Below are positions 1-64,000 of a stretch of DNA of 64,000 nt, in pieces; the stretch's first letter is position 1; each line of letters opens with the position of its first letter. Under the pieces are notes generated by a model. That model worked only from the letters and a program-made list of their open reading frames with translations. It made no database searches and was not told where the DNA came from. The position numbers and the translations under genes were made by a program. The stretch is from an uncultured Verrucomicrobiae bacterium (GTDB lineage Bacteria; Verrucomicrobiota; Verrucomicrobiia; Opitutales; JABDGR01), in NCBI GenBank assembly GCA_963765205.1, contig CAVXVB010000009.1, positions 1,152,001 through 1,216,000 on the forward strand, written 5' to 3'.

Positions 1-1028
1 GGCACCGGATAATAGATGTCCGAGCCGATTTTACGTTCCGACAAATAGGCGACGAGGGCGTCGCGCCGGCCGGGGTCGTGGACGCGCAGGGTGTATTGGT
101 TCCAGATGTGGTCGTTGCCAGGATTAGCGGCGGGCAGCGTGATTTTGGGCGCAGGACTCGCTGGAGCCGTGGTGGCGTGCGCGGGGTGCAGGTGGCAATC
201 CTCCGGGCGGGCGACAGCGATGCCGGGCACCCGCGCGAGCTGCTCAGTATACCACGCGGCGTTGGCCTGGCGGGCCTGGGTGTAGCCGGCATAATGCGGC
301 AGCTTGGCACGCAGCAACGCGGCCTGGAGGGCATCGAGACGGAAATTGCCGCCGATGAAGGGATGATGATACTTGGGCTTCATCCCGTGCAGCCGCAGCA
401 CGGTTGCGCGCTCGGCAAAATCAACGTCGTGGGTGCAGAGCAAACCGGCGTCGCCCAGCGCGCCGAGATTCTTCGACGGGTAAAAACTATACGCGCCGCA
501 AGTGCCAAGCGTGCCGGCCTGGCGGCCCTGATATTTCGCCCCGAAGGATTGCGCGGCGTCTTCGATAACGGCGAGTTTGTGCGCCCGCGCCAGCGCCAGC
601 ACGCCGTCCATATCCGCCGTCTGGCCATAAAGGTGCACGGGAATGATGGCCTTGGTGCGCGCGGTGGCTTTTTTCGCGGCGTCGGCCACGTCAAGGTTGA
701 AGCAAGCCGGGCACACGTCCACAAACACCGGCGTGGCGCCCACGCGCGCGACACACCCGGCGGTGGCAAAGAAAGTGAAATTGGGCACCAACACCTCGTC
801 GCCCGGCCCGATGTTGAGGGCCATGAGGGCGAGCAGCAATGCGTCCGTCCCCGAGGAAACGCCCAGCGCATGGGGCACGCCGAGGAACTGGGCGCACTCG
901 CGCTCGAACGCGGCGTGCTCGGGGCCGAAAATATAATAGCCGGAATACAGCACGCGCTCGAAGGCGGCCTTCAAGTCGGCTTCGAGGGCGAGGTTCTGGC
1001 GTTTCAAATCCAACAGGGGAACAGGCAT
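1..1028 (-). CDS. DegT/DnrJ/EryC1/StrS family PLP-dependent aminotransferase (3' end runs off the window)
   Basis: Manual translation from ATG at 1028: MPVPLLDLKRQN...GVSSGTDALLLALMALNIGPGDEVLVPNFTFFATAGCVARVGATPVFVD...FYPSKNLGALGDAG. Absent from the ORF track because there is no stop inside the window. Confidence 0.9.
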   Translation of the reverse strand, partial: MPVPLLDLKRQNLALEADLKAAFERVLYSGYYIFGPEHAAFERECAQFLGVPHALGVSSGTDALLLALMALNIGPGDEVLVPNFTFFATAGCVARVGATPVFVDVCPACFNLDVADAAKKATARTKAIIPVHLYGQTADMDGVLALARAHKLAVIEDAAQSFGAKYQGRQAGTLGTCGAYSFYPSKNLGALGDAGLLCTHDVDFAERATVLRLHGMKPKYHHPFIGGNFRLDALQAALLRAKLPHYAGYTQARQANAAWYTEQLARVPGIAVARPEDCHLHPAHATTAPASPAPKITLPAANPGNDHIWNQYTLRVHDPGRRDALVAYLSERKIGSDIYYPV

Positions 1029-1304
1029 GGCTTAACGAAGAACATCCGCAGGCTCCGTGGCAAATGGATTTATTACTTGCATGCCGTGGTTCTCGCCGTT
1101 GGGCGACGCAGCCAGTCAGTAAAGATTCGGGCATTTTACGGGTTTGCAGTATAAAAGAAGAACTTTGCGGTCATCAAGGCAACCGCCCCACGAATGGTCG
1201 TCACCTTCTCCAAAACATTGGATAACATCCGGCGAATAAATGCCACTTGCCTTGCTCCCGGAAGCCAGATAGGCACAGCTTCTGCCGCTCATCACCCATT
1301 CCCC

Positions 1305-2135
1305 ATGGCCAATTATTTTTTCCTCGGCGCCGACGGCAAAGAATACGGCCCCGTAAGCGCGGAGCAAATCTGCCAATGGCGGGCCGACAACCGCGCCAAC
1401 GCCCAATCCCAGGTCCGCTCCACTGAGGGTGGCGGTTATGTGCCGCTCGGCACCGTGCCTGAGCTGATTGAGGGCGGAACTTTGCCGCCGACCCCGGCGC
1501 CCACGTCGGCCTACGCGCCCACGCCGGCGTCCGGAGGCGAGCAGGAAACCATCAAATCCCTGACCACGACTTTGGCCTCGTCCAGCGGCTGGATGAAACT
1601 TCTCGCCGTTATGATGTATATTGTGGGCGGTCTTTACGTGCTGAGCATCTGGGGCATCCTCATCGCGTGGGCGCCCATCTGGCTAGGTGTCATCGTGTGG
1701 CGGGCGGCCGTCAAGGCGGACGCCGCGCGCGCCAGCGGCCGCAAGGAGGATTTGAACGGCGCCCTTGATGGCGTGCGCTTTTATTACAAATTGATGGGCA
1801 TTTTGAGCATTGTTGGCCTGGTCTTCATTCCGGTCGTCATCGGCCTGCTGGCGGCGATGGCGATTCCCGCATTCGCCAAAGTTCGCCAGCAGTCCCGCAT
1901 CAAGGTCATCTCGAACAATTTGCGCCAATTCGCCAGCGCCTCCCAAGGGTATATGTTGCAGCATGGCGCCACACAGGCCTCCTACACCGACATCGTCGGC
2001 ACCGGAACGGACAAACTCATTCGCAATCTCGCACCCGTCGTGGACGAAAATTACACGACCCTGCACCTGACGAAGGATGCCACGCAAATCTCGCTCACCA
2101 GCGCCGTCGTCGGCAACGTCACTTACAACCTCTGA
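1305..2135 (+). CDS. Membrane protein: N-terminal GYF_2 (DUF4339)-like domain, DUF5362-like TM region and C-terminal type IV pilin-like domain
   Basis: YFFLGADGKEYGPVSAEQICQW (GYF_2 signature); TM helices; IGLLAAMAIPAFAKVRQQSRIKVISNNLRQFASA pilin-like helix. Confidence 0.7.
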   Translation: MANYFFLGADGKEYGPVSAEQICQWRADNRANAQSQVRSTEGGGYVPLGTVPELIEGGTLPPTPAPTSAYAPTPASGGEQETIKSLTTTLASSSGWMKLLAVMMYIVGGLYVLSIWGILIAWAPIWLGVIVWRAAVKADAARASGRKEDLNGALDGVRFYYKLMGILSIVGLVFIPVVIGLLAAMAIPAFAKVRQQSRIKVISNNLRQFASASQGYMLQHGATQASYTDIVGTGTDKLIRNLAPVVDENYTTLHLTKDATQISLTSAVVGNVTYNL

Positions 2136-2198
2136 CGGGGAGCTGGCGGCAGCCGCCCGCTCTTTGAAACTATAATCAAGAGTCTGCCACCGCCAGAT

Positions 2199-4082
2199 TC
2201 ATGAACTGACTTCCGCCCCGGTCTGGGCGGCGTCCGCCGCCGCTTTGTCTCTGACGTTTTGGAGGCGCTGGCGCTTGAAGCCGGCGATCTTTTCCTTGCG
2301 CGCGGCTTCGGCCTGGGCCTTGACCTCGGCTTCGATGGCGAATTCCTCGCGGATGGCGTCGAGGTCTTCCATGTCCGGCGGCACGTTGGCAATCGCCTCG
2401 GCCATGGTGGAGAGGCCGGCGCGGACTTTTTTCATGCTGTCCTGGTGGAGGGTGGACATGCCGTTGAGCATCGCGACGCGCTTGAGCAGGGCGGTCTCGG
2501 ATTCCTTGTTGATGGCCTCGATGAGGCCTTCGCTGGTGGCCATCAATTCGTGGATGCCGACGCGGCCTTTGTAGCCGCTGCGCCCGCAGGCCGGGCAGCC
2601 TTCGGGATTGGCGCGGAAAATCGGCCCCTGCCACTGCAGCGCTTTTTGCAAAATCTCCGCCTCGCGGCCCGTGGGTTCATACGATTGCTTGCAGGCCTTG
2701 CATACCCGGCGCATCAGGCGTTGCGCGCACACGCACACGATGGCCGCCGAGACCATGAACGGCTCGACTTTCATTTCCGTGAGGCGCGCCACCGTCGAGG
2801 GCGCGTCGTTGGTGTGCAGGGTCGAAAAAAGCATGTGGCCGGTGAGGGCGGCCTCGACGGCAATGCCGGCGGTTTCGTGGTCGCGAATTTCGCCGACGAG
2901 GATGATGTCCGGGTCCTGGCGCAAAAACGCGCGCAGCGCGGCGGCGAAGGTCAGGCCGATTTTGCGGTGCATTTGCATCTGGCAGATGCCGGGCAGCGTA
3001 TATTCAATCGGGTCCTCGGCCGTGCGGATGACGATGTCCGGCGCGTTGATTTCATTGAGCGCGGAATAGAGCGTCATGGACTTGCCCGAGCCAGTTGGCC
3101 CGCAATGGAGCACCATGCCGAAGGGCCGCTGGATGAGACCGCGGTAAAGCGCGAGGTTTTCCGGCTCGAAGCCCAGCGCCGGCAGCGGCAGCGTGGACTT
3201 CTGCTTGTCGAGGATGCGCATGACTACGCCTTCGCCATAGTTGAGCGGCGCGGTCGAGACACGCAGGTCAATGTCGAGATTCTTGCGGGTGAATTGCTTG
3301 AAGACGATGCGGCCATCCTGCGGCAGGCGCTTTTCCGCGATGTCCAGGTTGGCCATGACCTTGAGCCGCGCGATGAGTGCGCCGGAAACCTTGGCGGGAA
3401 CAGTGAGTTTTTCGTGGCAGTTGCCGTCAATGCGCACGCGCACGCGCGTGGTTTTCTCGGACGGCTCAATGTGGATGTCGCTGCCGCCGGAATAAAAGGC
3501 GTCCTCGATGATGCGGTTGACCAACGTGATGACCGGGGCGGACTCCTCGTCCTCGAGCGCACCCTCGCTGATCTCGGCCTCGTCGAATTCCGACTCCATG
3601 CCGAGCGCCTGGAACACGTCGCCAAAGCCGACGGAGGTGGCCTGCTCCTTTTTGTCTTCGAGCAATTCGAGCAGCTCCGCCTCGGGCGCGAGCAGGAGGG
3701 AAACTTTCTGCTTCGTGATTTCGGCGATTTTGCGCGTGACCTGGAGGTTGAAGGGGTTGGCCAGCGCGACGATGATGAACGGGCCGGCCGAGCCAACGGG
3801 CAGTACTTTGTGCTCGCGGCAGAAATCGCGGTCCAGTTTTTGGAAGGTCAGTTCGTCCACCTGAAAATTACGCACGGGAAACGGGCTGAGGCCGAAGGCG
3901 CGGCTGCGGGCCGTCAGCAGCGCAAAATCGGAAACCTTGAATTCGGACTGGAGCAATTTGCCGAGGCTCTCGCCGGAAATGTCCTCCTGGGAATCGAGCA
4001 ACGCGGCGGCCTGCGTCTCGGTCAATTTACCGAGAGTCTTGAGGCCGGTCACGACGGCCGCCTGGATGCGGGCGAGGGGCAT
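2199..4082 (-). CDS. pilB: GspE/PilB family type II secretion / type IV pilus assembly ATPase
   Basis: Walker [38 protein letters not shown], CxxC...CxxC zinc motif, [10 protein letters not shown]. Confidence 0.92.
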
Positions 4083-4344
4083 GGGGAGGGGGGGAGAATT
4101 AGAAATGCTGAGTGCTGATTGCTGAATTCTGAAGGAAGACCGCGCCCTGCGCAAGGATGAGTAGCATGGGGGTTTGGGGGGCCGTTGTGAAACTATCTTT
4201 CACCGCTGAGGCGCAAAGAACACCAGGAATAAATTCTGCCCATTCTGTCAATTCGGACAAAAAAGCTCCTTTGCGTTCTTTGCGTCTTGGCGGTGCCTTG
4301 GCTTGGGCTTTAAACACAACCCGCCATCTGACTTTCGACTGACC

Positions 4345-5676
4345 TCACCGGCCCGGCACCAATTCCGGATACAACAACCCCAATTCGTCGAGCTTGCCGG
4401 AGGCGGGCAGCCGGGCGGGGTCGAGCTTGAGGCTTTGCAACACGTTCGCGGTTTCGGCACCAAGGCGGCGGGCGGCATCTTCGATAAATTCACGCTGGCG
4501 GTGCAGCAAATACGCGCCGAGGCCGGCGGGCGCGGGGGCGTCATAGCCGAGGATTTGGGCGGCCTGCAGCGCAGACAGGGGTTCGTCGCGCTCGGTGGCG
4601 GCAATGCGGCGCGCCACGTCCACCACTTCGGTGTAATTGCCGGGCCACGAATGGCCGAGCAGCACGGCGACGGCGGCGGGGGAGAGGCGGGCGCGCATCG
4701 GGTTTTCCTCGCGGCCGGCAAAGATGGCGAGGTGCTGTTTCAGGTAGGTGGCGAGGTCGGTCAGCCGATCGCGCAACGGGGGCAGGACGACAAGGTGCTT
4801 TTTGACGAGGTTGAAAATCTCGGGGCTGGTCTCAGGCAGCAGTTGCGGGTAGCGCGTGATGTCGAGAAAGAAGACCCAGGACACTTCGCGCCCGGCGGGC
4901 AGAAACTTCGGGTCCGCCGCCAGCAATTTTTGCAGCAGGTCCACCTGGCTGCGCGTGGCTTCGCCAAAATCCGTGACCGCCACGAGTTTGCTGACCTGGC
5001 TCTGGCCGGGCAGCTCGCGGATGGTTTGCAGGACTTCGAGCGATTCGATCTGCCCGATGGAAAATTGATGAATGGGCAGGTTGGCAAAGCCAAACCAGTC
5101 GGAAAGCTCGCAGGTGATCAGTTCGAGTTCCGCGCCGGGCGGCGCGCCGACAAAGAGATAGCGGTCCATGCGCGTCGCGTCCCACAATTGTTTGGCAAAG
5201 CGTTGCGAGGCGTCCGTGCCGTCGGCCAGATGTTTGAGCGGGGGATGGGTGGACGGAGCGCTCTCGGCGGCCTGGTCGAGCGCGGCTTGGGCATGGGAGC
5301 GTTCCTCGTCGCTCATGGGTTGTACGAAACGGCGGACGTGGTTGATGAAAACCTTGATGTCGAGCGGTTTTTCCAGCACGAGAGTTACGTCCATGTTGGC
5401 GACTTTGACCAACTCGGGCGTGTTCATCAGACCGGAGACCATGATGATGGGGAGGTTGGGCAGGCGCGAGCGGGCGCGTTCCATGAAGTCCGCGCCGTCC
5501 ATGACCGGCATTTTATAATCGGCCACCACGAGGCCATATTCCTCGGAGTCGAGGGCCTTCAGCGCGTCGAGGGGGCGCGTCACCATTTCAGCGCAAAAGC
5601 CCTCCTGCACGAGCAGGTCGCGCAGCATTTCGGCGTAATTTTGTTCGTCGTCGAGGACCAGGATTTTTCCAGACAT
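4345..5676 (-). CDS. Response regulator with degenerate sigma54-activator (NtrC/PilR-like) domain
   Basis: REC domain (ILVLDDE, DYKMPVMDG, KP). LPPLRDR and WPGN motifs are retained; no GAFTGA or canonical Walker A. Confidence 0.8.
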   Translation of the reverse strand: MSGKILVLDDEQNYAEMLRDLLVQEGFCAEMVTRPLDALKALDSEEYGLVVADYKMPVMDGADFMERARSRLPNLPIIMVSGLMNTPELVKVANMDVTLVLEKPLDIKVFINHVRRFVQPMSDEERSHAQAALDQAAESAPSTHPPLKHLADGTDASQRFAKQLWDATRMDRYLFVGAPPGAELELITCELSDWFGFANLPIHQFSIGQIESLEVLQTIRELPGQSQVSKLVAVTDFGEATRSQVDLLQKLLAADPKFLPAGREVSWVFFLDITRYPQLLPETSPEIFNLVKKHLVVLPPLRDRLTDLATYLKQHLAIFAGREENPMRARLSPAAVAVLLGHSWPGNYTEVVDVARRIAATERDEPLSALQAAQILGYDAPAPAGLGAYLLHRQREFIEDAARRLGAETANVLQSLKLDPARLPASGKLDELGLLYPELVPGR

Positions 5677-5859
5677 GGAGGGTCTTTTTTATACGGGAGT
5701 TTGAATTCTACTCAGAGAAGCGGCGGCAAAGCAACTCTGTCCCGCAAAATCTTTCACCCACCAGAACACAGGGGAAGGCCCGGTGAGTTTGAGCAACTTC
5801 GTTAAAAAATTGTAATCCGCTTGCCTTGGGCACGGTCGGCGCGGCAATCTTCCGGCATC

Positions 5860-7068
5860 ATGTTTGACGCCGCGCGCTGTGGGCTGTTGCTGGCCGGATT
5901 GCTGCTGGCCGGTTGCGCCACGCCCGCCCCGCCGAGCACCGGCGTGGCCCGGCTTGCTCCTTTCCAAGGCGCGCTCACCCCCGACGAATGGCGCGCGGCG
6001 CTAAACGGGCGCTTTGCCCCCAACGGCGCCGCCCAGAACTATCTTGAAATCACTCCCGACGGCCACGCTCTCGCCGTGCGGATGGATGCGGATAAATCAC
6101 CGTCATTCTTTTATTTGCAGACGCGCGCGCCGGACGCCCCCCGCCCCACCCCGCCGTCCGGCGCGCGCTATTGGCGCCCGCTCAGTGAATTGGGACCGGC
6201 GACACCCGACCACCCGCTGGCCGGCTTGCGCGTGGCGCTCGACCCGGGCCATCTGGGCGGAGCGTGGGGCCCGATGGAAGCGCGCTCGTTCAGTTTTAAC
6301 GGCGACCCGCCCGTGCAGGAAGGCGACCTCGCCCTGCGCGTGGCCCAATTGCTCAAGCCGCGCCTGGAAGCCCTCGGCGCGCAAGTGACCATGGTGCGCG
6401 ACCGCCCCGGCCCGCTCACCGGCGAGAAAATCGAGGATGTCCACCCCGCCAACTGGGCCGCCATGGAGGCCTTCCTCAACCGCGAAATCCACGCGCGCGC
6501 CCAGCGCGTCAACGAAGTCCTCCAACCCGACCTCGTGATCTGCCTGCATCTGGACGCCGTGGACTGGCCTGATCCGCAACACCCCGCCCTGGTGGACCGG
6601 CCGCAGCATTTTCATATCATGGTCAACGGCTCCTATGAACCCGCCGAGGTGGCTAATGAAGAACAGCGGCTCGCCATGGTCGAGCGCATCGCCAGCGGCG
6701 CGGGCGACGAGGAATTGGCCGTGGCCCGCGCGATGGCCGCGGGCGCCGTCCCCATTTTCGGGCAGCCCGCCTCGGGTTATTCTAGCCCCGTCGGCATCGC
6801 GCTCGGCGGCAGCGGCTACGTCTGGGGCCGCAATGTGCTGGCCGACCGGCTCTACCGCTGCCCGGTGATTTTCCTTGAACCCTATGTCGCCAACAGCCTC
6901 GAAGGCTACGCGCGTATCCAGGCCGGTGAATACGCCGGCACGCGGGTCTTCAACGGCGTGGCGCGCAAAAACATCTTCGTGGAATACGGCGACGCCGTCG
7001 TCGCGGGCCTGGTCAAGTATTACGGGGAACGTCCGCCCGGTGCCAGCCCGGCGGCCGGCCATGGATAG
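5860..7068 (+). CDS. N-acetylmuramoyl-L-alanine amidase (Amidase_3-like) lipoprotein
   Basis: Lipobox LAGC; VALDPGHLGG, EGDLALRVA, ICLHLDA, IFLEP zinc-amidase motifs. Confidence 0.75.
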   Translation: MFDAARCGLLLAGLLLAGCATPAPPSTGVARLAPFQGALTPDEWRAALNGRFAPNGAAQNYLEITPDGHALAVRMDADKSPSFFYLQTRAPDAPRPTPPSGARYWRPLSELGPATPDHPLAGLRVALDPGHLGGAWGPMEARSFSFNGDPPVQEGDLALRVAQLLKPRLEALGAQVTMVRDRPGPLTGEKIEDVHPANWAAMEAFLNREIHARAQRVNEVLQPDLVICLHLDAVDWPDPQHPALVDRPQHFHIMVNGSYEPAEVANEEQRLAMVERIASGAGDEELAVARAMAAGAVPIFGQPASGYSSPVGIALGGSGYVWGRNVLADRLYRCPVIFLEPYVANSLEGYARIQAGEYAGTRVFNGVARKNIFVEYGDAVVAGLVKYYGERPPGASPAAGHG

Positions 7069-7108
7069 ACTCTTGACTTTAGCCGCCTGAGTGTGTGTTT
7101 TTCCCGGG

Positions 7109-7561
7109 ATGAATATGCGCACCGCGTTTCGCCCTGCCCTGCTTTTGCTCACCCTCGCCCTCGCCGGCTGCTCGACCGAAATTGCGGTCAGCCCGCAGGG
7201 CAGCAATATCGCCACGTTCAAAAAGGACGTTTTCACCGGCGGCCTGACCATGACCGGCGACGTCAAGGGCAGCATCCCGGACGCCTTCCAGGCCGGCATC
7301 CGCTCGCTCGGCGACCTCAACTATTTCCACACCGGTGACTCCACCGACAAAACGATTGTTTACGGACGCGGCGTGCTCGACGTGTATGTGGAAATCGACC
7401 TCTCGCCGTCGAAGGACGCCGGCATGACCACCGTCGCCGTTTACGTCAGCCCCGGTAAACTGCCCGACGCCCAAGCCATTTTCGCCAGCATCGTCAATGA
7501 ATTGAACACGCCCGCCCCGTCGCCCGCAGCCAATGGTCGCAGCCGCCGTGGGGGCGGTTGA
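7109..7561 (+). CDS. Hypothetical lipoprotein (possibly DUF3568-like)
   Basis: Signal peptide with LAGC lipobox; GC3-rich codon pattern. Confidence 0.6.
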   Translation: MNMRTAFRPALLLLTLALAGCSTEIAVSPQGSNIATFKKDVFTGGLTMTGDVKGSIPDAFQAGIRSLGDLNYFHTGDSTDKTIVYGRGVLDVYVEIDLSPSKDAGMTTVAVYVSPGKLPDAQAIFASIVNELNTPAPSPAANGRSRRGGG

Positions 7562-8241
7562 TTGTTCGAGGGACCCGGTCGGTAACTGCTTACCCACCAC
7601 CGCTTCGCGCATCGGGCGGGTGGCGACCGGGGGTAAGCTCGGGAACAGGCGCACCAAGCGAGGAGTCATCTGCGAGAATCTGCGCAATCTGCGGTTCCTT
7701 CCTCTTTCCAGCCCGAAACTCGAAACCCGAAACACTGCGTGGGATTTAACCCCCCACCCCCATGCCCCGGCAACCCCAAAAACGCGAATCTTCTTCAGTT
7801 ATAAAGCCCCAAGTTGCCACCCCCAGTCATCAATCCATTCTTTATCGCGACACACTCTCCCAGTCGGCATTCCCTGCCTGCTACCCGGCATTTTATGTCG
7901 AGAGAAAAAACAATTCGAGGGCGGGTTTATTCCTTAAGATATTTTCTGCCAAGGCGTTGGCAGTTTCCCCGAATTCCTGGCATGGGAAATGATGACTACA
8001 CAGCCACATGAATAAATTACCCGCAATTTTCAAGCCCGTTCGCGCTATTCTTGGGCTTGGTGGCGCTTTGTTTTAACGTGGGCACCGGCGCTGCGGCAGT
8101 TTTGCCAAATTTTGCATTCCGACGAGGGCATGTCACTTATAACTCAAAAAATAATAAATTTTGTAGCAAGAATATCAGTAATTCAGCACTCCATTCCACC
8201 CTTGCTGCCTTCCAACATTCTGCCAGAATTCCAACCGATCC

Positions 8242-9180
8242 ATGAACACCCCGGCAACAAAGCCCTTGGCAAATCGCCTCCCATCCTTTTGGGGGCTGGT
8301 GTCGCTCGGTCTCCCGATTAGCTATCTTGTTCTTGGGTATCTAGTTTGCTGTTTTGCGAAAAATAGCGATAACCCCGACATTAGTTCACTGTCTTTCATC
8401 ATTTTTATGTTTGCCCTAATGGGGGGCGGCCTCGTGGGACTTTTCGGAGCTGCGGCCGCGATTCGCGCGATTATGAAAAAGGAGAAATGGATTGCAATGC
8501 CTCTCGTTGGCCTGCTGCCGAACCTGGCATGGATCACCATTGGCTGTTGTGTTGGCTACTCGATATTGCCCAAGATTAGGCTAACGGAGGCAGCCCCGGA
8601 ACAGTTGGCGCCAACGCCGATGCTGGCTAAGGTTGATGCCGCACCCAAGGAGATAGCGCCGTCAATCATCGCCCAACCCATCGCTTCTCCCGCGCCGAAA
8701 CCCGACGCTGCGCCCGTCGCCGAAAGTCAACCCAAAGCCGACCCGCAGACCGACTTGAAAACCGTCATCCCGGACCTCGTGCGTTTAGTGCGGGCGGGCG
8801 ATAATCTGCGGATGGTGCAAACATACACACCGCCCGAAATTTGGGCCAAAATTGGCCCCGAGTATACCCAGCAATTTCAAAAAATAGTACAACCAAAGCT
8901 GGACGCGGCGAACCGAGATCCCGAAATGGAACGGCGATGGCGCATGATTAGCGAACCCGCAGCCGGATCTTATGAGGCCCTTGAAAAGCAGACCCCGACT
9001 TTTAATGCCAACGGCGACGAAGCCACTTACATCTTCACACTGCCGGAGGCGACCGATTTGGTCAATGGCACCTACACAGGCACGAGCACCGGCCCCAAGA
9101 TCCCCTTGGTCTTTGTTAAAATCAACGGTAAATGGTATTTTAAACAGCCCCCGGAAATTCCACAAGAGAGGCCTATGTAA
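8242..9180 (+). CDS. Hypothetical membrane protein (3 TM helices, Pro/Ala linker, exported domain)
   Basis: 312-aa ORF with a hydrophobic N-terminus; C-terminal FVKINGKWY. Confidence 0.6.
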   Translation: MNTPATKPLANRLPSFWGLVSLGLPISYLVLGYLVCCFAKNSDNPDISSLSFIIFMFALMGGGLVGLFGAAAAIRAIMKKEKWIAMPLVGLLPNLAWITIGCCVGYSILPKIRLTEAAPEQLAPTPMLAKVDAAPKEIAPSIIAQPIASPAPKPDAAPVAESQPKADPQTDLKTVIPDLVRLVRAGDNLRMVQTYTPPEIWAKIGPEYTQQFQKIVQPKLDAANRDPEMERRWRMISEPAAGSYEALEKQTPTFNANGDEATYIFTLPEATDLVNGTYTGTSTGPKIPLVFVKINGKWYFKQPPEIPQERPM

Positions 9181-9725
9181 TGCCCGTGATTTTTCAAATG
9201 AGCATGGTGGAAAACAAACTCAATTTTAAGGCCAGCTTTCTTTATTTGAAGCTGATCATTATTAAGTGTTCAATACTCGGTGGCGTAATGTTGTTTCCTT
9301 TGTTGCTCATAGGCTGCGTGCCAATACCGCAGCATGAAATGATAACCTCGACTGGTGGAGCAATAAGGATTCTTCCCAGTTATAGCGACGCGATAGTCGA
9401 TGTGCTCACAAATACGTCAGATCCGAGCCAGAAGCCAAACATCGACGTGGATCGTTCGTATGCGGTTTCACCTTCGGGTAAGCGGTATAGCTTCGGAGTT
9501 CAAAATAGTGAATTTTTTGATAACATGAATAAAAGCAGTCCTACACCTTGGATGCGAAAGCTGCTTTCTTTCCATGGTTCTTCTCGAAAAAATGACGATG
9601 GAAACGCGACTGGTAATTGGGAATTAAATCTTTACTTCACCGGCCCAACGTCTCTGCCACCCATTCATGCCGAATATCGCATGTGGACATTTTGGTGGTT
9701 CCCGCTTTTTGAGCGCCCGTTCTAA
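9180..9725 (+). CDS. Hypothetical lipoprotein (AT-rich)
   Basis: ORF abuts the upstream gene (TAATG overlap); LLIGC lipobox-like motif suggests the true start may be further downstream. Confidence 0.45.
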   Translation: MPVIFQMSMVENKLNFKASFLYLKLIIIKCSILGGVMLFPLLLIGCVPIPQHEMITSTGGAIRILPSYSDAIVDVLTNTSDPSQKPNIDVDRSYAVSPSGKRYSFGVQNSEFFDNMNKSSPTPWMRKLLSFHGSSRKNDDGNATGNWELNLYFTGPTSLPPIHAEYRMWTFWWFPLFERPF

Positions 9726-9868
9726 GGCCCAGCAGGGGCCAAGCAGAAGGTTGCGCGCGGATATTAATCCCTTTGTCGCCTCAGCCCCCTCAGTCGCCAA
9801 CGCCTTCCGCAAACCGGCGTGTTCCTTTCCGTTTGACAGCCACCCACTTCTGCCCTAACGTTCGGGAT

Positions 9869-10756
9869 ATGAAGGTTATCCGTGCCAAGAGCGCCGGCTT
9901 TTGCTGGGGCGTCGAGCGTGCCATTGACATCGCGCGCGAGTTCGCCGTCAAGTCCCACCGCCAGGTTTACACCGACGGGCCGCTCATCCACAACCGCCAG
10001 ATGATGGAAAAGCTGCTGGCCGACGGCATCAACGAGGTCGGCGACTACCAAAGCCAGTCCGACATCGCCATCGCGGAGGATAAAAAGAAAAGCGCCGTGA
10101 TGGTCGTGCGCGCCCACGGCATTTCGCCCGAGCGCCGGGGCTATTTGAAAAACCTCGGCATGGAATTCAAGGATGCCACCTGCCCGGACGTGGGCATCAT
10201 CGCCGGCAAAATCCGCATCCACGCGAAAAAAGGCTACACCACCGTCATTTTCGGCGACCCGAAACACCCCGAGGTCATCGGCCTCATGGGCTACACCGAA
10301 GGCAGCGGCCACGTCATCAACAACCAGGCCGACATTGACGCGCTGCCCCCGCTCGGCGACAAAGTGTGCATGGTCACGCAGTCCACCATGTATACCGACG
10401 AATTTGAACGGCTCTCCCGCTACCTGAAATCAAAATATCCCGCCGCGCTGGTGTTCGACACGATTTGCGGCGCGACCAAGGAACGGCAGAGCGACGTGCT
10501 GGTGCTCGCGCAGGAAGGCGCGCAGGCCATCGTCGTCATCGGCGGCCGCCACTCGGCCAACACCGTCAAGCTCGCGGCCCTCGTCGAAAAACAAGGCCTG
10601 CCCTGCTTCCACGTCGAGACCGCCGCCGAGCTGGACCTCGAACAATTGCGCAAATACTCCGTCGTCGGCGTCACCGCCGGTGCCTCGACCCCCGGCTTCC
10701 TCATTGACGAAGTCTGCCAGCAACTCGAGGAACTCGGCGCCGCCGTCCCGGCGTGA
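9869..10756 (+). CDS. ispH: 4-hydroxy-3-methylbut-2-enyl diphosphate reductase
   Basis: AGFCWGVERA, GPLIHN, DATCP, DTICGATKERQ, GVTAGASTP. Confidence 0.95.
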   Translation: MKVIRAKSAGFCWGVERAIDIAREFAVKSHRQVYTDGPLIHNRQMMEKLLADGINEVGDYQSQSDIAIAEDKKKSAVMVVRAHGISPERRGYLKNLGMEFKDATCPDVGIIAGKIRIHAKKGYTTVIFGDPKHPEVIGLMGYTEGSGHVINNQADIDALPPLGDKVCMVTQSTMYTDEFERLSRYLKSKYPAALVFDTICGATKERQSDVLVLAQEGAQAIVVIGGRHSANTVKLAALVEKQGLPCFHVETAAELDLEQLRKYSVVGVTAGASTPGFLIDEVCQQLEELGAAVPA

Positions 10757-10765
10757 GGGGGGTTA

Positions 10766-11371
10766 CTATTGCGTTTGGAGAAAGTTGAATAATTTCCGCA
10801 GCGCCCGGGCGCGGTGGCTGATTTGGTTTTTCACGTCGTCGCCCAGTTCGGCGAAGGTTTTGTCGAAGCCCTCGGGGAAAAACACCGGGTCGTAGCCGAA
10901 GCCGCCGCCGCCCGCCGGTGTCCGCCCGATGCGCCCGCGGCACTCGCCTTCGAATATCTTTTCCTCGCCGCCGGGGCCGAGCAACGCGAGCACGCATTCG
11001 AACCGCGCCGCGCGCGCGGCGTCGGGAATAATTTCCAGCGCACGCAGCAATTTTTCCGTGTTTGCGCCGTCCCGCGCGCCCGCGCCCGCGTAGCGCGCCG
11101 AGTGCACCCCCGGCGCGCCGCCCAGCGCCTGGACTTCCAACCCGCTGTCGTCGGCCAGCACCCACGCTCCGGTTCGCGCGAACTTGCGTAGCGCACGCGC
11201 CTTGAGCAGCGCGTTGCCGGAAAACGTCCCCGCGTTTTCATCCACCGGCGGCATCCCGCCCAGCGCCGCCGCGCCAGCCACCGTCCACGACAGCGCCGCC
11301 GCCGCGAACATCTGCTGGAGTTCCCGCAGCTTGTGCGCGTTGCCGGTGGCCAGATAAATCGTGGTCTCCAT
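10766..11371 (-). CDS. rdgB: RdgB/HAM1 non-canonical purine NTP pyrophosphatase
   Basis: LATGNAHKLRE, ADDSGL, GFGYDPVF, KNQISHR. Confidence 0.95.
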   Translation of the reverse strand: METTIYLATGNAHKLRELQQMFAAAALSWTVAGAAALGGMPPVDENAGTFSGNALLKARALRKFARTGAWVLADDSGLEVQALGGAPGVHSARYAGAGARDGANTEKLLRALEIIPDAARAARFECVLALLGPGGEEKIFEGECRGRIGRTPAGGGGFGYDPVFFPEGFDKTFAELGDDVKNQISHRARALRKLFNFLQTQ

Positions 11372-11385
11372 ATCATTCCTCCCCA

Positions 11386-12502
11386 TCAGGGATAAACCAC
11401 TCGTCCGCGCAGCAACTGGTCGTCGCCCAAGGTGGCGTGCCGCACGTCGGCCAGCGTATAGGCGTCGGTCAAACGTTCGCAGAACGACCCGCTGAAAGCG
11501 GGCTGGGAGTTTTCATCGGCAAAAAACTTCGGCGCGCGGTAGGCGAACAAATAATTCATTTCCCGTGCCCGCAAAAACGCGCTCAACAAGGTCGGCCCAC
11601 CTTCGAGCAAAACCGCCGGCATTTCCACGCCTTCGCAAAATTCCCGCAACGCGGGAATCCAATCGTAGCCAAACAGCGCGGGCGCCGGAAAAACTTCCAC
11701 GCCCTGCTTTTCCAATTCCGCCTCGCGCTGGCGGTCGGGCCGGCGGCCGGCCAGCACCACGGTTTGCTTCCGATACTCGTCCGCATAAACATGGGGCAGC
11801 GGTTTCGTCACCGTCCGCAAGGTGCGGTCGAAAATGAAGCGTTGCGGGCACCACACGCTCGTGCCGATTTCGGCTGGTGAGCCGTGGGTTGTCCGCCAGC
11901 ACTGTGCCCGCGCCGACGCCAATCGCCGGAAACAGCCGCCGCCAGCGCATCGCGTCGCGCCGCGCCGCCGCGCCCGTGATCCACTGGCTCTCACCCGTGC
12001 TCGTCGCCACGCGGCCATCCAGCGTCGTCACGATTTTCCCGGCGATCAGCGGCGTCTCTTTGGTGATCCAATGATTGAAAATAAAATTCAGATCGGTGCA
12101 TTCCTCGGCGAGCACGCCCTCGACCACTTCAACACCCGCGGCGCGCAACAGCGCAAACCCGCGGCCCAAATGCTGCGGGTTCGGATCCGCCGCGCCGGCG
12201 ACGACGCGCTTGATCCCGGCGCGAATGATGGCCTCCGTGCAAGGCGGCGTGCGGCCGGTGGTCGAGCACGGTTCGAGGGTGACATACAGCGTCGCCCCCG
12301 GCGCCGGCGCGCGGCCCAGGTTGGTGAGGGCCACGACTTCCGCGTGCGGTTCGCCAGCGCGCGCGTGATAACCATCGGCCACCACGCGGCCGTGCTCGAC
12401 GATCAGGGCGCCGACCATCGGATTCGGATGCGTCGCGCCCCAGCCGCGGCGGGCGGCTTCGAGGGCGCGGCGCATCAAGCCCGTCTGGTTTTCGGCGCTC
12501 AT
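11386..12502 (-). CDS. ribD: Bifunctional riboflavin deaminase/reductase, apparent frameshift at ~11868-11870
   Basis: PNPMVGA, HAE, TLEPC...PPC deaminase motifs and GESQWIT in one frame; the reductase C-terminus (LLEGGPTL) is in another frame. Confidence 0.88.
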
Positions 12503-12523
12503 GGTTCGGCTATAAACAAAATT

Positions 12524-13156
12524 TCAGCCGCGCACGAACATGTTTGTGGCGCGTTCGCGGGCCAGGGTCGTGGCCGGGCCGTGGCCGGGATACAAAACCG
12601 TGCCGCCGGGCAGCGTGTAAATTTGCGTGCGAATCGAATTTTCCAGTTGCCGCCAGTCGCCGCCGGGCAAATCCGGCCGGCCCACCGCACCCGCGAAAAT
12701 CGCATCGCCGACAAATGCGGCGTTCGCTTCCGCATTATAAAACACGACGTTGCCCGGCGCGTGGCCGGGAACATGGCGCACTTCGAAGCGCAGACCCGCG
12801 ATGTCCAAAATTTCTCCAGCCTTGATAAAATGGTCCACGCGCGCCGGTTCGATGTCGAGCCCCGGCAGCATGAACCCCGCCTGCTGCATCGGGTTCTCGA
12901 TCCAGTCGCGGTCGTCGGCGTGCGCGTAAACAACGGCGCCCGCCGCGCGGCAGGCCGCGGCATCGGCCATGTGGTCCCAGTGGCCGTGCGTGAGCAGCAG
13001 CGCCGTCAGCCGCCGATGGCTTTGGGCCAGGGCCGGCAAAATCGCCGTGAGCGCGCCCGGCGGGGCGTCCACCAGCACGGCGTCGTCGCGGCCCGGCGCG
13101 AAGAGCAGGTAGGCGTTGGTGTCGAGCGGAGGAAGGGGAAAGGTCTGAATCTGCAC
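12524..13156 (-). CDS. MBL-fold metallo-hydrolase (glyoxalase II-like)
   Basis: THGHWDH, PGHAPG, GDAIF, YPGHG; probable GTG start. Confidence 0.9.
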   Translation of the reverse strand: MQIQTFPLPPLDTNAYLLFAPGRDDAVLVDAPPGALTAILPALAQSHRRLTALLLTHGHWDHMADAAACRAAGAVVYAHADDRDWIENPMQQAGFMLPGLDIEPARVDHFIKAGEILDIAGLRFEVRHVPGHAPGNVVFYNAEANAAFVGDAIFAGAVGRPDLPGGDWRQLENSIRTQIYTLPGGTVLYPGHGPATTLARERATNMFVRG

Positions 13157-13321
13157 AGGGCGCAAGGCTGGCCGCGCGGCGCGCCCGCTGGCAACAGGAA
13201 ACTGGCGGGGCTTTGGCCTATTTTCGCCGGGGCGATTTTTCGCTTTGCCCGGCCGGGCAATTCCCGCTTTGCTGTTCCCTTTGGCCGGGACGCTCCCAGC
13301 CCCGCCCACCACTTTTCCTCC

Positions 13322-14422
13322 ATGAATAACCTGCGCATCGCCATCCTGCCCGGTGACGGCATCGGCCCCGAAGTCATGGCCGTCGCCCTGCAAATTTTGG
13401 CGAAATCCGCCGCCCAGCACGGTTTCACCGTCGAGCACGCGACCTGGGACGTGGGCGGCATCGCCATTGACCGGCATGGCTCGCCCCTGCCCGCCGCCAC
13501 GCTCGACGCCTGCCGCGCGGCCGACGCGATTTTGTTCGGCTCCGTCGGCGGCCCCAAATGGGAAAAGCTCCCGCCCAAGGAGCAGCCCGAGCGCGGCGCG
13601 CTCCTCCCCCTGCGCAAGGAATTCAAATTGTTCGCCAACCTGCGCCCCGGCCTGCTCTACCCCGAGTTGGTGGACGCCTCGCCGCTCAAACGCGAACGCA
13701 TCCCCAACGGCATTGACATGGTCTGCGTGCGCGAATTGACCGGCGGCATTTACTTCGGCCAGCCCAAGCAAACGCGCACCCTCCCTGACGGCGACATCGA
13801 GGCCGTGGACACCATGGTTTACAAAAAGAGCGAAATCGAGCGCATCACCGAAGTCGCCTGCCGCGCCGCGCTCGGCCGCGGGAAACGCCTCTGCTCGGTG
13901 GACAAGGCCAATGTGCTCGAAACTTCCGTCCTCTGGCGCAAAACGGTCGTGGACTACGTCGCGAAAAACTATCCCGCCATCACGCTCTCGCACCTTTACG
14001 TGGACAACGCGGCGATGCAGCTCGCGCGCGACCCCAACCAGTTCGACGTGATCGTCACCGAAAACATGTTCGGCGACATCCTCTCCGACGAGATGGCCGT
14101 CGTCTGCGGCTCGCTCGGGATGCTCGCCTCGGCCAGCCTCGGCGCGGGGCACAACCGCCACGGCTTCCCCTTCGGTCTGTATGAGCCGGCCGGTGGCACC
14201 GCGCCCGACCTCGCGGGCAAAAACCTCGCCAACCCCTGCGCGCAAATTTTGAGCGTCGCGCTCATGCTGCGCCACAGCTTCGGCCTGGAAGCCCCCGCCG
14301 CCGCCATCGAAAAAGCCGTCCGCAACACTGTCACCACCGGCACCCGCACCGGCGACATCGCCTTCGGCCAACCCTCCGTCGGCACCAAGGAAATGGGCGC
14401 GGCCATCCTCGCAAAACTCTGA
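13322..14422 (+). CDS. leuB: 3-isopropylmalate dehydrogenase
   Basis: LPGDGIGPEV, VRELTGGIYFG, VDKANVL, ENMFGDILSDE. Confidence 0.95.
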   Translation: MNNLRIAILPGDGIGPEVMAVALQILAKSAAQHGFTVEHATWDVGGIAIDRHGSPLPAATLDACRAADAILFGSVGGPKWEKLPPKEQPERGALLPLRKEFKLFANLRPGLLYPELVDASPLKRERIPNGIDMVCVRELTGGIYFGQPKQTRTLPDGDIEAVDTMVYKKSEIERITEVACRAALGRGKRLCSVDKANVLETSVLWRKTVVDYVAKNYPAITLSHLYVDNAAMQLARDPNQFDVIVTENMFGDILSDEMAVVCGSLGMLASASLGAGHNRHGFPFGLYEPAGGTAPDLAGKNLANPCAQILSVALMLRHSFGLEAPAAAIEKAVRNTVTTGTRTGDIAFGQPSVGTKEMGAAILAKL

Positions 14423-14543
14423 ACATCCAACACTCAACATCCAACGCCCAATATCGAACATCCAACATCCAATAAAAAGGCAAAAACGCTTGGCTGCCTT
14501 TCATTGGATGTTGGATGTTGAGCGTTCGATGTTGGATGTTGAA
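14422..14543. repeat. Inverted arrays of degenerate heptamers (AACATCC)n ... (GGATGTT)n
   Basis: aacatccaacactcaacatccaacgcc...aacatccaacatccaa followed by ttggatgttggatgttgagcgttcgatgttggatgttg. Confidence 0.85.
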
Positions 14544-14551
14544 TTTTGATC

Positions 14552-17500
14552 ATGACTTCTTCCCAAATTCGCCAGTCGTTCCTCGACTTCTTCCGGTCGA
14601 AGGGCCACACCGTCGTGCCCTCCTCGTCGCTGCTGCCGGACTCGCCGAACCTGCTCTTCACCAACGCGGGCATGAACCAGTTCGTGCCGATCTTCCTCGG
14701 CGAGCGCCGCGCGGACGTCTCGAAATGGGCCGGCGCGACGCCGGGCCTCGACACCCGCGCCGCCGACACGCAGAAGTGCATCCGCGCCGGCGGCAAACAC
14801 AACGATCTCGAGGACGTCGGCCTCGACACCTACCACCACACGTTTTTCGAAATGCTCGGCAACTGGTCCTTCGGCGACTATTTCAAAAAGGAGGCCATTG
14901 ACTGGGCTTGGGAATTGATCACCGAAATTTGGAAATTTCCCGCGAACCGGCTCTACGCCACGGTTTATAGCCCCGATAAATCGAAAGGCGACCCCAGCGA
15001 CTTCGACCAGGAGGCCTGGGACGTGTGGGCCGGCCATTTTCGCCGTGCCGGACTCGACCCCAAAATCCATATCGTCAGCGGCAACAAAAAGGACAATTTC
15101 TGGATGATGGGCGACACCGGCCCCTGCGGCCCGTGCAGCGAATTGCATGTGGATTTGACCCCGGCAGGCGACACGCAAGGCGCGCTCGTCAATAAAGGCG
15201 ACGCCCGCTGCATCGAAATCTGGAACCTCGTCTTCATCCAATTCAACGCTAGAATCACCAAGTATAAACGCGAGGAAATTGTCTCGGGTCATTATATCGA
15301 TATTCCAATCGAATGGGCGTTCGACCCATTATCTGCGAAACACGTGGACACCGGCATGGGCTTCGAGCGTGTGACGAGCATCATCCAGGGCACCAAGAAT
15401 TTCACCGATTTCCCAAACGCGAAAATCTCGAACTACGAAACCGACATCTTCCGCCCCATCTTCGACGAAATCGAAAAACTCAGCGGCAAGCAATACACCT
15501 CGACATTACCGCAGCCTGTCTCAGCGCCAGCTTCTCCTTCTTCCTATTCTTCTCCGTCATCTTCCACCACGGAAAAAACCGTCGTTTCTCCCGCCCCCGG
15601 TCATGCGCTCGATTCTTCTGTCCCGGGGAGCGCGACCGTCCCGGTCGCCGCCGTCGGCGTCCCGCCGACGGCACCAGCCGCCCCCGTCCTTTACCACAAG
15701 CGCCGCCTCCCCCACTTCGAACGCCCCTGGTCGAAATACATGGCCACCTTTTCGACCCACGAACGCCGCCCCCTGTCCCCCCGCGCCCGCGATTTGGTTC
15801 TCAAAAGCCTCCTCTTCGGCCATCACCAAAACCGCTACCAAATCTATGTGGCCTGCGTCATGCCCGATCATGTCCATTTGCTTTTCGAACCGCAAATCAA
15901 GGAGCGATCCCAGAATGACAACCCCGTTTTTTGGGGGCTAACGGATATTTTGCATTCCATCAAGTCCTTCACCGCGCACGAAATCAACAAGCTGGAGGGC
16001 GGCAGCGGACAAGTTTGGGAAAATGAATCTTTCGACTGGCAGATTCGCGGCGAGGCGGATTTGTGGGAGAAATTCAAGTATGTCTGTGCAAATCCCGGGA
16101 AGGATGGTTTGGTCAAGGAAGGCGAGGATTACGCGTGGTTGTGGACGCCCGACCAAGCATCTACTGCGCGAGACGCGCAGCAGGGCGACCGGGACGGTCG
16201 CGCTCCCCGGGACGAAGAATTCCCGACCAAGGAACAAATCCAGATTGACGTGGCCTTCCGCGTCATTGCCGACCACATCCGCACCCTGAGTTTCGCCATT
16301 GCGGATGGCATCCTCCCCGGCAACAACGACCGCAATTACGTTCTGCGCCGAATTTTGCGCCGGGCAATAAGTTATGGACGCACTCTCGGGTTCCAAGAAC
16401 CGTTCTTTTATAAATTGGTTAATGTTTTGGCTTCAACAATGGGAAGTGTTTTTCCTGAAATTCGAACTAATCTTACGAAAGTAAAGGATGTGATCTTTAG
16501 CGAAGAAGCGTCGTTTAATAAAACCATCGATCGTGGTTTAGCAATTTTAACTCATGCAACTGAACGTGGATCTCAAATAACTGCTGCGGCTGGTGGTGAA
16601 TATACTTTTCACATTAAAGACCCAAATGGGGTTTCCATAAAAGTCCACGCTGTAAGGCTCGCAAATTTAATCAAAGGCGAAACTAAAAATTGTATAACTG
16701 GAGAATTTGCCTTTCTTCTCTATGACACCTACGGCTTTCCTGTGGATTTGACCGCATTAAAGGCTCGTGAACGTGGTTTGCTTGTCGATTTCGAGGGATT
16801 TAACATTTGCATGGAAATGCAGCGCGCCCGCGCGCGCGCCGCGCAGAAAAAGACCGTCATCGAACTTTCCCAAATCGAAGCCAAGACGCCGACGCATTTT
16901 CTGGGCTATGACCACAATCACATCGGCGCGGATGTGCAGGAGGTCGTGGTGGTGAAGGACAAGACGGTCGTAGTCGTGAACAATTCCGTTTGCTATGCGG
17001 AGATGGGCGGGCAGGCGGGCGACACGGGCGAACTGGAAAGTTCCGGCCACCATTGGCGCATCACCAACACGCAAAAATCCGGCGCAACCTGGCTGCATTT
17101 CATCGAGGGCGGCGAAGCTCCGCAGGCGGGCGCGCATGTGACGGTCAAGGTGGACGGCCCCCGCCGCGCCGCCATCGAACGCCACCACACCGTGACGCAC
17201 CTGCTGCACTGGGCGCTGCACGAGGTGGTCAGCCGCGACGCGACGCAGAAGGGTTCCTCCGTCGGGCCGGACAAGTTGACCTTCGACTTCAACAGCGCCG
17301 CGCTGACGCCCGCGCAAATCGCGGAAATCGAAAAACTCGTCAACGCCCGCGTGCGCGAAAACGCGCCGGTCTCATGGGGCGATTTCCCCTACGCCGACGT
17401 GAAGGGCCGCCCGGAGGTCATGCAGTTTTTCGGCGACAAATACGGCGACGTCGTGCGCGTCGTGCAAATCGGCGGCCACGCCGATAAAGACGCGCACGGC

Positions 17501-18235
17501 AAACTCCACCCGCGCCTCGACGGTTACTCGATGGAATTGTGCGGCGGCACGCATGTGCGCCAAACCGGCGACATCGGCCTCTTCAAAATTCTGCACGAAA
17601 GCGCCATCGCCGCCGGTGTGCGCCGCATCGAGGCCGTCGCGGGCGAAGCCGCGGCAACCGCCGTCGTCCAACTGGCCCAGGAAGCACGCGAACTCGAAAA
17701 GTCGCTCGCCGACCTTGGCGGAAAATTTTCCGGCGCGGCGATTCCCCTCCCCGCCGGCACGCCCGACATTGAAACCGCGCAAGCCCTCGATCAACGCGTG
17801 CGCGACCTCCAGCAAGCCCTCACCGACCAAAAAGCCGCCATCGAAAAATCCCGCCGGGCCGAGCAGCAGAAAAACGCCGCCGGCCTCGCCGACAATCTGG
17901 CCGCCGCAGCCATCGTCAAAGGCGCGCTCAAATTCATCGTGGCCGTGGTGGACGCGCCGCCTGGCAGCCTGCGCGACATCGCCGTGCAGGCGGGCAAAAA
18001 AATCGGCCCCGGCGTCGTTGTCCTCGGCTGCGCGGCGGACGGCAAAACCGGCGTCGTCGCGCTGTGCTCGCCGGAGGCTATTGCCGCGGGCCACGCCGCC
18101 GGGAAAATCGTCGGCGACCTCTGCGCGCGGTTGGGCGGCAAAGGCGGCGGTAAGCCGGACTTCGCCCAAGGCGGCGGCAAGGACGCCGCGCAACTTGACG
18201 CCGTGTTAAAAAACTTTCGTGAACAAATCCGCTAA
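14552..18235 (+). CDS. alaS: Alanine--tRNA ligase with a large in-frame RAYT transposase insertion and smaller inserts
   Basis: LLFTNAGMNQF, HHTFFEMLGNWSFGDYFK, HVDTGMGFER, VIADHIR, LYDTYGFP, HHTVTHLLH/ELCGGTH editing site, GGKGGG DHHA1 end. Confidence 0.95.
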   Translation: MTSSQIRQSFLDFFRSKGHTVVPSSSLLPDSPNLLFTNAGMNQFVPIFLGERRADVSKWAGATPGLDTRAADTQKCIRAGGKHNDLEDVGLDTYHHTFFEMLGNWSFGDYFKKEAIDWAWELITEIWKFPANRLYATVYSPDKSKGDPSDFDQEAWDVWAGHFRRAGLDPKIHIVSGNKKDNFWMMGDTGPCGPCSELHVDLTPAGDTQGALVNKGDARCIEIWNLVFIQFNARITKYKREEIVSGHYIDIPIEWAFDPLSAKHVDTGMGFERVTSIIQGTKNFTDFPNAKISNYETDIFRPIFDEIEKLSGKQYTSTLPQPVSAPASPSSYSSPSSSTTEKTVVSPAPGHALDSSVPGSATVPVAAVGVPPTAPAAPVLYHKRRLPHFERPWSKYMATFSTHERRPLSPRARDLVLKSLLFGHHQNRYQIYVACVMPDHVHLLFEPQIKERSQNDNPVFWGLTDILHSIKSFTAHEINKLEGGSGQVWENESFDWQIRGEADLWEKFKYVCANPGKDGLVKEGEDYAWLWTPDQASTARDAQQGDRDGRAPRDEEFPTKEQIQIDVAFRVIADHIRTLSFAIADGILPGNNDRNYVLRRILRRAISYGRTLGFQEPFFYKLVNVLASTMGSVFPEIRTNLTKVKDVIFSEEASFNKTIDRGLAILTHATERGSQITAAAGGEYTFHIKDPNGVSIKVHAVRLANLIKGETKNCITGEFAFLLYDTYGFPVDLTALKARERGLLVDFEGFNICMEMQRARARAAQKKTVIELSQIEAKTPTHFLGYDHNHIGADVQEVVVVKDKTVVVVNNSVCYAEMGGQAGDTGELESSGHHWRITNTQKSGATWLHFIEGGEAPQAGAHVTVKVDGPRRAAIERHHTVTHLLHWALHEVVSRDATQKGSSVGPDKLTFDFNSAALTPAQIAEIEKLVNARVRENAPVSWGDFPYADVKGRPEVMQFFGDKYGDVVRVVQIGGHADKDAHGKLHPRLDGYSMELCGGTHVRQTGDIGLFKILHESAIAAGVRRIEAVAGEAAATAVVQLAQEARELEKSLADLGGKFSGAAIPLPAGTPDIETAQALDQRVRDLQQALTDQKAAIEKSRRAEQQKNAAGLADNLAAAAIVKGALKFIVAVVDAPPGSLRDIAVQAGKKIGPGVVVLGCAADGKTGVVALCSPEAIAAGHAAGKIVGDLCARLGGKGGGKPDFAQGGGKDAAQLDAVLKNFREQIR
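15612..16220 (+). mobile_element. REP-flanked RAYT (Y1/HUH tyrosine transposase) module embedded in frame in alaS
   Basis: Perfect 30-bp inverted repeat (15620-15649 / 16184-16213) with internal REP-like palindromes. It encloses RRLPH...ATFST...CVMPDHVHLL...IKSFTA...VWENESFD...YVCANP...W. Confidence 0.88.
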
Positions 18236-18239
18236 ATCC

Positions 18240-18515
18240 ATGACCTCCGCCGAAAAAGCCGCCTGGCGCGCCCGCGCGCAAACGCTCAAGCCCGCTGTGA
18301 AAGTCGGCCGCAGCGGCGTCACCCCTGCCTTGGTCAAGGAACTCGATCTCGCCCTCCGGCGCATGGAGCTGGTCAAGGTGCGCTTTTCCGAAGGCCGCGA
18401 CCTCCTGCGCGACCAGTGCGCCGAACTCGCCGCGGCGACCCAATCAGACTGCGTCGGCGGCCTCGGCCATGTGGCGTCCTTCCACCGACCTTTGGCCACC
18501 AAGAAGCTGGGTTAG
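18240..18515 (+). CDS. yhbY: YhbY/CRM-domain RNA-binding protein
   Basis: RARAQTLKPAVKVGRSGVT...ELVKVRF. Confidence 0.85.
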   Translation: MTSAEKAAWRARAQTLKPAVKVGRSGVTPALVKELDLALRRMELVKVRFSEGRDLLRDQCAELAAATQSDCVGGLGHVASFHRPLATKKLG

Positions 18516-18611
18516 CGGCGCCGGTGGCGGCCTAATCCCCAAGGGCGATATTTGGCGAACATACTGCGCAAAAGATTGCGCCGCGCCAGGCAGGCGGGTT
18601 TAATCCGGGAT

Positions 18612-19364
18612 ATGCCGGATGATTCCGCCCCACCCTTCTCCCGCCCTGATGGCCGCGCCGTGAACCAAATGCGCGCGGTGTCGTTCGCGCCGGGGATTGC
18701 TCCGCACGCGCATGGCTCCGTCCTGGCACGGTTTGGGGACACGGCGGTGATCTGCGCGGCGATGATCGAGGACCGGGTGCCCCCGTGGATGACGCAGCAG
18801 CGTGTGCCCGGCGGGTGGCTGTCGGCGGAGTATTCGCTGCTGCCCTACTCGACGCTCGAGCGCAAGCCGCGCGACATTGCGCGCGGCAAGCTGGACGGGC
18901 GTACGGTCGAAATCCAGCGCCTCATCGGCCGGGCGCTGCGCGCGGTGGTGGATTTGTCCAAGCTGCCGGGGATGACGCTGTGGGTGGACTGCGACGTGCT
19001 CCAGGCCGATGGCGGGACGCGCACAGCGGCGATTTCCGGCGCCTATGTCGCCGCGCGGCTGGCGGAGCAAAAGCTGCGGGCGGAGGGCAAACTCAAGGCG
19101 AGCATTTTCACTGATTCGGTCGCGGCGGTGAGCGCGGGTATGTGGCGCGGGCGCGCCGTCCTTGACCTCAATTACCTCGAGGACCGGGACGCCGCGGTGG
19201 ACGCGAACATTGTGCTGACCGGCGCGGGGCGCTTCGTCGAAATTCAAAGCTCAGGCGAAGAGGCGACGTTTTCCGGCGAGGAGCTGGACGCGCTGGTGGC
19301 GCTGGCGCGGCTGGGCGCGGCGGAAATCACCGCGGTGCAGCAACAGACGCTGGGAGCCGGATGA
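18612..19364 (+). CDS. rph: Ribonuclease PH
   Basis: GWLSAEYSLLP, GRTVEIQRLIGRALR, DCDVLQADGGTRTA. Confidence 0.95.
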   Translation: MPDDSAPPFSRPDGRAVNQMRAVSFAPGIAPHAHGSVLARFGDTAVICAAMIEDRVPPWMTQQRVPGGWLSAEYSLLPYSTLERKPRDIARGKLDGRTVEIQRLIGRALRAVVDLSKLPGMTLWVDCDVLQADGGTRTAAISGAYVAARLAEQKLRAEGKLKASIFTDSVAAVSAGMWRGRAVLDLNYLEDRDAAVDANIVLTGAGRFVEIQSSGEEATFSGEELDALVALARLGAAEITAVQQQTLGAG

Positions 19365-19450
19365 CGGTCCCGATGATTTTTGGAATTGTCAAAGCAGCCG
19401 AGTCGCGATAATCAAGACCGTTTTGCCCCTCGCCACAACGCTCCGCCCGC

Positions 19451-20635
19451 ATGAACATCCACGAATACCAGGCCAAACATCTTTTCCGGGACTACGGGGT
19501 GGCGGTAGCGCGGGGCGCGGTGGCGAAAACGCCGGAGGAAATTGACGCCGCCCTGGCACAATTGCCGGCGGGGAAAATAGTGGTGAAGAGCCAGATTCAC
19601 GCGGGGGGGCGCGGCAAGGGCAAGTTTACCGATGGTTTTGCCGGGGGCGTGAAAATCGCCGGCAGTGCGGCCCAGGCCAAGGAGTTTGCCCTGCGGATGC
19701 TGGGCAACACGCTCGTCACCCACCAAACCGGCCCGGCGGGCCGCAAAGTGCAGACGATTTTTTTCACCGAGGCCACGGACATTGCCAAGGAATACTACCT
19801 AGCCATCCTGCTCGACCGCGCCACCAGCCAGCCGGTCATTATTGCCTCGACCGAAGGGGGCATGGACATTGAGCAGGTCGCGGCGCAGATGCCGGACAAA
19901 ATTTTGCGCCGGCAAGTGGACCCGGCGCTGGGCCTGCGCGCGTTCCAAGCGCGGGAAATCAGCTACCGACTGGGCTTGGGCGAAGAGCAAATTAAGCAAT
20001 TCGGCAAGCTGCTCGAAGGCGTCTACAAGCTTTTTTGGGACAAGGATTGCGCGATGGTCGAGATCAACCCCCTCATCGTCACGCCGGCCGGGCGGGTGGA
20101 GGCGCTCGACGCCAAGGTGTCGTTTGACGACAACGCGCTGTTCCGCCACCCTGATATTCAAGCGCTGCGCGATCTGAACGAGGAGGACCCGAAGGAGATC
20201 GAGGCCTCGAAATCCAACCTCAATTACATCGCGTTGGACGGCAACATCGCCTGCCTGGTCAATGGGGCGGGCCTGGCGATGGCGACGATGGACATCATCC
20301 AATACTTCGGCGGCACGCCGGCGAACTTCCTCGATGTGGGCGGCGGGGCGACGGAGGAGCAGGTCACCGCGGCGTTCCGCATCATCTTGAGCGACCCGGC
20401 GGTGAAGGGCATCCTGGTGAACATTTTTGGGGGCATCATGAAGTGCGACATCATTGCCCGCGGTGTCATCGCTGCGGCGCGCACCACGCAGCTCCAAGTT
20501 CCGCTGGTGGTGCGCCTCGAGGGCACCAACGTTGAGCTGGGGCGAGAAATCCTCGCGCAGAGCGGCCTCGCCCTGACGGCGGCCGACTCGCTGGCGGACG
20601 CCGCGCAAAAGATCGTGGCGGCATTAAAGGCGTGA
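19451..20635 (+). CDS. sucC: Succinyl-CoA ligase beta subunit
   Basis: [38 protein letters not shown]. Confidence 0.96.
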
Positions 20636-20766
20636 ATGGCAGATGGAAAAAAGGAAAATGGAAAAAATCGCACCCCCCTCACCAATGTCATTTCCAGCCA
20701 CATTTTTAATTTTTCCGCTTCCCTCTTCTTTTTCCATTTTCCATTTTCCATCTTCCATTTTCCATC
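20636..20766. repeat. Inverted heptamer arrays (AATGGAA)n ... (TTCCATT)n
   Basis: atggcagatggaaaaaaggaaaatggaaaaa ... ttccattttccattttccatcttccattttccat. Confidence 0.75.
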
Positions 20767-20773
20767 CCTACCC

Positions 20774-21648
20774 ATGAGCGTCCTGGTCAATAAAGGCACC
20801 CGCCTGCTGGTGCAAGGCATCACCGGTAAAGCCGGCAGCTTTCACGCACAGCAATGCCTGGAATATGGGACGAACGTTGTCGCGGGCGTCACACCTGGGC
20901 GCGGGGGGCAGAAGTTTTTGGACGGGTGCCGATATTCAACACGGTGCGCGAAGCCGTTGAGCACACGGGCGCAAACGCCTCGATGGTGTTTGTGCCGCCG
21001 GCGTTCGCCGCGGATTCCCTGCTGGAGGCGATGGACGCCGGGTTGCCGCTGATGGTCTGCGTCACGGAAGGCATCCCGGTGCGCGACATGCTGCTGGTCA
21101 AGGATCGCCTGGCGCGCAGCGCCACGCGCCTGATCGGCCCGAATTGCCCCGGCATCATCACGCCTGGCGAATGCAAAATCGGCATCATGCCGGGCTATAT
21201 TCACCGGCCCGGCAAAGTCGGCATTGTTTCGCGCTCCGGCACGTTAACTTACGAAGCCGTCTGGCAAATCACGAAACGCGGCCTGGGGCAAAGCACCTGC
21301 ATCGGCATTGGCGGCGACCCCGTCAACGGCACGAGTCATCTCGACGCCGTGCGTTTGCTCAATGAGGACCCACTCACGGAAGCCATCATTATGATAGGCG
21401 AAATTGGGGGCTCCGCAGAAGAAGAAGCCGCCGCCTATATCAAAGCGGAAGTGCGCAAGCCCGTGGCGGGGTTCATTGCCGGGGCCACCGCCCCGCCCGG
21501 CCGCCGCATGGGCCATGCCGGGGCCATTGTTTCCGGCTCGAGCGGCTCGGCCGCCGCCAAAATCGCGGCCATGCGGGAGGCTGGGATCGCGATGGCGCCC
21601 ACGCCTTCGGACATTGCGGACACGTTGTTAAGTCGTTACCTCCCCTGA
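20774..21648 (+). CDS. sucD: Succinyl-CoA ligase alpha subunit, apparent frameshift at ~20920
   Basis: [18 protein letters not shown]...GVTPGRGG, then a frame change to VPIFNTV...GPNCPG...MGHAGA. Confidence 0.92.
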
Positions 21649-21898
21649 CTGCACCCGTTAGGAATACATTAATGATTGACCCCGTTATACATAGGGATAA
21701 TCATCCATATTAGCAAGGCTATTTGCGGTGCGTTCCGCACCCGTCACAGGCGCTGTCTGCGAGGCACGGAAAAAATTCGAACGAGTGTTGGAAAATTGCT
21801 TGCGCTTTTAATGTAGTGGGCTTATGTTAATCCAGTCGTCTTTATAAATTGACGATAATGGATACCAACCAAGAACAAATCCAGCAACAAAACAAATT

Positions 21899-22105
21899 AT
21901 GGCTAAGAAACGCAAAATTCGCGCGCGTGCCCCCGGCATGACGCAAATCTCCATCAGTCTTCCCGAAGGGCTCGTGGGCAAAATCGATGAGATGGCGGAG
22001 GTGGAAAACCGCAACCGTTCGAACTTCATCGCCACTGTCTTGGAATCCTTGGCGGGCGAACGCGGGGTCAAAGCCGCCGAAGGCTCGAAGAAGTTTGGTG
22101 GTTAA
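21899..22105 (+). CDS. CopG/ribbon-helix-helix family DNA-binding protein
   Basis: TQISISLPEGLVGKIDEMAEVENRNRSNFIATVL strand-helix-helix pattern. Confidence 0.75.
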   Translation: MAKKRKIRARAPGMTQISISLPEGLVGKIDEMAEVENRNRSNFIATVLESLAGERGVKAAEGSKKFGG

Positions 22106-22248
22106 TTCCCTGGGCTGCCCGCAGACGGGATTCATCGGATATGCTTACCGGCAATTCGTGTGGGGATCCTCCCCAGGAGGATTCTCCGGGGAGTTATCTG
22201 GTGTTTTTATATCGATGGATTTTCGTCGGCGGCTACCGCAATCTCAGG
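22106..22248 (+). ncRNA. Candidate long rod-shaped structured RNA (possibly 6S-like)
   Basis: Nested pairings read by eye: cctg/cagg, ccgc/gcgg, gacg/cgtc, ggattcatc/gatggattt, gatat/atatc, accgg/ctggt, ggggatcctcc/ggaggattctcc. Confidence 0.4.
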
Positions 22249-22280
22249 CAGGCAGCAGCACGCTGCCTGCCTGTTTTTTT
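22245..22280 (+). terminator. Intrinsic terminator
   Basis: caggcaggcagc-agcac-gctgcctgcctg followed by T7. Confidence 0.8.
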
Positions 22281-22286
22281 GTCTAA

Positions 22287-23093
22287 TCAGGGGCCGGTGG
22301 TTTGTCGCGAATTCCACCAACCGTTATTGAGGGAAGGGCCCAGCCAGCCCACGAGATATTGGGCGGCGTCGCCGCCGTAGAGATTGACCCCGCCGAGGCG
22401 CGCGGGCAGTTCGGCGGTGACAGAGCCGTCGCACCACGCGACATGGGTGAAACCCTGGTGGCGGAATTGCACGCTGGGGGTCAAGACGGCGCCCAGTGAA
22501 CCATCGGGATTCACGGCCTGAAAAGGCTCACAAAACGGATATTCCTGGAGGCCGTGGGCGCGAGGCAGGCCAGTGTCGGTGAACATGATGGTGCGCGCGG
22601 GGTTGGTCACATTGGTGATTTTTTCCGGGGTAAAGCGATTGGCGGGGGTGCCCCCGATATACATTTCATTATAACCGAAATCACCCGCACCCGCTTCAAA
22701 GCTTTCGGGGCTGGCCGGATAGCGCTGAAAGAGCGGACACAGCAGCGATGCGCCGCCGTCCCGCAGGTAGGGATAGAGGTAGCCTTGGGCGGGGTCGAAC
22801 CTAGCGTGGATGGTGGCCCGCCCGCCATGCCAGCGAATCAGGTCGTTGGGTTCCTGGGCCGGGCAGAAGGACCCACCGTGGTCGGCGGCGTAATGCAAGT
22901 TCGCCTGGGCCAGCAGGCGCAGGTTGGCTGCGGACTTGGCCGACCAGACCCGCTCGCGCGCCAGCTGCCCCGCCCAAGCGAGCAAGCCGGCCAGCACCAG
23001 CCCAACGAAGAGACCCACCAGCACTTCAAGGACGGTCCAGCAGGGCCGCGGCGACACGGGCCAATGTCCTTCTTCATGCGCTTGGTGGCCCAT
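22287..23093 (-). CDS. Prepilin-type N-terminal / H-X9-DG domain protein
   Basis: WTVLEVLVGLFVGLVLAGLL...SAANLRLLAQANLHYAADH; C-terminal FRHQGFTHVAWCDGSV. Confidence 0.8.
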   Translation of the reverse strand: MGHQAHEEGHWPVSPRPCWTVLEVLVGLFVGLVLAGLLAWAGQLARERVWSAKSAANLRLLAQANLHYAADHGGSFCPAQEPNDLIRWHGGRATIHARFDPAQGYLYPYLRDGGASLLCPLFQRYPASPESFEAGAGDFGYNEMYIGGTPANRFTPEKITNVTNPARTIMFTDTGLPRAHGLQEYPFCEPFQAVNPDGSLGAVLTPSVQFRHQGFTHVAWCDGSVTAELPARLGGVNLYGGDAAQYLVGWLGPSLNNGWWNSRQTTGP

Positions 23094-23110
23094 AATGTCT
23101 CATCCTAATA

Positions 23111-24632
23111 TCAGTGCGCGAGCCGCTTCCACCCGACCAAGCCGGCGAGGAACGCCAAGGCCAGAACGGAGATGGTTAAGAGCCAGCCGGTAGAAAACCC
23201 GCGAGTGGATTCTGACGGCAATGGCGCCAACACATTTCCTGCCAACGGCATGCGGGAGGGAGACACTGAAGAACTGGCAGAGTCAGTTTCCGCGCCTGAA
23301 CCAGCCACCCGTGAACCAGAAGAGCCTGCGGCTGACCGGGAGGACGCAGCGACATCGGCAGCACCCATCGTGACCGAGCTTCGCGCAGAGGAAGCGGGAG
23401 ACCCACCGGGAGACGCGAGCGGGGCGTCGGTAGTATTGCCGCCATCCACCGCAACGTCGGCGGAGGGCATAGCGGCATCCAAAGATGGAGAGGATAAATC
23501 GGCGGGGGTGACGTTGGCATAGTTCGGCAGGGAAAAGCTCAAACCAGAATAACCATTAACGACGGAAGCAGGCGCGGTCCGCACAGTAATGTGGGCAGGA
23601 TTATTGATCTCCATGCCGGCGGCGGAAACCGACTCATTCGCGCCGCCCAACTGAGCGGAATTAACCGCCACCGGCGGTGTGGTTGAGTTGGCCGCAGACG
23701 GATTGGGCGGAGGTGCGACATTGAGCACCCCTATGGCCTGCACTTCCGGCCCCGGCGAGCCGGAAGTCGGCCAAGGGTCGTAGATCGGATGCCCGTAGGC
23801 GTCGGTCGAATACGCGCCGTTGCCGACCACCGCAACCAAACGCACGAAACGCACATTTTGCAAATCGAGCAGGCCGGCGGCAACGAGCGGGTGCTGGCTA
23901 AGTTCGGCCAAGTCAAACGGCACGCCCCAGGAAACTCCATAACCGTTCACCGCCTTGCCGAAGAGATTGTAGATCAGCGTGGGATTGGACACCATGTAGG
24001 ACCAGGGGTTTTGCAGCGGCTTCGGATTCGTGTCCACAGCGGGGAAGCGCGCGAAATTCACGCCGTCGCTGGAAACTTCGACGTAGGCGAGCTTGGAAAA
24101 TACCTGGTTGGCTTGGCCCCGGACACTAAAGGCGTTGCCAAACACGACAAAATCAGGTCCCGGGCCGTCGGCAATCGGCGTGGCAAAGCCGAGAGTGAGC
24201 GAGCCGGGCGCGGCGTCTTCGGCAATATCGGCGGCGGAAAGGTCGCCAGAGGGAGACCACGCCAAAGACATTCCCCGTCACCGCTCCAAGCGCCGTGGTA
24301 GGATCAAGAAAATCCGCATCAATCACGTCCGGCCGCGCAGGCGCGTAATTGACGACCGACGAGGCCCACTCGACAAACGCGGGATTGACGGTTTGTTCGA
24401 GGTTTTCTCCGCCATAGGGCGCGATGCCCGGGCCCGCCGGGCCGACGAAGCCGGGAATTGGCTCGTCCACAGCCGAACCATTACCCGGATCATAACCAAA
24501 GGCATACGGCCCAGCGGGTAGCGGTGGTGGCCAGTTGGGCGAGATCAATTGTGCGGGCAGAGCGCCGCACTCCCCCAGCGCCCAAACGAGCGCAAGGAAG
24601 AATTTTACCGCCCGGTAATTGCGTGCGTTCAT
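23111..24632 (-). CDS. Cell-surface protein with C-terminal TM anchor, apparent frameshift at ~24250
   Basis: Signal peptide; ...GNVFGVVSL/GDL...GSLTLGFATPIADGPGPDFVVFGN, AYVEVSSDG, YDPWPT; Ser/Ala-rich linker; TM plus WKR tail. Confidence 0.7.
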
Positions 24633-24647
24633 CAGTTCGGTAAATTG

Positions 24648-25727
24648 CTACTCACATGTATGAACTGCCTGGCGCCGGCGTTGCCACCAAGCCACCGCGC
24701 CGGCCGCCAGCGCCGCCAAGAGCGCGGAAGACGCCGGCTCTGGCACATCTTGCACCGTGTCGTAGCCGTAGACAACTGTGCTGCCGTTCGAGAAATCCGA
24801 CTGCCAGACATAGCTCACGTAACCGGTGCCGTTGGTGGAAAACGTACTGAGCGTGTAGGCGCTGTCGGGATCGGCCGCCGCATCCTCGGGGTCAAACATG
24901 CCGCTGAGTCCACTTGCCGGGTTATACCAAAAAAATCCCGGCGCCCCGTAGCCCGCCGCCCAGATGCGACCCTCGGCATCCACCGCAAGGCTGCCAACCA
25001 CATCTGCGGAAAATGTATAGAGGAGCTGGCCTTGGGCCAACGTTAACACCGTCGAGTGGGCCACGGCGTTGAGCACCTGCGCCGCGGTGAATTCGTAAAC
25101 ACTGTTGTTATCGTTGTCGCCGACATAGAGGCTGCCCCCGCTGTCCACCGCCAGGCCTGCGCTGTATTGCCCGGCCGGGTCCACGACCAATTGCTGAGTG
25201 CCGTTAAGCGTAACATAGCTGATCGCGTTGTTTCCGTTGATGTCGTTCTCGCCGGCGACGTAATAGCTCGATCCACTGGCGGGCGCGGCGGAGAAATTTT
25301 GGATGGTCACGTTGCTGGTGTAATTTGGTGTGGCCGGATTCGAGGGGTTGAACTGGTAAACGGGCGTGTTGACGAACTGCCCCGCGCCGACCACCGCTGT
25401 GGTGCTGTTGAGCACGCTGATGAAACTAGGGTCCACATCCGGCGGCGTGGCAAATTCCGTCAGATTGCTCAATCCGAAGCTGTTCTGCAAATACAGCGTG
25501 TTGTCATTGCCGTAAACCAACTGGCCGTCGGGCAATTGGGAAAAAGCCAGCGCGCCGCCGTGTTCGGCGGACGTGGTCAAGTCCGGTAAATCAAGCGTGA
25601 CCCAGGCATGGGCGGGGCTGGTCAGGCCGAAGGCCAGGCCCAGTCCGGCAAGCGAAAAGCGCCGCAGAATGACGCCGCAGCAGGCAAATCTCTTATTAAA
25701 ATAAATCTGTTTTGAAAAGATAAACAT
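24648..25727 (-). CDS. PEP-CTERM sorting-domain protein (beta-propeller-like)
   Basis: C-terminal VPEPASSALLAALAAGAVAWWQRRR; repeated GLAVD/SLAVD blades; start uncertain. Confidence 0.85.
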   Translation of the reverse strand: MFIFSKQIYFNKRFACCGVILRRFSLAGLGLAFGLTSPAHAWVTLDLPDLTTSAEHGGALAFSQLPDGQLVYGNDNTLYLQNSFGLSNLTEFATPPDVDPSFISVLNSTTAVVGAGQFVNTPVYQFNPSNPATPNYTSNVTIQNFSAAPASGSSYYVAGENDINGNNAISYVTLNGTQQLVVDPAGQYSAGLAVDSGGSLYVGDNDNNSVYEFTAAQVLNAVAHSTVLTLAQGQLLYTFSADVVGSLAVDAEGRIWAAGYGAPGFFWYNPASGLSGMFDPEDAAADPDSAYTLSTFSTNGTGYVSYVWQSDFSNGSTVVYGYDTVQDVPEPASSALLAALAAGAVAWWQRRRQAVHTCE

Positions 25728-25909
25728 GGGAGGCATGCGGCCCGTGACGCGCGGGCCAGCGCAGACGCTTCCCCGATGTATCCGCCCAGGCGCAAAGCGC
25801 GAAACCCCCGGGCGCAAGCACACCTGAAATAGACGCGCTCCATCCCCGAGTTGATCATCCTCCTTGGCCCGGACGTTTAATCGCGAAAGCATCCGAGGTT
25901 AGCACCCGC

Positions 25910-26065
25910 CCAACTCGTCTTCTGGCTTCCGGTAAAGGCCGCCTGCGCCTTCCCACCCCGCCTACGGCGGGACAGTGGCTCTGGCAGGCGGCGCGACCGG
26001 TTACAGCGGCGCGACCGCGTCCGATTTGCACGGACTTCCGTTTGCTGGACAGGTTTGGTGAGCGC
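25910..26065 (-). promoter_or_regulatory. Cobalamin riboswitch
   Basis: Minus strand reads cggaagtccgtgcaaatcggacgcggtcgcgccgctgtaac...gccactg...gggaaggc...aagccagaagac (B12-box elements). Confidence 0.88.
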
Positions 26066-26173
26066 GCAACCTCCACGCAGGAGGCCACGCACCATTAAAA
26101 AGAACGCCCAAAATGTGCGCCTTAAATTGATTGGACGCAAACAAAATTCACCACGACCCGCCGGGCGGCTTTA

Positions 26174-27694
26174 TTATTGCGTCGTCGCCGGCGGCGCGCT
26201 GGTTGGGCTGGTCGGCGAGGTTGCCGAGGACGTGGGCGCGGTGGCCGATGCGGCTGGCCCCGGCGGCCCACCGCGGCCCCGGCCTCCCCTACCTCCGGCG
26301 GTGGCGGGGGGCGCTTCCACAGTCTGGCCGTTTACGACCACGTTGCTGAAGGTGAAATTCGCCACTTCTCCGCGCGAAAGCGTGGGGTTCCGAAGCGTGA
26401 CATTGATGTTTTCGAACTTGAAATCAGTGAGGGTGTCGCCGAGGGTTCCCGCCGCGGGGTTGGCCACGTTGCCGCGAATCGAGCCAAAGGAGCCGAAGCT
26501 GCCGGTGATGTTGCGAACCGTGATATGGTCTGCCGTGCGTGCCGGCCCCGGCTGGCCCTGCAGGTCGAAGAATTGCGTCCACGGCGCGACGGTGATGATG
26601 CTGCCGGTGCCACTGAGCTTGACGCCGTCCACAGTGATGTTCGAATAATGTTGGGGCGTGTCGGGGCGCATCTTGAGGTTGAGCATCTTGGCGTTGCCGG
26701 TGATGGTGCAGTTGCGCACGATGACGTTGCGCACGATCGTGTCCTCGCTGCCGCAGGTGAGCAGGCCATTGCCGTCGCCGATGGTGCAGTCCTCGATGGT
26801 GATGTTTTCGTCCGGCAGATCGCCCAGTTTGTCCGCCAGCGGGCCTTTGCTGCCCTTGATCCCGATGTCGTCGTCGTTGTTGGAAATCTGGCATTTCTGG
26901 ACGGTGACGTTCTGGCAGGTGTCAATGTCAATGCCGTCGGTGCTGGGGCTCATGCCGCCGGTGGAGGGGGAAGCGGCGTTGATGTGTAATCCGACGACGT
27001 GGACGTCATGGCAAAGATAGAGGTGCAAATTCCAAAAGCCGGAATCCTGGAAGGAAATGCCCTCGACGCGCACGTCCGAGCAGTGGTCAATGAACATCAG
27101 CCGGGCGCGCTCAACATCGAGGTTCGTCGTGGCGGGGTTGGCGCGGCGCCGCGCATAAAACAACGCCCAGAAGGGCGCGCCATTGCCGTTGAGCTGGCCC
27201 GTCCCGCCGATGCGCACATGGTCCATGTTCGAGACATTGACCAGTGCGAGGCGCCACGGCTCGGAGTGCCCTTCGATGCGTGTCATTTGCTTCGGGTAGT
27301 CCTCGATGTTCGGCGAGCCGAGCAGTTCCGCGCCCTCGTCGAGGTAAAGCTCGACGCCCTTTTTAAGAAAGATCGAGCCGCTCAGGAACGTGCCCTTGGG
27401 GATTTCGAGGATGCCGCCGCCGGCCGCGGTGGCCGTGTCAATCGCCTTTTGAATGAAAGCCGTGTTCATGGTCGTGCCGTCGCCCACCGCGCCGTAGTCG
27501 GTGATGAGGTAATGCTTCAAATTGTCGGGCGTGGCATCGGCCGATTTCGATTCCGCCGATTGGGCGTTGGAGGCCGCGGGCGCGGACGCTTGCGGCGCGG
27601 CCGGAGGCGCGCTTTGCGCCAAAGCCAGCGCAGCCCAGCCAAACGGGAGAATTGAAAAATAAACAAGCACCTTGCGGGAATGCGATAAGGTCAT
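26174..27694 (-). CDS. Glycoside hydrolase family 28 (polygalacturonase-like)
   Basis: YGAVGDG, GTFLSGSIFLK, STDGIDID, NNDDDIGIK, CGSE. Confidence 0.88.
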   Translation of the reverse strand: MTLSHSRKVLVYFSILPFGWAALALAQSAPPAAPQASAPAASNAQSAESKSADATPDNLKHYLITDYGAVGDGTTMNTAFIQKAIDTATAAGGGILEIPKGTFLSGSIFLKKGVELYLDEGAELLGSPNIEDYPKQMTRIEGHSEPWRLALVNVSNMDHVRIGGTGQLNGNGAPFWALFYARRRANPATTNLDVERARLMFIDHCSDVRVEGISFQDSGFWNLHLYLCHDVHVVGLHINAASPSTGGMSPSTDGIDIDTCQNVTVQKCQISNNDDDIGIKGSKGPLADKLGDLPDENITIEDCTIGDGNGLLTCGSEDTIVRNVIVRNCTITGNAKMLNLKMRPDTPQHYSNITVDGVKLSGTGSIITVAPWTQFFDLQGQPGPARTADHITVRNITGSFGSFGSIRGNVANPAAGTLGDTLTDFKFENINVTLRNPTLSRGEVANFTFSNVVVNGQTVEAPPATAGGRGGRGRGGPPGPAASATAPTSSATSPTSPTSAPPATTQ

Positions 27695-28199
27695 GACGGA
27701 GGGGGTAAAAGGGGGTAAACTTTCCTCCTCCATTATCCCATTCGCTCGAAAAGGCAATGGCTTTCGAGAGGCCAAATGGCTGACTTGGAGCAATTGACGC
27801 ATTTTGTGGCGCTGGGCTTTTATAGATGGCAGTATAACAATGTCCCAGCCCGGCAGGGCGAAATAAAATATCTAAAATTGATAGAAATTTGCCTTTTAGG
27901 GTGTAGGGGGTTGGGGAGTTGATTCAAGGAATCTATGGACACTCACGCTTCGGGTTGGGTTCGTGCGGCCCAGACGGATCACCTACGAAATATTTCCAAT
28001 TCGAGACTCTACCCCCCTCCCCACACATACCCCCCCACACACAGACAGACTTGTCTCCCTGCCCCCCTCTCTCCTAACCGGCTTGGTCGCACCCAGTTCG
28101 ACCCAGTCCAACTCAATCCGATCAGAATTGCATGGGGGGCCCATCCAACTTCCGCCTCCACCCTTCGTCCTCATCTCCCTTGTCCTTTCCATCATTTCC

Positions 28200-28324
28200 A
28201 AGCTTCCCTTCTACCTCCCATCTTCTAACTTCTAGCTTCTAACTCCCGATTCTTGACTCTGACTTCTGACTTCTGATTCCTGTATTCTGACTCCTACCTT
28301 CCTCCTTCATCCCTCATCCTTCCA
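28200..28324. repeat. Pyrimidine-rich degenerate heptamer array (TTCTGAC/TTCTAAC)
   Basis: ttctaacttctagcttctaactcc...ctctgacttctgacttctgattcctgtattctgactcc. Confidence 0.7.
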
Positions 28325-29854
28325 ATGTCTGCTTCCGTTTACCTCGTTGGCGCCGGCCCGGGCGACCCCGGCCTCGTCACCCTCCGCGCCCGGGAACTCA
28401 TCGCCCGCTGCGATGTGCTCGTCTATGACCGGCTCGTCAACCCCGAGCTGCGCGCCTGGGTCAAGCCTGGTTGCGAATTGGTTTACGTCGGCAAAGACCC
28501 GCACCTGCACGCCATCCCCCAGGATGAAATCGAGGACTTGATCGTCGCCCGCGCGAAAGCCGGCAAAATCATCGTGCGCCTCAAGGGCGGCGACCCGTTT
28601 ATCTTTGGCCGCGGCGGCGAGGAGGCCCAGCGCCTCGCGCACGACGGCGTGGCCTTTGGAATCGTACCCGGCGTCACCGCCGCGCTGGCCGCCGCCGCCT
28701 ACGCCGGCCTCCCCCTCACGCACCGCGACTACGCCTCCTCGCTCTGCTTCCTCACCGGCCACGAAGACCAGGAGAAACACGCCCTGCGCGTGGACCTCAA
28801 AAAATTCGCCAACCTCGGCGGCACGCTCTGCCTCTACATGGCGATGGGCCAGCTCGAACGCATTACCGCCGAGCTGCGCGCCGGCGGTCTCGCCGCCGAT
28901 ACTCCCGCCGCCGTCGTCCAATGGGCCACCACCCCGCGGCAAAAAACCCTTTTTACCTCGGTTGGCGAACTCGTCACAGCGGTGGCGCAGGCGGGCCTCG
29001 GCGCGCCCGCGGTCGTCATTATTGGCGCAGCGGTCGCGGCCACGCACAGCATCAGCTGGTTCGAGGCGCGCCCGCTGTTTGGCCAACGCATCGTCGTGCC
29101 CCGCGCCCGCGAACAAGCCGGCGAACTGCGCCACAAATTCGAGGAGCTGGGCGCCGACGTGCTCGAACTGCCCCTCATCGAAATCCACCCGGACATTGAC
29201 CCCAAGATCGCCGACGACATTTTCGGCGAACTCGCCACCTACGAATGGGGCGTCTTCACCAGCCCGAACGGCGCGCGCTATTTTCTCGAGGAAGTGATGC
29301 GCCGCTGCCGCGACGTGCGCGCGCTCGGGCCCATGAAATTCGCCTGCCTCGGCGCGGCCACGGCTCGTGAAGTCGAAAAACACCACCTCGAAGTCACCCT
29401 CCGCCCCAACGTCGCCACCGCCGACGCGCTCACCGACGCGCTCATCGCACACGACTCGCTGGAAAATCTCCGCGTCCTCGTCGTCACCGGCAGCCGCAAC
29501 CGCGAGACCCTCCCCCACCGCCTCGAAGCCGAAGCGCGCGCCATTGTGGACCTCTTTCAGGTTTACCGCACCGACCTGACAGATTTGTCGCGCGACCCCG
29601 CCGCCGAATCCTTCCGCGCCCACGGGGCCGCCGCCATCGCCTTCACCAGCGCCTCGACCGTCGAGTCCTTCGTCCAACAAACCAAGCATCTCGCCCTCGC
29701 GCCCGGCGCGCGCCGCCCGCTGGCCTGCGCCATCGGCCCGCTCACCGCCGCCGCCCTGCGCAAACACAAAATCCCCGTGGACATCGAGGCCCCCGAACAT
29801 TCGCTGGACGGCCTTACTGAAGCGGTGCGCGCGAAACTTGCCATCAAACCGTAA
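28325..29854 (+). CDS. cobA: Uroporphyrinogen-III C-methyltransferase / uroporphyrinogen-III synthase fusion
   Basis: VYLVGAGPGDPGL, RLKGGDPFIFGRGGEE; HemD half PLFGQRIVV, FTSPNG, FTSASTV, AIGPLT. Confidence 0.93.
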   Translation: MSASVYLVGAGPGDPGLVTLRARELIARCDVLVYDRLVNPELRAWVKPGCELVYVGKDPHLHAIPQDEIEDLIVARAKAGKIIVRLKGGDPFIFGRGGEEAQRLAHDGVAFGIVPGVTAALAAAAYAGLPLTHRDYASSLCFLTGHEDQEKHALRVDLKKFANLGGTLCLYMAMGQLERITAELRAGGLAADTPAAVVQWATTPRQKTLFTSVGELVTAVAQAGLGAPAVVIIGAAVAATHSISWFEARPLFGQRIVVPRAREQAGELRHKFEELGADVLELPLIEIHPDIDPKIADDIFGELATYEWGVFTSPNGARYFLEEVMRRCRDVRALGPMKFACLGAATAREVEKHHLEVTLRPNVATADALTDALIAHDSLENLRVLVVTGSRNRETLPHRLEAEARAIVDLFQVYRTDLTDLSRDPAAESFRAHGAAAIAFTSASTVESFVQQTKHLALAPGARRPLACAIGPLTAAALRKHKIPVDIEAPEHSLDGLTEAVRAKLAIKP

Positions 29855-30097
29855 CTTTTGCCGATTTCCAAAACCCATTATAGTTGCGCGCCCTCCCGGG
29901 TTGGCCCGGCGCGCATTTCCAGGGCGCACGGGCGGCATTAACTTTGCGCTAATTAGGCTCTTAGGCAGATAAAATATAAAGGATTTTTTTGGATTATTTC
30001 CTCCAATTGGATTATACTCTTTTAACCCCCGCACCCCAGCTTGGGCGCCGCCCTTTTCTTTTGTCGGCCAGCGGCGTCTCCAGACTTATTTTTCATC

Positions 30098-30739
30098 ATG
30101 CGCCCGCGCGTTAAAATTTGCGGCCTCACCCGCCCCGCCGACGCGCGGCTGGCGCGGGAATTGGGGGCCGACTATTTTGGGATCGTCCTCCATGCCGCCT
30201 CCCCGCGGTATGTTCCGGATGCGTCGCTGGATAAGCTGCTGGCCGCCTTTCCCGCCGGCCAGCGGGTCGCCGTCAGTGTCGCGCCCGAACCCGGTCAATT
30301 GAAAAAGCAACGCGCACAAGGCTTCGACTTTTTCCAGGTGCATTACGACCCCGGCGAAGTCGGGGACGCCGCACTCATGGGCTGGCTGGACGAAGTGGGC
30401 GTGGAGCGCCTTTGGCTCGCGCCGCGCTTGCCGCCAGGCGAGGACTTTCCCGCCGCCGCCCTCGCCGCCGCGCAAACTCTGCTGCTCGATACTTATCAAA
30501 AAGGCACCTATGGCGGTTCCGGCCGCACGGGTGACTGGTCGCATTTCCGCGCCCTGTCGGAAAGCCACCCCACGCACCACTGGGTGCTCTCCGGCGGCTT
30601 GCGCCCGGAAAACATTCGCGCCGCCCTGCGTTCCTCCGGCGCGAGGACCATTGATGTCAACAGCGGCGTCGAAAGCGCCCCCGGCGTCAAGGACGCCATC
30701 CTACTGGACTTGCTCTTCGCCAATTTGGCGGAGGATTAA
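30098..30739 (+). CDS. trpF: Phosphoribosylanthranilate isomerase
   Basis: VKICGLT, YGGSGRTGDW, LSGGLRPEN, DVNSGVESAPGVKD. Confidence 0.92.
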   Translation: MRPRVKICGLTRPADARLARELGADYFGIVLHAASPRYVPDASLDKLLAAFPAGQRVAVSVAPEPGQLKKQRAQGFDFFQVHYDPGEVGDAALMGWLDEVGVERLWLAPRLPPGEDFPAAALAAAQTLLLDTYQKGTYGGSGRTGDWSHFRALSESHPTHHWVLSGGLRPENIRAALRSSGARTIDVNSGVESAPGVKDAILLDLLFANLAED

Positions 30740-30754
30740 TCCCTGACCAGTTGA

Positions 30755-32566
30755 TTAGCGGTTCGATATTGCATCGCTTTTCTGCACCGCTTCCGTAACC
30801 AATTCCGTGTGGGCGGCGATGGTATGGGAAACACGGTTGCCCGTCAGCGGGTCGTAGATGCGGGTGGAGGTTTCCGGAGCGTAGATATAGAACATATTGA
30901 GTTCGCCCGGTTTGAGCTGGGCCTTCAACTCCGCAATCGTGCCCACGGGTTTTTTATTCACTTCCATGATGACCGTGCCGGAACGGAACAGGTTGTAGTA
31001 GGGGGATAATTTAGGATCGACTTGTTCAACGACCAGCCCATTGACATATGAGGGCATGGCATCGTCGCGCAGGTCGGGAGTCAGCGGCAGGAGCGACACG
31101 CCGGTCAGCAATTCACCATTGTTGCGCGCGGGGGCCGCCGGCGGGGATGGAACAACCGGAGGCGTCGCGGGGGCGGGGTTCGTTTTGGCCGGGTAGAGTT
31201 TGTCATAGTCACCCAAAACCACATTGAGGACTTTCGGTTTGCCATCGCGCAAGACCGTCAGGTTGATGGCGGTGCCGGGATCGTCCATCGCGACGAGGTA
31301 GCTCAGCTTCTCCGGGGTATCCACCTCGTTGTCGTTGACTTTGACGACAGCATCATAGCGCTGAAGGCCCGCCTTCGCCGCGGGGGAGCCTTCTGTTGTC
31401 TCAGTCACAATGGCGCCATGGGTATTGGGTATGTCCATGATTTGGGCCAGATTGTGATCCACCTCCTGGGATACCACCCCAAGCACACCGTGGTTGACCT
31501 TGCCGTCTTTGATCAGGTCGTCCGCCACATGGCGGGCGAGGTTGGAGGGAACCGCAAAACCGATGCCGATGCTGCCCCCATCATTCGAAGAGGAAAGGAT
31601 TTCCGAATTGAGGCCGATGAGGCGGCCCTGCACGTCCACCAACGGGCCACCGGAGTTGCCTTCGTTGATGGAGGCATCGGTCTGGATGAAGCTCTCAATG
31701 TGAACCTTTGAGTCGCTGGGGTCGTCTGAAGAACTGACCTGGCTGCGACCGATGGCGGAGATGATGCCATGGGTCACGGTGAGGCCAACGTCCATCGGGT
31801 TGCCAATGGCAAAGACAATGTCACCGACGCGTGACTTGTCACTGTCCGCCATTTTGATAGTCGGCAGGTTCTGGGCGTTGATTTTGAGGAGGGCGAGGTC
31901 GGTCGCTTCGTCACTGCCAATGATTTGGGCGGGATATTCGCGACCATCCGGCATTTTAATCAGGACTGCATCCACCTTGACGGTGACCGATCGGCCGCCA
32001 CCGAAATTGACCACGTTGTCCGCGATGACGTGATGGTTGGTGAGGATATAGCCATCGGCGGAAATGATGCAACCCGAGCCAACGCCCATGACCCAATAGT
32101 CGATGGAGTTGCCATCCGACCAGTCGGGCTTGTTGGGCGGAAGTTGCTGCGCTTGGGTGCCGCCGCCAAACCCACCGCCACCACCAAATCCCCCACCGCC
32201 CCCGAATCCACCTCCGCCGGTGCCCGCGCCACCTCCCGTGCCCGCGCCACCACCACCAGTTCCGGCGCCTCCCCCGCGACGGCCATTGCCACGGCGGCCA
32301 CCGGTGCCCGCGGGCGGCTGAATGGTGTCGGGATTAATTTTGCTCGAAGGATAGACGCCGACGACACCGGGCGTAACTTTGTCGAGCATGTCGGAGTAAC
32401 TGGCGAGGAATCCTTGGTTGGTGCGGTCCAGGGCCGAGGTGTCGAAATTGTAGTTGATGGCGGCGGTTTTCGCCGGCGCCGAATTCTGGGCGGCCAATGT
32501 CCCAGCCGCGGCGCCAAGACCGGCCAGCAAGCCAACCGTCAGAAAAATAATGTGCGTGCGTTTCAT
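30755..32566 (-). CDS. HtrA/DegP serine protease with two PDZ domains and a Gly-rich insert
   Basis: TNHHVI, TDLALLKI, QTDASINEGNSGGPL, IGIGFAVP; PDZ. Confidence 0.92.
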   Translation of the reverse strand: MKRTHIIFLTVGLLAGLGAAAGTLAAQNSAPAKTAAINYNFDTSALDRTNQGFLASYSDMLDKVTPGVVGVYPSSKINPDTIQPPAGTGGRRGNGRRGGGAGTGGGGAGTGGGAGTGGGGFGGGGGFGGGGGFGGGTQAQQLPPNKPDWSDGNSIDYWVMGVGSGCIISADGYILTNHHVIADNVVNFGGGRSVTVKVDAVLIKMPDGREYPAQIIGSDEATDLALLKINAQNLPTIKMADSDKSRVGDIVFAIGNPMDVGLTVTHGIISAIGRSQVSSSDDPSDSKVHIESFIQTDASINEGNSGGPLVDVQGRLIGLNSEILSSSNDGGSIGIGFAVPSNLARHVADDLIKDGKVNHGVLGVVSQEVDHNLAQIMDIPNTHGAIVTETTEGSPAAKAGLQRYDAVVKVNDNEVDTPEKLSYLVAMDDPGTAINLTVLRDGKPKVLNVVLGDYDKLYPAKTNPAPATPPVVPSPPAAPARNNGELLTGVSLLPLTPDLRDDAMPSYVNGLVVEQVDPKLSPYYNLFRSGTVIMEVNKKPVGTIAELKAQLKPGELNMFYIYAPETSTRIYDPLTGNRVSHTIAAHTELVTEAVQKSDAISNR

Positions 32567-32658
32567 GGTGAGGCGATTTATGAGTTAATTGTAACCTACA
32601 AACCTTGTAAAGACCAGTTTGTTCCAACGAAGCGTGGTCGTAACCTGCAAAATGAATG

Positions 32659-33537
32659 TCAGGTCTCCGCCGATTCCGGGCCGGTGCCGTGGGCTGGCCG
32701 GGGATGAAAAATGAGCGCACTGGCGTAAAAACCCACCGACCAAAGCACGATGGTCGCGCCGGTGGGGGTGTTCCAATAATAAGATGAAATCAGGCCGCCG
32801 ACCCCCGCCGCCAGCGCGAGACAAACCGCCCAGGCCAAGTATTGGCCCATATTGCGCGCCAGCAACCGCGCGGCCGCCGCCGGCAAAACCAGAAAGGCAT
32901 TGATGAGGAGCAAGCCGATCCAGGGTATCACCATCGTGACGGCGATGGCGACGAGGACGGCAAAACCGGCTTGCACCCACGCCACGCGCACGCCGCGGCT
33001 GCCGGCCAGGGAGAGGTTCAGGCCGGTCAACGCCAACGCGTTGAACCAGCGCAGCGCGAGGAGGCCAGCGGCCACGAGCGCCACCGCCAGCCCGGCCAAG
33101 CCCTGGGCGGTAATGCTGAGCACATCGCCCACCAAGTAATTGAGCAATTGTTTCGTCTGGTTGTTATGCGACAAGAGCGCGATGCCCAACGCGACGGAAA
33201 AGGCCATGAACACGCCGAGCACCGTGTCCATCGCCGCACGGGAGCGCCGCTGAACATAAGTCATCAGCAAGGCGATGGCCACGGCCCAGGTGAGCATCGC
33301 CCACCACGGGTGGACCAGACCGGCGACGACCCCGATGCCCAAGCCTGCCAGCGCCGCGTGGCCGAGCGTGTCGGAAAAAAAGACCAGGCGCAGCCCGACC
33401 ACCTGCGTGCCGATAAGCGCGAACAACGGCGCCGCCAGCAACACCGCGAGCAACGCCTTGCGAATCCAGGGATACTGCGCCCACGCCCAGGGCAGCCCGC
33501 CGATGAGATGGTGCCAGAGATGCGAAAGAAAGGACAT
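32659..33537 (-). CDS. znuB: Zn/Mn ABC transporter permease
   Basis: FFSDTLGHAALAG, YLVGDVL, LPAAAARL, TPTGATIV. Confidence 0.88.
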   Translation of the reverse strand: MSFLSHLWHHLIGGLPWAWAQYPWIRKALLAVLLAAPLFALIGTQVVGLRLVFFSDTLGHAALAGLGIGVVAGLVHPWWAMLTWAVAIALLMTYVQRRSRAAMDTVLGVFMAFSVALGIALLSHNNQTKQLLNYLVGDVLSITAQGLAGLAVALVAAGLLALRWFNALALTGLNLSLAGSRGVRVAWVQAGFAVLVAIAVTMVIPWIGLLLINAFLVLPAAAARLLARNMGQYLAWAVCLALAAGVGGLISSYYWNTPTGATIVLWSVGFYASALIFHPRPAHGTGPESAET

Positions 33538-33591
33538 GAATAAAAATGCTATTCCGTGTTGTTTATTGCCTTGGATTTCAGATTTAAAATT

Positions 33592-34356
33592 TCAGATTTG
33601 AGATTTTCCGGAGCCGGCCGCCATCTTTTGCAGCACCTCCGCAGGCGGGCCGACGGCGAGGAGGCGGCGGTCCAGCAGGAACACCCGGTCGGCCACCCGC
33701 GCCACACCCGCCAGGTCGTGGGAAACCAGCACCACCGCCAGGTCGAAGCGCCCGCGCAGGCGCGCGACAACTTCATGGAATCGTTCAAGTCCCGCAGCGT
33801 CGAGGCCCTGTTGAGGCTCGTCGAGCAACAACAGATCCGGCTCGGGACACAAGGAAAGCGCCAGGAGCACGCGTTGCAATTCGCCGCCGGACAACTCGCC
33901 CAAGCGGCGGTCCCGCAAATGGCCGGCGTCCACTTCCTCCAACACGGCATGGGCCGCCGCACGGGCTTTGGCCGACAAACCGAAAAAAACCGGGCGGGTG
34001 CCCGCAGCGAGGGCAAACAGGTCGGCGACGGTGATCGGCGCGGCGCGGTCGAAGGCCAAACGCTGCGGGACATAGCCGATGACGAGCTGGCGCGCAGCAT
34101 GGCCCGGGCCGCCGTGAAAATGACAACTGCCCGTATAGGGCACCTCGCCCAGCAGGGCGCGCAGCAACGTCGTCTTGCCAGCGCCGTTGGGACCGACCAA
34201 GGCGGTGATTTCCCCGCAGTGCAAGTCAAATGTCAAGTCATCCAAGATCACCTGCCCGTCGAGGCGCACCCCCAAATGATCCACATGGGTGAGACAAGCA
34301 CCGCACGGGGCGTGCGGGGTGGGTGCGGAGGGAAAAGTTTCGGACAAAGTCGACAT
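33592..34356 (-). CDS. znuC: Zn/Mn ABC transporter ATP-binding protein
   Basis: GPNGAGKTT, IGYVPQ, LSGGELQR, LLLDEP, SHD. Confidence 0.9.
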   Translation of the reverse strand: MSTLSETFPSAPTPHAPCGACLTHVDHLGVRLDGQVILDDLTFDLHCGEITALVGPNGAGKTTLLRALLGEVPYTGSCHFHGGPGHAARQLVIGYVPQRLAFDRAAPITVADLFALAAGTRPVFFGLSAKARAAAHAVLEEVDAGHLRDRRLGELSGGELQRVLLALSLCPEPDLLLLDEPQQGLDAAGLERFHEVVARLRGRFDLAVVLVSHDLAGVARVADRVFLLDRRLLAVGPPAEVLQKMAAGSGKSQI

Positions 34357-34360
34357 GTCC

Positions 34361-35302
34361 CTAAGGTGGCGTGGGTGCCGTTTGCGGCAGTTTATCAAGA
34401 CCGAACGCTGTGCGCAACATCACAAGGTTTTTCTCCATGGCTTGCAAGTAGGCGTCTTTGGCCAGCACGGGGTCGAGCGGGCCGCCGGTGACGGTGTCGA
34501 GTTGGTAAAGCGGTTGGTGCAAATCGCGGCTGATAATTTCCGCCGCGGGGTTGGTGGAGTCAATTTCCGTGAGCAGGGCGACGGGGCCATGGGCGGAGCG
34601 CACGCGGGCCACCACGTTGGCCAGATCGCGGGGGCTGGGATTCTGGCCGGGCGCGGGTTCCATGACGGCGAGAATCTCCAGGCCCAGGTCGCGCGCAAGA
34701 TAGGGCATTGAATCATGAAAGGCGACAATCTGGTGAATAGGCGCGGTGGCGAGGCTCTCGCGCAGGCGGGCGGCGAGGGCTTCAAGTTTCACGGCGTAGG
34801 CCTCGCCGTTTTGTTGATAGAGCGCGGCATGGACGGGATCAGCCGCGGCCAGAGCCGTGGCAATGGCCCGGGTCTGCCGGGCCGCGAGGGCCGGAGACAC
34901 CCAAACGTGCGGATTAATTTCGCCGTCAATCGTGAGTAGTGGAATGTCCGCGCTGGCATTGACCACTTTCACCCGGGAGAACTGCGCGGCAACCTTGTCG
35001 AGATAGCCTTCCAGGCCAGCGCCGTTGACGATGAAGACGTTGGCCTCGGAGAGGGTCTGCAAATCCCCTGGCCGGAGTTGGTAGTCCTCCGGGCAGCCGG
35101 TGGTGGTTGGCACCATATTGGTGACGGCGACTCCGGGGGTCCCACCGATGACGTTCAAGGTCTCGACATAGATGGGATAAAACTCCGCCACGACGGTGAA
35201 CGCCGCGGGCGCGGGGCGGGTGACCCCGCACCCAGCCAAACCGGCCAGGGCGAAGATCAGGGCGGCCCGCGCCAGGCGCGCAGCGATGGGGCATTGCTTC
35301 AT
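34361..35302 (-). CDS. znuA: Zn/Mn ABC transporter substrate-binding lipoprotein
   Basis: LAGC lipobox, NGAGLE, NPHVWVSP, FHDSMPYL. Confidence 0.88.
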   Translation of the reverse strand: MKQCPIAARLARAALIFALAGLAGCGVTRPAPAAFTVVAEFYPIYVETLNVIGGTPGVAVTNMVPTTTGCPEDYQLRPGDLQTLSEANVFIVNGAGLEGYLDKVAAQFSRVKVVNASADIPLLTIDGEINPHVWVSPALAARQTRAIATALAAADPVHAALYQQNGEAYAVKLEALAARLRESLATAPIHQIVAFHDSMPYLARDLGLEILAVMEPAPGQNPSPRDLANVVARVRSAHGPVALLTEIDSTNPAAEIISRDLHQPLYQLDTVTGGPLDPVLAKDAYLQAMEKNLVMLRTAFGLDKLPQTAPTPP

Positions 35303-35321
35303 TCCGCAACTATCCAGCAAA

Positions 35322-35336
35322 TGCAAAATAGTTGCA
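35322..35336. promoter_or_regulatory. Putative Zur/Fur-family operator
   Basis: TGCAA-aatag-TTGCA palindrome 20 bp upstream of the znuA start. Confidence 0.65.
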
Positions 35337-35347
35337 ATAATAAAAAA

Positions 35348-36500
35348 TCAGGCCCCGCCAGCCGGCGGCGCGGGCAGGGTGACAGCGAAAACACTGCCCG
35401 GGCCGGGGTTGCTGCGCGCGGCCAGGGTGCCCCCGGCACGGTCCAGCAGTTCGCGGCAGAGGACAAGACCGAGGCCCGTGCCGAGTTCGCCGGTGGATAC
35501 CCGGCTGGCTGACCGGTTTGGCGCCAGGGGTAAACAGGCTTTCGAGCAGCGCGGGCGGGAGGCCTGCGCCGGTATCGCTCACCTCCCCCACCGTCTTTCC
35601 GCCATGCACAGCACAGCGCAGGGTGACGAGGCCTCCAGACGGGGTGAACTTGAGGGCGTTGGAGAGCAGGTTGCGGAAAACCGTGAGCATCATGCGGCGA
35701 TCGCCCCAAGCTGCGGCGGGCTGGAGTTCAAGGCACAGTTTCACCCCTTTCTGTTGCGCGGCCTGGTTGAATAATTCGGCCAATTCACGGAGCAAAGCCG
35801 GCAGATCCAACAATTCCGGGCGAAACTCCATGCGGCCGGTCTGCAACTGCGACCACTCCAGGAGATTTTCCAGCAGTTGGTAAAGATTGCGGGCCGACTT
35901 GGCCATTTCCCCGGCGGAGCCGGCCACCTCGGCGGGGGAAAACTCGGCCAAGTGTGCGGCGAGGGTTTCGGACAGGCCGAGCAGGCCCGCCAGCGGACTG
36001 CGCAGGTCGTGGGCGATGATGGAGTAGAAGCGGTCTTTATCCGCATTAAGCCGCGCAAGGTCGGCGGCCTGTTGTTCGGCGCGCCGGGTCGCGTGGCGCA
36101 GGGCCAGTTGGGTGCGGACGCGGGCGATCAGTTCAGTCGGGCGGAAGGGTTTGGCTATATAGTCCTGCGCTCCTTCGCGGAATCCCCGCACAATATTTTC
36201 TTCTTCGGTAAGCGCAGTGATGAAAAGAATGGGCAAATCACGGGTGGCGGGGTCCGCCCGGAGGCGGCGGCAGACTTCGAAGCCGTCCATCTCCGGCATC
36301 ATGACATCAAGCAGAATGAGGTCAGGCCGGCGTTGCGTAATGAATTGCAGGGCCTGTGCACCACGGGTGGCGGCGGCCACCGCCCAGCCTTCGGCGTGCA
36401 GCAGCGGGCCGAGCACACGCAGATTGGCCTCGGTATCATCCACGAGGAGAATGTAGGGTTTGCCGGATTGTGGCATCGAAATTGAAGTCCGGGCTCTCAT
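35348..36500 (-). CDS. Hybrid REC-histidine kinase, apparent frameshift at ~35495
   Basis: ILLVDD/DVMMPEMDG; IAHDLRSPL; NLLSNALKFT; GTGLGL in the shifted frame. Confidence 0.85.
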
Positions 36501-38985
36501 CGCCCCGCATGCGGCGCAAGGGCACCCCGGGCGGCAGCCGGCCCGCGACGCAATTTAGCCGCCAATTGGGGGAATTCACGCAGCGAAAGCGCCATTTCCT
36601 CGACCTCGAAATCGCGGGCCTGTTCGGAAAGACGGCGGCCATAATTGCGCAAGATTTCAGGCGTGTTATCACCGGAGGCGTTCAAAAGGAGGTCGGCGAA
36701 CTGCTCAACATCGGCAAACAGGGGCGCTTGCAAGAGCGTTGTCCAAGTCAACATCCAAGGACCGGCGGCCTGGTCGGCGCAATGCTGCCAGGCGATGGCA
36801 GCGGCAGGCGTAAGGGGTTTTTCCTCGCGCAGTGCAGTCGGGCCGGGATGCACCACGGACTCGGCGAGGGCCGGGAGGAGTGGGAAATCCGGCTCCTGGG
36901 GTGCAGGATCGTGGAGCACATTGGGCAGCGTTAGGCGGAACACGCTGCCGGCATCCAACTCACTGGAGGCCAGCAAGGAGCCACCCATCAGTTCGGCGAG
37001 ACGGCGGCTAATGCTCAGACCCAAGCCGGTGCCACCATATTTACGGGTGCTTTGGCCAACCCGCTGCTCGAAGGGAATAAAGAGGCGGGCCAATTGCTCA
37101 CAAGGAATGCCGACGCCGGTGTCGCGCACCTCGAAATGGAGCCGACTGCGCCCGGGCGCATCAGCCTCGGCCTCGACCGTGAGCACCACATGGCCGCGCT
37201 CGGTAAATTTCAAGGCGTTACCGATGAGGTTGAATAAAATCTGGCGCACGCGCACTTCGTCCAGATGGAACAATCCGCTCGTCGGCCCTTGAAATTGGGT
37301 GACGATGGCGAGGCCTTTCTCCTCGGCTTTCAGGGAAAAGAACTGGCGCATTTCCGCCGCGAGCACCCGCACGTCCACCTGGCCGGGCTGGAGTTCGAGG
37401 CGGCCGGCTTCGACTTTGGACAAATCGAGGAGATCATTGATCAGTTGCAGCAAGGTCTGCCCGCTGGAAAAAATGGCGAGGGCTTGTTTTTTCATGGCGG
37501 GATCCCGCAGATGACGCTGGAGCAGCTCTGCAAAGCCGAGAATGGAATTCATCGGCGTGCGGATTTCGTGCGAGATGTTGGCGAGAAACTCTGATTTGGC
37601 GCGGTTGGCCTGTTCCGCGGCGATCTTCGACGCCACCATTTGCACCTCCGCCTGCTTGCGCTCGGTGACGTCGACGGCTATGCCGAGGAAGCCGCGCGCG
37701 TGCCCATGCACCGGCTGCAGCGGCGTCACGGAGAGAAAGACGGGCAGGCGGGAGCCGTCGCGGCGAAGATACGTCCATTCGCGTTCATCGGCGTGGCCGC
37801 GGCGTGGCAGGGCCACGAAGGTTTCAAAGCCCGCGATAGGCTGACCCATCTCGGTGGAGAGTTCGTGGGCGCGGGCGGCGACTTCGGCGGGGTCGTGCAA
37901 AAACTCGGACGTGCGGCCCAGCAATTCTTTTTCTGTGTAGCCGAGCAGGCGTTCGGAGCCGCGGTTCACACTGGTGATGATGCCGGCGTCATCTGTGACA
38001 ATAATGGAGAAGTTGGAGCCGTCGAGGACGGCTTGCTGGAACGAGGACAATTCGGCGGAGGCGCGGAGGTTGCGCCGACGTTGCGCGGCCACGGCGCCCA
38101 GCACCATCGCCGTGCCAGCGGCGCAAACAATGAAAATCTGCAGTACAATGAGTAATTCCGAATGCTTGGCGTCTTCGCCAGCCAGGCCAAATGGCATGTA
38201 ACCCTCCATGACACAGGCCAGCGCCGACAGCACGACGACCACGATGGCCGTGGTCAGGGCGCGGGCCTCCAGCCGCAATCCGGCCCAGACCAGCAGCGGA
38301 AACGGCAGGAAGCTCAGAGGCAATTGGGACAAAAAGTCGGCCACGGTCGCCACCACCAGCAACAGATAGAGCAGGAGGGTTTCGCCCCACGAGGCCTCGC
38401 CTTCCCCGGTAGTCGAAGGTTGCGCCCAATTGAGAACAAACGACCCAAAAACGGCGACGCCCATGGCGATGCCGACAAAATTGGTCGTCCATTCGAGCGG
38501 GAATTCGGCCGCGCTAATTTTGCCCAGCAAAAAAGCCGGCCCACGCTCCAGGTCGAAAGCAGGACGGCCCGCACCACCCCACCCCACCAGAGAAAACCCA
38601 ACACACTGCGGATGGAACCAAAATCAATGCGCCGCCCCACATAATGCCGCACCAGCCAGACGCCCGCCAGGCTGATGAGGGTGCCGCCGGACGCGAGAAT
38701 GAGCGCTTCGAGCAAATCATGGGTGAGATGGTATTGCGACAAAACCCCCGTAACCCACATCGCGGGCCAAAACCGGTAGCCGCGCCACAGGATGATTGCC
38801 AGCGCGACGCCCGCGCCCGGCCGCACCGGGGTGACATTGTTGTTGATGCGGTCGGTCGCAAAAATCAGGCCAATTTGCTGGAGGGCGTAAAACAGCGCAA
38901 CATAGGCGAGCACTTCACTGACGTAACGAACCCCGGATGGCAACCTGGCCCACTGGAACTTGAGCGATGACGCTTGTGCCTGCAT
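36497..38985 (-). CDS. MASE1-PAS sensor histidine kinase, apparent frameshift at the A6 run ~38530
   Basis: MASE1-like [40 protein letters not shown]. Confidence 0.85.
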
Positions 38986-39099
38986 GGGGGCCAACCTTAG
39001 CAGGGAATGACGATCCTCTGCACGCCCAAAATTTTCCCGGTCGCCACCTGCACATCCCGCTTGTCAATCGCTCATTAGAATGATTAGGCTGAGTGGTTG

Positions 39100-40680
39100 A
39101 TGCCCGACCCAACCGCGCCTTTGTTTCCCTGGCTGCAAGAACGCGCCGCCGGGATTTTGCTCCATCCCACGGCCTTGCCGGGGCCGTTCGGCATCGGCAA
39201 TCTGGGCGCGCCGGCCCGCCGCTTCATTGATTTCCTGGCCGACACGCACACGCGCTACTGGCAAATCTGCCCGCTGGGGCCCACGGGCTTCGGCGATTCG
39301 CCGTACCAGTGTTTTTCGGCCTTTGCAGGCAACGCCTATTTGGTGGACTTAACTCCTTTGATTGAACGGCATTTGCTGACGGAAGAGGAGGTCGCGCCGC
39401 TGCGGTCCTTGCCCCATGCACATGCGGATTTCGGGCGACTCTATCCGCTGTTCTGGCCGATGCTGCGGAAGGCCTACGAGCGCTTCCAACTCGCGCGCGA
39501 CGTGCTGGCCGACTACGGCGACTTCGACCAGTTTTGCGCAGAGCGGCATGGCTGGCTGCATCCGTATGCGCTGTTTTCCGCACTCAAGCAGCATTTTGGC
39601 GGCCAGCCCTGGCAGGCGTGGCCGGCGGAATGGCGCAGCTATCGCGCGGCACTCAGCCGCCCGTTAACCCGGGAAATTGCCGACAACGTGGGCGCGCAGC
39701 AGTTTTTCCAGTTTTTGTTTTATGCCCAATGGGGGAAGTTGCGCGAGTATGCGGCACGGCGGGGCGTGGGCATCATCGGCGATATTCCCATCTTCGTCGC
39801 CCTCGACAGCGCGGATGTGTGGGCCACGCCGGAGATTTTCCAACTCGACCACCGCACGGGACGGCCGCTGCGCGTGGCGGCGGTGCCGCCGGATTATTTT
39901 TCGCCGCTTGGCCAGCTCTGGGGCAACCCGCTCTACGACTGGCAGGCCCTGCGCGCGCGGCATTATGACTGGTGGATGGACCGGTTCCGCGTGAATTTCG
40001 AATTGTATGACGTGCTGCGGCTGGACCACTTCCGCGGTTTCGAGGCGTATTGGTCGGTGGATGCCGCCGCGGCGGACGCCCGCGAGGGTTTTTGGGAAAA
40101 CGGCCCGGGCTTGCCGTTCTTTACCGAGTTGCGCGAAAAAGTCCCGGAAGCCCGCATCATCGCGGAAGACCTCGGTTTCGTCACCGAGCCGGTCATCGCC
40201 CTGCGCGAGGCGACGGGGCTGCCGGGCATGGCGGTGCTGCAATTCGCCTTCGGCAGCGGCTCCGATAATTTTTATTTGCCACACAATGTTAATCCGAATT
40301 GCGTGATTTATTCAGGCACGCACGACAACGACACGACGGTGGGTTGGTATCGAGCCGCCGGGCCGGAAATCCAGGACGAATTCCGGCGTTACCTGCGTTC
40401 GAGTGGCGAAGCGCCGCAGTGGGACTTGATTCACGCGGCCTACAAATCGGTTTGCCGCCTGGCGGTCGCGCCCTTGCAGGATATTTTCGGACTGGGTTCC
40501 AGCGCGCGTTTCAACCTCCCCGGCACGTCCACGGGTAACTGGCAATGGCGCTTCGAGGACGCACAGTTGAACCACGCCTGGGACACACTGGCGGGTTATC
40601 TGCGGGAATTGTCGGACAATTCCGGACGACAGCCACCGCGGCCGGAACTGGCTTACCGCGTCAAGAATTCCGTGATTTGA
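39100..40680 (+). CDS. malQ: 4-alpha-glucanotransferase (GH77)
   Basis: GILLHPTALP, WQICPL, GDIPIFV, LRLDHFRGF, IAEDLG, GTHDNDT. Confidence 0.95.
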   Translation: MPDPTAPLFPWLQERAAGILLHPTALPGPFGIGNLGAPARRFIDFLADTHTRYWQICPLGPTGFGDSPYQCFSAFAGNAYLVDLTPLIERHLLTEEEVAPLRSLPHAHADFGRLYPLFWPMLRKAYERFQLARDVLADYGDFDQFCAERHGWLHPYALFSALKQHFGGQPWQAWPAEWRSYRAALSRPLTREIADNVGAQQFFQFLFYAQWGKLREYAARRGVGIIGDIPIFVALDSADVWATPEIFQLDHRTGRPLRVAAVPPDYFSPLGQLWGNPLYDWQALRARHYDWWMDRFRVNFELYDVLRLDHFRGFEAYWSVDAAAADAREGFWENGPGLPFFTELREKVPEARIIAEDLGFVTEPVIALREATGLPGMAVLQFAFGSGSDNFYLPHNVNPNCVIYSGTHDNDTTVGWYRAAGPEIQDEFRRYLRSSGEAPQWDLIHAAYKSVCRLAVAPLQDIFGLGSSARFNLPGTSTGNWQWRFEDAQLNHAWDTLAGYLRELSDNSGRQPPRPELAYRVKNSVI

Positions 40681-41537
40681 GGGATGAGTTTCGCACCCGC
40701 GTCTTCGAGCAGGTAGTGGCCGGCCTCCGGAAATTCGCGCACCAGCGCCGCGGGAAAACGCCGCCGCCATTCCGCCAGATAGACGGGTGAAAAGCAAAAA
40801 TCGCGCAGGCCCCAGGCCAGGAGCAGCGGCTTGCCGCGCAGTTTTTCCAAATCCGTTTCAGTGGCGCGCAAGGTGGGCAAGCTTGGGTGCCCCGGCTCCA
40901 ACGGAATGTCCTCCACGAATCGCAGTACTGCGACGCGACTGCGCCAGGAGCGATAAGGAAACAAAAAACCGCGTTTGACTGCGGGGGCCAACGGTCGCGC
41001 CACCGCCATACACGCGGCCGGTCCGGCGAAGCCATTCAAGCCGCGCACGAGCAGCGGGCCCAAAATCGGTGCGCGGCAAAGTCGAATGCGCAAGGGACAC
41101 GGGCCGGAAAACGCGGCGGTGTTCATCACCACGAGTTTCCCCACCCGGTCCGCCAGGCGCTCAGCGACCGCGAGGCCGATCGGGCCACCCCAGTCATGCA
41201 CGATGAAATACAGTTTGGGCTGGGTGACCGTGGCGGCAAGACCAGCGAGGTTTTCAATGTGGTCGCGCAACCGATACGAATAGTTTTGTGGCTTATCCGA
41301 TAATCCGCAGCCGAGATGGTCAATCGCCAGCACGCGAAATTTCGGCGCGAGGGCCTTAATTACATCGCGATACATGAACGACCACGTCGGGTTGCCGTGG
41401 ACGCAGATGACGGCGGTGTCCATGTCGCGCGGGCCTTCGTCCACATAGTGCAACCGGCCGGCGGGCGTTTCCAGCCAGTGGGGCGCGAAGGGGTAAAGCG
41501 CGCGCACGTCGGGCGGCAGTTCGGCGGCGGTGGTCAT
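40653..41537 (-). CDS. OleB-like / haloalkane dehalogenase-family alpha/beta hydrolase
   Basis: HGNPTWSF, HDWGGPIG, WGLRDFCF, AGHYLLED; adjacent to oleA. Confidence 0.8.
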   Translation of the reverse strand: MTTAAELPPDVRALYPFAPHWLETPAGRLHYVDEGPRDMDTAVICVHGNPTWSFMYRDVIKALAPKFRVLAIDHLGCGLSDKPQNYSYRLRDHIENLAGLAATVTQPKLYFIVHDWGGPIGLAVAERLADRVGKLVVMNTAAFSGPCPLRIRLCRAPILGPLLVRGLNGFAGPAACMAVARPLAPAVKRGFLFPYRSWRSRVAVLRFVEDIPLEPGHPSLPTLRATETDLEKLRGKPLLLAWGLRDFCFSPVYLAEWRRRFPAALVREFPEAGHYLLEDAGAKLIPQITEFLTR

Positions 41538-41549
41538 CGCGGGAAGAAA

Positions 41550-42581
41550 TTAAGCCTGCAGCGCCATCATCTGGCAACTCAGGCCGCTGCCGATGCCCAG
41601 CAGGGCGATTTTGGCGCCGGGGCGCAGGCGGCCTTCCTCGGCGGCGCGCGCGAGGGTGATGGGCAGGGAGACGGAGCCGACGTTGCCGAGCCAGGCAAAC
41701 GTAGAAAAATCCTTGGCGTCGTCGAGACCGAGGCGGTCGAACAACCGCCGCTGGTGCTGTTTGCCGACTTGGTGGCAGATGACGATGTCCGGCGTTTTCT
41801 CATCCCAGCCGGTTTCCGCCTTGAAACGCACCCAGCAGCGCGCGGCGACTTCCACGCCCGCTTCGAGCAACGCTTCGCTGTCGGTCTGCATGTCGAGGCC
41901 GCCGCCGGCGGTGTCGCCCTCGCAGAGATTGCTGGCCGAAGTGTCGGTTTCCACGACGCTGGCGAGGAGGCGCAGCGCGTTCGGCGGCGCGACATTTTTA
42001 TGCACCACCAGCGCGGCAACCGCACCCGCGCCAATGGTGAGGTTGGCGAAGTAGGGCTTGATCTGCTGGCGGTCGAGCGTGCCGTCGTTGAGGCGCGCGA
42101 GCGTGCGCTCGACGAGGGGCCGACCGTTTTCCCCGGCCACGAGCAGCGCGCGGCGCACCTGGCCGCCGTCAATCATCGAGGCGGCGACGGCGAGGCCGTT
42201 CACAAAACCGAGACACGCGTTCGACAAATCGAAAATCTGCGTGTGCGGCCCGAGGCCGAGCAACTGGTGCGCGTAGGCCGCCGTCGCCGGCTCGAGCCGG
42301 TCGCGGCAGACGGCGCAATGCGCGAGCAAATCAATTTCACGCGGGTCAATTTTAGTCTGCTCGAGCAACTTTTTTCCGGCGGCGGCAGAAGCTTGTGACG
42401 GCGCAAAATTTGCGGGCCAGAATCGCCGTTCGCGGATGCCGGTCATCAATTCGAGGCGGCCTTCCGGCAGGCGCAGGCGCTGGTAGAGCGGCGCGAGCTT
42501 CGCTTCGAGCGCGGCGGATGTCCACGTCTCCGGCGGCAGCGCGTAGGCGAGTGCCGCGAGGGCGGCAGAAGAAAATTTCAT
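41550..42581 (-). CDS. oleA: OleA-like 3-oxoacyl-ACP synthase III family thiolase
   Basis: GRLELMTGIRERR, DRLEPATA (Glu), SNACLGF (Cys), ICHQVG (His), GNVGS, GIGSGL. Confidence 0.8.
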   Translation of the reverse strand: MKFSSAALAALAYALPPETWTSAALEAKLAPLYQRLRLPEGRLELMTGIRERRFWPANFAPSQASAAAGKKLLEQTKIDPREIDLLAHCAVCRDRLEPATAAYAHQLLGLGPHTQIFDLSNACLGFVNGLAVAASMIDGGQVRRALLVAGENGRPLVERTLARLNDGTLDRQQIKPYFANLTIGAGAVAALVVHKNVAPPNALRLLASVVETDTSASNLCEGDTAGGGLDMQTDSEALLEAGVEVAARCWVRFKAETGWDEKTPDIVICHQVGKQHQRRLFDRLGLDDAKDFSTFAWLGNVGSVSLPITLARAAEEGRLRPGAKIALLGIGSGLSCQMMALQA

Positions 42582-43396
42582 GGCCGGGCCGCTCCGGGGG
42601 CGGCGGGCCGCGTGGCGGCGTGGACGACCTCGCGGTCGAAATAATTCCAATCAAGGCCGGCGTTGACGACGAGGCCTTGGCCGTTGATGCCGCTGGCGCG
42701 GGGGCTGAGCAAATACACCGCGGCGTCGGCGACTTCGCGCGTTTCGACCGCGCGCTTGCGGAAGGTGAGTTTCTCGGCAAACAAATAATGTTCGAGATAG
42801 CCAGGGATGCCGGCGGAGGCGCTGGTCTTTAGCGGCCCGGCGTTGACCGTGTTGAAGCGCACCTCGGAATCGGCGCTGAAGGATTTCGCGAGCAGGCGCA
42901 CGGAAGAGTCGAGCGCGGCCTTGATCGGCGCCATGTAGCCATAATTCTCGACCGCGACTTGCGAGGAGATGCCGATGGCGACCACCGAGGCGTCGCGGCG
43001 AAAATGCGGCTTGAAGGCGCGCGCCAATTCGACGAGTGAAAAGCACGAAATCGCGCAGGCTTGCAGAAAATCCGCGCGGGGCGATTCGTGGAAGGGTTTC
43101 ACGCCCTGGGCGAAATTCGCCCACGCGATAGAGTGGAGCAAGCCGTCGAATGGCCCGTGTGGGGCGGCGGCGGCGGCCAGCGCGGGGATTTGCGCCTCGT
43201 CCTCGACATCGCAGACTAGCACTGTTTTCCCGATGAGATGCTTGGCGAGCGAATCCTTACGGCCCGCCGAGCGCACGCTGTAAACGACCCGCGCGCCCTC
43301 GGCTTCGAGCGTCTGCGCGACGTGCCAGGCGACGCTTTTCTTGTTGGCCACGCCGGTGACCAAGTAAGTGCGCCCTGCGATGCCAAGAAATGACAT
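42578..43396 (-). CDS. fabI: Enoyl-ACP reductase (FabI-like SDR)
   Basis: GVANKKSVAW, HSIAWA, YGYMAPIKAAL, AGPLKT. Confidence 0.85.
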   Translation of the reverse strand: MSFLGIAGRTYLVTGVANKKSVAWHVAQTLEAEGARVVYSVRSAGRKDSLAKHLIGKTVLVCDVEDEAQIPALAAAAAPHGPFDGLLHSIAWANFAQGVKPFHESPRADFLQACAISCFSLVELARAFKPHFRRDASVVAIGISSQVAVENYGYMAPIKAALDSSVRLLAKSFSADSEVRFNTVNAGPLKTSASAGIPGYLEHYLFAEKLTFRKRAVETREVADAAVYLLSPRASGINGQGLVVNAGLDWNYFDREVVHAATRPAAPGAARP

Positions 43397-43427
43397 GGGA
43401 TGGAGGGGAGTTAGGGGAAGAATGGTT

Positions 43428-43871
43428 TTACTCGGTTTCGCCTGCGGGCAGCAAGGCCAGGGCGAATTCGAGGGCGAGCACGGGTTTGCCGTCCTTGCGC
43501 AAGACGCCGCGCAGAAAATGGAATTTTTGCACGGTCTCTTTTTCGGTCACTTCGATTTCGATGGTATCGCCCGGCTTGACCATGCGCTTGAATTTCGCCT
43601 CGCCAATGCGCGAGAGCACGGGCGTCAGCCCCGCGGCGCTGTGGCCCTGCGCGACGAGCTTGCGCACCAGAAAAACCGCCGCAGTCTGGAACGCCGCCTC
43701 GCATAAAATCACGCCGGGCGTGATGGGGTTGCCGGGATAATGGCCGGCGTAAAAAAAGTCGTCCGCGCGAAAAGTGCGCCGGGCAATGAGGCCGTCGGCG
43801 CGCTCCTGCACGATTTCGTCCACGAACAAAAACGGCGGGCGGTGCGGGATTGCGCGGGTGATGTCGTTCAT
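43428..43871 (-). CDS. fabZ: 3-hydroxyacyl-ACP dehydratase FabZ family
   Basis: IPHRPPFLFVD, GHYPGNPITPGVILCE, FKRMVKPGD. Confidence 0.9.
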   Translation of the reverse strand: MNDITRAIPHRPPFLFVDEIVQERADGLIARRTFRADDFFYAGHYPGNPITPGVILCEAAFQTAAVFLVRKLVAQGHSAAGLTPVLSRIGEAKFKRMVKPGDTIEIEVTEKETVQKFHFLRGVLRKDGKPVLALEFALALLPAGETE

Positions 43872-44039
43872 ATAAAGAGCAGGAAGAAACGCCGCGGCCA
43901 AGCGCAGCGATGAAACTCCCACGATAACACGCCCCGAGTCCCCGCCAACTCCAAAAAAGCAACGCCATCTAGATTCAATCGCCAATGCCTTGGAGTGCGA
44001 CGCCGAAATGAGGCTACCGGCTCATTTCCGATGTATTGC

Positions 44040-45104
44040 CTACTGACAATCGCCGACCTTCGTCAGCGGCGTCGTTGGCAGCACAATGGGCGCGGGGGGT
44101 CCAATCGGTAAATCATGAGAGGCGGCCATGGCAGAACTAATTTGTGGCGTGATTTGAAAGTCCATCAATGCTTCTACTGGATAATACGAAGGTGCAATTC
44201 CTCCCGGCACAGTCGGAGGAGGCTGTGCGGGCAGACCTGTCGTTGTCGCAGTATTAACGGCGTCAACCAACTCATCCACCATCTCCTGGGATATTTGCCG
44301 GGGCAGCTTTGCGCCGATAAATGTGCCTCCGCGAATAAGACCTGTCGCAGGATCGGTTGACATATTCAGGGTGATTTGGCTACCTCCGCTTGTCAAAAGT
44401 TCAACCGACGAGGATATTGCAGACCGGGGATTCTCGGGCGCCAATTTAGCGTCAGCCGAAAATTCTAAACCTCCAAGAAAACAACTCTCCACCAATTCGG
44501 TAAGTTGTCCGGCTGGATTGCGTGCCAGGGAAATGGTGAAAACCGTTCCAAGCACGGCAAATGAGCCAACTGGGGTGTAGATGTTGAACTTCGAACCTTC
44601 ACCCCGGTTGATTTTCTTGACCTCGCACATGACGCTACCACTGCGTAGGTTAATTAAGGTCGTGGATTTGCTGGGGTCTTTATTAAGGCGCAGGAAGGTG
44701 CCATCCATTTGTGCATCAAATTTCTCTTGTTTGAATTGAGTAACCTGCATCTCTGAGTTTTCGTAGATTTCCATGACCACGCCGTTGGAAAACACGATCA
44801 GGACATTGCTGCCAGGCAGCGTCCTGACGGTGTTGCCCTCCGTGAAGATTTGTCCGCGTTTGAGGGTCTGACACGAGCCATCGCTAGCAACCAACTCGAC
44901 ATCGTCAACCACAGTCAAGGCCATGATCTGGCCCGATGGCCTGTCCACGTTAGGGGGAATGATTGTTTCAGTCTTGGCAGGCTCAATCGCCGCAATTGGC
45001 TGGTCGAATTTGAACGCCGCGGGACGCGGCGAGAATGCGCAGCCGGAAAACAGCAAGCCAGCAGCAAAATACGGCAGCGCTGGCAGGGTGCGGGGTAGCT
45101 TCAT
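44040..45104 (-). CDS. FecR-domain lipoprotein (AT-richer than flanks)
   Basis: FSGC lipobox; VRT...LIVFSNG...ENSEMQV; IYTPVGSFAVLGT. Confidence 0.65.
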   Translation of the reverse strand: MKLPRTLPALPYFAAGLLFSGCAFSPRPAAFKFDQPIAAIEPAKTETIIPPNVDRPSGQIMALTVVDDVELVASDGSCQTLKRGQIFTEGNTVRTLPGSNVLIVFSNGVVMEIYENSEMQVTQFKQEKFDAQMDGTFLRLNKDPSKSTTLINLRSGSVMCEVKKINRGEGSKFNIYTPVGSFAVLGTVFTISLARNPAGQLTELVESCFLGGLEFSADAKLAPENPRSAISSSVELLTSGGSQITLNMSTDPATGLIRGGTFIGAKLPRQISQEMVDELVDAVNTATTTGLPAQPPPTVPGGIAPSYYPVEALMDFQITPQISSAMAASHDLPIGPPAPIVLPTTPLTKVGDCQ

Positions 45105-45211
45105 CGTAAGACAATTTGACCAATGCCGCATAAAACACAACTACATATCCGTTCAGGGCACTATAGCCGTCCACGAAAGAAAAAAGATGCCAATGTGCCC
45201 TTCGGATTGGA

Positions 45212-45463
45212 TTACAACCATTTTTCGTATTCCCGGTGTGCTCCCACCCAAAACCAGCGAAAGGTTTCGCCTTCCAGAGTGGCCAGCGCGCGGTAGTCCC
45301 TCCCGATGCGCACCGACCAATAAGCGCCAACCTTTTTAAATTGGAGCGATGGATGGCGGGGATTGGCCTGCCAAAGCGCGAAATTCTTGAACGCGAGTTC
45401 TTGAATTTCGACCGGCAACGCGGCCAGAGCCTCACGAAACGCGGCGCTGACGGAGGAATTCAT
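45212..45463 (-). CDS. RelE/ParE-like toxin
   Basis: LPVEIQELAFKNFALWQANPRHPSLQFKKVG..WSVRIGRDYRALA...WFWVGAHREY. Confidence 0.8.
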   Translation of the reverse strand: MNSSVSAAFREALAALPVEIQELAFKNFALWQANPRHPSLQFKKVGAYWSVRIGRDYRALATLEGETFRWFWVGAHREYEKWL

Positions 45464-45662
45464 CGAGGGGCTGATCCAGTTGGCCGGCGCTTTGGTCCTG
45501 GGCACGCTGATAAAGGGCATCCAACCGGCCCGACTTCGCGTCCGCCGCGAGTTGCCGGTCAAAGTCGGTTTCCCGCTGGTGGTCGAACCAGACGGCCAGC
45601 GACTCGAAATCGTATTTCGGCAGTTTCAAGATCGCGGCTTCGATTTCCTGCACGGTGCTCAT
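45432..45662 (-). CDS. Putative antitoxin
   Basis: MSTVQEIEAAILKLP...DRQLAADAKSGRLDAL; overlaps the toxin start. Confidence 0.75.
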   Translation of the reverse strand: MSTVQEIEAAILKLPKYDFESLAVWFDHQRETDFDRQLAADAKSGRLDALYQRAQDQSAGQLDQPLDEFLRQRRVS

Positions 45663-45706
45663 GGCGGCATGATGGCCCAAGGCGGCTTAAATTTCAAGCT
45701 GCATTC

Positions 45707-47173
45707 TTATAACGCCGCCAGCGCGGGAACGGCCTTGCGCCTTGCTTCCAACAAAAACGAGTCCATCTTGCTGGCGGTGATGACGCCGTAGTTGATGGTG
45801 CCGAGCCAGCCGGACATGATGATGCCGACGGAACCGGCGTGATATAATCCCGGCACCTGCTCCGGCAAATCCATCGAGACTTTGAGGCCCTCGAATTTCG
45901 TGCCGAAGGACGTGCCGCCCCAGTGGCGCACATAGCGCTGCACGGTGCGCGGCGTGGCGGCTTCGAGCCAGTCAATTTTTTCGCGCACGCCGGGGATGAA
46001 GCGTTCGAGGCCGGCGAGGGATTCGTCAATCAGGCGCTGCTTGTGTTTCGCGTAATCGGCTTCGCCCAGGCCGGCCCAGTCCTGCCAGCGCGCGTTGATC
46101 GAGGCGACGACCGCGTAGCGCGGCTCCGGGATCTGCGGGCGCGTGTCGGGGTAATACACCGAATAGGTGCGGCTGGTGGTGTGGAAATCGGTCAGCTCGT
46201 CGCTGGTGAAGCGCGGGGCGTCGGAGGTGAAGACGAGGTCGCCGATGTGCGGGATGCTTTCGCCGGCGCGGATGCCCATATACACCTGGCAGGAACTCGA
46301 ATTGATGCGCACGGCATCGGCCTCGGCGGCGTAGGCGGGCGGCAAATTCTCGCGGCCCAGCAAATCGAATAGCGTGTTCTTGATATTCGAGTTCGAGAGC
46401 ACGGCGCGGCAGCGGATTTCGCGGCCGTTGACGAGGACGCCGCGCACGCGCAGGCGGCCGTCGGGGCCGGGTTCGGTGAGCACACGCTCGACGAGGCAGC
46501 GGTGGCGCAGGTCCGCGCCGTTTTTGCGCAGTTCGGCGGCCATGAGGCCGATGAGCAGGTCGGTACCGCCACGAAAAATATACACGCCCTTGCTCATGAA
46601 ATTGGAAAAGACGATGCCGTAGGTGATGGCGGGGTCGTCGAGCGTCGAGCCGTTGGCGTAGGCGATGGGTTCGAGCAGCAGGCGGTGCACGTCGTCGCGG
46701 CCGGAGAAAAATTCCTCGAACAGCTCGCGCGTGGTGCGCGGGTCGCGGTCGTAATAATTCATCCGCCGCAGGTGCTCGAAAAACGCGGCGACGCGCCCGG
46801 CGGGGACGCGAAATTGCTCGGTGAGCAGGCGGGTGAAGTCCGCGCGGTCGAAGGTGGTCTGGAGGTTGAACTGCGGGTTGACGAAGCGGATGTCGGCGAG
46901 TTGCCCGATGCGGTCGGAGATTTCCTTCGTCCAGTATTTGCGGCAGGACTTGATCATGCCGATGGGGAAGCCGTGGAGGGAGATGTCGAAGATGTGGCCG
47001 TGTTTGCGCGTGAACCAGGTGGCGAGGCCGCCGAACTGGTAGTGGTGCTCGAGCACGAGCACGGAATGGCCGAGCTTGGCCAGGTAATTGCCGCCGGTCA
47101 GCCCGCCGAGGCCGCTGCCGATGACGATCACGTCGTAGGCGTCGCGCGCGCCTTTAAGGAAATCCTTGGCCAT
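45707..47173 (-). CDS. Phytoene desaturase (CrtI)-family FAD oxidoreductase
   Basis: [34 protein letters not shown]. Confidence 0.85.
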
Positions 47174-47354
47174 GGCCGGGGAGGGTCGTCGGGTGAAGTG
47201 GAGGCGCGGGCGCCAAAGCCGGCCCCCGCGCGAATTTAACCCTCTACCCGGCCGCTGCGTGGCTGGCAAGGGCGGAGTGTAGAAGCACCGAAGGAAGCGG
47301 GCAATTCCCACCACCAAGCCAAGCCGCGGCTAGAATCAAACAGTCCGGGTGGAG

Positions 47355-48056
47355 TCAAAGCACCCTCTCCCATGTAAACCGGAGCGGATTGACGGGGTTG
47401 GGAAACCCGGCGGCCTGTTTTTGCTCGTAGAGCGCGCTGTTGCGGGTTTTGTCGCGCAAGCGGCCATGCGTGTGCGCATCCGGGATGAAATTGGGCGACA
47501 CCACGCGGATGATGACATCGTTGCGCGGGATTTTGCGCGCGACCCGCCGCAAGCGGTTGTAATAATCCGTTTCCTCCCGGCCATAATGCCCGGCATAGTC
47601 TTCATCGTAGCCGCCGATTTCGAGATATTTGCTTTTATGAAACAGCAGGTTGACAATGCCAGGACGCGCTTCAGCCTGGCTGCCCAGCCAGATGCGTTTG
47701 GGCAGGTAGAAGGCCTCGCGCTGCAAGGGCGCGCCGGCGAACAGTTGGTGGGCGTCCTCCGGGCAGAGCAAGGTGTCAATATCGGAGACGTAAATCCAGC
47801 CGCGGGCGTGGTGGCAGCCGAGATTGCGCGCGCCGGCGAAATTCCAGGGAATGTCCTCCTGGATGCGGAAGACCTGGATGGGCACGCGGCATTTGGTCTG
47901 GCGGACAATGTCCGCGGCGCGGGTGTGGGGACTACCGTCATCAATGAGCAAAATGTGCGGCAGAGTTTTCATCGCGGCGGGGTAGGCATTCCAACAATCC
48001 AACTGCAAGCGCAGCATTTGCGGATTGTCGTAGTAGAGAAAGACAAGATTGATCAT
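47355..48056 (-). CDS. GT-A glycosyltransferase (GT2/GT7-like)
   Basis: LIDDGS, WNFAGARNLG, SDID, GGYDEDYAGHYGREETD. Confidence 0.85.
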   Translation of the reverse strand: MINLVFLYYDNPQMLRLQLDCWNAYPAAMKTLPHILLIDDGSPHTRAADIVRQTKCRVPIQVFRIQEDIPWNFAGARNLGCHHARGWIYVSDIDTLLCPEDAHQLFAGAPLQREAFYLPKRIWLGSQAEARPGIVNLLFHKSKYLEIGGYDEDYAGHYGREETDYYNRLRRVARKIPRNDVIIRVVSPNFIPDAHTHGRLRDKTRNSALYEQKQAAGFPNPVNPLRFTWERVL

Positions 48057-48084
48057 GACAGTCCCGGGGAGGAAGGCAGCGGGC

Positions 48085-48759
48085 TTACCGGGGCCGGGAG
48101 CGCGGGCCGAGGTGGCCCCGGCGGAAGAAGTGGGGATTATTCGACACCGTGCCTGGTAGAAAAGCATACGAGAGGCCCAATTGACGGGCGACGTAATTAA
48201 AACTGAGCTGGTCGCGGCGCGAGTGGGCCTTGATTTCCGCATACCAAGCTTCGTTGAAACGGCGGATGGCCGGGGTATGCCGCCGCAGCAGGATGGTGCA
48301 CTCCACCAAGCCATTCCTTGGGGGATAACCCGCCTCAAAATACTTCTGCATTTGCCGGTCAATTATTTCGCGCCGGTCCAGCCGCTTGTGCAGGCAATAC
48401 CTGGCTTCCTCGTAGATGCAGGCGCGGTTGGGATGCTTGAAAACCGCCAGGTCGTGCTCGCGGAGGTAGGCGGCGGCCCATTGTTCGAGCGGGAGGGTGG
48501 ACGTGATCACGATGGAGCCGTCAATCCACAGGCTGTATTCGGCCTTCGGAAAATACTCGTGCGGCAGCAATTTGTGGATTTTGGCGTTGCGGCAGGGATC
48601 GCGAAAGCGGTGGTAAAGCGGACGGATGGCCCAGCCCGGCGCGGGCCGCGCGCCGTCCGCAAACGCGACAAAATCCGCCGCCCCCTGCCAGAGGGGCGGC
48701 GGGCTCTGCAAGGCGTCGTAGCCCCGGGTAATGGCGGTATACACCACAAAGTTGCTCAT
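48085..48759 (-). CDS. DUF616 (TOD1/MUCI70-like) glycosyltransferase domain protein
   Basis: VVYTAITRGYD, KLLPHEYF, SLWIDG, HPNRACIYEE, RRDQLSF. Confidence 0.85.
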   Translation of the reverse strand: MSNFVVYTAITRGYDALQSPPPLWQGAADFVAFADGARPAPGWAIRPLYHRFRDPCRNAKIHKLLPHEYFPKAEYSLWIDGSIVITSTLPLEQWAAAYLREHDLAVFKHPNRACIYEEARYCLHKRLDRREIIDRQMQKYFEAGYPPRNGLVECTILLRRHTPAIRRFNEAWYAEIKAHSRRDQLSFNYVARQLGLSYAFLPGTVSNNPHFFRRGHLGPRSRPR

Positions 48760-48775
48760 GGGCGGGAGGCGGGAA

Positions 48776-49654
48776 TCACAACGAGTTGAATAATATTCTA
48801 TATTTTTCAGCAATGCCATCAATGTGGAACCGGCGCGCCCGCCGGAGGCAGCACCGGCGGAGTTCGCGATACAGGTCGTCGTCCTGCTGGAGGGCGCGCA
48901 CCCAGCGGGGACAATCGCGAAGAGTGGAAAAGATTGTGCAGTTCGCGCCCATTTCGTGGTAGGCCGGCTCGTCGCTGGAAATAGAGGGGATGCCGAAGCC
49001 GATGCAATTAATGAGCTTGATGCCGGAGTTGATGGCAATATGGAAGTCAAACTGGTCGCGCACCCGGCGCCAGCGCAATTTCCCCGCCGGCCGGGGCGCC
49101 TGGGCGCGGAGCAGCTTGCGCCCGCGCAGATTCAGCCCGATGCCGGTTTGGCGGAAAATCTTGACAACATCCTCGCGGGTGAGGCCGCCGATAAAATGGG
49201 TGTCGTGGGCAAACCCGCGCAGACTCGGGAGCCAGTGGCGCGAACCCAGCCAGACGGGCCGCCGGAGGTCCGGGGGATTGGGCCGCCCTTCAAAGTTGCA
49301 ATGATGGTGCGGAATGACTTCAACGCGGCCATAGTCATCAAACAATTCCTGCGTGAGGGAATTGCTGGCGACATACACGGCCACATCTTCCCGTGGTGGA
49401 AAGGCATCAATGATGTCCCAGACGACCTGGCCACGCCGGGCCAGTTGGCGCAGTTCCTTCGCGCGGAGGCGCGGCTTGACGCAGACGAACACGGTATACC
49501 GGTCGGGAATGGCCGCCGCAGTTCCCGCATCCAAGAGAAAATCGCAGCCGAGGCGTTGGGCCAGGTCCACACAACGAATTTGCACGCTGGCGAACCGGGC
49601 GGCGTCGCCACCGAGAAAAACCACTTTGGAGAAATCCATAGGCACCAGACTCAT
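48776..49654 (-). CDS. Hypothetical protein, probable glycosyltransferase
   Basis: WDIID, SGIKLINCIGFGIPSI (GT-B-like C-terminus); cluster context. Confidence 0.55.
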   Translation of the reverse strand: MSLVPMDFSKVVFLGGDAARFASVQIRCVDLAQRLGCDFLLDAGTAAAIPDRYTVFVCVKPRLRAKELRQLARRGQVVWDIIDAFPPREDVAVYVASNSLTQELFDDYGRVEVIPHHHCNFEGRPNPPDLRRPVWLGSRHWLPSLRGFAHDTHFIGGLTREDVVKIFRQTGIGLNLRGRKLLRAQAPRPAGKLRWRRVRDQFDFHIAINSGIKLINCIGFGIPSISSDEPAYHEMGANCTIFSTLRDCPRWVRALQQDDDLYRELRRCCLRRARRFHIDGIAEKYRILFNSL

Positions 49655-49901
49655 CTGCTACGAGCCAGGACCGCGGCGGTCAAGGCCGCAGTCATCGGGG
49701 CCACGCAAGATCGGACCGATTATTTTGCAGGCAAGCGACGGCCGTGGGGGTGCTGAATTCCAATAAGAACCGCCCTGCCCCATCCATTCAAAATCGGCCC
49801 GCTACAAACCCACTTCTAGGGGAAATACCTGGACTCAAAATAATGAGGCAGAGGCAAAGAAAATTGCGAAAATTATTTAAAAAATCGCGAAGAGGCCGGT
49901 T

Positions 49902-50183
49902 TTACGCATCCAATCGGCGCTGAATCATATTCATAAAACCGGGGGAAAGAACCCCTTTTAATTTTGTTTGGGAAAGTTTCCGCCAGTCCTTGGCCAGAAG
50001 TTTCCAATGGGGCTCCATATTAGCGCCGGAGTTGCGCGGCCCGGTGCTCGCAAGCGGCTTTTGCGGATTGACCGTGGTCGCAGCCGACTTGGTCAAATTC
50101 AAGGTCTGGGCCACCGGCAGGGCCGCGGCGGCCACACCCAGACCGAACAAAAATTTACGGCGCGATGCTTGGCTGTTTTTCAT
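49902..50183 (-). CDS. Small protein with twin-arginine signal peptide
   Basis: SRRKFL followed by a hydrophobic stretch. Confidence 0.55.
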   Translation of the reverse strand: MKNSQASRRKFLFGLGVAAAALPVAQTLNLTKSAATTVNPQKPLASTGPRNSGANMEPHWKLLAKDWRKLSQTKLKGVLSPGFMNMIQRRLDA

Positions 50184-50234
50184 GGGAATAAAAGAATAAG
50201 GGGGAGGAGGCGGACAGTGCGGCGGGAAGATAAT

Positions 50235-50849
50235 TTATTGGTAAAAAGTGAACGCTTTCTTGCTGGTGGTCTTCACTTGGTAAGTCCCATTCGTTTTGAA
50301 CAGGGACTGCGCGTTCTTGGCAAACTTGGGCGCGCGGTATTTGATGTTGTAGGTGTTGTTCTTCAGCGTGGCTTGGGCGATTTGAACTCCGGAGAAGGCG
50401 GCCCGCAGTAAACGGTCGCCAGGGGCGGCGCGGCTGCCAAAACGGGCGTTGGATGCCCCGCCGGCAAAGCTGCCATTTCTTGACGTTGCGCAAACCGGGC
50501 TGCCATCTTTCCAAAAGGTGACCACGCCACTTCCGGGGGTGATGGAGATTTCCAAATGCACCGGGGTGCCTGCTTGATAGGCCCACGAAGTGTGACCCTC
50601 CAAGGGCAGGGTCGAGGCAGCCACAATCTGAAACCCGCTCGCGGGGCTGTTCGTAATCAAAAAGGCGCAATTGTCACTGCCGGAGGACGAATGCAACTGC
50701 AGATACACCGCTTGGGAGTTTTGCACGGTTTGCACTGAACCGCTCAGAGCCATGGCGGAAACGTCATGGGCCTCCAGCCAGCGCTTGGGGGACTTCGGAA
50801 CACGCTTGGGGGAAACAGTCTTGGTAACGGATTGACGCCGGGTTTTCAT
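50235..50849 (-). CDS. Hypothetical protein: conserved basic leader plus beta-rich domain
   Basis: N-terminus MKTRRQSV...KRWLEAHDVSAMALSGS shared with the upstream ORF. Confidence 0.65.
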   Translation of the reverse strand: MKTRRQSVTKTVSPKRVPKSPKRWLEAHDVSAMALSGSVQTVQNSQAVYLQLHSSSGSDNCAFLITNSPASGFQIVAASTLPLEGHTSWAYQAGTPVHLEISITPGSGVVTFWKDGSPVCATSRNGSFAGGASNARFGSRAAPGDRLLRAAFSGVQIAQATLKNNTYNIKYRAPKFAKNAQSLFKTNGTYQVKTTSKKAFTFYQ

Positions 50850-50904
50850 AGGTAATGGGTGCTTGGGTGGGTCGAAAAGGATAATCGCGAGAGGGAAGCG
50901 CAAG

Positions 50905-51099
50905 TTAATTAGCCTGCACGTAGGCGCCGATGCCCATGATGTCTCCGGAGTTATCCGTCAGTTCAATGCTGCCCCCGTTGTTATCCGAGCCGTCGAGGGC
51001 CATCTCGGAAATGTCAATGGAATCCAGCCAGCGCTTGGTGAACTTCCGCACGCGCTTTTTGGAAAGGGATTTCGAAACTGGTTTACGCCGGGTTTTCAT
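50905..51099 (-). CDS. 64-aa peptide with the same basic leader (candidate precursor peptide)
   Basis: MKTRRKPV...KRWLDSIDISEMALDGS followed by a 26-aa tail. Confidence 0.6.
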   Translation of the reverse strand: MKTRRKPVSKSLSKKRVRKFTKRWLDSIDISEMALDGSDNNGGSIELTDNSGDIMGIGAYVQAN

Positions 51100-51259
51100 G
51101 GGTGATGATTGCAGGGGTGGGTTGAAATACTTATCGCCAAGTATGGCGATCGCTTAAGCAAAGTCAAGCGGACAAATGGTGAAAAAGTTTTGTAAGTAGA
51201 AATATTACGCTGCTAAGATGAGTCTGTTTTTGCCCGGTAAAATGCCGAATCTGGGGTCT

Positions 51260-52300
51260 TTACCTGGACCGAAACCGGGAGTGCATGGCGAGGCGTTTGG
51301 CTTCCGCAAGTTTTTTGAGCGCTTCGTCCGTGCTCGTGGCGGTAATTTCCCAAACGGGCCATAGCGAAGCTGCTTTCACGAGGTGGGGCGTCGCCGCGGG
51401 ATGCCAGACGGTGCAATACAAAGTGGGGTCGGCGGCGAGTTCCCATTGCATGACCTTAATCCATTCGCGCAGTTTTTCCCGCCGGGCTGCGGGATCGTGC
51501 GTGGTCTCGGCAAACACCTGGTTCAATTTGTCATCAAGATTGCTGCCACGCCCGCCGCCGCGCCCAAAACACCAACCTTGCCGTGCCAGGGCGAAGGCAA
51601 CCCGCGCGGGGGCATGAAGGTTGATCACCACCAGGTCGGGTCCCGGCGGATTCCAAAATTTTCGCGGCAAGGCCAAGCCGAAAATATCGGAGGTTCCACG
51701 CTCCTGGCCAACGAGAAAAAATTGCGGGGCATACACCCGGTGCGCGAGCTGCAGGTCCGGGTCGCGGCCCATGATCCAGTCTAAGTAAGTTGCGCCATTA
51801 AATTTTCCGCCGCGGGCCAGCCGCCGGACAAGTTTGCGCAGGTAGGGGCCGCGCACGGCGTAACAGTGGGTGCGTTCGCAATCGGTGCAGCGGTAAACCC
51901 CCGGCTGCACGAGGGTGGGCTTGCCATGCAAATTAACATGCTGGCCGCCCAGCATGAGTTGATCCCAATCATCCGGCACGGCGCGCAAAAACTTCCGGAC
52001 CGCCGCAGGAAAGTTATCGGCAAAGCAGACGTCATCTTCGAGGATCAAAATGTTTTTCACCTGGTCGGCGAGGGCTTTGTTCAAAACCAGTTGGTGCGAT
52101 TTCAGACAGGCCCAACTGGCGGCATTGTGGGGCCACCGGGGAGGCGGACGCCGGACGTGGCCATCCACCGCCGCGAATATTTCGGGAGCTTGAAAGGGCC
52201 ACCGACAGGCGAGCAACGCGCGCCGGACCTGGGCAAGCCGGTCGGGCCGTCTTTTCAAGTTGATTAACACCACCCGGTCGAAATAGTGCCGCAAGTTCAT
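51260..52300 (-). CDS. Glycosyltransferase family 25-like protein
   Basis: INLKRRPDRL, ACLKSH, ILILEDDV, THCYAV. Confidence 0.85.
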   Translation of the reverse strand: MNLRHYFDRVVLINLKRRPDRLAQVRRALLACRWPFQAPEIFAAVDGHVRRPPPRWPHNAASWACLKSHQLVLNKALADQVKNILILEDDVCFADNFPAAVRKFLRAVPDDWDQLMLGGQHVNLHGKPTLVQPGVYRCTDCERTHCYAVRGPYLRKLVRRLARGGKFNGATYLDWIMGRDPDLQLAHRVYAPQFFLVGQERGTSDIFGLALPRKFWNPPGPDLVVINLHAPARVAFALARQGWCFGRGGGRGSNLDDKLNQVFAETTHDPAARREKLREWIKVMQWELAADPTLYCTVWHPAATPHLVKAASLWPVWEITATSTDEALKKLAEAKRLAMHSRFRSR

Positions 52301-53395
52301 GGCGAATTCCAGGGCGGGCCGCAGTCCTGCACGCCATCTATCAAACCCAGCCCATAGGCGTCCACCGCGGGCAGCGTATGCTCACCCGCTAATAATTCGT
52401 GGCACAGGACAAAGGCAAAATACCACAGGACCCGTAAATAGGGTTTGGTGGATTGCAACAGGAACACCCGTGCGGCCCTGGGATTTTCAAGACGCATCCG
52501 TTCGTAAACCGCGTGTTCGGTTTCGGCAAAAAAGTCGCCGCGGAAGGTTTTGGCCAGGTCATGCACCACCGCCGGGTGCTGGTTGTGGGTGAGGTTGTGC
52601 AGGAGAAGGAAATCCATCATCAGCTCCGCCAGGCCGTGAGCGGTTCCCGCCCGGCTGACCCAGCCGGCGTCCCGCGTCACAAAATCCAAAGCGGCTTTGC
52701 AGACGACGGCGTCCAGAGCCGCCCGATCGGCTGGGTCTTTGGGTGGCCGGCGCAATGGCAAGAGCGAGGCCACCGCGAAAATTAACCGCCAGCGGGCGAA
52801 CGTCACTTCCAGCAGTTTCCTGGACGCAGTCGCAGTCAACTGCCGGCCAACCTCCGCGAGATGGCGTTGCAAAAATTCCGCAGGTTCCGCCCGTGGGGCG
52901 CTTTCCGCCCTGCGCAGCCCGCTCCGTTCCACGATCCGGCCCAGCACCCGTTCCGCCAGCATCCAGGCCAGTCGCCGATTTTCCCGGTCCAGCCGCAGGG
53001 CCAGGGTCAGCGCCTTTTCCCGGTTGAAGGCCTGAATCTTTTTCAGGCGCGGGTATCGCACGCCGTGAAAATGCAAATGGGCGTTCTTGCGCGCATAGGC
53101 CCGGTGCCCAATGACCAGCAGGCACGCGGCCGCGCTATGCGCGCACTGGGCGAAGGTGATGATTTTCGGCACCGGCCGCGTCCGGTGGGACCGGCGCCAA
53201 CAATTGCCTGAGCCGGTAAAACGCCTCCAATTCGCCGCCGCCGCAATTGATTGAGATCACCAGGGGGTAAGCCTGCCGCTTCAGCAAAGGCCTGATTTTA
53301 GCAGCCAGCCGGATGGCCGCCGGCTTGGTCAACGGCCCATGAACCTGGATCGGCGACGGTGCGGTGATGAGGCGCTGCGGGTGGGGTTTCGGCAT
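52297..53395 (-). CDS. Atypical ClpP/crotonase-fold protease with helical insertion, apparent frameshift at ~53170
   Basis: ISINCGGGE; AHSAAA (Ser); HFHG (His); C-terminal PAVDAYGLGLIDGV. Confidence 0.65.
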
Positions 53396-53596
53396 GGAAG
53401 GCCGGAGAAAATTTATTCGCCAGACGCACACAGGATACCGCCCGCCATCCCGGGCACCAAGGCAAAAAAATCTTGCTTCCGCATCACAGTCACCGGAAGA
53501 CGCGACGGGAAAACCTTGACCGGCCGGCCCCGCTCTTGCTCTATTGGCCATGGGTTGCTTAGGGAGCGCACCGACCAGCCCCGCGCAGCCCGAACC

Positions 53597-54226
53597 ATGA
53601 ATATTTCCCGCCAGTATCGTTTCATTTTCATCCATTGCCAAAAAACCGCCGGCCGGAGCATGGATCTCTATTTGAAAAAAAACGTGCCCGATTTACGCCA
53701 AATGCTGCCCCGCCACGCTTACACCGTGGACGGCATCCAGAAACTCGGCCGCCCGCGCTGGGACAACTTTTACTCCTTTGGTTTTGTGCGCAACCCCTGG
53801 GCCCGCCTGGTCTCCTGGTATTGCATGATCATGGAAAGCCCCACGGACGAAGGGGGCAAATTTTGGCGGTATGTCCGGGACCACGCCACGACTTTTGAGG
53901 AATTCCTGACAAAATGCCAGCAGCCCGTGGTCGAAACCAAGGGAAAATTTCGTTACGCGAAAAGCCTGGTCCGCAACCAACTGGACTATTTCACGGATGA
54001 GCACGGCAAGGTCGCGGTCAATTTTATCGGGCGCTTTGAAGCGCTGGACCGGGATTTCGCCCGCGTCCAGCAGCAGCTGGGCCTGCCGCCCGGCCCGCTC
54101 CCGAAAGTTAATGTCGGGCGCCCGAAAGACTACCAAAGCTTTTACACTCGGCGGACGCGGGCGCTGGTAGCCAAGCGATTCCAACGCGACATTGATTTTT
54201 TTGGATACACCTTTGATGACGCTTGA
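53597..54226 (+). CDS. Sulfotransferase family 2 protein
   Basis: FIHCQKTAGRS (5'-PSB), FVRNPWARLVSWY (3'-PB), IGRFE, DIDFFGY. Confidence 0.88.
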   Translation: MNISRQYRFIFIHCQKTAGRSMDLYLKKNVPDLRQMLPRHAYTVDGIQKLGRPRWDNFYSFGFVRNPWARLVSWYCMIMESPTDEGGKFWRYVRDHATTFEEFLTKCQQPVVETKGKFRYAKSLVRNQLDYFTDEHGKVAVNFIGRFEALDRDFARVQQQLGLPPGPLPKVNVGRPKDYQSFYTRRTRALVAKRFQRDIDFFGYTFDDA

Positions 54227-54251
54227 AGGCCGCCGAAATTCTTTTTTGATC

Positions 54252-54893
54252 ATGCTCGCCTGGAAGCCAACGCCCTTCATCTTCATCCACATTCCCCGGT
54301 GTGGCGGGACCAGCGTGGAGCAGGCGCTCATCCCGCGAACCACGCTGGCGCAGTCCTGGCAGGAACTCTCCCGGGTGGAGCGGTCGCGGCACTGGCTCCA
54401 TGGGAGCCGCGGCCGGCAGCACTCGAAACTGTTGGAGATGGCGAAGTATCTCCGTCTGGGCGAGTATTTCAAATTCACTTTTGTGCGCAATCCCTGGGCC
54501 CGGGCTGTGTCGCAAATTGAATTTCTGCGCGCCGGCAGCGCCCGCACGCTGTTGCCCGGCCAGACCTTCAAGGAAAACCTCCGCATTTATTGTGCAAGCA
54601 AGCAATGCCGGTATGGCCACGATCTGGCCGCCTGCCAATTTGAGTATTTGCAGGATAATAAAGGCGGCTTGTGCATGGACTTTGTGGGGCGGTTTGAGTT
54701 GTTGGAAAGTGATTTTCGCAAGGCCTGCCGCATCATCGGCCTGCGGCCCATTCCGGCGTTGCCGCACACCAACAATTCCCACCGGCGGCGGCACTACAGC
54801 ACTTATTACGACGAGGAGTCGGCGGAATGGATTCGCGAGCGTTTTGCGAAGGATATCGAGCATTTCGGATATAAATTCAGAAAGGAATCTTAA
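54252..54893 (+). CDS. Sulfotransferase family 2 protein
   Basis: FIHIPRCGGTS, FVRNPWARAVS, VGRFE, DIEHFGY. Confidence 0.88.
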   Translation: MLAWKPTPFIFIHIPRCGGTSVEQALIPRTTLAQSWQELSRVERSRHWLHGSRGRQHSKLLEMAKYLRLGEYFKFTFVRNPWARAVSQIEFLRAGSARTLLPGQTFKENLRIYCASKQCRYGHDLAACQFEYLQDNKGGLCMDFVGRFELLESDFRKACRIIGLRPIPALPHTNNSHRRRHYSTYYDEESAEWIRERFAKDIEHFGYKFRKES

Positions 54894-55017
54894 CACCGTC
54901 CAAACAACAACCGCGAATCGCCCAAAACCTTGCATAAATGAGCCGCCCTGCCTATATCTTTGACAAAGCCACCCACCGGCCTCACCTTGCCTGCGTCCCG
55001 GCTGGGGCCGGGCCGTC

Positions 55018-55890
55018 ATGATCTACCTTCTGGGCGGTGCGGGATATGTTGGCCAGGCGTATCAAAAATTGCTGCGCGAAAAAGGCGTGCCCTTCGCCAG
55101 CCTCACCCGCGCCGAAGTGGACTACACCCAACCCGCCGTCCTGCTCGCCGCCCTGCGCGCCGGCCGCCCGGAATTTCTCATCAACGCCGCCGGCTTCACC
55201 GGCCAGCCGACCGTGGACGCCTGCGAGCTGCACAAGACGGAGTGCCTGGCCGCCAACGCCGTGCTACCGGGGCGCATCGCGGAGGCCTGTGCGGCGGCGG
55301 GTATTCCGTGGGCGCATATTTCCTCCGGGTGTATTTATGCGGGCGCGCGCCCGGATGGCGCGGGCTTTACCGAGGAAGACATGCCCAACTTCACTTTCCG
55401 GGCCGGTCCGTGCTCGTTCTATAGTGGAACCAAGGCCCTGGGCGAAGAAGTGTTGGCCGGCCAGCCCAACATTTATATATGGCGCCTGCGGATGCCGTTT
55501 GACCAGCTCGACCATCCGCGCAATTATCTGAGCAAACTCATGCGCTATTCCCGGCTGCTGTCCGTGACGAACTCGCTGTCTGAACGACAGGAATTTGCCG
55601 CCGCCACCTGGGCCTGTTGGGAACGGCGCCTGCCCTTCGGCACTTATAACGTTACCAATCCCGGCCGTGTAACCACTCCGGAAGTCGTCGAGCTGATCCA
55701 GCGCAGCGGTGTCTGCCCGAAGGAGTTTGCTTATTTCGACAGCGAGGAGGAGTTCAGGCGGGTCGCGGCCAAAACACCCCGCTCGCATTGTGTGCTCGAT
55801 TCCTCGAAACTGGCTCGCGCCGGCATCCGATTGACGGAAGTTCACGAAGCCATCGCGCGCGACCTGCGCCAATGGCAAAAGGCAGCCTGA
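55018..55890 (+). CDS. RmlD-family NDP-sugar reductase, resembling bifunctional NRS/ER 3,5-epimerase/4-reductase
   Basis: GGAGYVG, NAAGFTGQPTVDACE, FTEEDMPNF...SFYSGTK, RLRMP, PRNYLSK. Confidence 0.8.
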   Translation: MIYLLGGAGYVGQAYQKLLREKGVPFASLTRAEVDYTQPAVLLAALRAGRPEFLINAAGFTGQPTVDACELHKTECLAANAVLPGRIAEACAAAGIPWAHISSGCIYAGARPDGAGFTEEDMPNFTFRAGPCSFYSGTKALGEEVLAGQPNIYIWRLRMPFDQLDHPRNYLSKLMRYSRLLSVTNSLSERQEFAAATWACWERRLPFGTYNVTNPGRVTTPEVVELIQRSGVCPKEFAYFDSEEEFRRVAAKTPRSHCVLDSSKLARAGIRLTEVHEAIARDLRQWQKAA

Positions 55891-55903
55891 CCATCCTGCG
55901 ACC

Positions 55904-56980
55904 ATGAACCTGCTTGTCACCGGCGGCTGCGGCTTTATCGGCAGCAACTTTATCCGCCAGCGCCTGGCGGAGAAAGATTCGTCGTTACAACGGTTAGTGA
56001 ACCTCGACCTGCTCACTTACGCCGGCAACCTAGCCAACCTGGCCGATGTGGCTGCCGACCCGCGCTATGTTTTTGTCCATGGCGATATTGGCGATAGTGC
56101 GCTGGTGGGGGAATTGCTGAAGCAGCAGCGTATCAAAGCCATCGTCCAATTTGCCGCCGAGTCGCATGTGGATCGTTCCATTGATTCGCCCGAGCCGTTT
56201 GCGCAGACCAACGTGCTGGGGTCGTTGCGCCTGCTCGACGCGGCCAGGAGCTATTGGCGCGGTCTCGGTGAAGCGGAAAAAAAATCGTTTCGCTTCCTCC
56301 ACATTTCAACCGATGAAGTGTTTGGCGATTTGCCGGAAGGCAGCCTGCCCGCCACGGAAGCATCGCCCTACGCGCCCAATTCACCCTACGCCGCCTCGAA
56401 AGCCGCCAGCGACCACCTTGTGCGCGCGTATGGGCGAACCTACCAATTGCCCGTGCTCACGATTAATTCGACCAACAATTTTGGCCCGTTTCAATTTCCG
56501 GAAAAACTCATTCCGCTGGTCATCCTCAACGCGCTCGAAAACAAGCCCATTCCGGTTTATGGCGACGGCCAGCAGGTGCGCGACTGGATTTATGTCGAGG
56601 ATCATTGCGCCGCCATCTGGCGCGTGTTGCGCGAGGGTAAAATTGGCGAAACTTACAATGTCAGCGCGGGCCAGACACTCGCCAATCTGAACGTAGTCCG
56701 CCAGGTTTGCGCGCTGCTTGACGCCCGCGCCCCGCGCAAGGACGGCCGGAGTTATTTCAAGCAAATCACCTTTGTCGCCGACCGGCCCGGCCACGACCGC
56801 CGCTACGCCCTGGACGCCGCTAAAATCCGCCGCGCACTCGGTTGGGCGCCGGTCGAATCGTTCGCCACCGGCCTCGCCAAGACTGTCGAGTGGTATTTGA
56901 CGAACCGCCCCTGGTGCGATGAAATCACCCAGCGCAAATACGCGCGTGCGCGTCTGGGCGCGCCCCCCTCCTCCCCATGA
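55904..56980 (+). CDS. rfbB: dTDP-glucose 4,6-dehydratase
   Basis: [40 protein letters not shown]. Confidence 0.95.
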
Positions 56981-57855
56981 AGCGCAAAGGCATCATCCTC
57001 GCCGGCGGCTCCGGCACCCGCTTGTTTCCGCTCACCCAGGCGGTTTCCAAGCAACTCATGCCTGTCTATGACAAGCCGATGATTTATTACCCGCTCTCGG
57101 TGCTCATGCTGGCCGGCATTCGGGAAATTCTCGTCATCACGACCCCGGCCGACCGACTACTCTTCGAGCGCCTGCTGGGTGACGGCGGGCAATTCGGCCT
57201 CCGGCTTAGTTACGCGGAGCAACCCGAGCCCGGAGGCCTGGCGCAGGCTTTCCTCATCGGGGCGGATTTTCTTGGCGCGGCCCCGTCCGCGCTCATCCTC
57301 GGCGACAATCTCTTCTACGGCCACGATTTCGTGAAATCGCTGCGGGCCGCCGACACCAATGCCCGCGGTGCAACCATCTTTGGCTACCACGTCGCCAACC
57401 CCTCCGCCTATGGCGTCGTCGAGTTCGGCGCCAACGGCGCGGTGCGATCCCTCGATGAAAAGCCCACCCAGCCGAAATCCCAATATGCCGTCCCCGGGCT
57501 GTATTTTTATGACCGCGACGCCGTCCGCCTCGCCCGCCAATTAAAACCGTCTAAACGCGGCGAACTCGAAATCACCGACTTGAACCGGCTGTATCTGGAG
57601 CGGGGAAAATTGCGGGTCGAGTTGCTGGGGCGGGGCACCGCGTGGCTCGACACCGGCACGCCCGACTCCCTGCTCGACGCCGCGCAATTCGTCCAAGTCC
57701 TCGAACAGCGCCAGGGCCTGAAGATCGCCTGCCTGGAGGAAATCGCCTTCCGCCAAAAATGGATCACCCGCGCCCAGTTGGAACAGCAAATCACCCGCCA
57801 CGGCCACTCTGCCTATGGTGGCTATTTGCGCGGGTTGCTCGATACATCACGCTGA
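56977..57855 (+). CDS. rfbA: Glucose-1-phosphate thymidylyltransferase
   Basis: [42 protein letters not shown]. Confidence 0.96.
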
Positions 57856-58493
57856 ATTAGCTGCCCCGTCTTCAGCAGCCGGTTGCGCAGGGGCTGATAG
57901 GGCAAATCCAGAAACTTCAGGATTTTCCGGGCGTATTTTTTCGGTAGTTCATTCACCTGCGCGTTGCCGGTCAGTTCCTCGTAGCGGAGGGTAAGCAGGT
58001 CGGGGTGCGCGGCGAGGAGCCTGGTGTGTTTTTGCTGCTCGACGATAATTTTGCGCAAGCGGTCCGGATTGACCTCGAAGGGGCGGTTGGGGGGCGGGAC
58101 ATCGCCGAGTTGATAATGCGCCTTGCACTGCGCGCCGTAAAACTTCCGGTTGGCGCGGCGCTGGCCGCAACTGCGCGCGACCTGCTCCGGGTCGCGCAGC
58201 AAGTGGATGGTTTTGAAATTGAAAATCGAGCCGCACAGTTGCTCGAATGTTTCGATTTGGGAATACATCACGATGGCGGTGTTGAGCAAGCCGGGCCGGT
58301 TGGCGAAGATGCCGTCGCGCCGGTGCCGGGTGCACAGTGCGCGGTTGCCGGCGTGTAATTGATAGCGATGCACGCATTCGCCTCGCCCGTGGACGAGGGG
58401 ATGGCTGCCGAGGGACGCCTCCAAAAAATGCGTGCCACTGCGCTGGTAGCTCACAATGAGGACATCGGGCGGGTCAAAAATTTTTGACGGCAT
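57822..58493 (-). CDS. Sulfotransferase (Stf0-like P-loop family)
   Basis: [17 protein letters not shown]...S, LRYEEL. Confidence 0.75.
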
Positions 58494-58604
58494 TTTGAAT
58501 TTAGGAGCAACGCGAAGTTAGGCTGGCGGCGGCGGGAAGGCAAGTCCGCGCCGAGTAAAATCGAAATTGACAGGGGACAACCTCGTGCGCAATGTGGGCG
58601 CATC

Positions 58605-58997
58605 GTGCGTGCCTGGTTCCAACGCGGGTTTGCCCTTCTGCTCATCATGGCGGTGGCCGTGGCGGGGAACTTGCATTTGCCCTTGGTGCAGGCGGTGGCG
58701 TGGGCGCGGATGTATGCCCAATATCGCGAAGTTTACAATGCAGAGACGTCGCGGCACCTTACTTTCAGCGGGCAATATCCCTGCTCCTTATGCAAATTAG
58801 TGGCGGGGGCGGAAAAAGACCGCGATAGCATGGCGGGCACGGCGGTTTCCAGCCTCCGCGTTCTGCTGCCTTTCCCGCAGCCGGTCAATTTGGTGGTGCA
58901 ACCCACAGAAATTCAGAATGGCGGGTGGACTGAACCAGTGGCGTTTATCGCAAGCGCGACGGCCCAGCCGGAATTGCCGCCTCCGCGGTGGGCCTAA
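58605..58997 (+). CDS. DUF2946-like small CxxC protein
   Basis: TM helix, TFSGQYPCSLCK, C-terminal PELPPPR; upstream of an outer-membrane protein. Confidence 0.6.
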   Translation: MRAWFQRGFALLLIMAVAVAGNLHLPLVQAVAWARMYAQYREVYNAETSRHLTFSGQYPCSLCKLVAGAEKDRDSMAGTAVSSLRVLLPFPQPVNLVVQPTEIQNGGWTEPVAFIASATAQPELPPPRWA

Positions 58998-59168
58998 ACT
59001 CGTCCCGGAGGTTTCCGGGAGATTTATCATGATCGGGCGGCGGGCGCGTGAGTTCCAAGCGGTGAGCCCGCGGCCCTTGGTGGGCGTGTCCTGTGGATGC
59101 GCCAGTTTCCGTTAAAGTAATCGGCTGCGGGTTTCTGTTGGAATCGCGGCCCAGTTAATTCAAATGTC

Positions 59169-60170
59169 ATGAAAAAATATCTTATTCCCGTATCCTTGTT
59201 TGTTCTTTCCGCGGCGTCCCTGTGGGCCTGCGATTCATGTGGTTGTGAGTTTTGCGACCCGGGTGGGTTGTTTTCCGACGTGGTGTTTACCAAGGGCGCC
59301 GCCGGCACCGGCCCCGAACCGCAGTCCTACTTCTTTATGAATCTCGTGCAGCAGTATACCGACTACGGCACGTTGAAGAACGTGCCCGCCGGCGTTTCGA
59401 CCAATCAATGGGAAAATAGTTTCATCACGCAGTTCATCTTTGGCTATCAAATCAATCCGGATTTGAATGTGCAGTTGAACGTGCCCTACATCTACCGTTC
59501 CTACCAGATTGAAACGTTGAACAACACGTTGTTTAGCGGCGAAGTCAACGGCCTGGGCGACATCCGATTGATCGTCAATTACACCGCCTTCGAGAAGGAA
59601 ACGGCTGACTCGGACTTTAGCTGGCGCGTGTCCGGCGGAATCAAGCTGCCCACCGGCGATGACCATCTGCTGGCGCAGGAAGACCCCAACGCCGCGGCTT
59701 CCAACTTGAACGGGCCGGCCGCCGCTTCCGGTGGGCACGACCTGGCGCTGGGCAGCGGCTCGGTGGACGGAATCCTGGCCACCGGCATTGACTACGACTG
59801 GCAGCGGCTCCTCTTCACGGCTGACGTGGACTACACCATTCGCAGCCAAGGCTACGCCGGCTACCGCTACTCGAACGAACTGGGTTGGAGTGCTGGACCA
59901 GGCTACCGCGTTTGGCGGGACGATGCGCACGACTTGGCCCTGCAACTCCTGGCCGAGGGCGAATACAAGGCCGCCGACACTGTTCAAGGCAGCGGCACCA
60001 GCGACACCTTCGTTTCCTTGGTCGAGGTGGGGCCGAACGTGATCTTTGAGTGGAATAAAGTCCTCGCCGCGCACGTCCAGGCGGAAATTCCCGTCATGCT
60101 GCACTACGACGACGGATTTCAAGCCGTCCCGACATTCCGGCTCAAGGCCAGCGTCACGTTCAGCCTGTGA
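59169..60170 (+). CDS. Outer-membrane beta-barrel transporter-like protein with N-terminal Cys motif
   Basis: Signal peptide then CDSCGC; NGLGDI, GIKLPTG, LGSGSVD. Confidence 0.7.
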   Translation: MKKYLIPVSLFVLSAASLWACDSCGCEFCDPGGLFSDVVFTKGAAGTGPEPQSYFFMNLVQQYTDYGTLKNVPAGVSTNQWENSFITQFIFGYQINPDLNVQLNVPYIYRSYQIETLNNTLFSGEVNGLGDIRLIVNYTAFEKETADSDFSWRVSGGIKLPTGDDHLLAQEDPNAAASNLNGPAAASGGHDLALGSGSVDGILATGIDYDWQRLLFTADVDYTIRSQGYAGYRYSNELGWSAGPGYRVWRDDAHDLALQLLAEGEYKAADTVQGSGTSDTFVSLVEVGPNVIFEWNKVLAAHVQAEIPVMLHYDDGFQAVPTFRLKASVTFSL

Positions 60171-60234
60171 GGAATAGCGAAATACGCTTGAAAAGCCGGC
60201 CTGGGCGCGTTGTAGTGGCGCCTAGGCTGGTGAT

Positions 60235-60306
60235 GGTGCGGTAGCCAAGTGGTAAGGCCGGAGTCTGCAAAACTCCCACACGTCGGTTCGATTCCGACCC
60301 GCACCT
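60235..60306 (+). tRNA. tRNA-Cys (GCA)
   Basis: GGTGCGG/CCGCACC acceptor stem, D-loop AAGTGGTAA, anticodon loop CTGCAAA, T-loop GTTCGATTC; CCA not encoded. Confidence 0.95.
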
Positions 60307-60488
60307 CCCTTTTTTTACCCGCGCACGGAACTTATAAACGGCGGCCAGCGAGGATTAGGGTAAAATGCCGGAAGTGAAAATGAAGGTTGCCTTTGGCGTT
60401 GATTGCGTAATGATGACGGGGCTAGACGAGGCGTGGCGGTCGGTCGCCCAAATTTGGGCGCGCCGATGCTATCCCACGCTTCCCAGCA

Positions 60489-61232
60489 ATGAAATTTTTG
60501 CCTTCCGCCGCTGGCTTGCGCCGCTACTTCTGCGCCATCGCCGTCATGGCATTGTGCGGTGGGTTGGTGTTGCTGACGACCATGCGGGCGACCGATTCCC
60601 CCGTCAGTCCAGACACCCCGGTTAACGCAACTGCTCCGATTAGTGCAACTGCTCCGGTTAGGGCGGATGCTCCGACCAAGGCGGATGGACCGACCAAGAC
60701 CGAGGCTCCAACCAAGGCAGACGCTCCGACCAGGGCGGATGGGCCGCCCAAAACAGAGGCCACAGCTCAAGCCGCCCCCTCGACCAAGGAGGATTGCAAG
60801 ATCATCGACCGCAAGAACTTCACCCTCAAATACCCGACTGGCTGGAAGGAGGCCACCGACGACCCGGACTATAATGCGGAAAGCCATTTCACGATCAACG
60901 GCCCGGGCAAAAAAAACAGCTATGTGACCTTCGAGATTGTGGACAAAACCGACGACACCACCAAATTGCTGGGTTCGACCATTCAAAACCTCGACGGCTC
61001 CGCCATCGAGGCGGAGACAAAGACGACGCTGGATGCGTGGGGCCAGTTCAAGGGCACCGGCATGGACCTCAAGGGCAAAATTCTGGACACCTATCCCGGC
61101 GGCATCAAGGTTTTCATCTTCAGCAGCGACCACCACAATATCATTGTGACCGAGTGTTATTGGTCCGCCGAATTAAAAGACCTCCAGGCGGACTTGGATT
61201 ACATCCGGCAGAATTTCGTGATGAAGAACTGA
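60489..61232 (+). CDS. Exported hypothetical protein with 6-aa repeats and a PsbP-like domain
   Basis: Signal peptide; (A/T)(D/E)(A/G)PT(K/R) repeats; FTLKYPTGWKE. Confidence 0.65.
   Translation: MKFLPSAAGLRRYFCAIAVMALCGGLVLLTTMRATDSPVSPDTPVNATAPISATAPVRADAPTKADGPTKTEAPTKADAPTRADGPPKTEATAQAAPSTKEDCKIIDRKNFTLKYPTGWKEATDDPDYNAESHFTINGPGKKNSYVTFEIVDKTDDTTKLLGSTIQNLDGSAIEAETKTTLDAWGQFKGTGMDLKGKILDTYPGGIKVFIFSSDHHNIIVTECYWSAELKDLQADLDYIRQNFVMKN
60627..60762 (+). repeat. Degenerate 18-bp coding tandem repeat
   Basis: gcggatgctccgaccaag / gcggatggaccgaccaag / gcagacgctccgaccagg and similar units. Confidence 0.8.
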
Positions 61233-61310
61233 CCGCGCTTACTCCCCGCGCGCCCGCGCCGACCAGCCTAATTCCGGCCCCAACACCATTTTTTGCCCGA
61301 CTGCGCATCC

Positions 61311-62273
61311 ATGCCCGGCGACCCGCCCGCCACTCCGCCACCCCTTTCCGCCAGTGTGCCGCACCTGGAGGCGTTTCTCGATGAATTGCGCGGCGAGCGG
61401 CGCCTTTCCCCAAACACCGCGCGCAATTACGCGCAAGCCGTGCGCGGATTCTTTCTCTGGCTGCGGCAAAGCGAAGGCCGCGCCTTGGCCCCCGCGCAGG
61501 TGACGCGCCTGCACGCGCGCGGCTTCGTCATCGAAAGCCAGCGACGGCTCGACCGCCGGACGGTGCATTTGCATGTTTCAGCCCTGCGCGCGTTTTGGAA
61601 ATTTCTCCTGCGGCGCGGGCAGGTGCCGGCCAGCCCGTGGGTTGGGCTGGTGCTGCCGAAACTTCCGAAAAAATTGCCGCTGTTCCTGACCGAGGAACAG
61701 ATGCGCACACTCCTCGCCATTCCCGCACGCCTCGCGGAAAACCAGACCGGTGAAGGCGGCGTGAGGGAACGCGCCTTCGCAGTGAGCCGCGACTGCGTCA
61801 TGCTCGAAGTCTTATACGGCGCGGGCCTGCGCGTGAGCGAACTGGCCGGCCTCACCTGGGGCCAACTTGATTTGGACGATGGCGTCGCGCGTGTGCGCGG
61901 CAAAGGCAACAAGGAGCGCCTGTGTCCCCTCGGCGCGATGGCGGTCGAGGCCCTGCGCGCGCACCGCGCCACTTTCATGCCTGCCGCGGCTTTCAACGCG
62001 CCGGTGTTCACGGATAAAAAAGGCCGGGGCGTCTATCCCCGCTGGGTGCAATTGCGCCTGAAAATGTTTTTGAAGCTCGCCGGGTTGCCGCTCGATTTAT
62101 CGCCGCACAAACTCCGCCATTCCTTTGCCACGCATTTATTGAACAGCGGCGCGGACCTGCGGGCCGTGCAGGAGATGCTCGGCCACGCGCGCCTCTCGAC
62201 CACGCAAATTTACACCCACGTCGGCATCGCCCGCCTCCAGGAAGCGCACCGCCAGGCGCATCCGCGGGCATAA
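61311..62273 (+). CDS. xerC: Tyrosine recombinase XerC/XerD family
   Basis: LYGAGLRVSEL, GKGNKER, SPHKLRHSFATHLL, LGHARLSTTQIYTH. Confidence 0.88.
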   Translation: MPGDPPATPPPLSASVPHLEAFLDELRGERRLSPNTARNYAQAVRGFFLWLRQSEGRALAPAQVTRLHARGFVIESQRRLDRRTVHLHVSALRAFWKFLLRRGQVPASPWVGLVLPKLPKKLPLFLTEEQMRTLLAIPARLAENQTGEGGVRERAFAVSRDCVMLEVLYGAGLRVSELAGLTWGQLDLDDGVARVRGKGNKERLCPLGAMAVEALRAHRATFMPAAAFNAPVFTDKKGRGVYPRWVQLRLKMFLKLAGLPLDLSPHKLRHSFATHLLNSGADLRAVQEMLGHARLSTTQIYTHVGIARLQEAHRQAHPRA

Positions 62274-62303
62274 GCGCCGCACGGTAGTGAATGCCCCATG
62301 CAC

Positions 62304-62335
62304 AAACGGGCCTCCGGTAATTCCGGAGGCCCGTT
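62304..62335. terminator. Hairpin between convergent genes (probable terminator)
   Basis: aacgggcctccgg-taatt-ccggaggcccgtt. Confidence 0.7.
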
Positions 62336-62381
62336 GGCAAACTGCTTGCGCGCCTCTTGGGGAGACGCCTTGATTATCGTT

Positions 62382-63521
62382 TTAGAGCGCCGCCTGCGGA
62401 GGATTAATCACCACTGCCGGTGTATTCACCGCGGGCATGCCCGGCACCATGATTTGGTTGTCCACGTTATCCAAGTTGACGACCGCAATGGCGAGGGCGC
62501 CGATGCTGTCCTTGGTGCCTTGGTTGTTGACGGAGCCGCGCAGCGTAACCCGGCCATTCAGCGTGGCCACTTCCACCCCCCAGGAGGCCAGGTCACCGGC
62601 TTGAATCGCACTGTCAATTTTCGCCGTGATGTTGATGTCGCGATAGCTCGTGCCTTGCACGAGGGCCACGTCGGTGTGCGGACCGGTGGCCGCTTGTTCG
62701 CGGGAAGCGACGACCTGCCCGGCGGAGCCATCTTGAAAGATGACATTGGGTTCCTTGTCATACGCCACTTTGGAGACATCCAGCAGCAACTCGTTGCGTT
62801 TGTCGTTGAAGCTGAGCATCGTGGGCGCAATGACCGTGGAGAATTCAAGGGGCGTCCCAAAGTTGCTGGCATTGATGTAGGCGTTGAGGATGCGCCCATT
62901 CGGCACGTCCACCACCAGGGATTGCAATTTGCCGAGGTTCTTGCCCTGCATATTATCCACCGGCATATTGATGAGCTTGCTCATGCGCTCCACAATCCCG
63001 AGGCTCGTGACGGGCCGATCGGACGCCATGGTGCGGCCGGGCGCCTCGCCCGTGAGCAGAAAGGGGGGCTCCTGCGCAAAATAGTGATAAGCGGCGGCGA
63101 TTTCATCGGTCTGCGTCGAGGCCGCCCATTTGGACAAGTCAAAGGCGGGCGCGTCTTTCCACGCTTCCGCCGTCACATCGAGCACATATACCTTTTTCTG
63201 CGAGTCAGCCATCAAAGCCGTCGGCGGCACTGCGACCGTCTTGCCGCCCATGCGCAAGGTCTGGCCGGAGACCACCAACACCTCAACGATGCGGCCGTTG
63301 GACAAATCAAGCGTGAGGTCCTGGATGCGGCCCAGGACTTCGCCTTGCGTATTGGTCACCTTAATTTCGGTGAGGTCGTTCCATTTGGTTTTCGGGCCAA
63401 AATTCCCTTCGGCGGAAATAGACGAGGGCGGGATGGGCGAGGGCGTGTTCTGGGCTTGAACCTGCAAAGGCAGACTCAAGACCAGCAGTCCGCCGGTGAG
63501 AATGGATAGGTGCTGTTTCAT
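62382..63521 (-). CDS. Exported protein with two PRC-barrel domains and a BON domain
   Basis: VTNTQGEVLGRIQDL and VDNMQGKNLGKLQSL; VATLNGRVTLRGSV...VDNQI. Confidence 0.85.
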   Translation of the reverse strand: MKQHLSILTGGLLVLSLPLQVQAQNTPSPIPPSSISAEGNFGPKTKWNDLTEIKVTNTQGEVLGRIQDLTLDLSNGRIVEVLVVSGQTLRMGGKTVAVPPTALMADSQKKVYVLDVTAEAWKDAPAFDLSKWAASTQTDEIAAAYHYFAQEPPFLLTGEAPGRTMASDRPVTSLGIVERMSKLINMPVDNMQGKNLGKLQSLVVDVPNGRILNAYINASNFGTPLEFSTVIAPTMLSFNDKRNELLLDVSKVAYDKEPNVIFQDGSAGQVVASREQAATGPHTDVALVQGTSYRDINITAKIDSAIQAGDLASWGVEVATLNGRVTLRGSVNNQGTKDSIGALAIAVVNLDNVDNQIMVPGMPAVNTPAVVINPPQAAL

Positions 63522-63595
63522 ATTATTTTCTTTCATAGTGAGTGGGTTGTTAAATTACTTGAAGGTAATATAGACGATAACAAGCGGGCGCGATA

Positions 63596-63668
63596 TGGGG
63601 CATTACCCCACCAGAGATAACCCGTTCACACCCAAGCCACCAGCGGTGGCGAGTAGGGTTTTACCCCA
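63596..63668. promoter_or_regulatory. Pair of palindromic putative regulator binding sites
   Basis: tggggcattacccca (63596-63610) and tagggttttacccca (~63654-63668) in a divergent intergenic region. Confidence 0.45.
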
Positions 63669-63789
63669 TCGCCAGCCGGCACCATCTCGTGTTTAATGCG
63701 CGGTGTTGGCCGGCTGCTCGCCTTCTTGACGAACCATGGTTAATGGAATATAATTAAAGAGTGGCAGTCGCCGGATGAACCTTTGCAAT

Positions 63790-64000
63790 ATGACTATTGG
63801 AAACGAACTTCTGCGAAAGAACGCTCGCAAGCAATTGCCGGCGCGCTACTTGGCGGGGCTGCGCGACCACTTGAGCGGGAAAAGCGCGGGGAACGGCGAT
63901 CATGCGCAAGGTTTGGGTCGCGAAGCCGTGGCCGGCGGGCTGCTGACGATGGACCTGGCCCTCATGCACGAACGGGCCCTGATCGCCCTGTCCCCCTCGT
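63790..64000 (+). CDS. Partial CDS, probable sensor kinase N-terminus (RsbU-N-like helical domain)
   Basis: ARYLAGLRDHL...GLGREAVAGGLLTMDLALMHERAL; runs off the window. Confidence 0.5.
   Translation, partial: MTIGNELLRKNARKQLPARYLAGLRDHLSGKSAGNGDHAQGLGREAVAGGLLTMDLALMHERALIALSPS

Follow-up and report, generated by a model that had tools for sequence, protein, structure and literature searches.

In the Streptomyces MelC1-MelC2 pair, MelC1 has a role in translocation by the twin-arginine (Tat) route, and the known Tat carriers are folded cofactor subunits or metallochaperones. Double-glycine-leader RiPP precursors and glycocins join a constant leader to a variable, often Cys-rich C-terminal part and often have glycosyltransferases nearby. 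The KxYKxGKxW extended signal peptides of glycosylated serine-rich proteins also lie near glycosyltransferases and begin with a basic segment that ends in Trp. Hitchhiker export through Tat is established for HybOC and PaoABC, and in these systems a small twin-arginine subunit stands beside signal-less partners (sections of PMC4273604), as a putative one does at the locus described here.

We analysed a gene cassette in an uncultured Verrucomicrobiae bacterium of the order Opitutales, contained in a 64,000-nt stretch of one contig (the window; Table 1). With moderate confidence, we read it as a cassette for hitchhiker export through Tat: a carrier of minimal size would lend its signal to a peptidase-fold scaffold, and a leader would dock a variable module in cis or in trans. 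So read, the cassette is like known Tat hitchhiking in how it works, with an unusual architecture: its carrier has only about 50-65 mature residues, and the cassette differs from known hitchhikers in its predicted peptidase-fold partner and in a separate leader-bearing variable gene. The twin-arginine protein also recalls the formate-dehydrogenase-region Tat target TIGR02811, likewise small and mostly Tat signal, but the match to the window's 93-aa protein (24.5 bits) is far below the 48.45 cut-off and covers only the N-terminal 43 residues, and the gene context is different.

The leader and its cargo share with RiPP precursors and glycocins the constant leader, the variable and often Cys-rich part and the frequent glycosyltransferase neighbours; unlike in those systems, the leader is strongly basic, a conserved GG/GA/GS is missing, the cargo reaches 280 aa and no maturase is constant. 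The leader also resembles the KxYKxGKxW peptides, being an N-terminal stretch of basic character that closes with a conserved Trp and is encoded near glycosyltransferases, but no hydrophobic region follows it and it has no NCBIfam match. In the open-access literature searched, no description of the cassette was found.

Tandem ORFs and the direct repeat

Table 1. Positions of features in the window and, where a locus handle is given, at related loci.
Feature	Sequence	Positions	Strand	Remarks
Short ORF, 64 aa	window	50905..51099	-	intact leader (50986-51099) and 26-aa tail
Long ORF, 204 aa from ATG	window	50235..50849	-	partly decayed second leader (50736-50849) and 166-aa remainder, predicted beta-sandwich
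141-nt direct repeat, copy 1	window	50987..51127		28 nt of upstream region and leader codons
141-nt direct repeat, copy 2	window	50737..50877		74% identical to copy 1
Twin-arginine protein, 93 aa	window	49902..50183	-	S-R-R-x-F-L; 51 nt downstream of long ORF; proposed Tat signal donor
Promoter-like site	window	51140-51167
GT25 glycosyltransferase	window	51260..52300	-	160 nt upstream of short ORF; host glycan island, outside cassette core
ClpP-like gene	window	52297..53641	-	two frames in window; CLP_protease in homologues
GT-like (Glyco_trans_1_2), DUF616/TOD1 and GT2-like genes	window	47355..49654	-	downstream of cassette
Sulfotransferase and rmlD/B/A-like genes	window	53339..58493		same island
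Two small adjacent ORFs	window	45212-45680	-	toxin-antitoxin-like by eye
Tyrosine recombinase	window	61293-62273	+	Phage_integrase, 143 bits
Leader ORF, short tail	L023	1426-1623	-
Leader ORF, short tail	L058	6895-7062	-
Leader fused to acidic domain	L036	5832-6428	-
Leader fused to acidic domain	L037	5316-5846	+
Helical-repeat gene	L034	1102-4728
Helical-repeat gene	L034	10348-12663
Helical-repeat gene	L037	6182-8578
Helical-repeat protein	L056	14389-14859		after a small secreted-looking Cys-containing gene
Cys-cluster protein	L034	522-1085	-
Cys-cluster protein	L008	6208-6771	-
Cys-cluster protein	L061	12886-13920	+	longer
Two genes flanking the fused-leader cassette (by eye)	L034 (G001)	15396-18446
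Leaderless domain and twin-arginine pair	L066	168-5256		apparent mobile element (by eye)

The preliminary description of this DNA had pointed to two tandem ORFs with a common basic leader as candidate precursors of a peptide-modification system. A recount confirmed its figure of 23 identities over residues 1-38 of the short and long ORFs; over the next 26 residues there are 0 of 26. The leaders lie in a 141-nt direct repeat whose copies are 250 nt apart, each beginning 28 nt above its ATG, and the upstream likeness, earlier put at about 40 bp, holds for these 28 nt and is patchy beyond them towards 40 nt. The likeness between the leaders is far above chance. In the 4.0-Mb, 92%-complete genome (G000), the leader pair reaches a tblastn E of 6e-10 against 0.002 for the next-best match, and a leader profile finds two copies (iE 1.6e-16 and 1.1e-12; next match 2.1); no third copy was found there. 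The two copies differ at codon position 1 in 11, position 2 in 6 and position 3 in 13 of the 38 codons. Neither leader has a hydrophobic core, as had been noted before: the best 13-residue hydropathies are 0.53 and 0.33, and the longest uncharged runs 9 and 3 residues.

An assembly error does not appear to explain the division into two ORFs. In sequencing run X1, possibly the source sample, one contig spans 50044-50969 with 0 differences from the window, and a 151-nt record from run X3, another sample of the same study, covers 50859-51009, also with 0 differences; contigs of both runs agree fully with the window over the short ORF's stop codon and the spacer that follows. The short and long ORFs are 55 nt apart, on one strand with the twin-arginine gene. 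The sole promoter-like site is at chance level (1 against 1.3 expected), and an EndoS_helical Pfam match on the short ORF (18.8 bits, cut-off 26) was taken as chance.

Relation of the two ORFs to fused relatives

A homologue search among 190 candidates gave five proteins, the query included. Two of these, P0004 and P0005, have no leader and start with a G-A-Y-V strand that resembles the end of the short ORF, and four others (P0006, P0024, P0027 and P0028) carry the leader, the G-A-Y-V strand and the whole domain in a single chain. In an alignment to the fused relatives, the short ORF is the N-terminal part, and the domain of the long ORF begins where the short ORF ends. Against a profile of these six proteins, with the window proteins left out, the 26-aa tail of the short ORF aligns with positions 18-37 at a weak 7.1 bits that 0 of 2000 shuffles equalled, and the long-ORF domain aligns with positions 48-194 at 131 bits, colinear with the tail and without overlap. 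In pairwise comparisons, the number of shuffles reaching the score of the tail (of 2000) was 21 for P0004 and P0005, 118 for P0024 and 223-1328 for the other three, so that the pairwise match is not significant for three of the six relatives.

What the tail matches is one or two beta-strands at the start of the sandwich. Since it matches the first strands of the domain in the fused relatives, the two ORFs look like complementary halves, and by these alignments they are most likely the halves of one beta-sandwich protein. The statement that the ORFs diverge completely after the leader needs correcting, since the domain section missing from the long ORF has its homologue in the tail of the short ORF; equally, the short ORF is hardly a variable core peptide, its tail being most likely an N-terminal piece of the sandwich. 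A duplication of the start region and leader may have split an ancestral fused gene, after which the short ORF would supply the leader and first strands and the long ORF the remainder, with the halves presumably reassembling. Aspergilloglutamic peptidase (AGP), naturally a two-chain enzyme according to parts of PMC8147669, offers a precedent for first strands on a separate chain; the window protein is split at the gene level, whereas AGP becomes two chains by proteolysis. The AGP heavy chain aligns with residues 38-193 of the domain model described below.

Both ORFs have orthologues. That of the short ORF, P0015, is identical at 59 of 64 residues and has the same stop. In P0002, the counterpart of the long ORF, the domain is kept at 133 of 166 residues and the leader at 23 of 38, with the W-L pair lost; in the long-ORF leader itself, prolines replace the conserved K-F-S/T-K stretch. 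Because both orthologues come from contigs of equal length, 19,936 nt, they probably represent one locus.

The leader family

A constant basic leader on variable cargo, as the preliminary description had proposed, proved to be a real family. We tabulated 21 leader-bearing proteins, of which nine have the leader fused to the beta-domain, six to Cys-rich cores (8-16 Cys in 56-81 aa), two to an acidic domain and two to short basic tails, the remaining two being short ORFs of the window type. The leader motif is K-F-S-K-x-W-L-D/E-x-V-K/E-L, with W and L kept in 20 of the 21 proteins; the basic stretch before the Trp carries a charge of +5 to +13, and the leader end is Ser-rich. At the leader end, G-G/S/A occurs in only 6 of the 21, or in 7 of 21 when a wider span is allowed, and the GS/GG/GA ending is not conserved. 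In the tandem cassettes of locus L063, the leaders are identical at 38 of 40 positions and the cores have diverged.

The family is narrowly distributed. Iterated profiles found 11 leader copies in 4 of 10 genomes of the taxonomic family (two in G000, four each in G001 and G004, one in G006); among GTDB genomes the leader turned up in the genus of the window alone, and it was not found in 400 other genomes of the phylum. The beta-domain is present in 4 of 401 genomes of the order and was likewise not found in 400 other genomes of the phylum. A metagenome scan added eight loci, representing six distinct cassettes. A first metagenome scan gave 79 pattern matches and a viral scan 75, with 0 relatives in either, and two further loci that we examined held no new cassette. 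Against 1.84 billion representatives, phmmer returned six matches, one of them true (P0005); the other five, immunoglobulin-type or low-complexity repeat proteins with summed weak matches, were rejected. We also did not count a weak match in G054 with a stop inside, a weak genome match at G001:C168, or, in G002, a leader match at E 0.047 and two weak twin-arginine matches, where no cassette-like ORF was found. Neither leader nor domain matches a Pfam or NCBIfam family above cut-off, and five leader proteins were without an NCBIfam match at E 0.05.

Two of the rarer classes deserve a description. The two leader ORFs with short basic tails, at L023 and L058, have similar Ser/Arg-rich tails, lie at the edge of glycosyltransferase islands and adjoin a tRNA or integrase-like gene, with neither a beta-domain nor a twin-arginine partner. 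At L036 and L037 the leader is fused to an acidic Cys-containing domain without a family; the pair is 31% identical, and these cassettes have their own twin-arginine subtype.

Gene order and the twin-arginine protein

One partner is constant, a tiny twin-arginine protein, which the preliminary description had omitted from its picture of the locus. In the window this 93-aa protein has a 21-residue uncharged run followed by a short basic mature part. It scores 14.8 bits against TIGR01409, below the cut-off of 16.7, which the two homologues scanned pass (26.2 and 20.4 bits); R-R is invariant in all 12 aligned twin-arginine proteins. As in the described hitchhikers, a translocase gene is present (TatC in G000, 169.9 bits, over cut-off), and the adjacent partner is without a signal peptide of its own, its leader having no hydrophobic region.

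Counting near-identical loci once (L060 with L061, L062 with the first cassette of L063, L065 with the second), we found 13 distinct cassettes with a twin-arginine gene. Directly upstream of it, 11 of the 13 carry the gene for the beta-domain and two, both in G004, the gene for the acidic domain; for these two, hhalign gave probabilities of 0.5% and 3.2% against the beta-domain, so no link was shown. Of the 12 cassettes that could be evaluated, all but L066 have a leader (11 of 12); L067 is cut. A gene for a membrane-anchored helical-repeat protein comes next after 9 of 11 evaluable cassettes and is absent in the window and G006. Judged from sequence and gene order, the conserved unit is a leader gene, the beta-domain and the tiny twin-arginine protein, usually followed by the helical-repeat gene.

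The helical-repeat proteins, with W-A-x-x-D-P-x-A-A repeats and no good Pfam or NCBIfam family, have 35 matches in G000, and examples occur at L034 and L037; at L056 one follows a small secreted-looking Cys-containing gene. After the helical-repeat genes of three cassettes lies a 187-aa protein with a C-terminal Cys cluster (longer on L061), which has a weak DUF6171 match and was not found in G000. By eye, the fused-leader cassette of L034 is flanked by two genes resembling aspartyl protease plus TPR, and the leaderless pair of L066 sits beside helicase-like and thymidylate-synthase-like genes.

This gene order bears on the possibility that a separate trans factor, the helical-repeat protein or some translocase, reads the leader independently of the pair formed by domain and twin-arginine protein. 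We consider this unlikely. It would account for the retention of W-L-x-x-V-x-L even in domain fusions, where a tether is unneeded, for the two leader ORFs with neither domain nor twin-arginine gene, and for the frequent helical-repeat neighbour; against it, none of the 35 helical-repeat matches of G000 lies in the window cluster, neither a C39 peptidase nor a phage-sheath family was found in that genome, and most domains are accompanied by one good leader, in cis or in trans.

The glycan island

The cassette of the window lies in an island of surface-glycan genes. Its ClpP-like gene occupies two frames in the window, but the contig from run X1 differs by one base that restores a single 447-aa frame; the gene is probably intact and its two-frame state an assembly error. 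Single-copy ClpP-like homologues travel with GT25 in several islands. About 3 kb past the island is a tyrosine recombinase gene that may be housekeeping XerC/D, and two small adjacent ORFs resembling a toxin-antitoxin pair are also present in the window (Table 1).

We considered 15 leader or cassette loci, three of them too short to evaluate. A GT25 orthologue lies within about 6 kb at 6 of the 12 evaluable loci, at three of them within 600 nt, and none was found at the other six in the 11-20 kb fetched (down to 5-6 kb a side). At the level of genomes, GT25 is present in 4 of 4 leader-positive and 1 of 6 other genomes of the family (Fisher p 0.048), a test on 10 genomes that are related and partly incomplete. 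Genome G006 has an almost identically ordered sulfotransferase-ClpP-GT25-GT-DUF616-GT2 operon that holds no cassette and in which 48 nt separate GT25 from the following GT; the G006 cassette is on another contig among unrelated gene neighbours. Islands adjoin tRNA genes at 4 of 12 loci scanned. The link between cassette and island, though real, is an optional one, such as shared mobile islands would give; the enzymes are not tied to the cassette, although they may modify its cargo.

These observations weigh on a RiPP-like interpretation, in which the leader products would be glycosylated or sulfated by the GT25, DUF616, GT2 and sulfotransferase enzymes and the leader cut, perhaps by the ClpP-like peptidase. 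The family does show a constant leader over variable Cys-rich cores, the GT25 linkage just described speaks for it, and so does a ClpP-like gene that is probably intact. We nevertheless hold it to be quite unlikely: the short ORF of the window departs from the pattern, its supposed core being most likely a fragment of the domain; no maturation enzyme is consistently linked, six loci being without one in the sequence fetched and the orthologous G006 operon without a cassette; the double-glycine-type boundary is confined to 6 of 21 proteins; no C39 peptidase (PF03412) was found in the 92%-complete G000; and insertion sites shared by the four islands next to tRNA genes could explain the linkage.

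Predicted fold and complex

To describe the domain we relied on a model of a relative, the L062 domain, which AlphaFold2 predicted from 10 sequences as an all-beta structure (pLDDT 87.6, pTM 0.85). A first AlphaFold model, of P0006, had been discarded (pLDDT 36), and its top matches, to VIA at Z about 5, were not relied on. In a search of 48,161 chains, the best match to the L062 model was neprosin (Z 16.9, rmsd 3.2, 186 residues aligned), followed by YncM (Z 15.2), HC7 (13.3), circularly permuted glucanases (about 12) and the AGP heavy chain (11.7); the top two Foldseek matches were neprosin (E 2.8e-8) and scytalidoglutamic peptidase (6.7e-8). The domain of the relative's subfamily is thus predicted to have the neprosin/eqolisin glutamic-peptidase fold, sharing its two-sheet beta-sandwich topology with neprosin (7zvc), the eqolisins SGP and AGP (2ifr and 1y43), Bacillus subtilis YncM (4hfs) and HC7 (8pmu). 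The subfamily of the window is linked to the modelled one by hhalign (96.9%, E 1.5e-10 over 104 columns, using full-length rows for the window's subfamily), and the A11 profile recovers the window's domain at E 1.6e-4. A PDB profile search with the domain gave one unrelated match (E 0.71) and no solved relative by sequence; a Pfam glutamic-peptidase match was found neither for the window's domain (E 0.01) nor for four homologues (E 0.1). ESM Atlas returned only generic ConA, LamG, DUF6645 and CBM look-alikes (125-158 of 256 shared features) and BFVD only generic jelly-roll matches, all of which were set aside.

Neprosin has catalytic residues E188 and E297, of which only the second Glu is common to eqolisins (passages of PMC9343461). 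In the model, no acidic column conserved in at least 50% of sequences occurs in strands 43-49, 56-64 and 128-138 (A11, 10 rows; A16), the strands mapped to the catalytic ones by strand order and fold topology, without superposition or coordinates; in three fused proteins the strand assigned to E188 does contain a Glu. On the model of the relative, then, the sandwich topology of glutamic peptidases is present and, by this coordinate-free mapping, no conserved Glu-Glu or Gln-Glu catalytic dyad is seen. From the missing conserved acid we infer that the domain is a pseudo-peptidase, its catalysis probably lost.

ESMFold2 predicted a complex between the L062 domain and the mature part of the twin-arginine protein (the L062/L063 pair). 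The pair scored 0.81 in 3 of 3 runs, against 0.04 for the best of three control pairs. Of 157 solved complexes 116 came up to the mark, and of 215 mismatched pairs 2 did so; with the alignments used, both counts are only rough. At least 70% of the contacts are common to the runs and the partner pLDDT is at least 62; as no solved relative was found by sequence, recall of a like complex by the model is less likely. The pairing joins residues 58-64 of the partner to residues 113-119 of the domain, and R64 of the partner is the same in 8 of 8 proteins. Among the 32 residues of the interface are 11 of the 20 domain positions with the highest conservation (p 3.5e-5), an enrichment possibly inflated if the model favours conserved patches. 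Over nine cassettes, the mature twin-arginine part tracks the domain with rho 0.90 (2 of 5000 permutations) and the leader with rho 0.41 (196 of 5000), the cassettes being kin rather than independent, so that shared descent inflates both values. The domain of the relative's subfamily is thus predicted to bind the twin-arginine protein. In the window's domain, E, F and W of the predicted interface are kept and the G-x-D-x-G strand is missing; the twin-arginine protein of the window differs in its mature part from that of the modelled relative.

That the domain is an active, atypical glutamic peptidase, with the basic leader as a latency pro-peptide like the neprosin pro-domain that plugs an acidic cleft, appears to us very unlikely. 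Neprosin and eqolisins are its best structural matches, nine of 21 leaders are fused N-terminally to the domain, and the neprosin pro-domain has a pI of 9.5 and a K118-E188 plug (parts of PMC9343461); these peptidases share with the cassette a basic N-terminal segment. Identity to them is 6-13%, and the domain has no signal peptide of its own. On the mapping above, no conserved catalytic acid is seen in it, and E97, D99, D113 and D117 of the model belong to the interface predicted with the partner.

Discussion

The cassette would be an export unit with three parts, belonging to a single Opitutales genus; in the window it is inserted into an island of surface-glycan genes. The basic leader, attached to a variable module, would be part 1; part 2 would be a sandwich domain with the neprosin/eqolisin fold whose catalysis is probably lost; and part 3 a protein of 75-93 aa that amounts to a twin-arginine signal, a docking strand and little more. 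The starting points of the model, namely the repeat, the gene order of the relatives and the homology, are observed. To them are added the fold and the complex, predicted on a relative: in the cytoplasm, part 3 would attach to part 2 on its back face. The folded complex of parts 2 and 3 would then leave through Tat as a hitchhiker. The leader may act as a docking element or pro-segment, in cis where it is fused and in trans where it is encoded by separate Cys-rich genes, and would bring the variable module along. The membrane helical-repeat protein, usually the product of the next gene, may receive this module. The Cys-rich cores would fit an oxidising destination. An export route, which had been suggested for the two ORFs as leader-directed cargo, fits the evidence, with export itself a step that we infer; the short ORF of the window most likely has no variable cargo core.

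That the window cassette is merely a relic, a tandem duplication having truncated one copy and left its pieces to decay, is very improbable: the prolines in the long-ORF leader, its further decay in P0002 and the missing helical-repeat gene would suit such a history, but both frames are open, the orthologues of short ORF and long-ORF domain are well kept, the former ending at the same stop, and instead of duplicating each other the pieces are complementary.

The hitchhiker cassette might also be more than a carrier for its scaffold. A bolder version, which we put forward tentatively and regard as possible but doubtful, is a modular secretion device in which a signal-donor peptide sits on a dead glutamic-peptidase scaffold that reads the leader and carries interchangeable and hypervariable disulfide-rich proteins through Tat to a cognate membrane helical-repeat receptor, the cargo possibly being glycosylated first by the island.

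The three genes together measure about 1.2 kb, and their known range is narrow, a single genus. They carry the neprosin/eqolisin fold into a probable function other than catalysis, within Verrucomicrobiota, and in the window the fold appears to be split at the gene level near the proteolytic cut of the fungal enzyme. A signal and one docking strand acting as carrier, together with a peptidase-fold scaffold and swappable Cys-rich cargo, would be a new Tat routing for variable proteins, and such a carrier could serve as an export tag. If the bolder version is true, these bacteria would possess a polymorphic surface or effector system together with a portable Tat adaptor for signal-less cargo.
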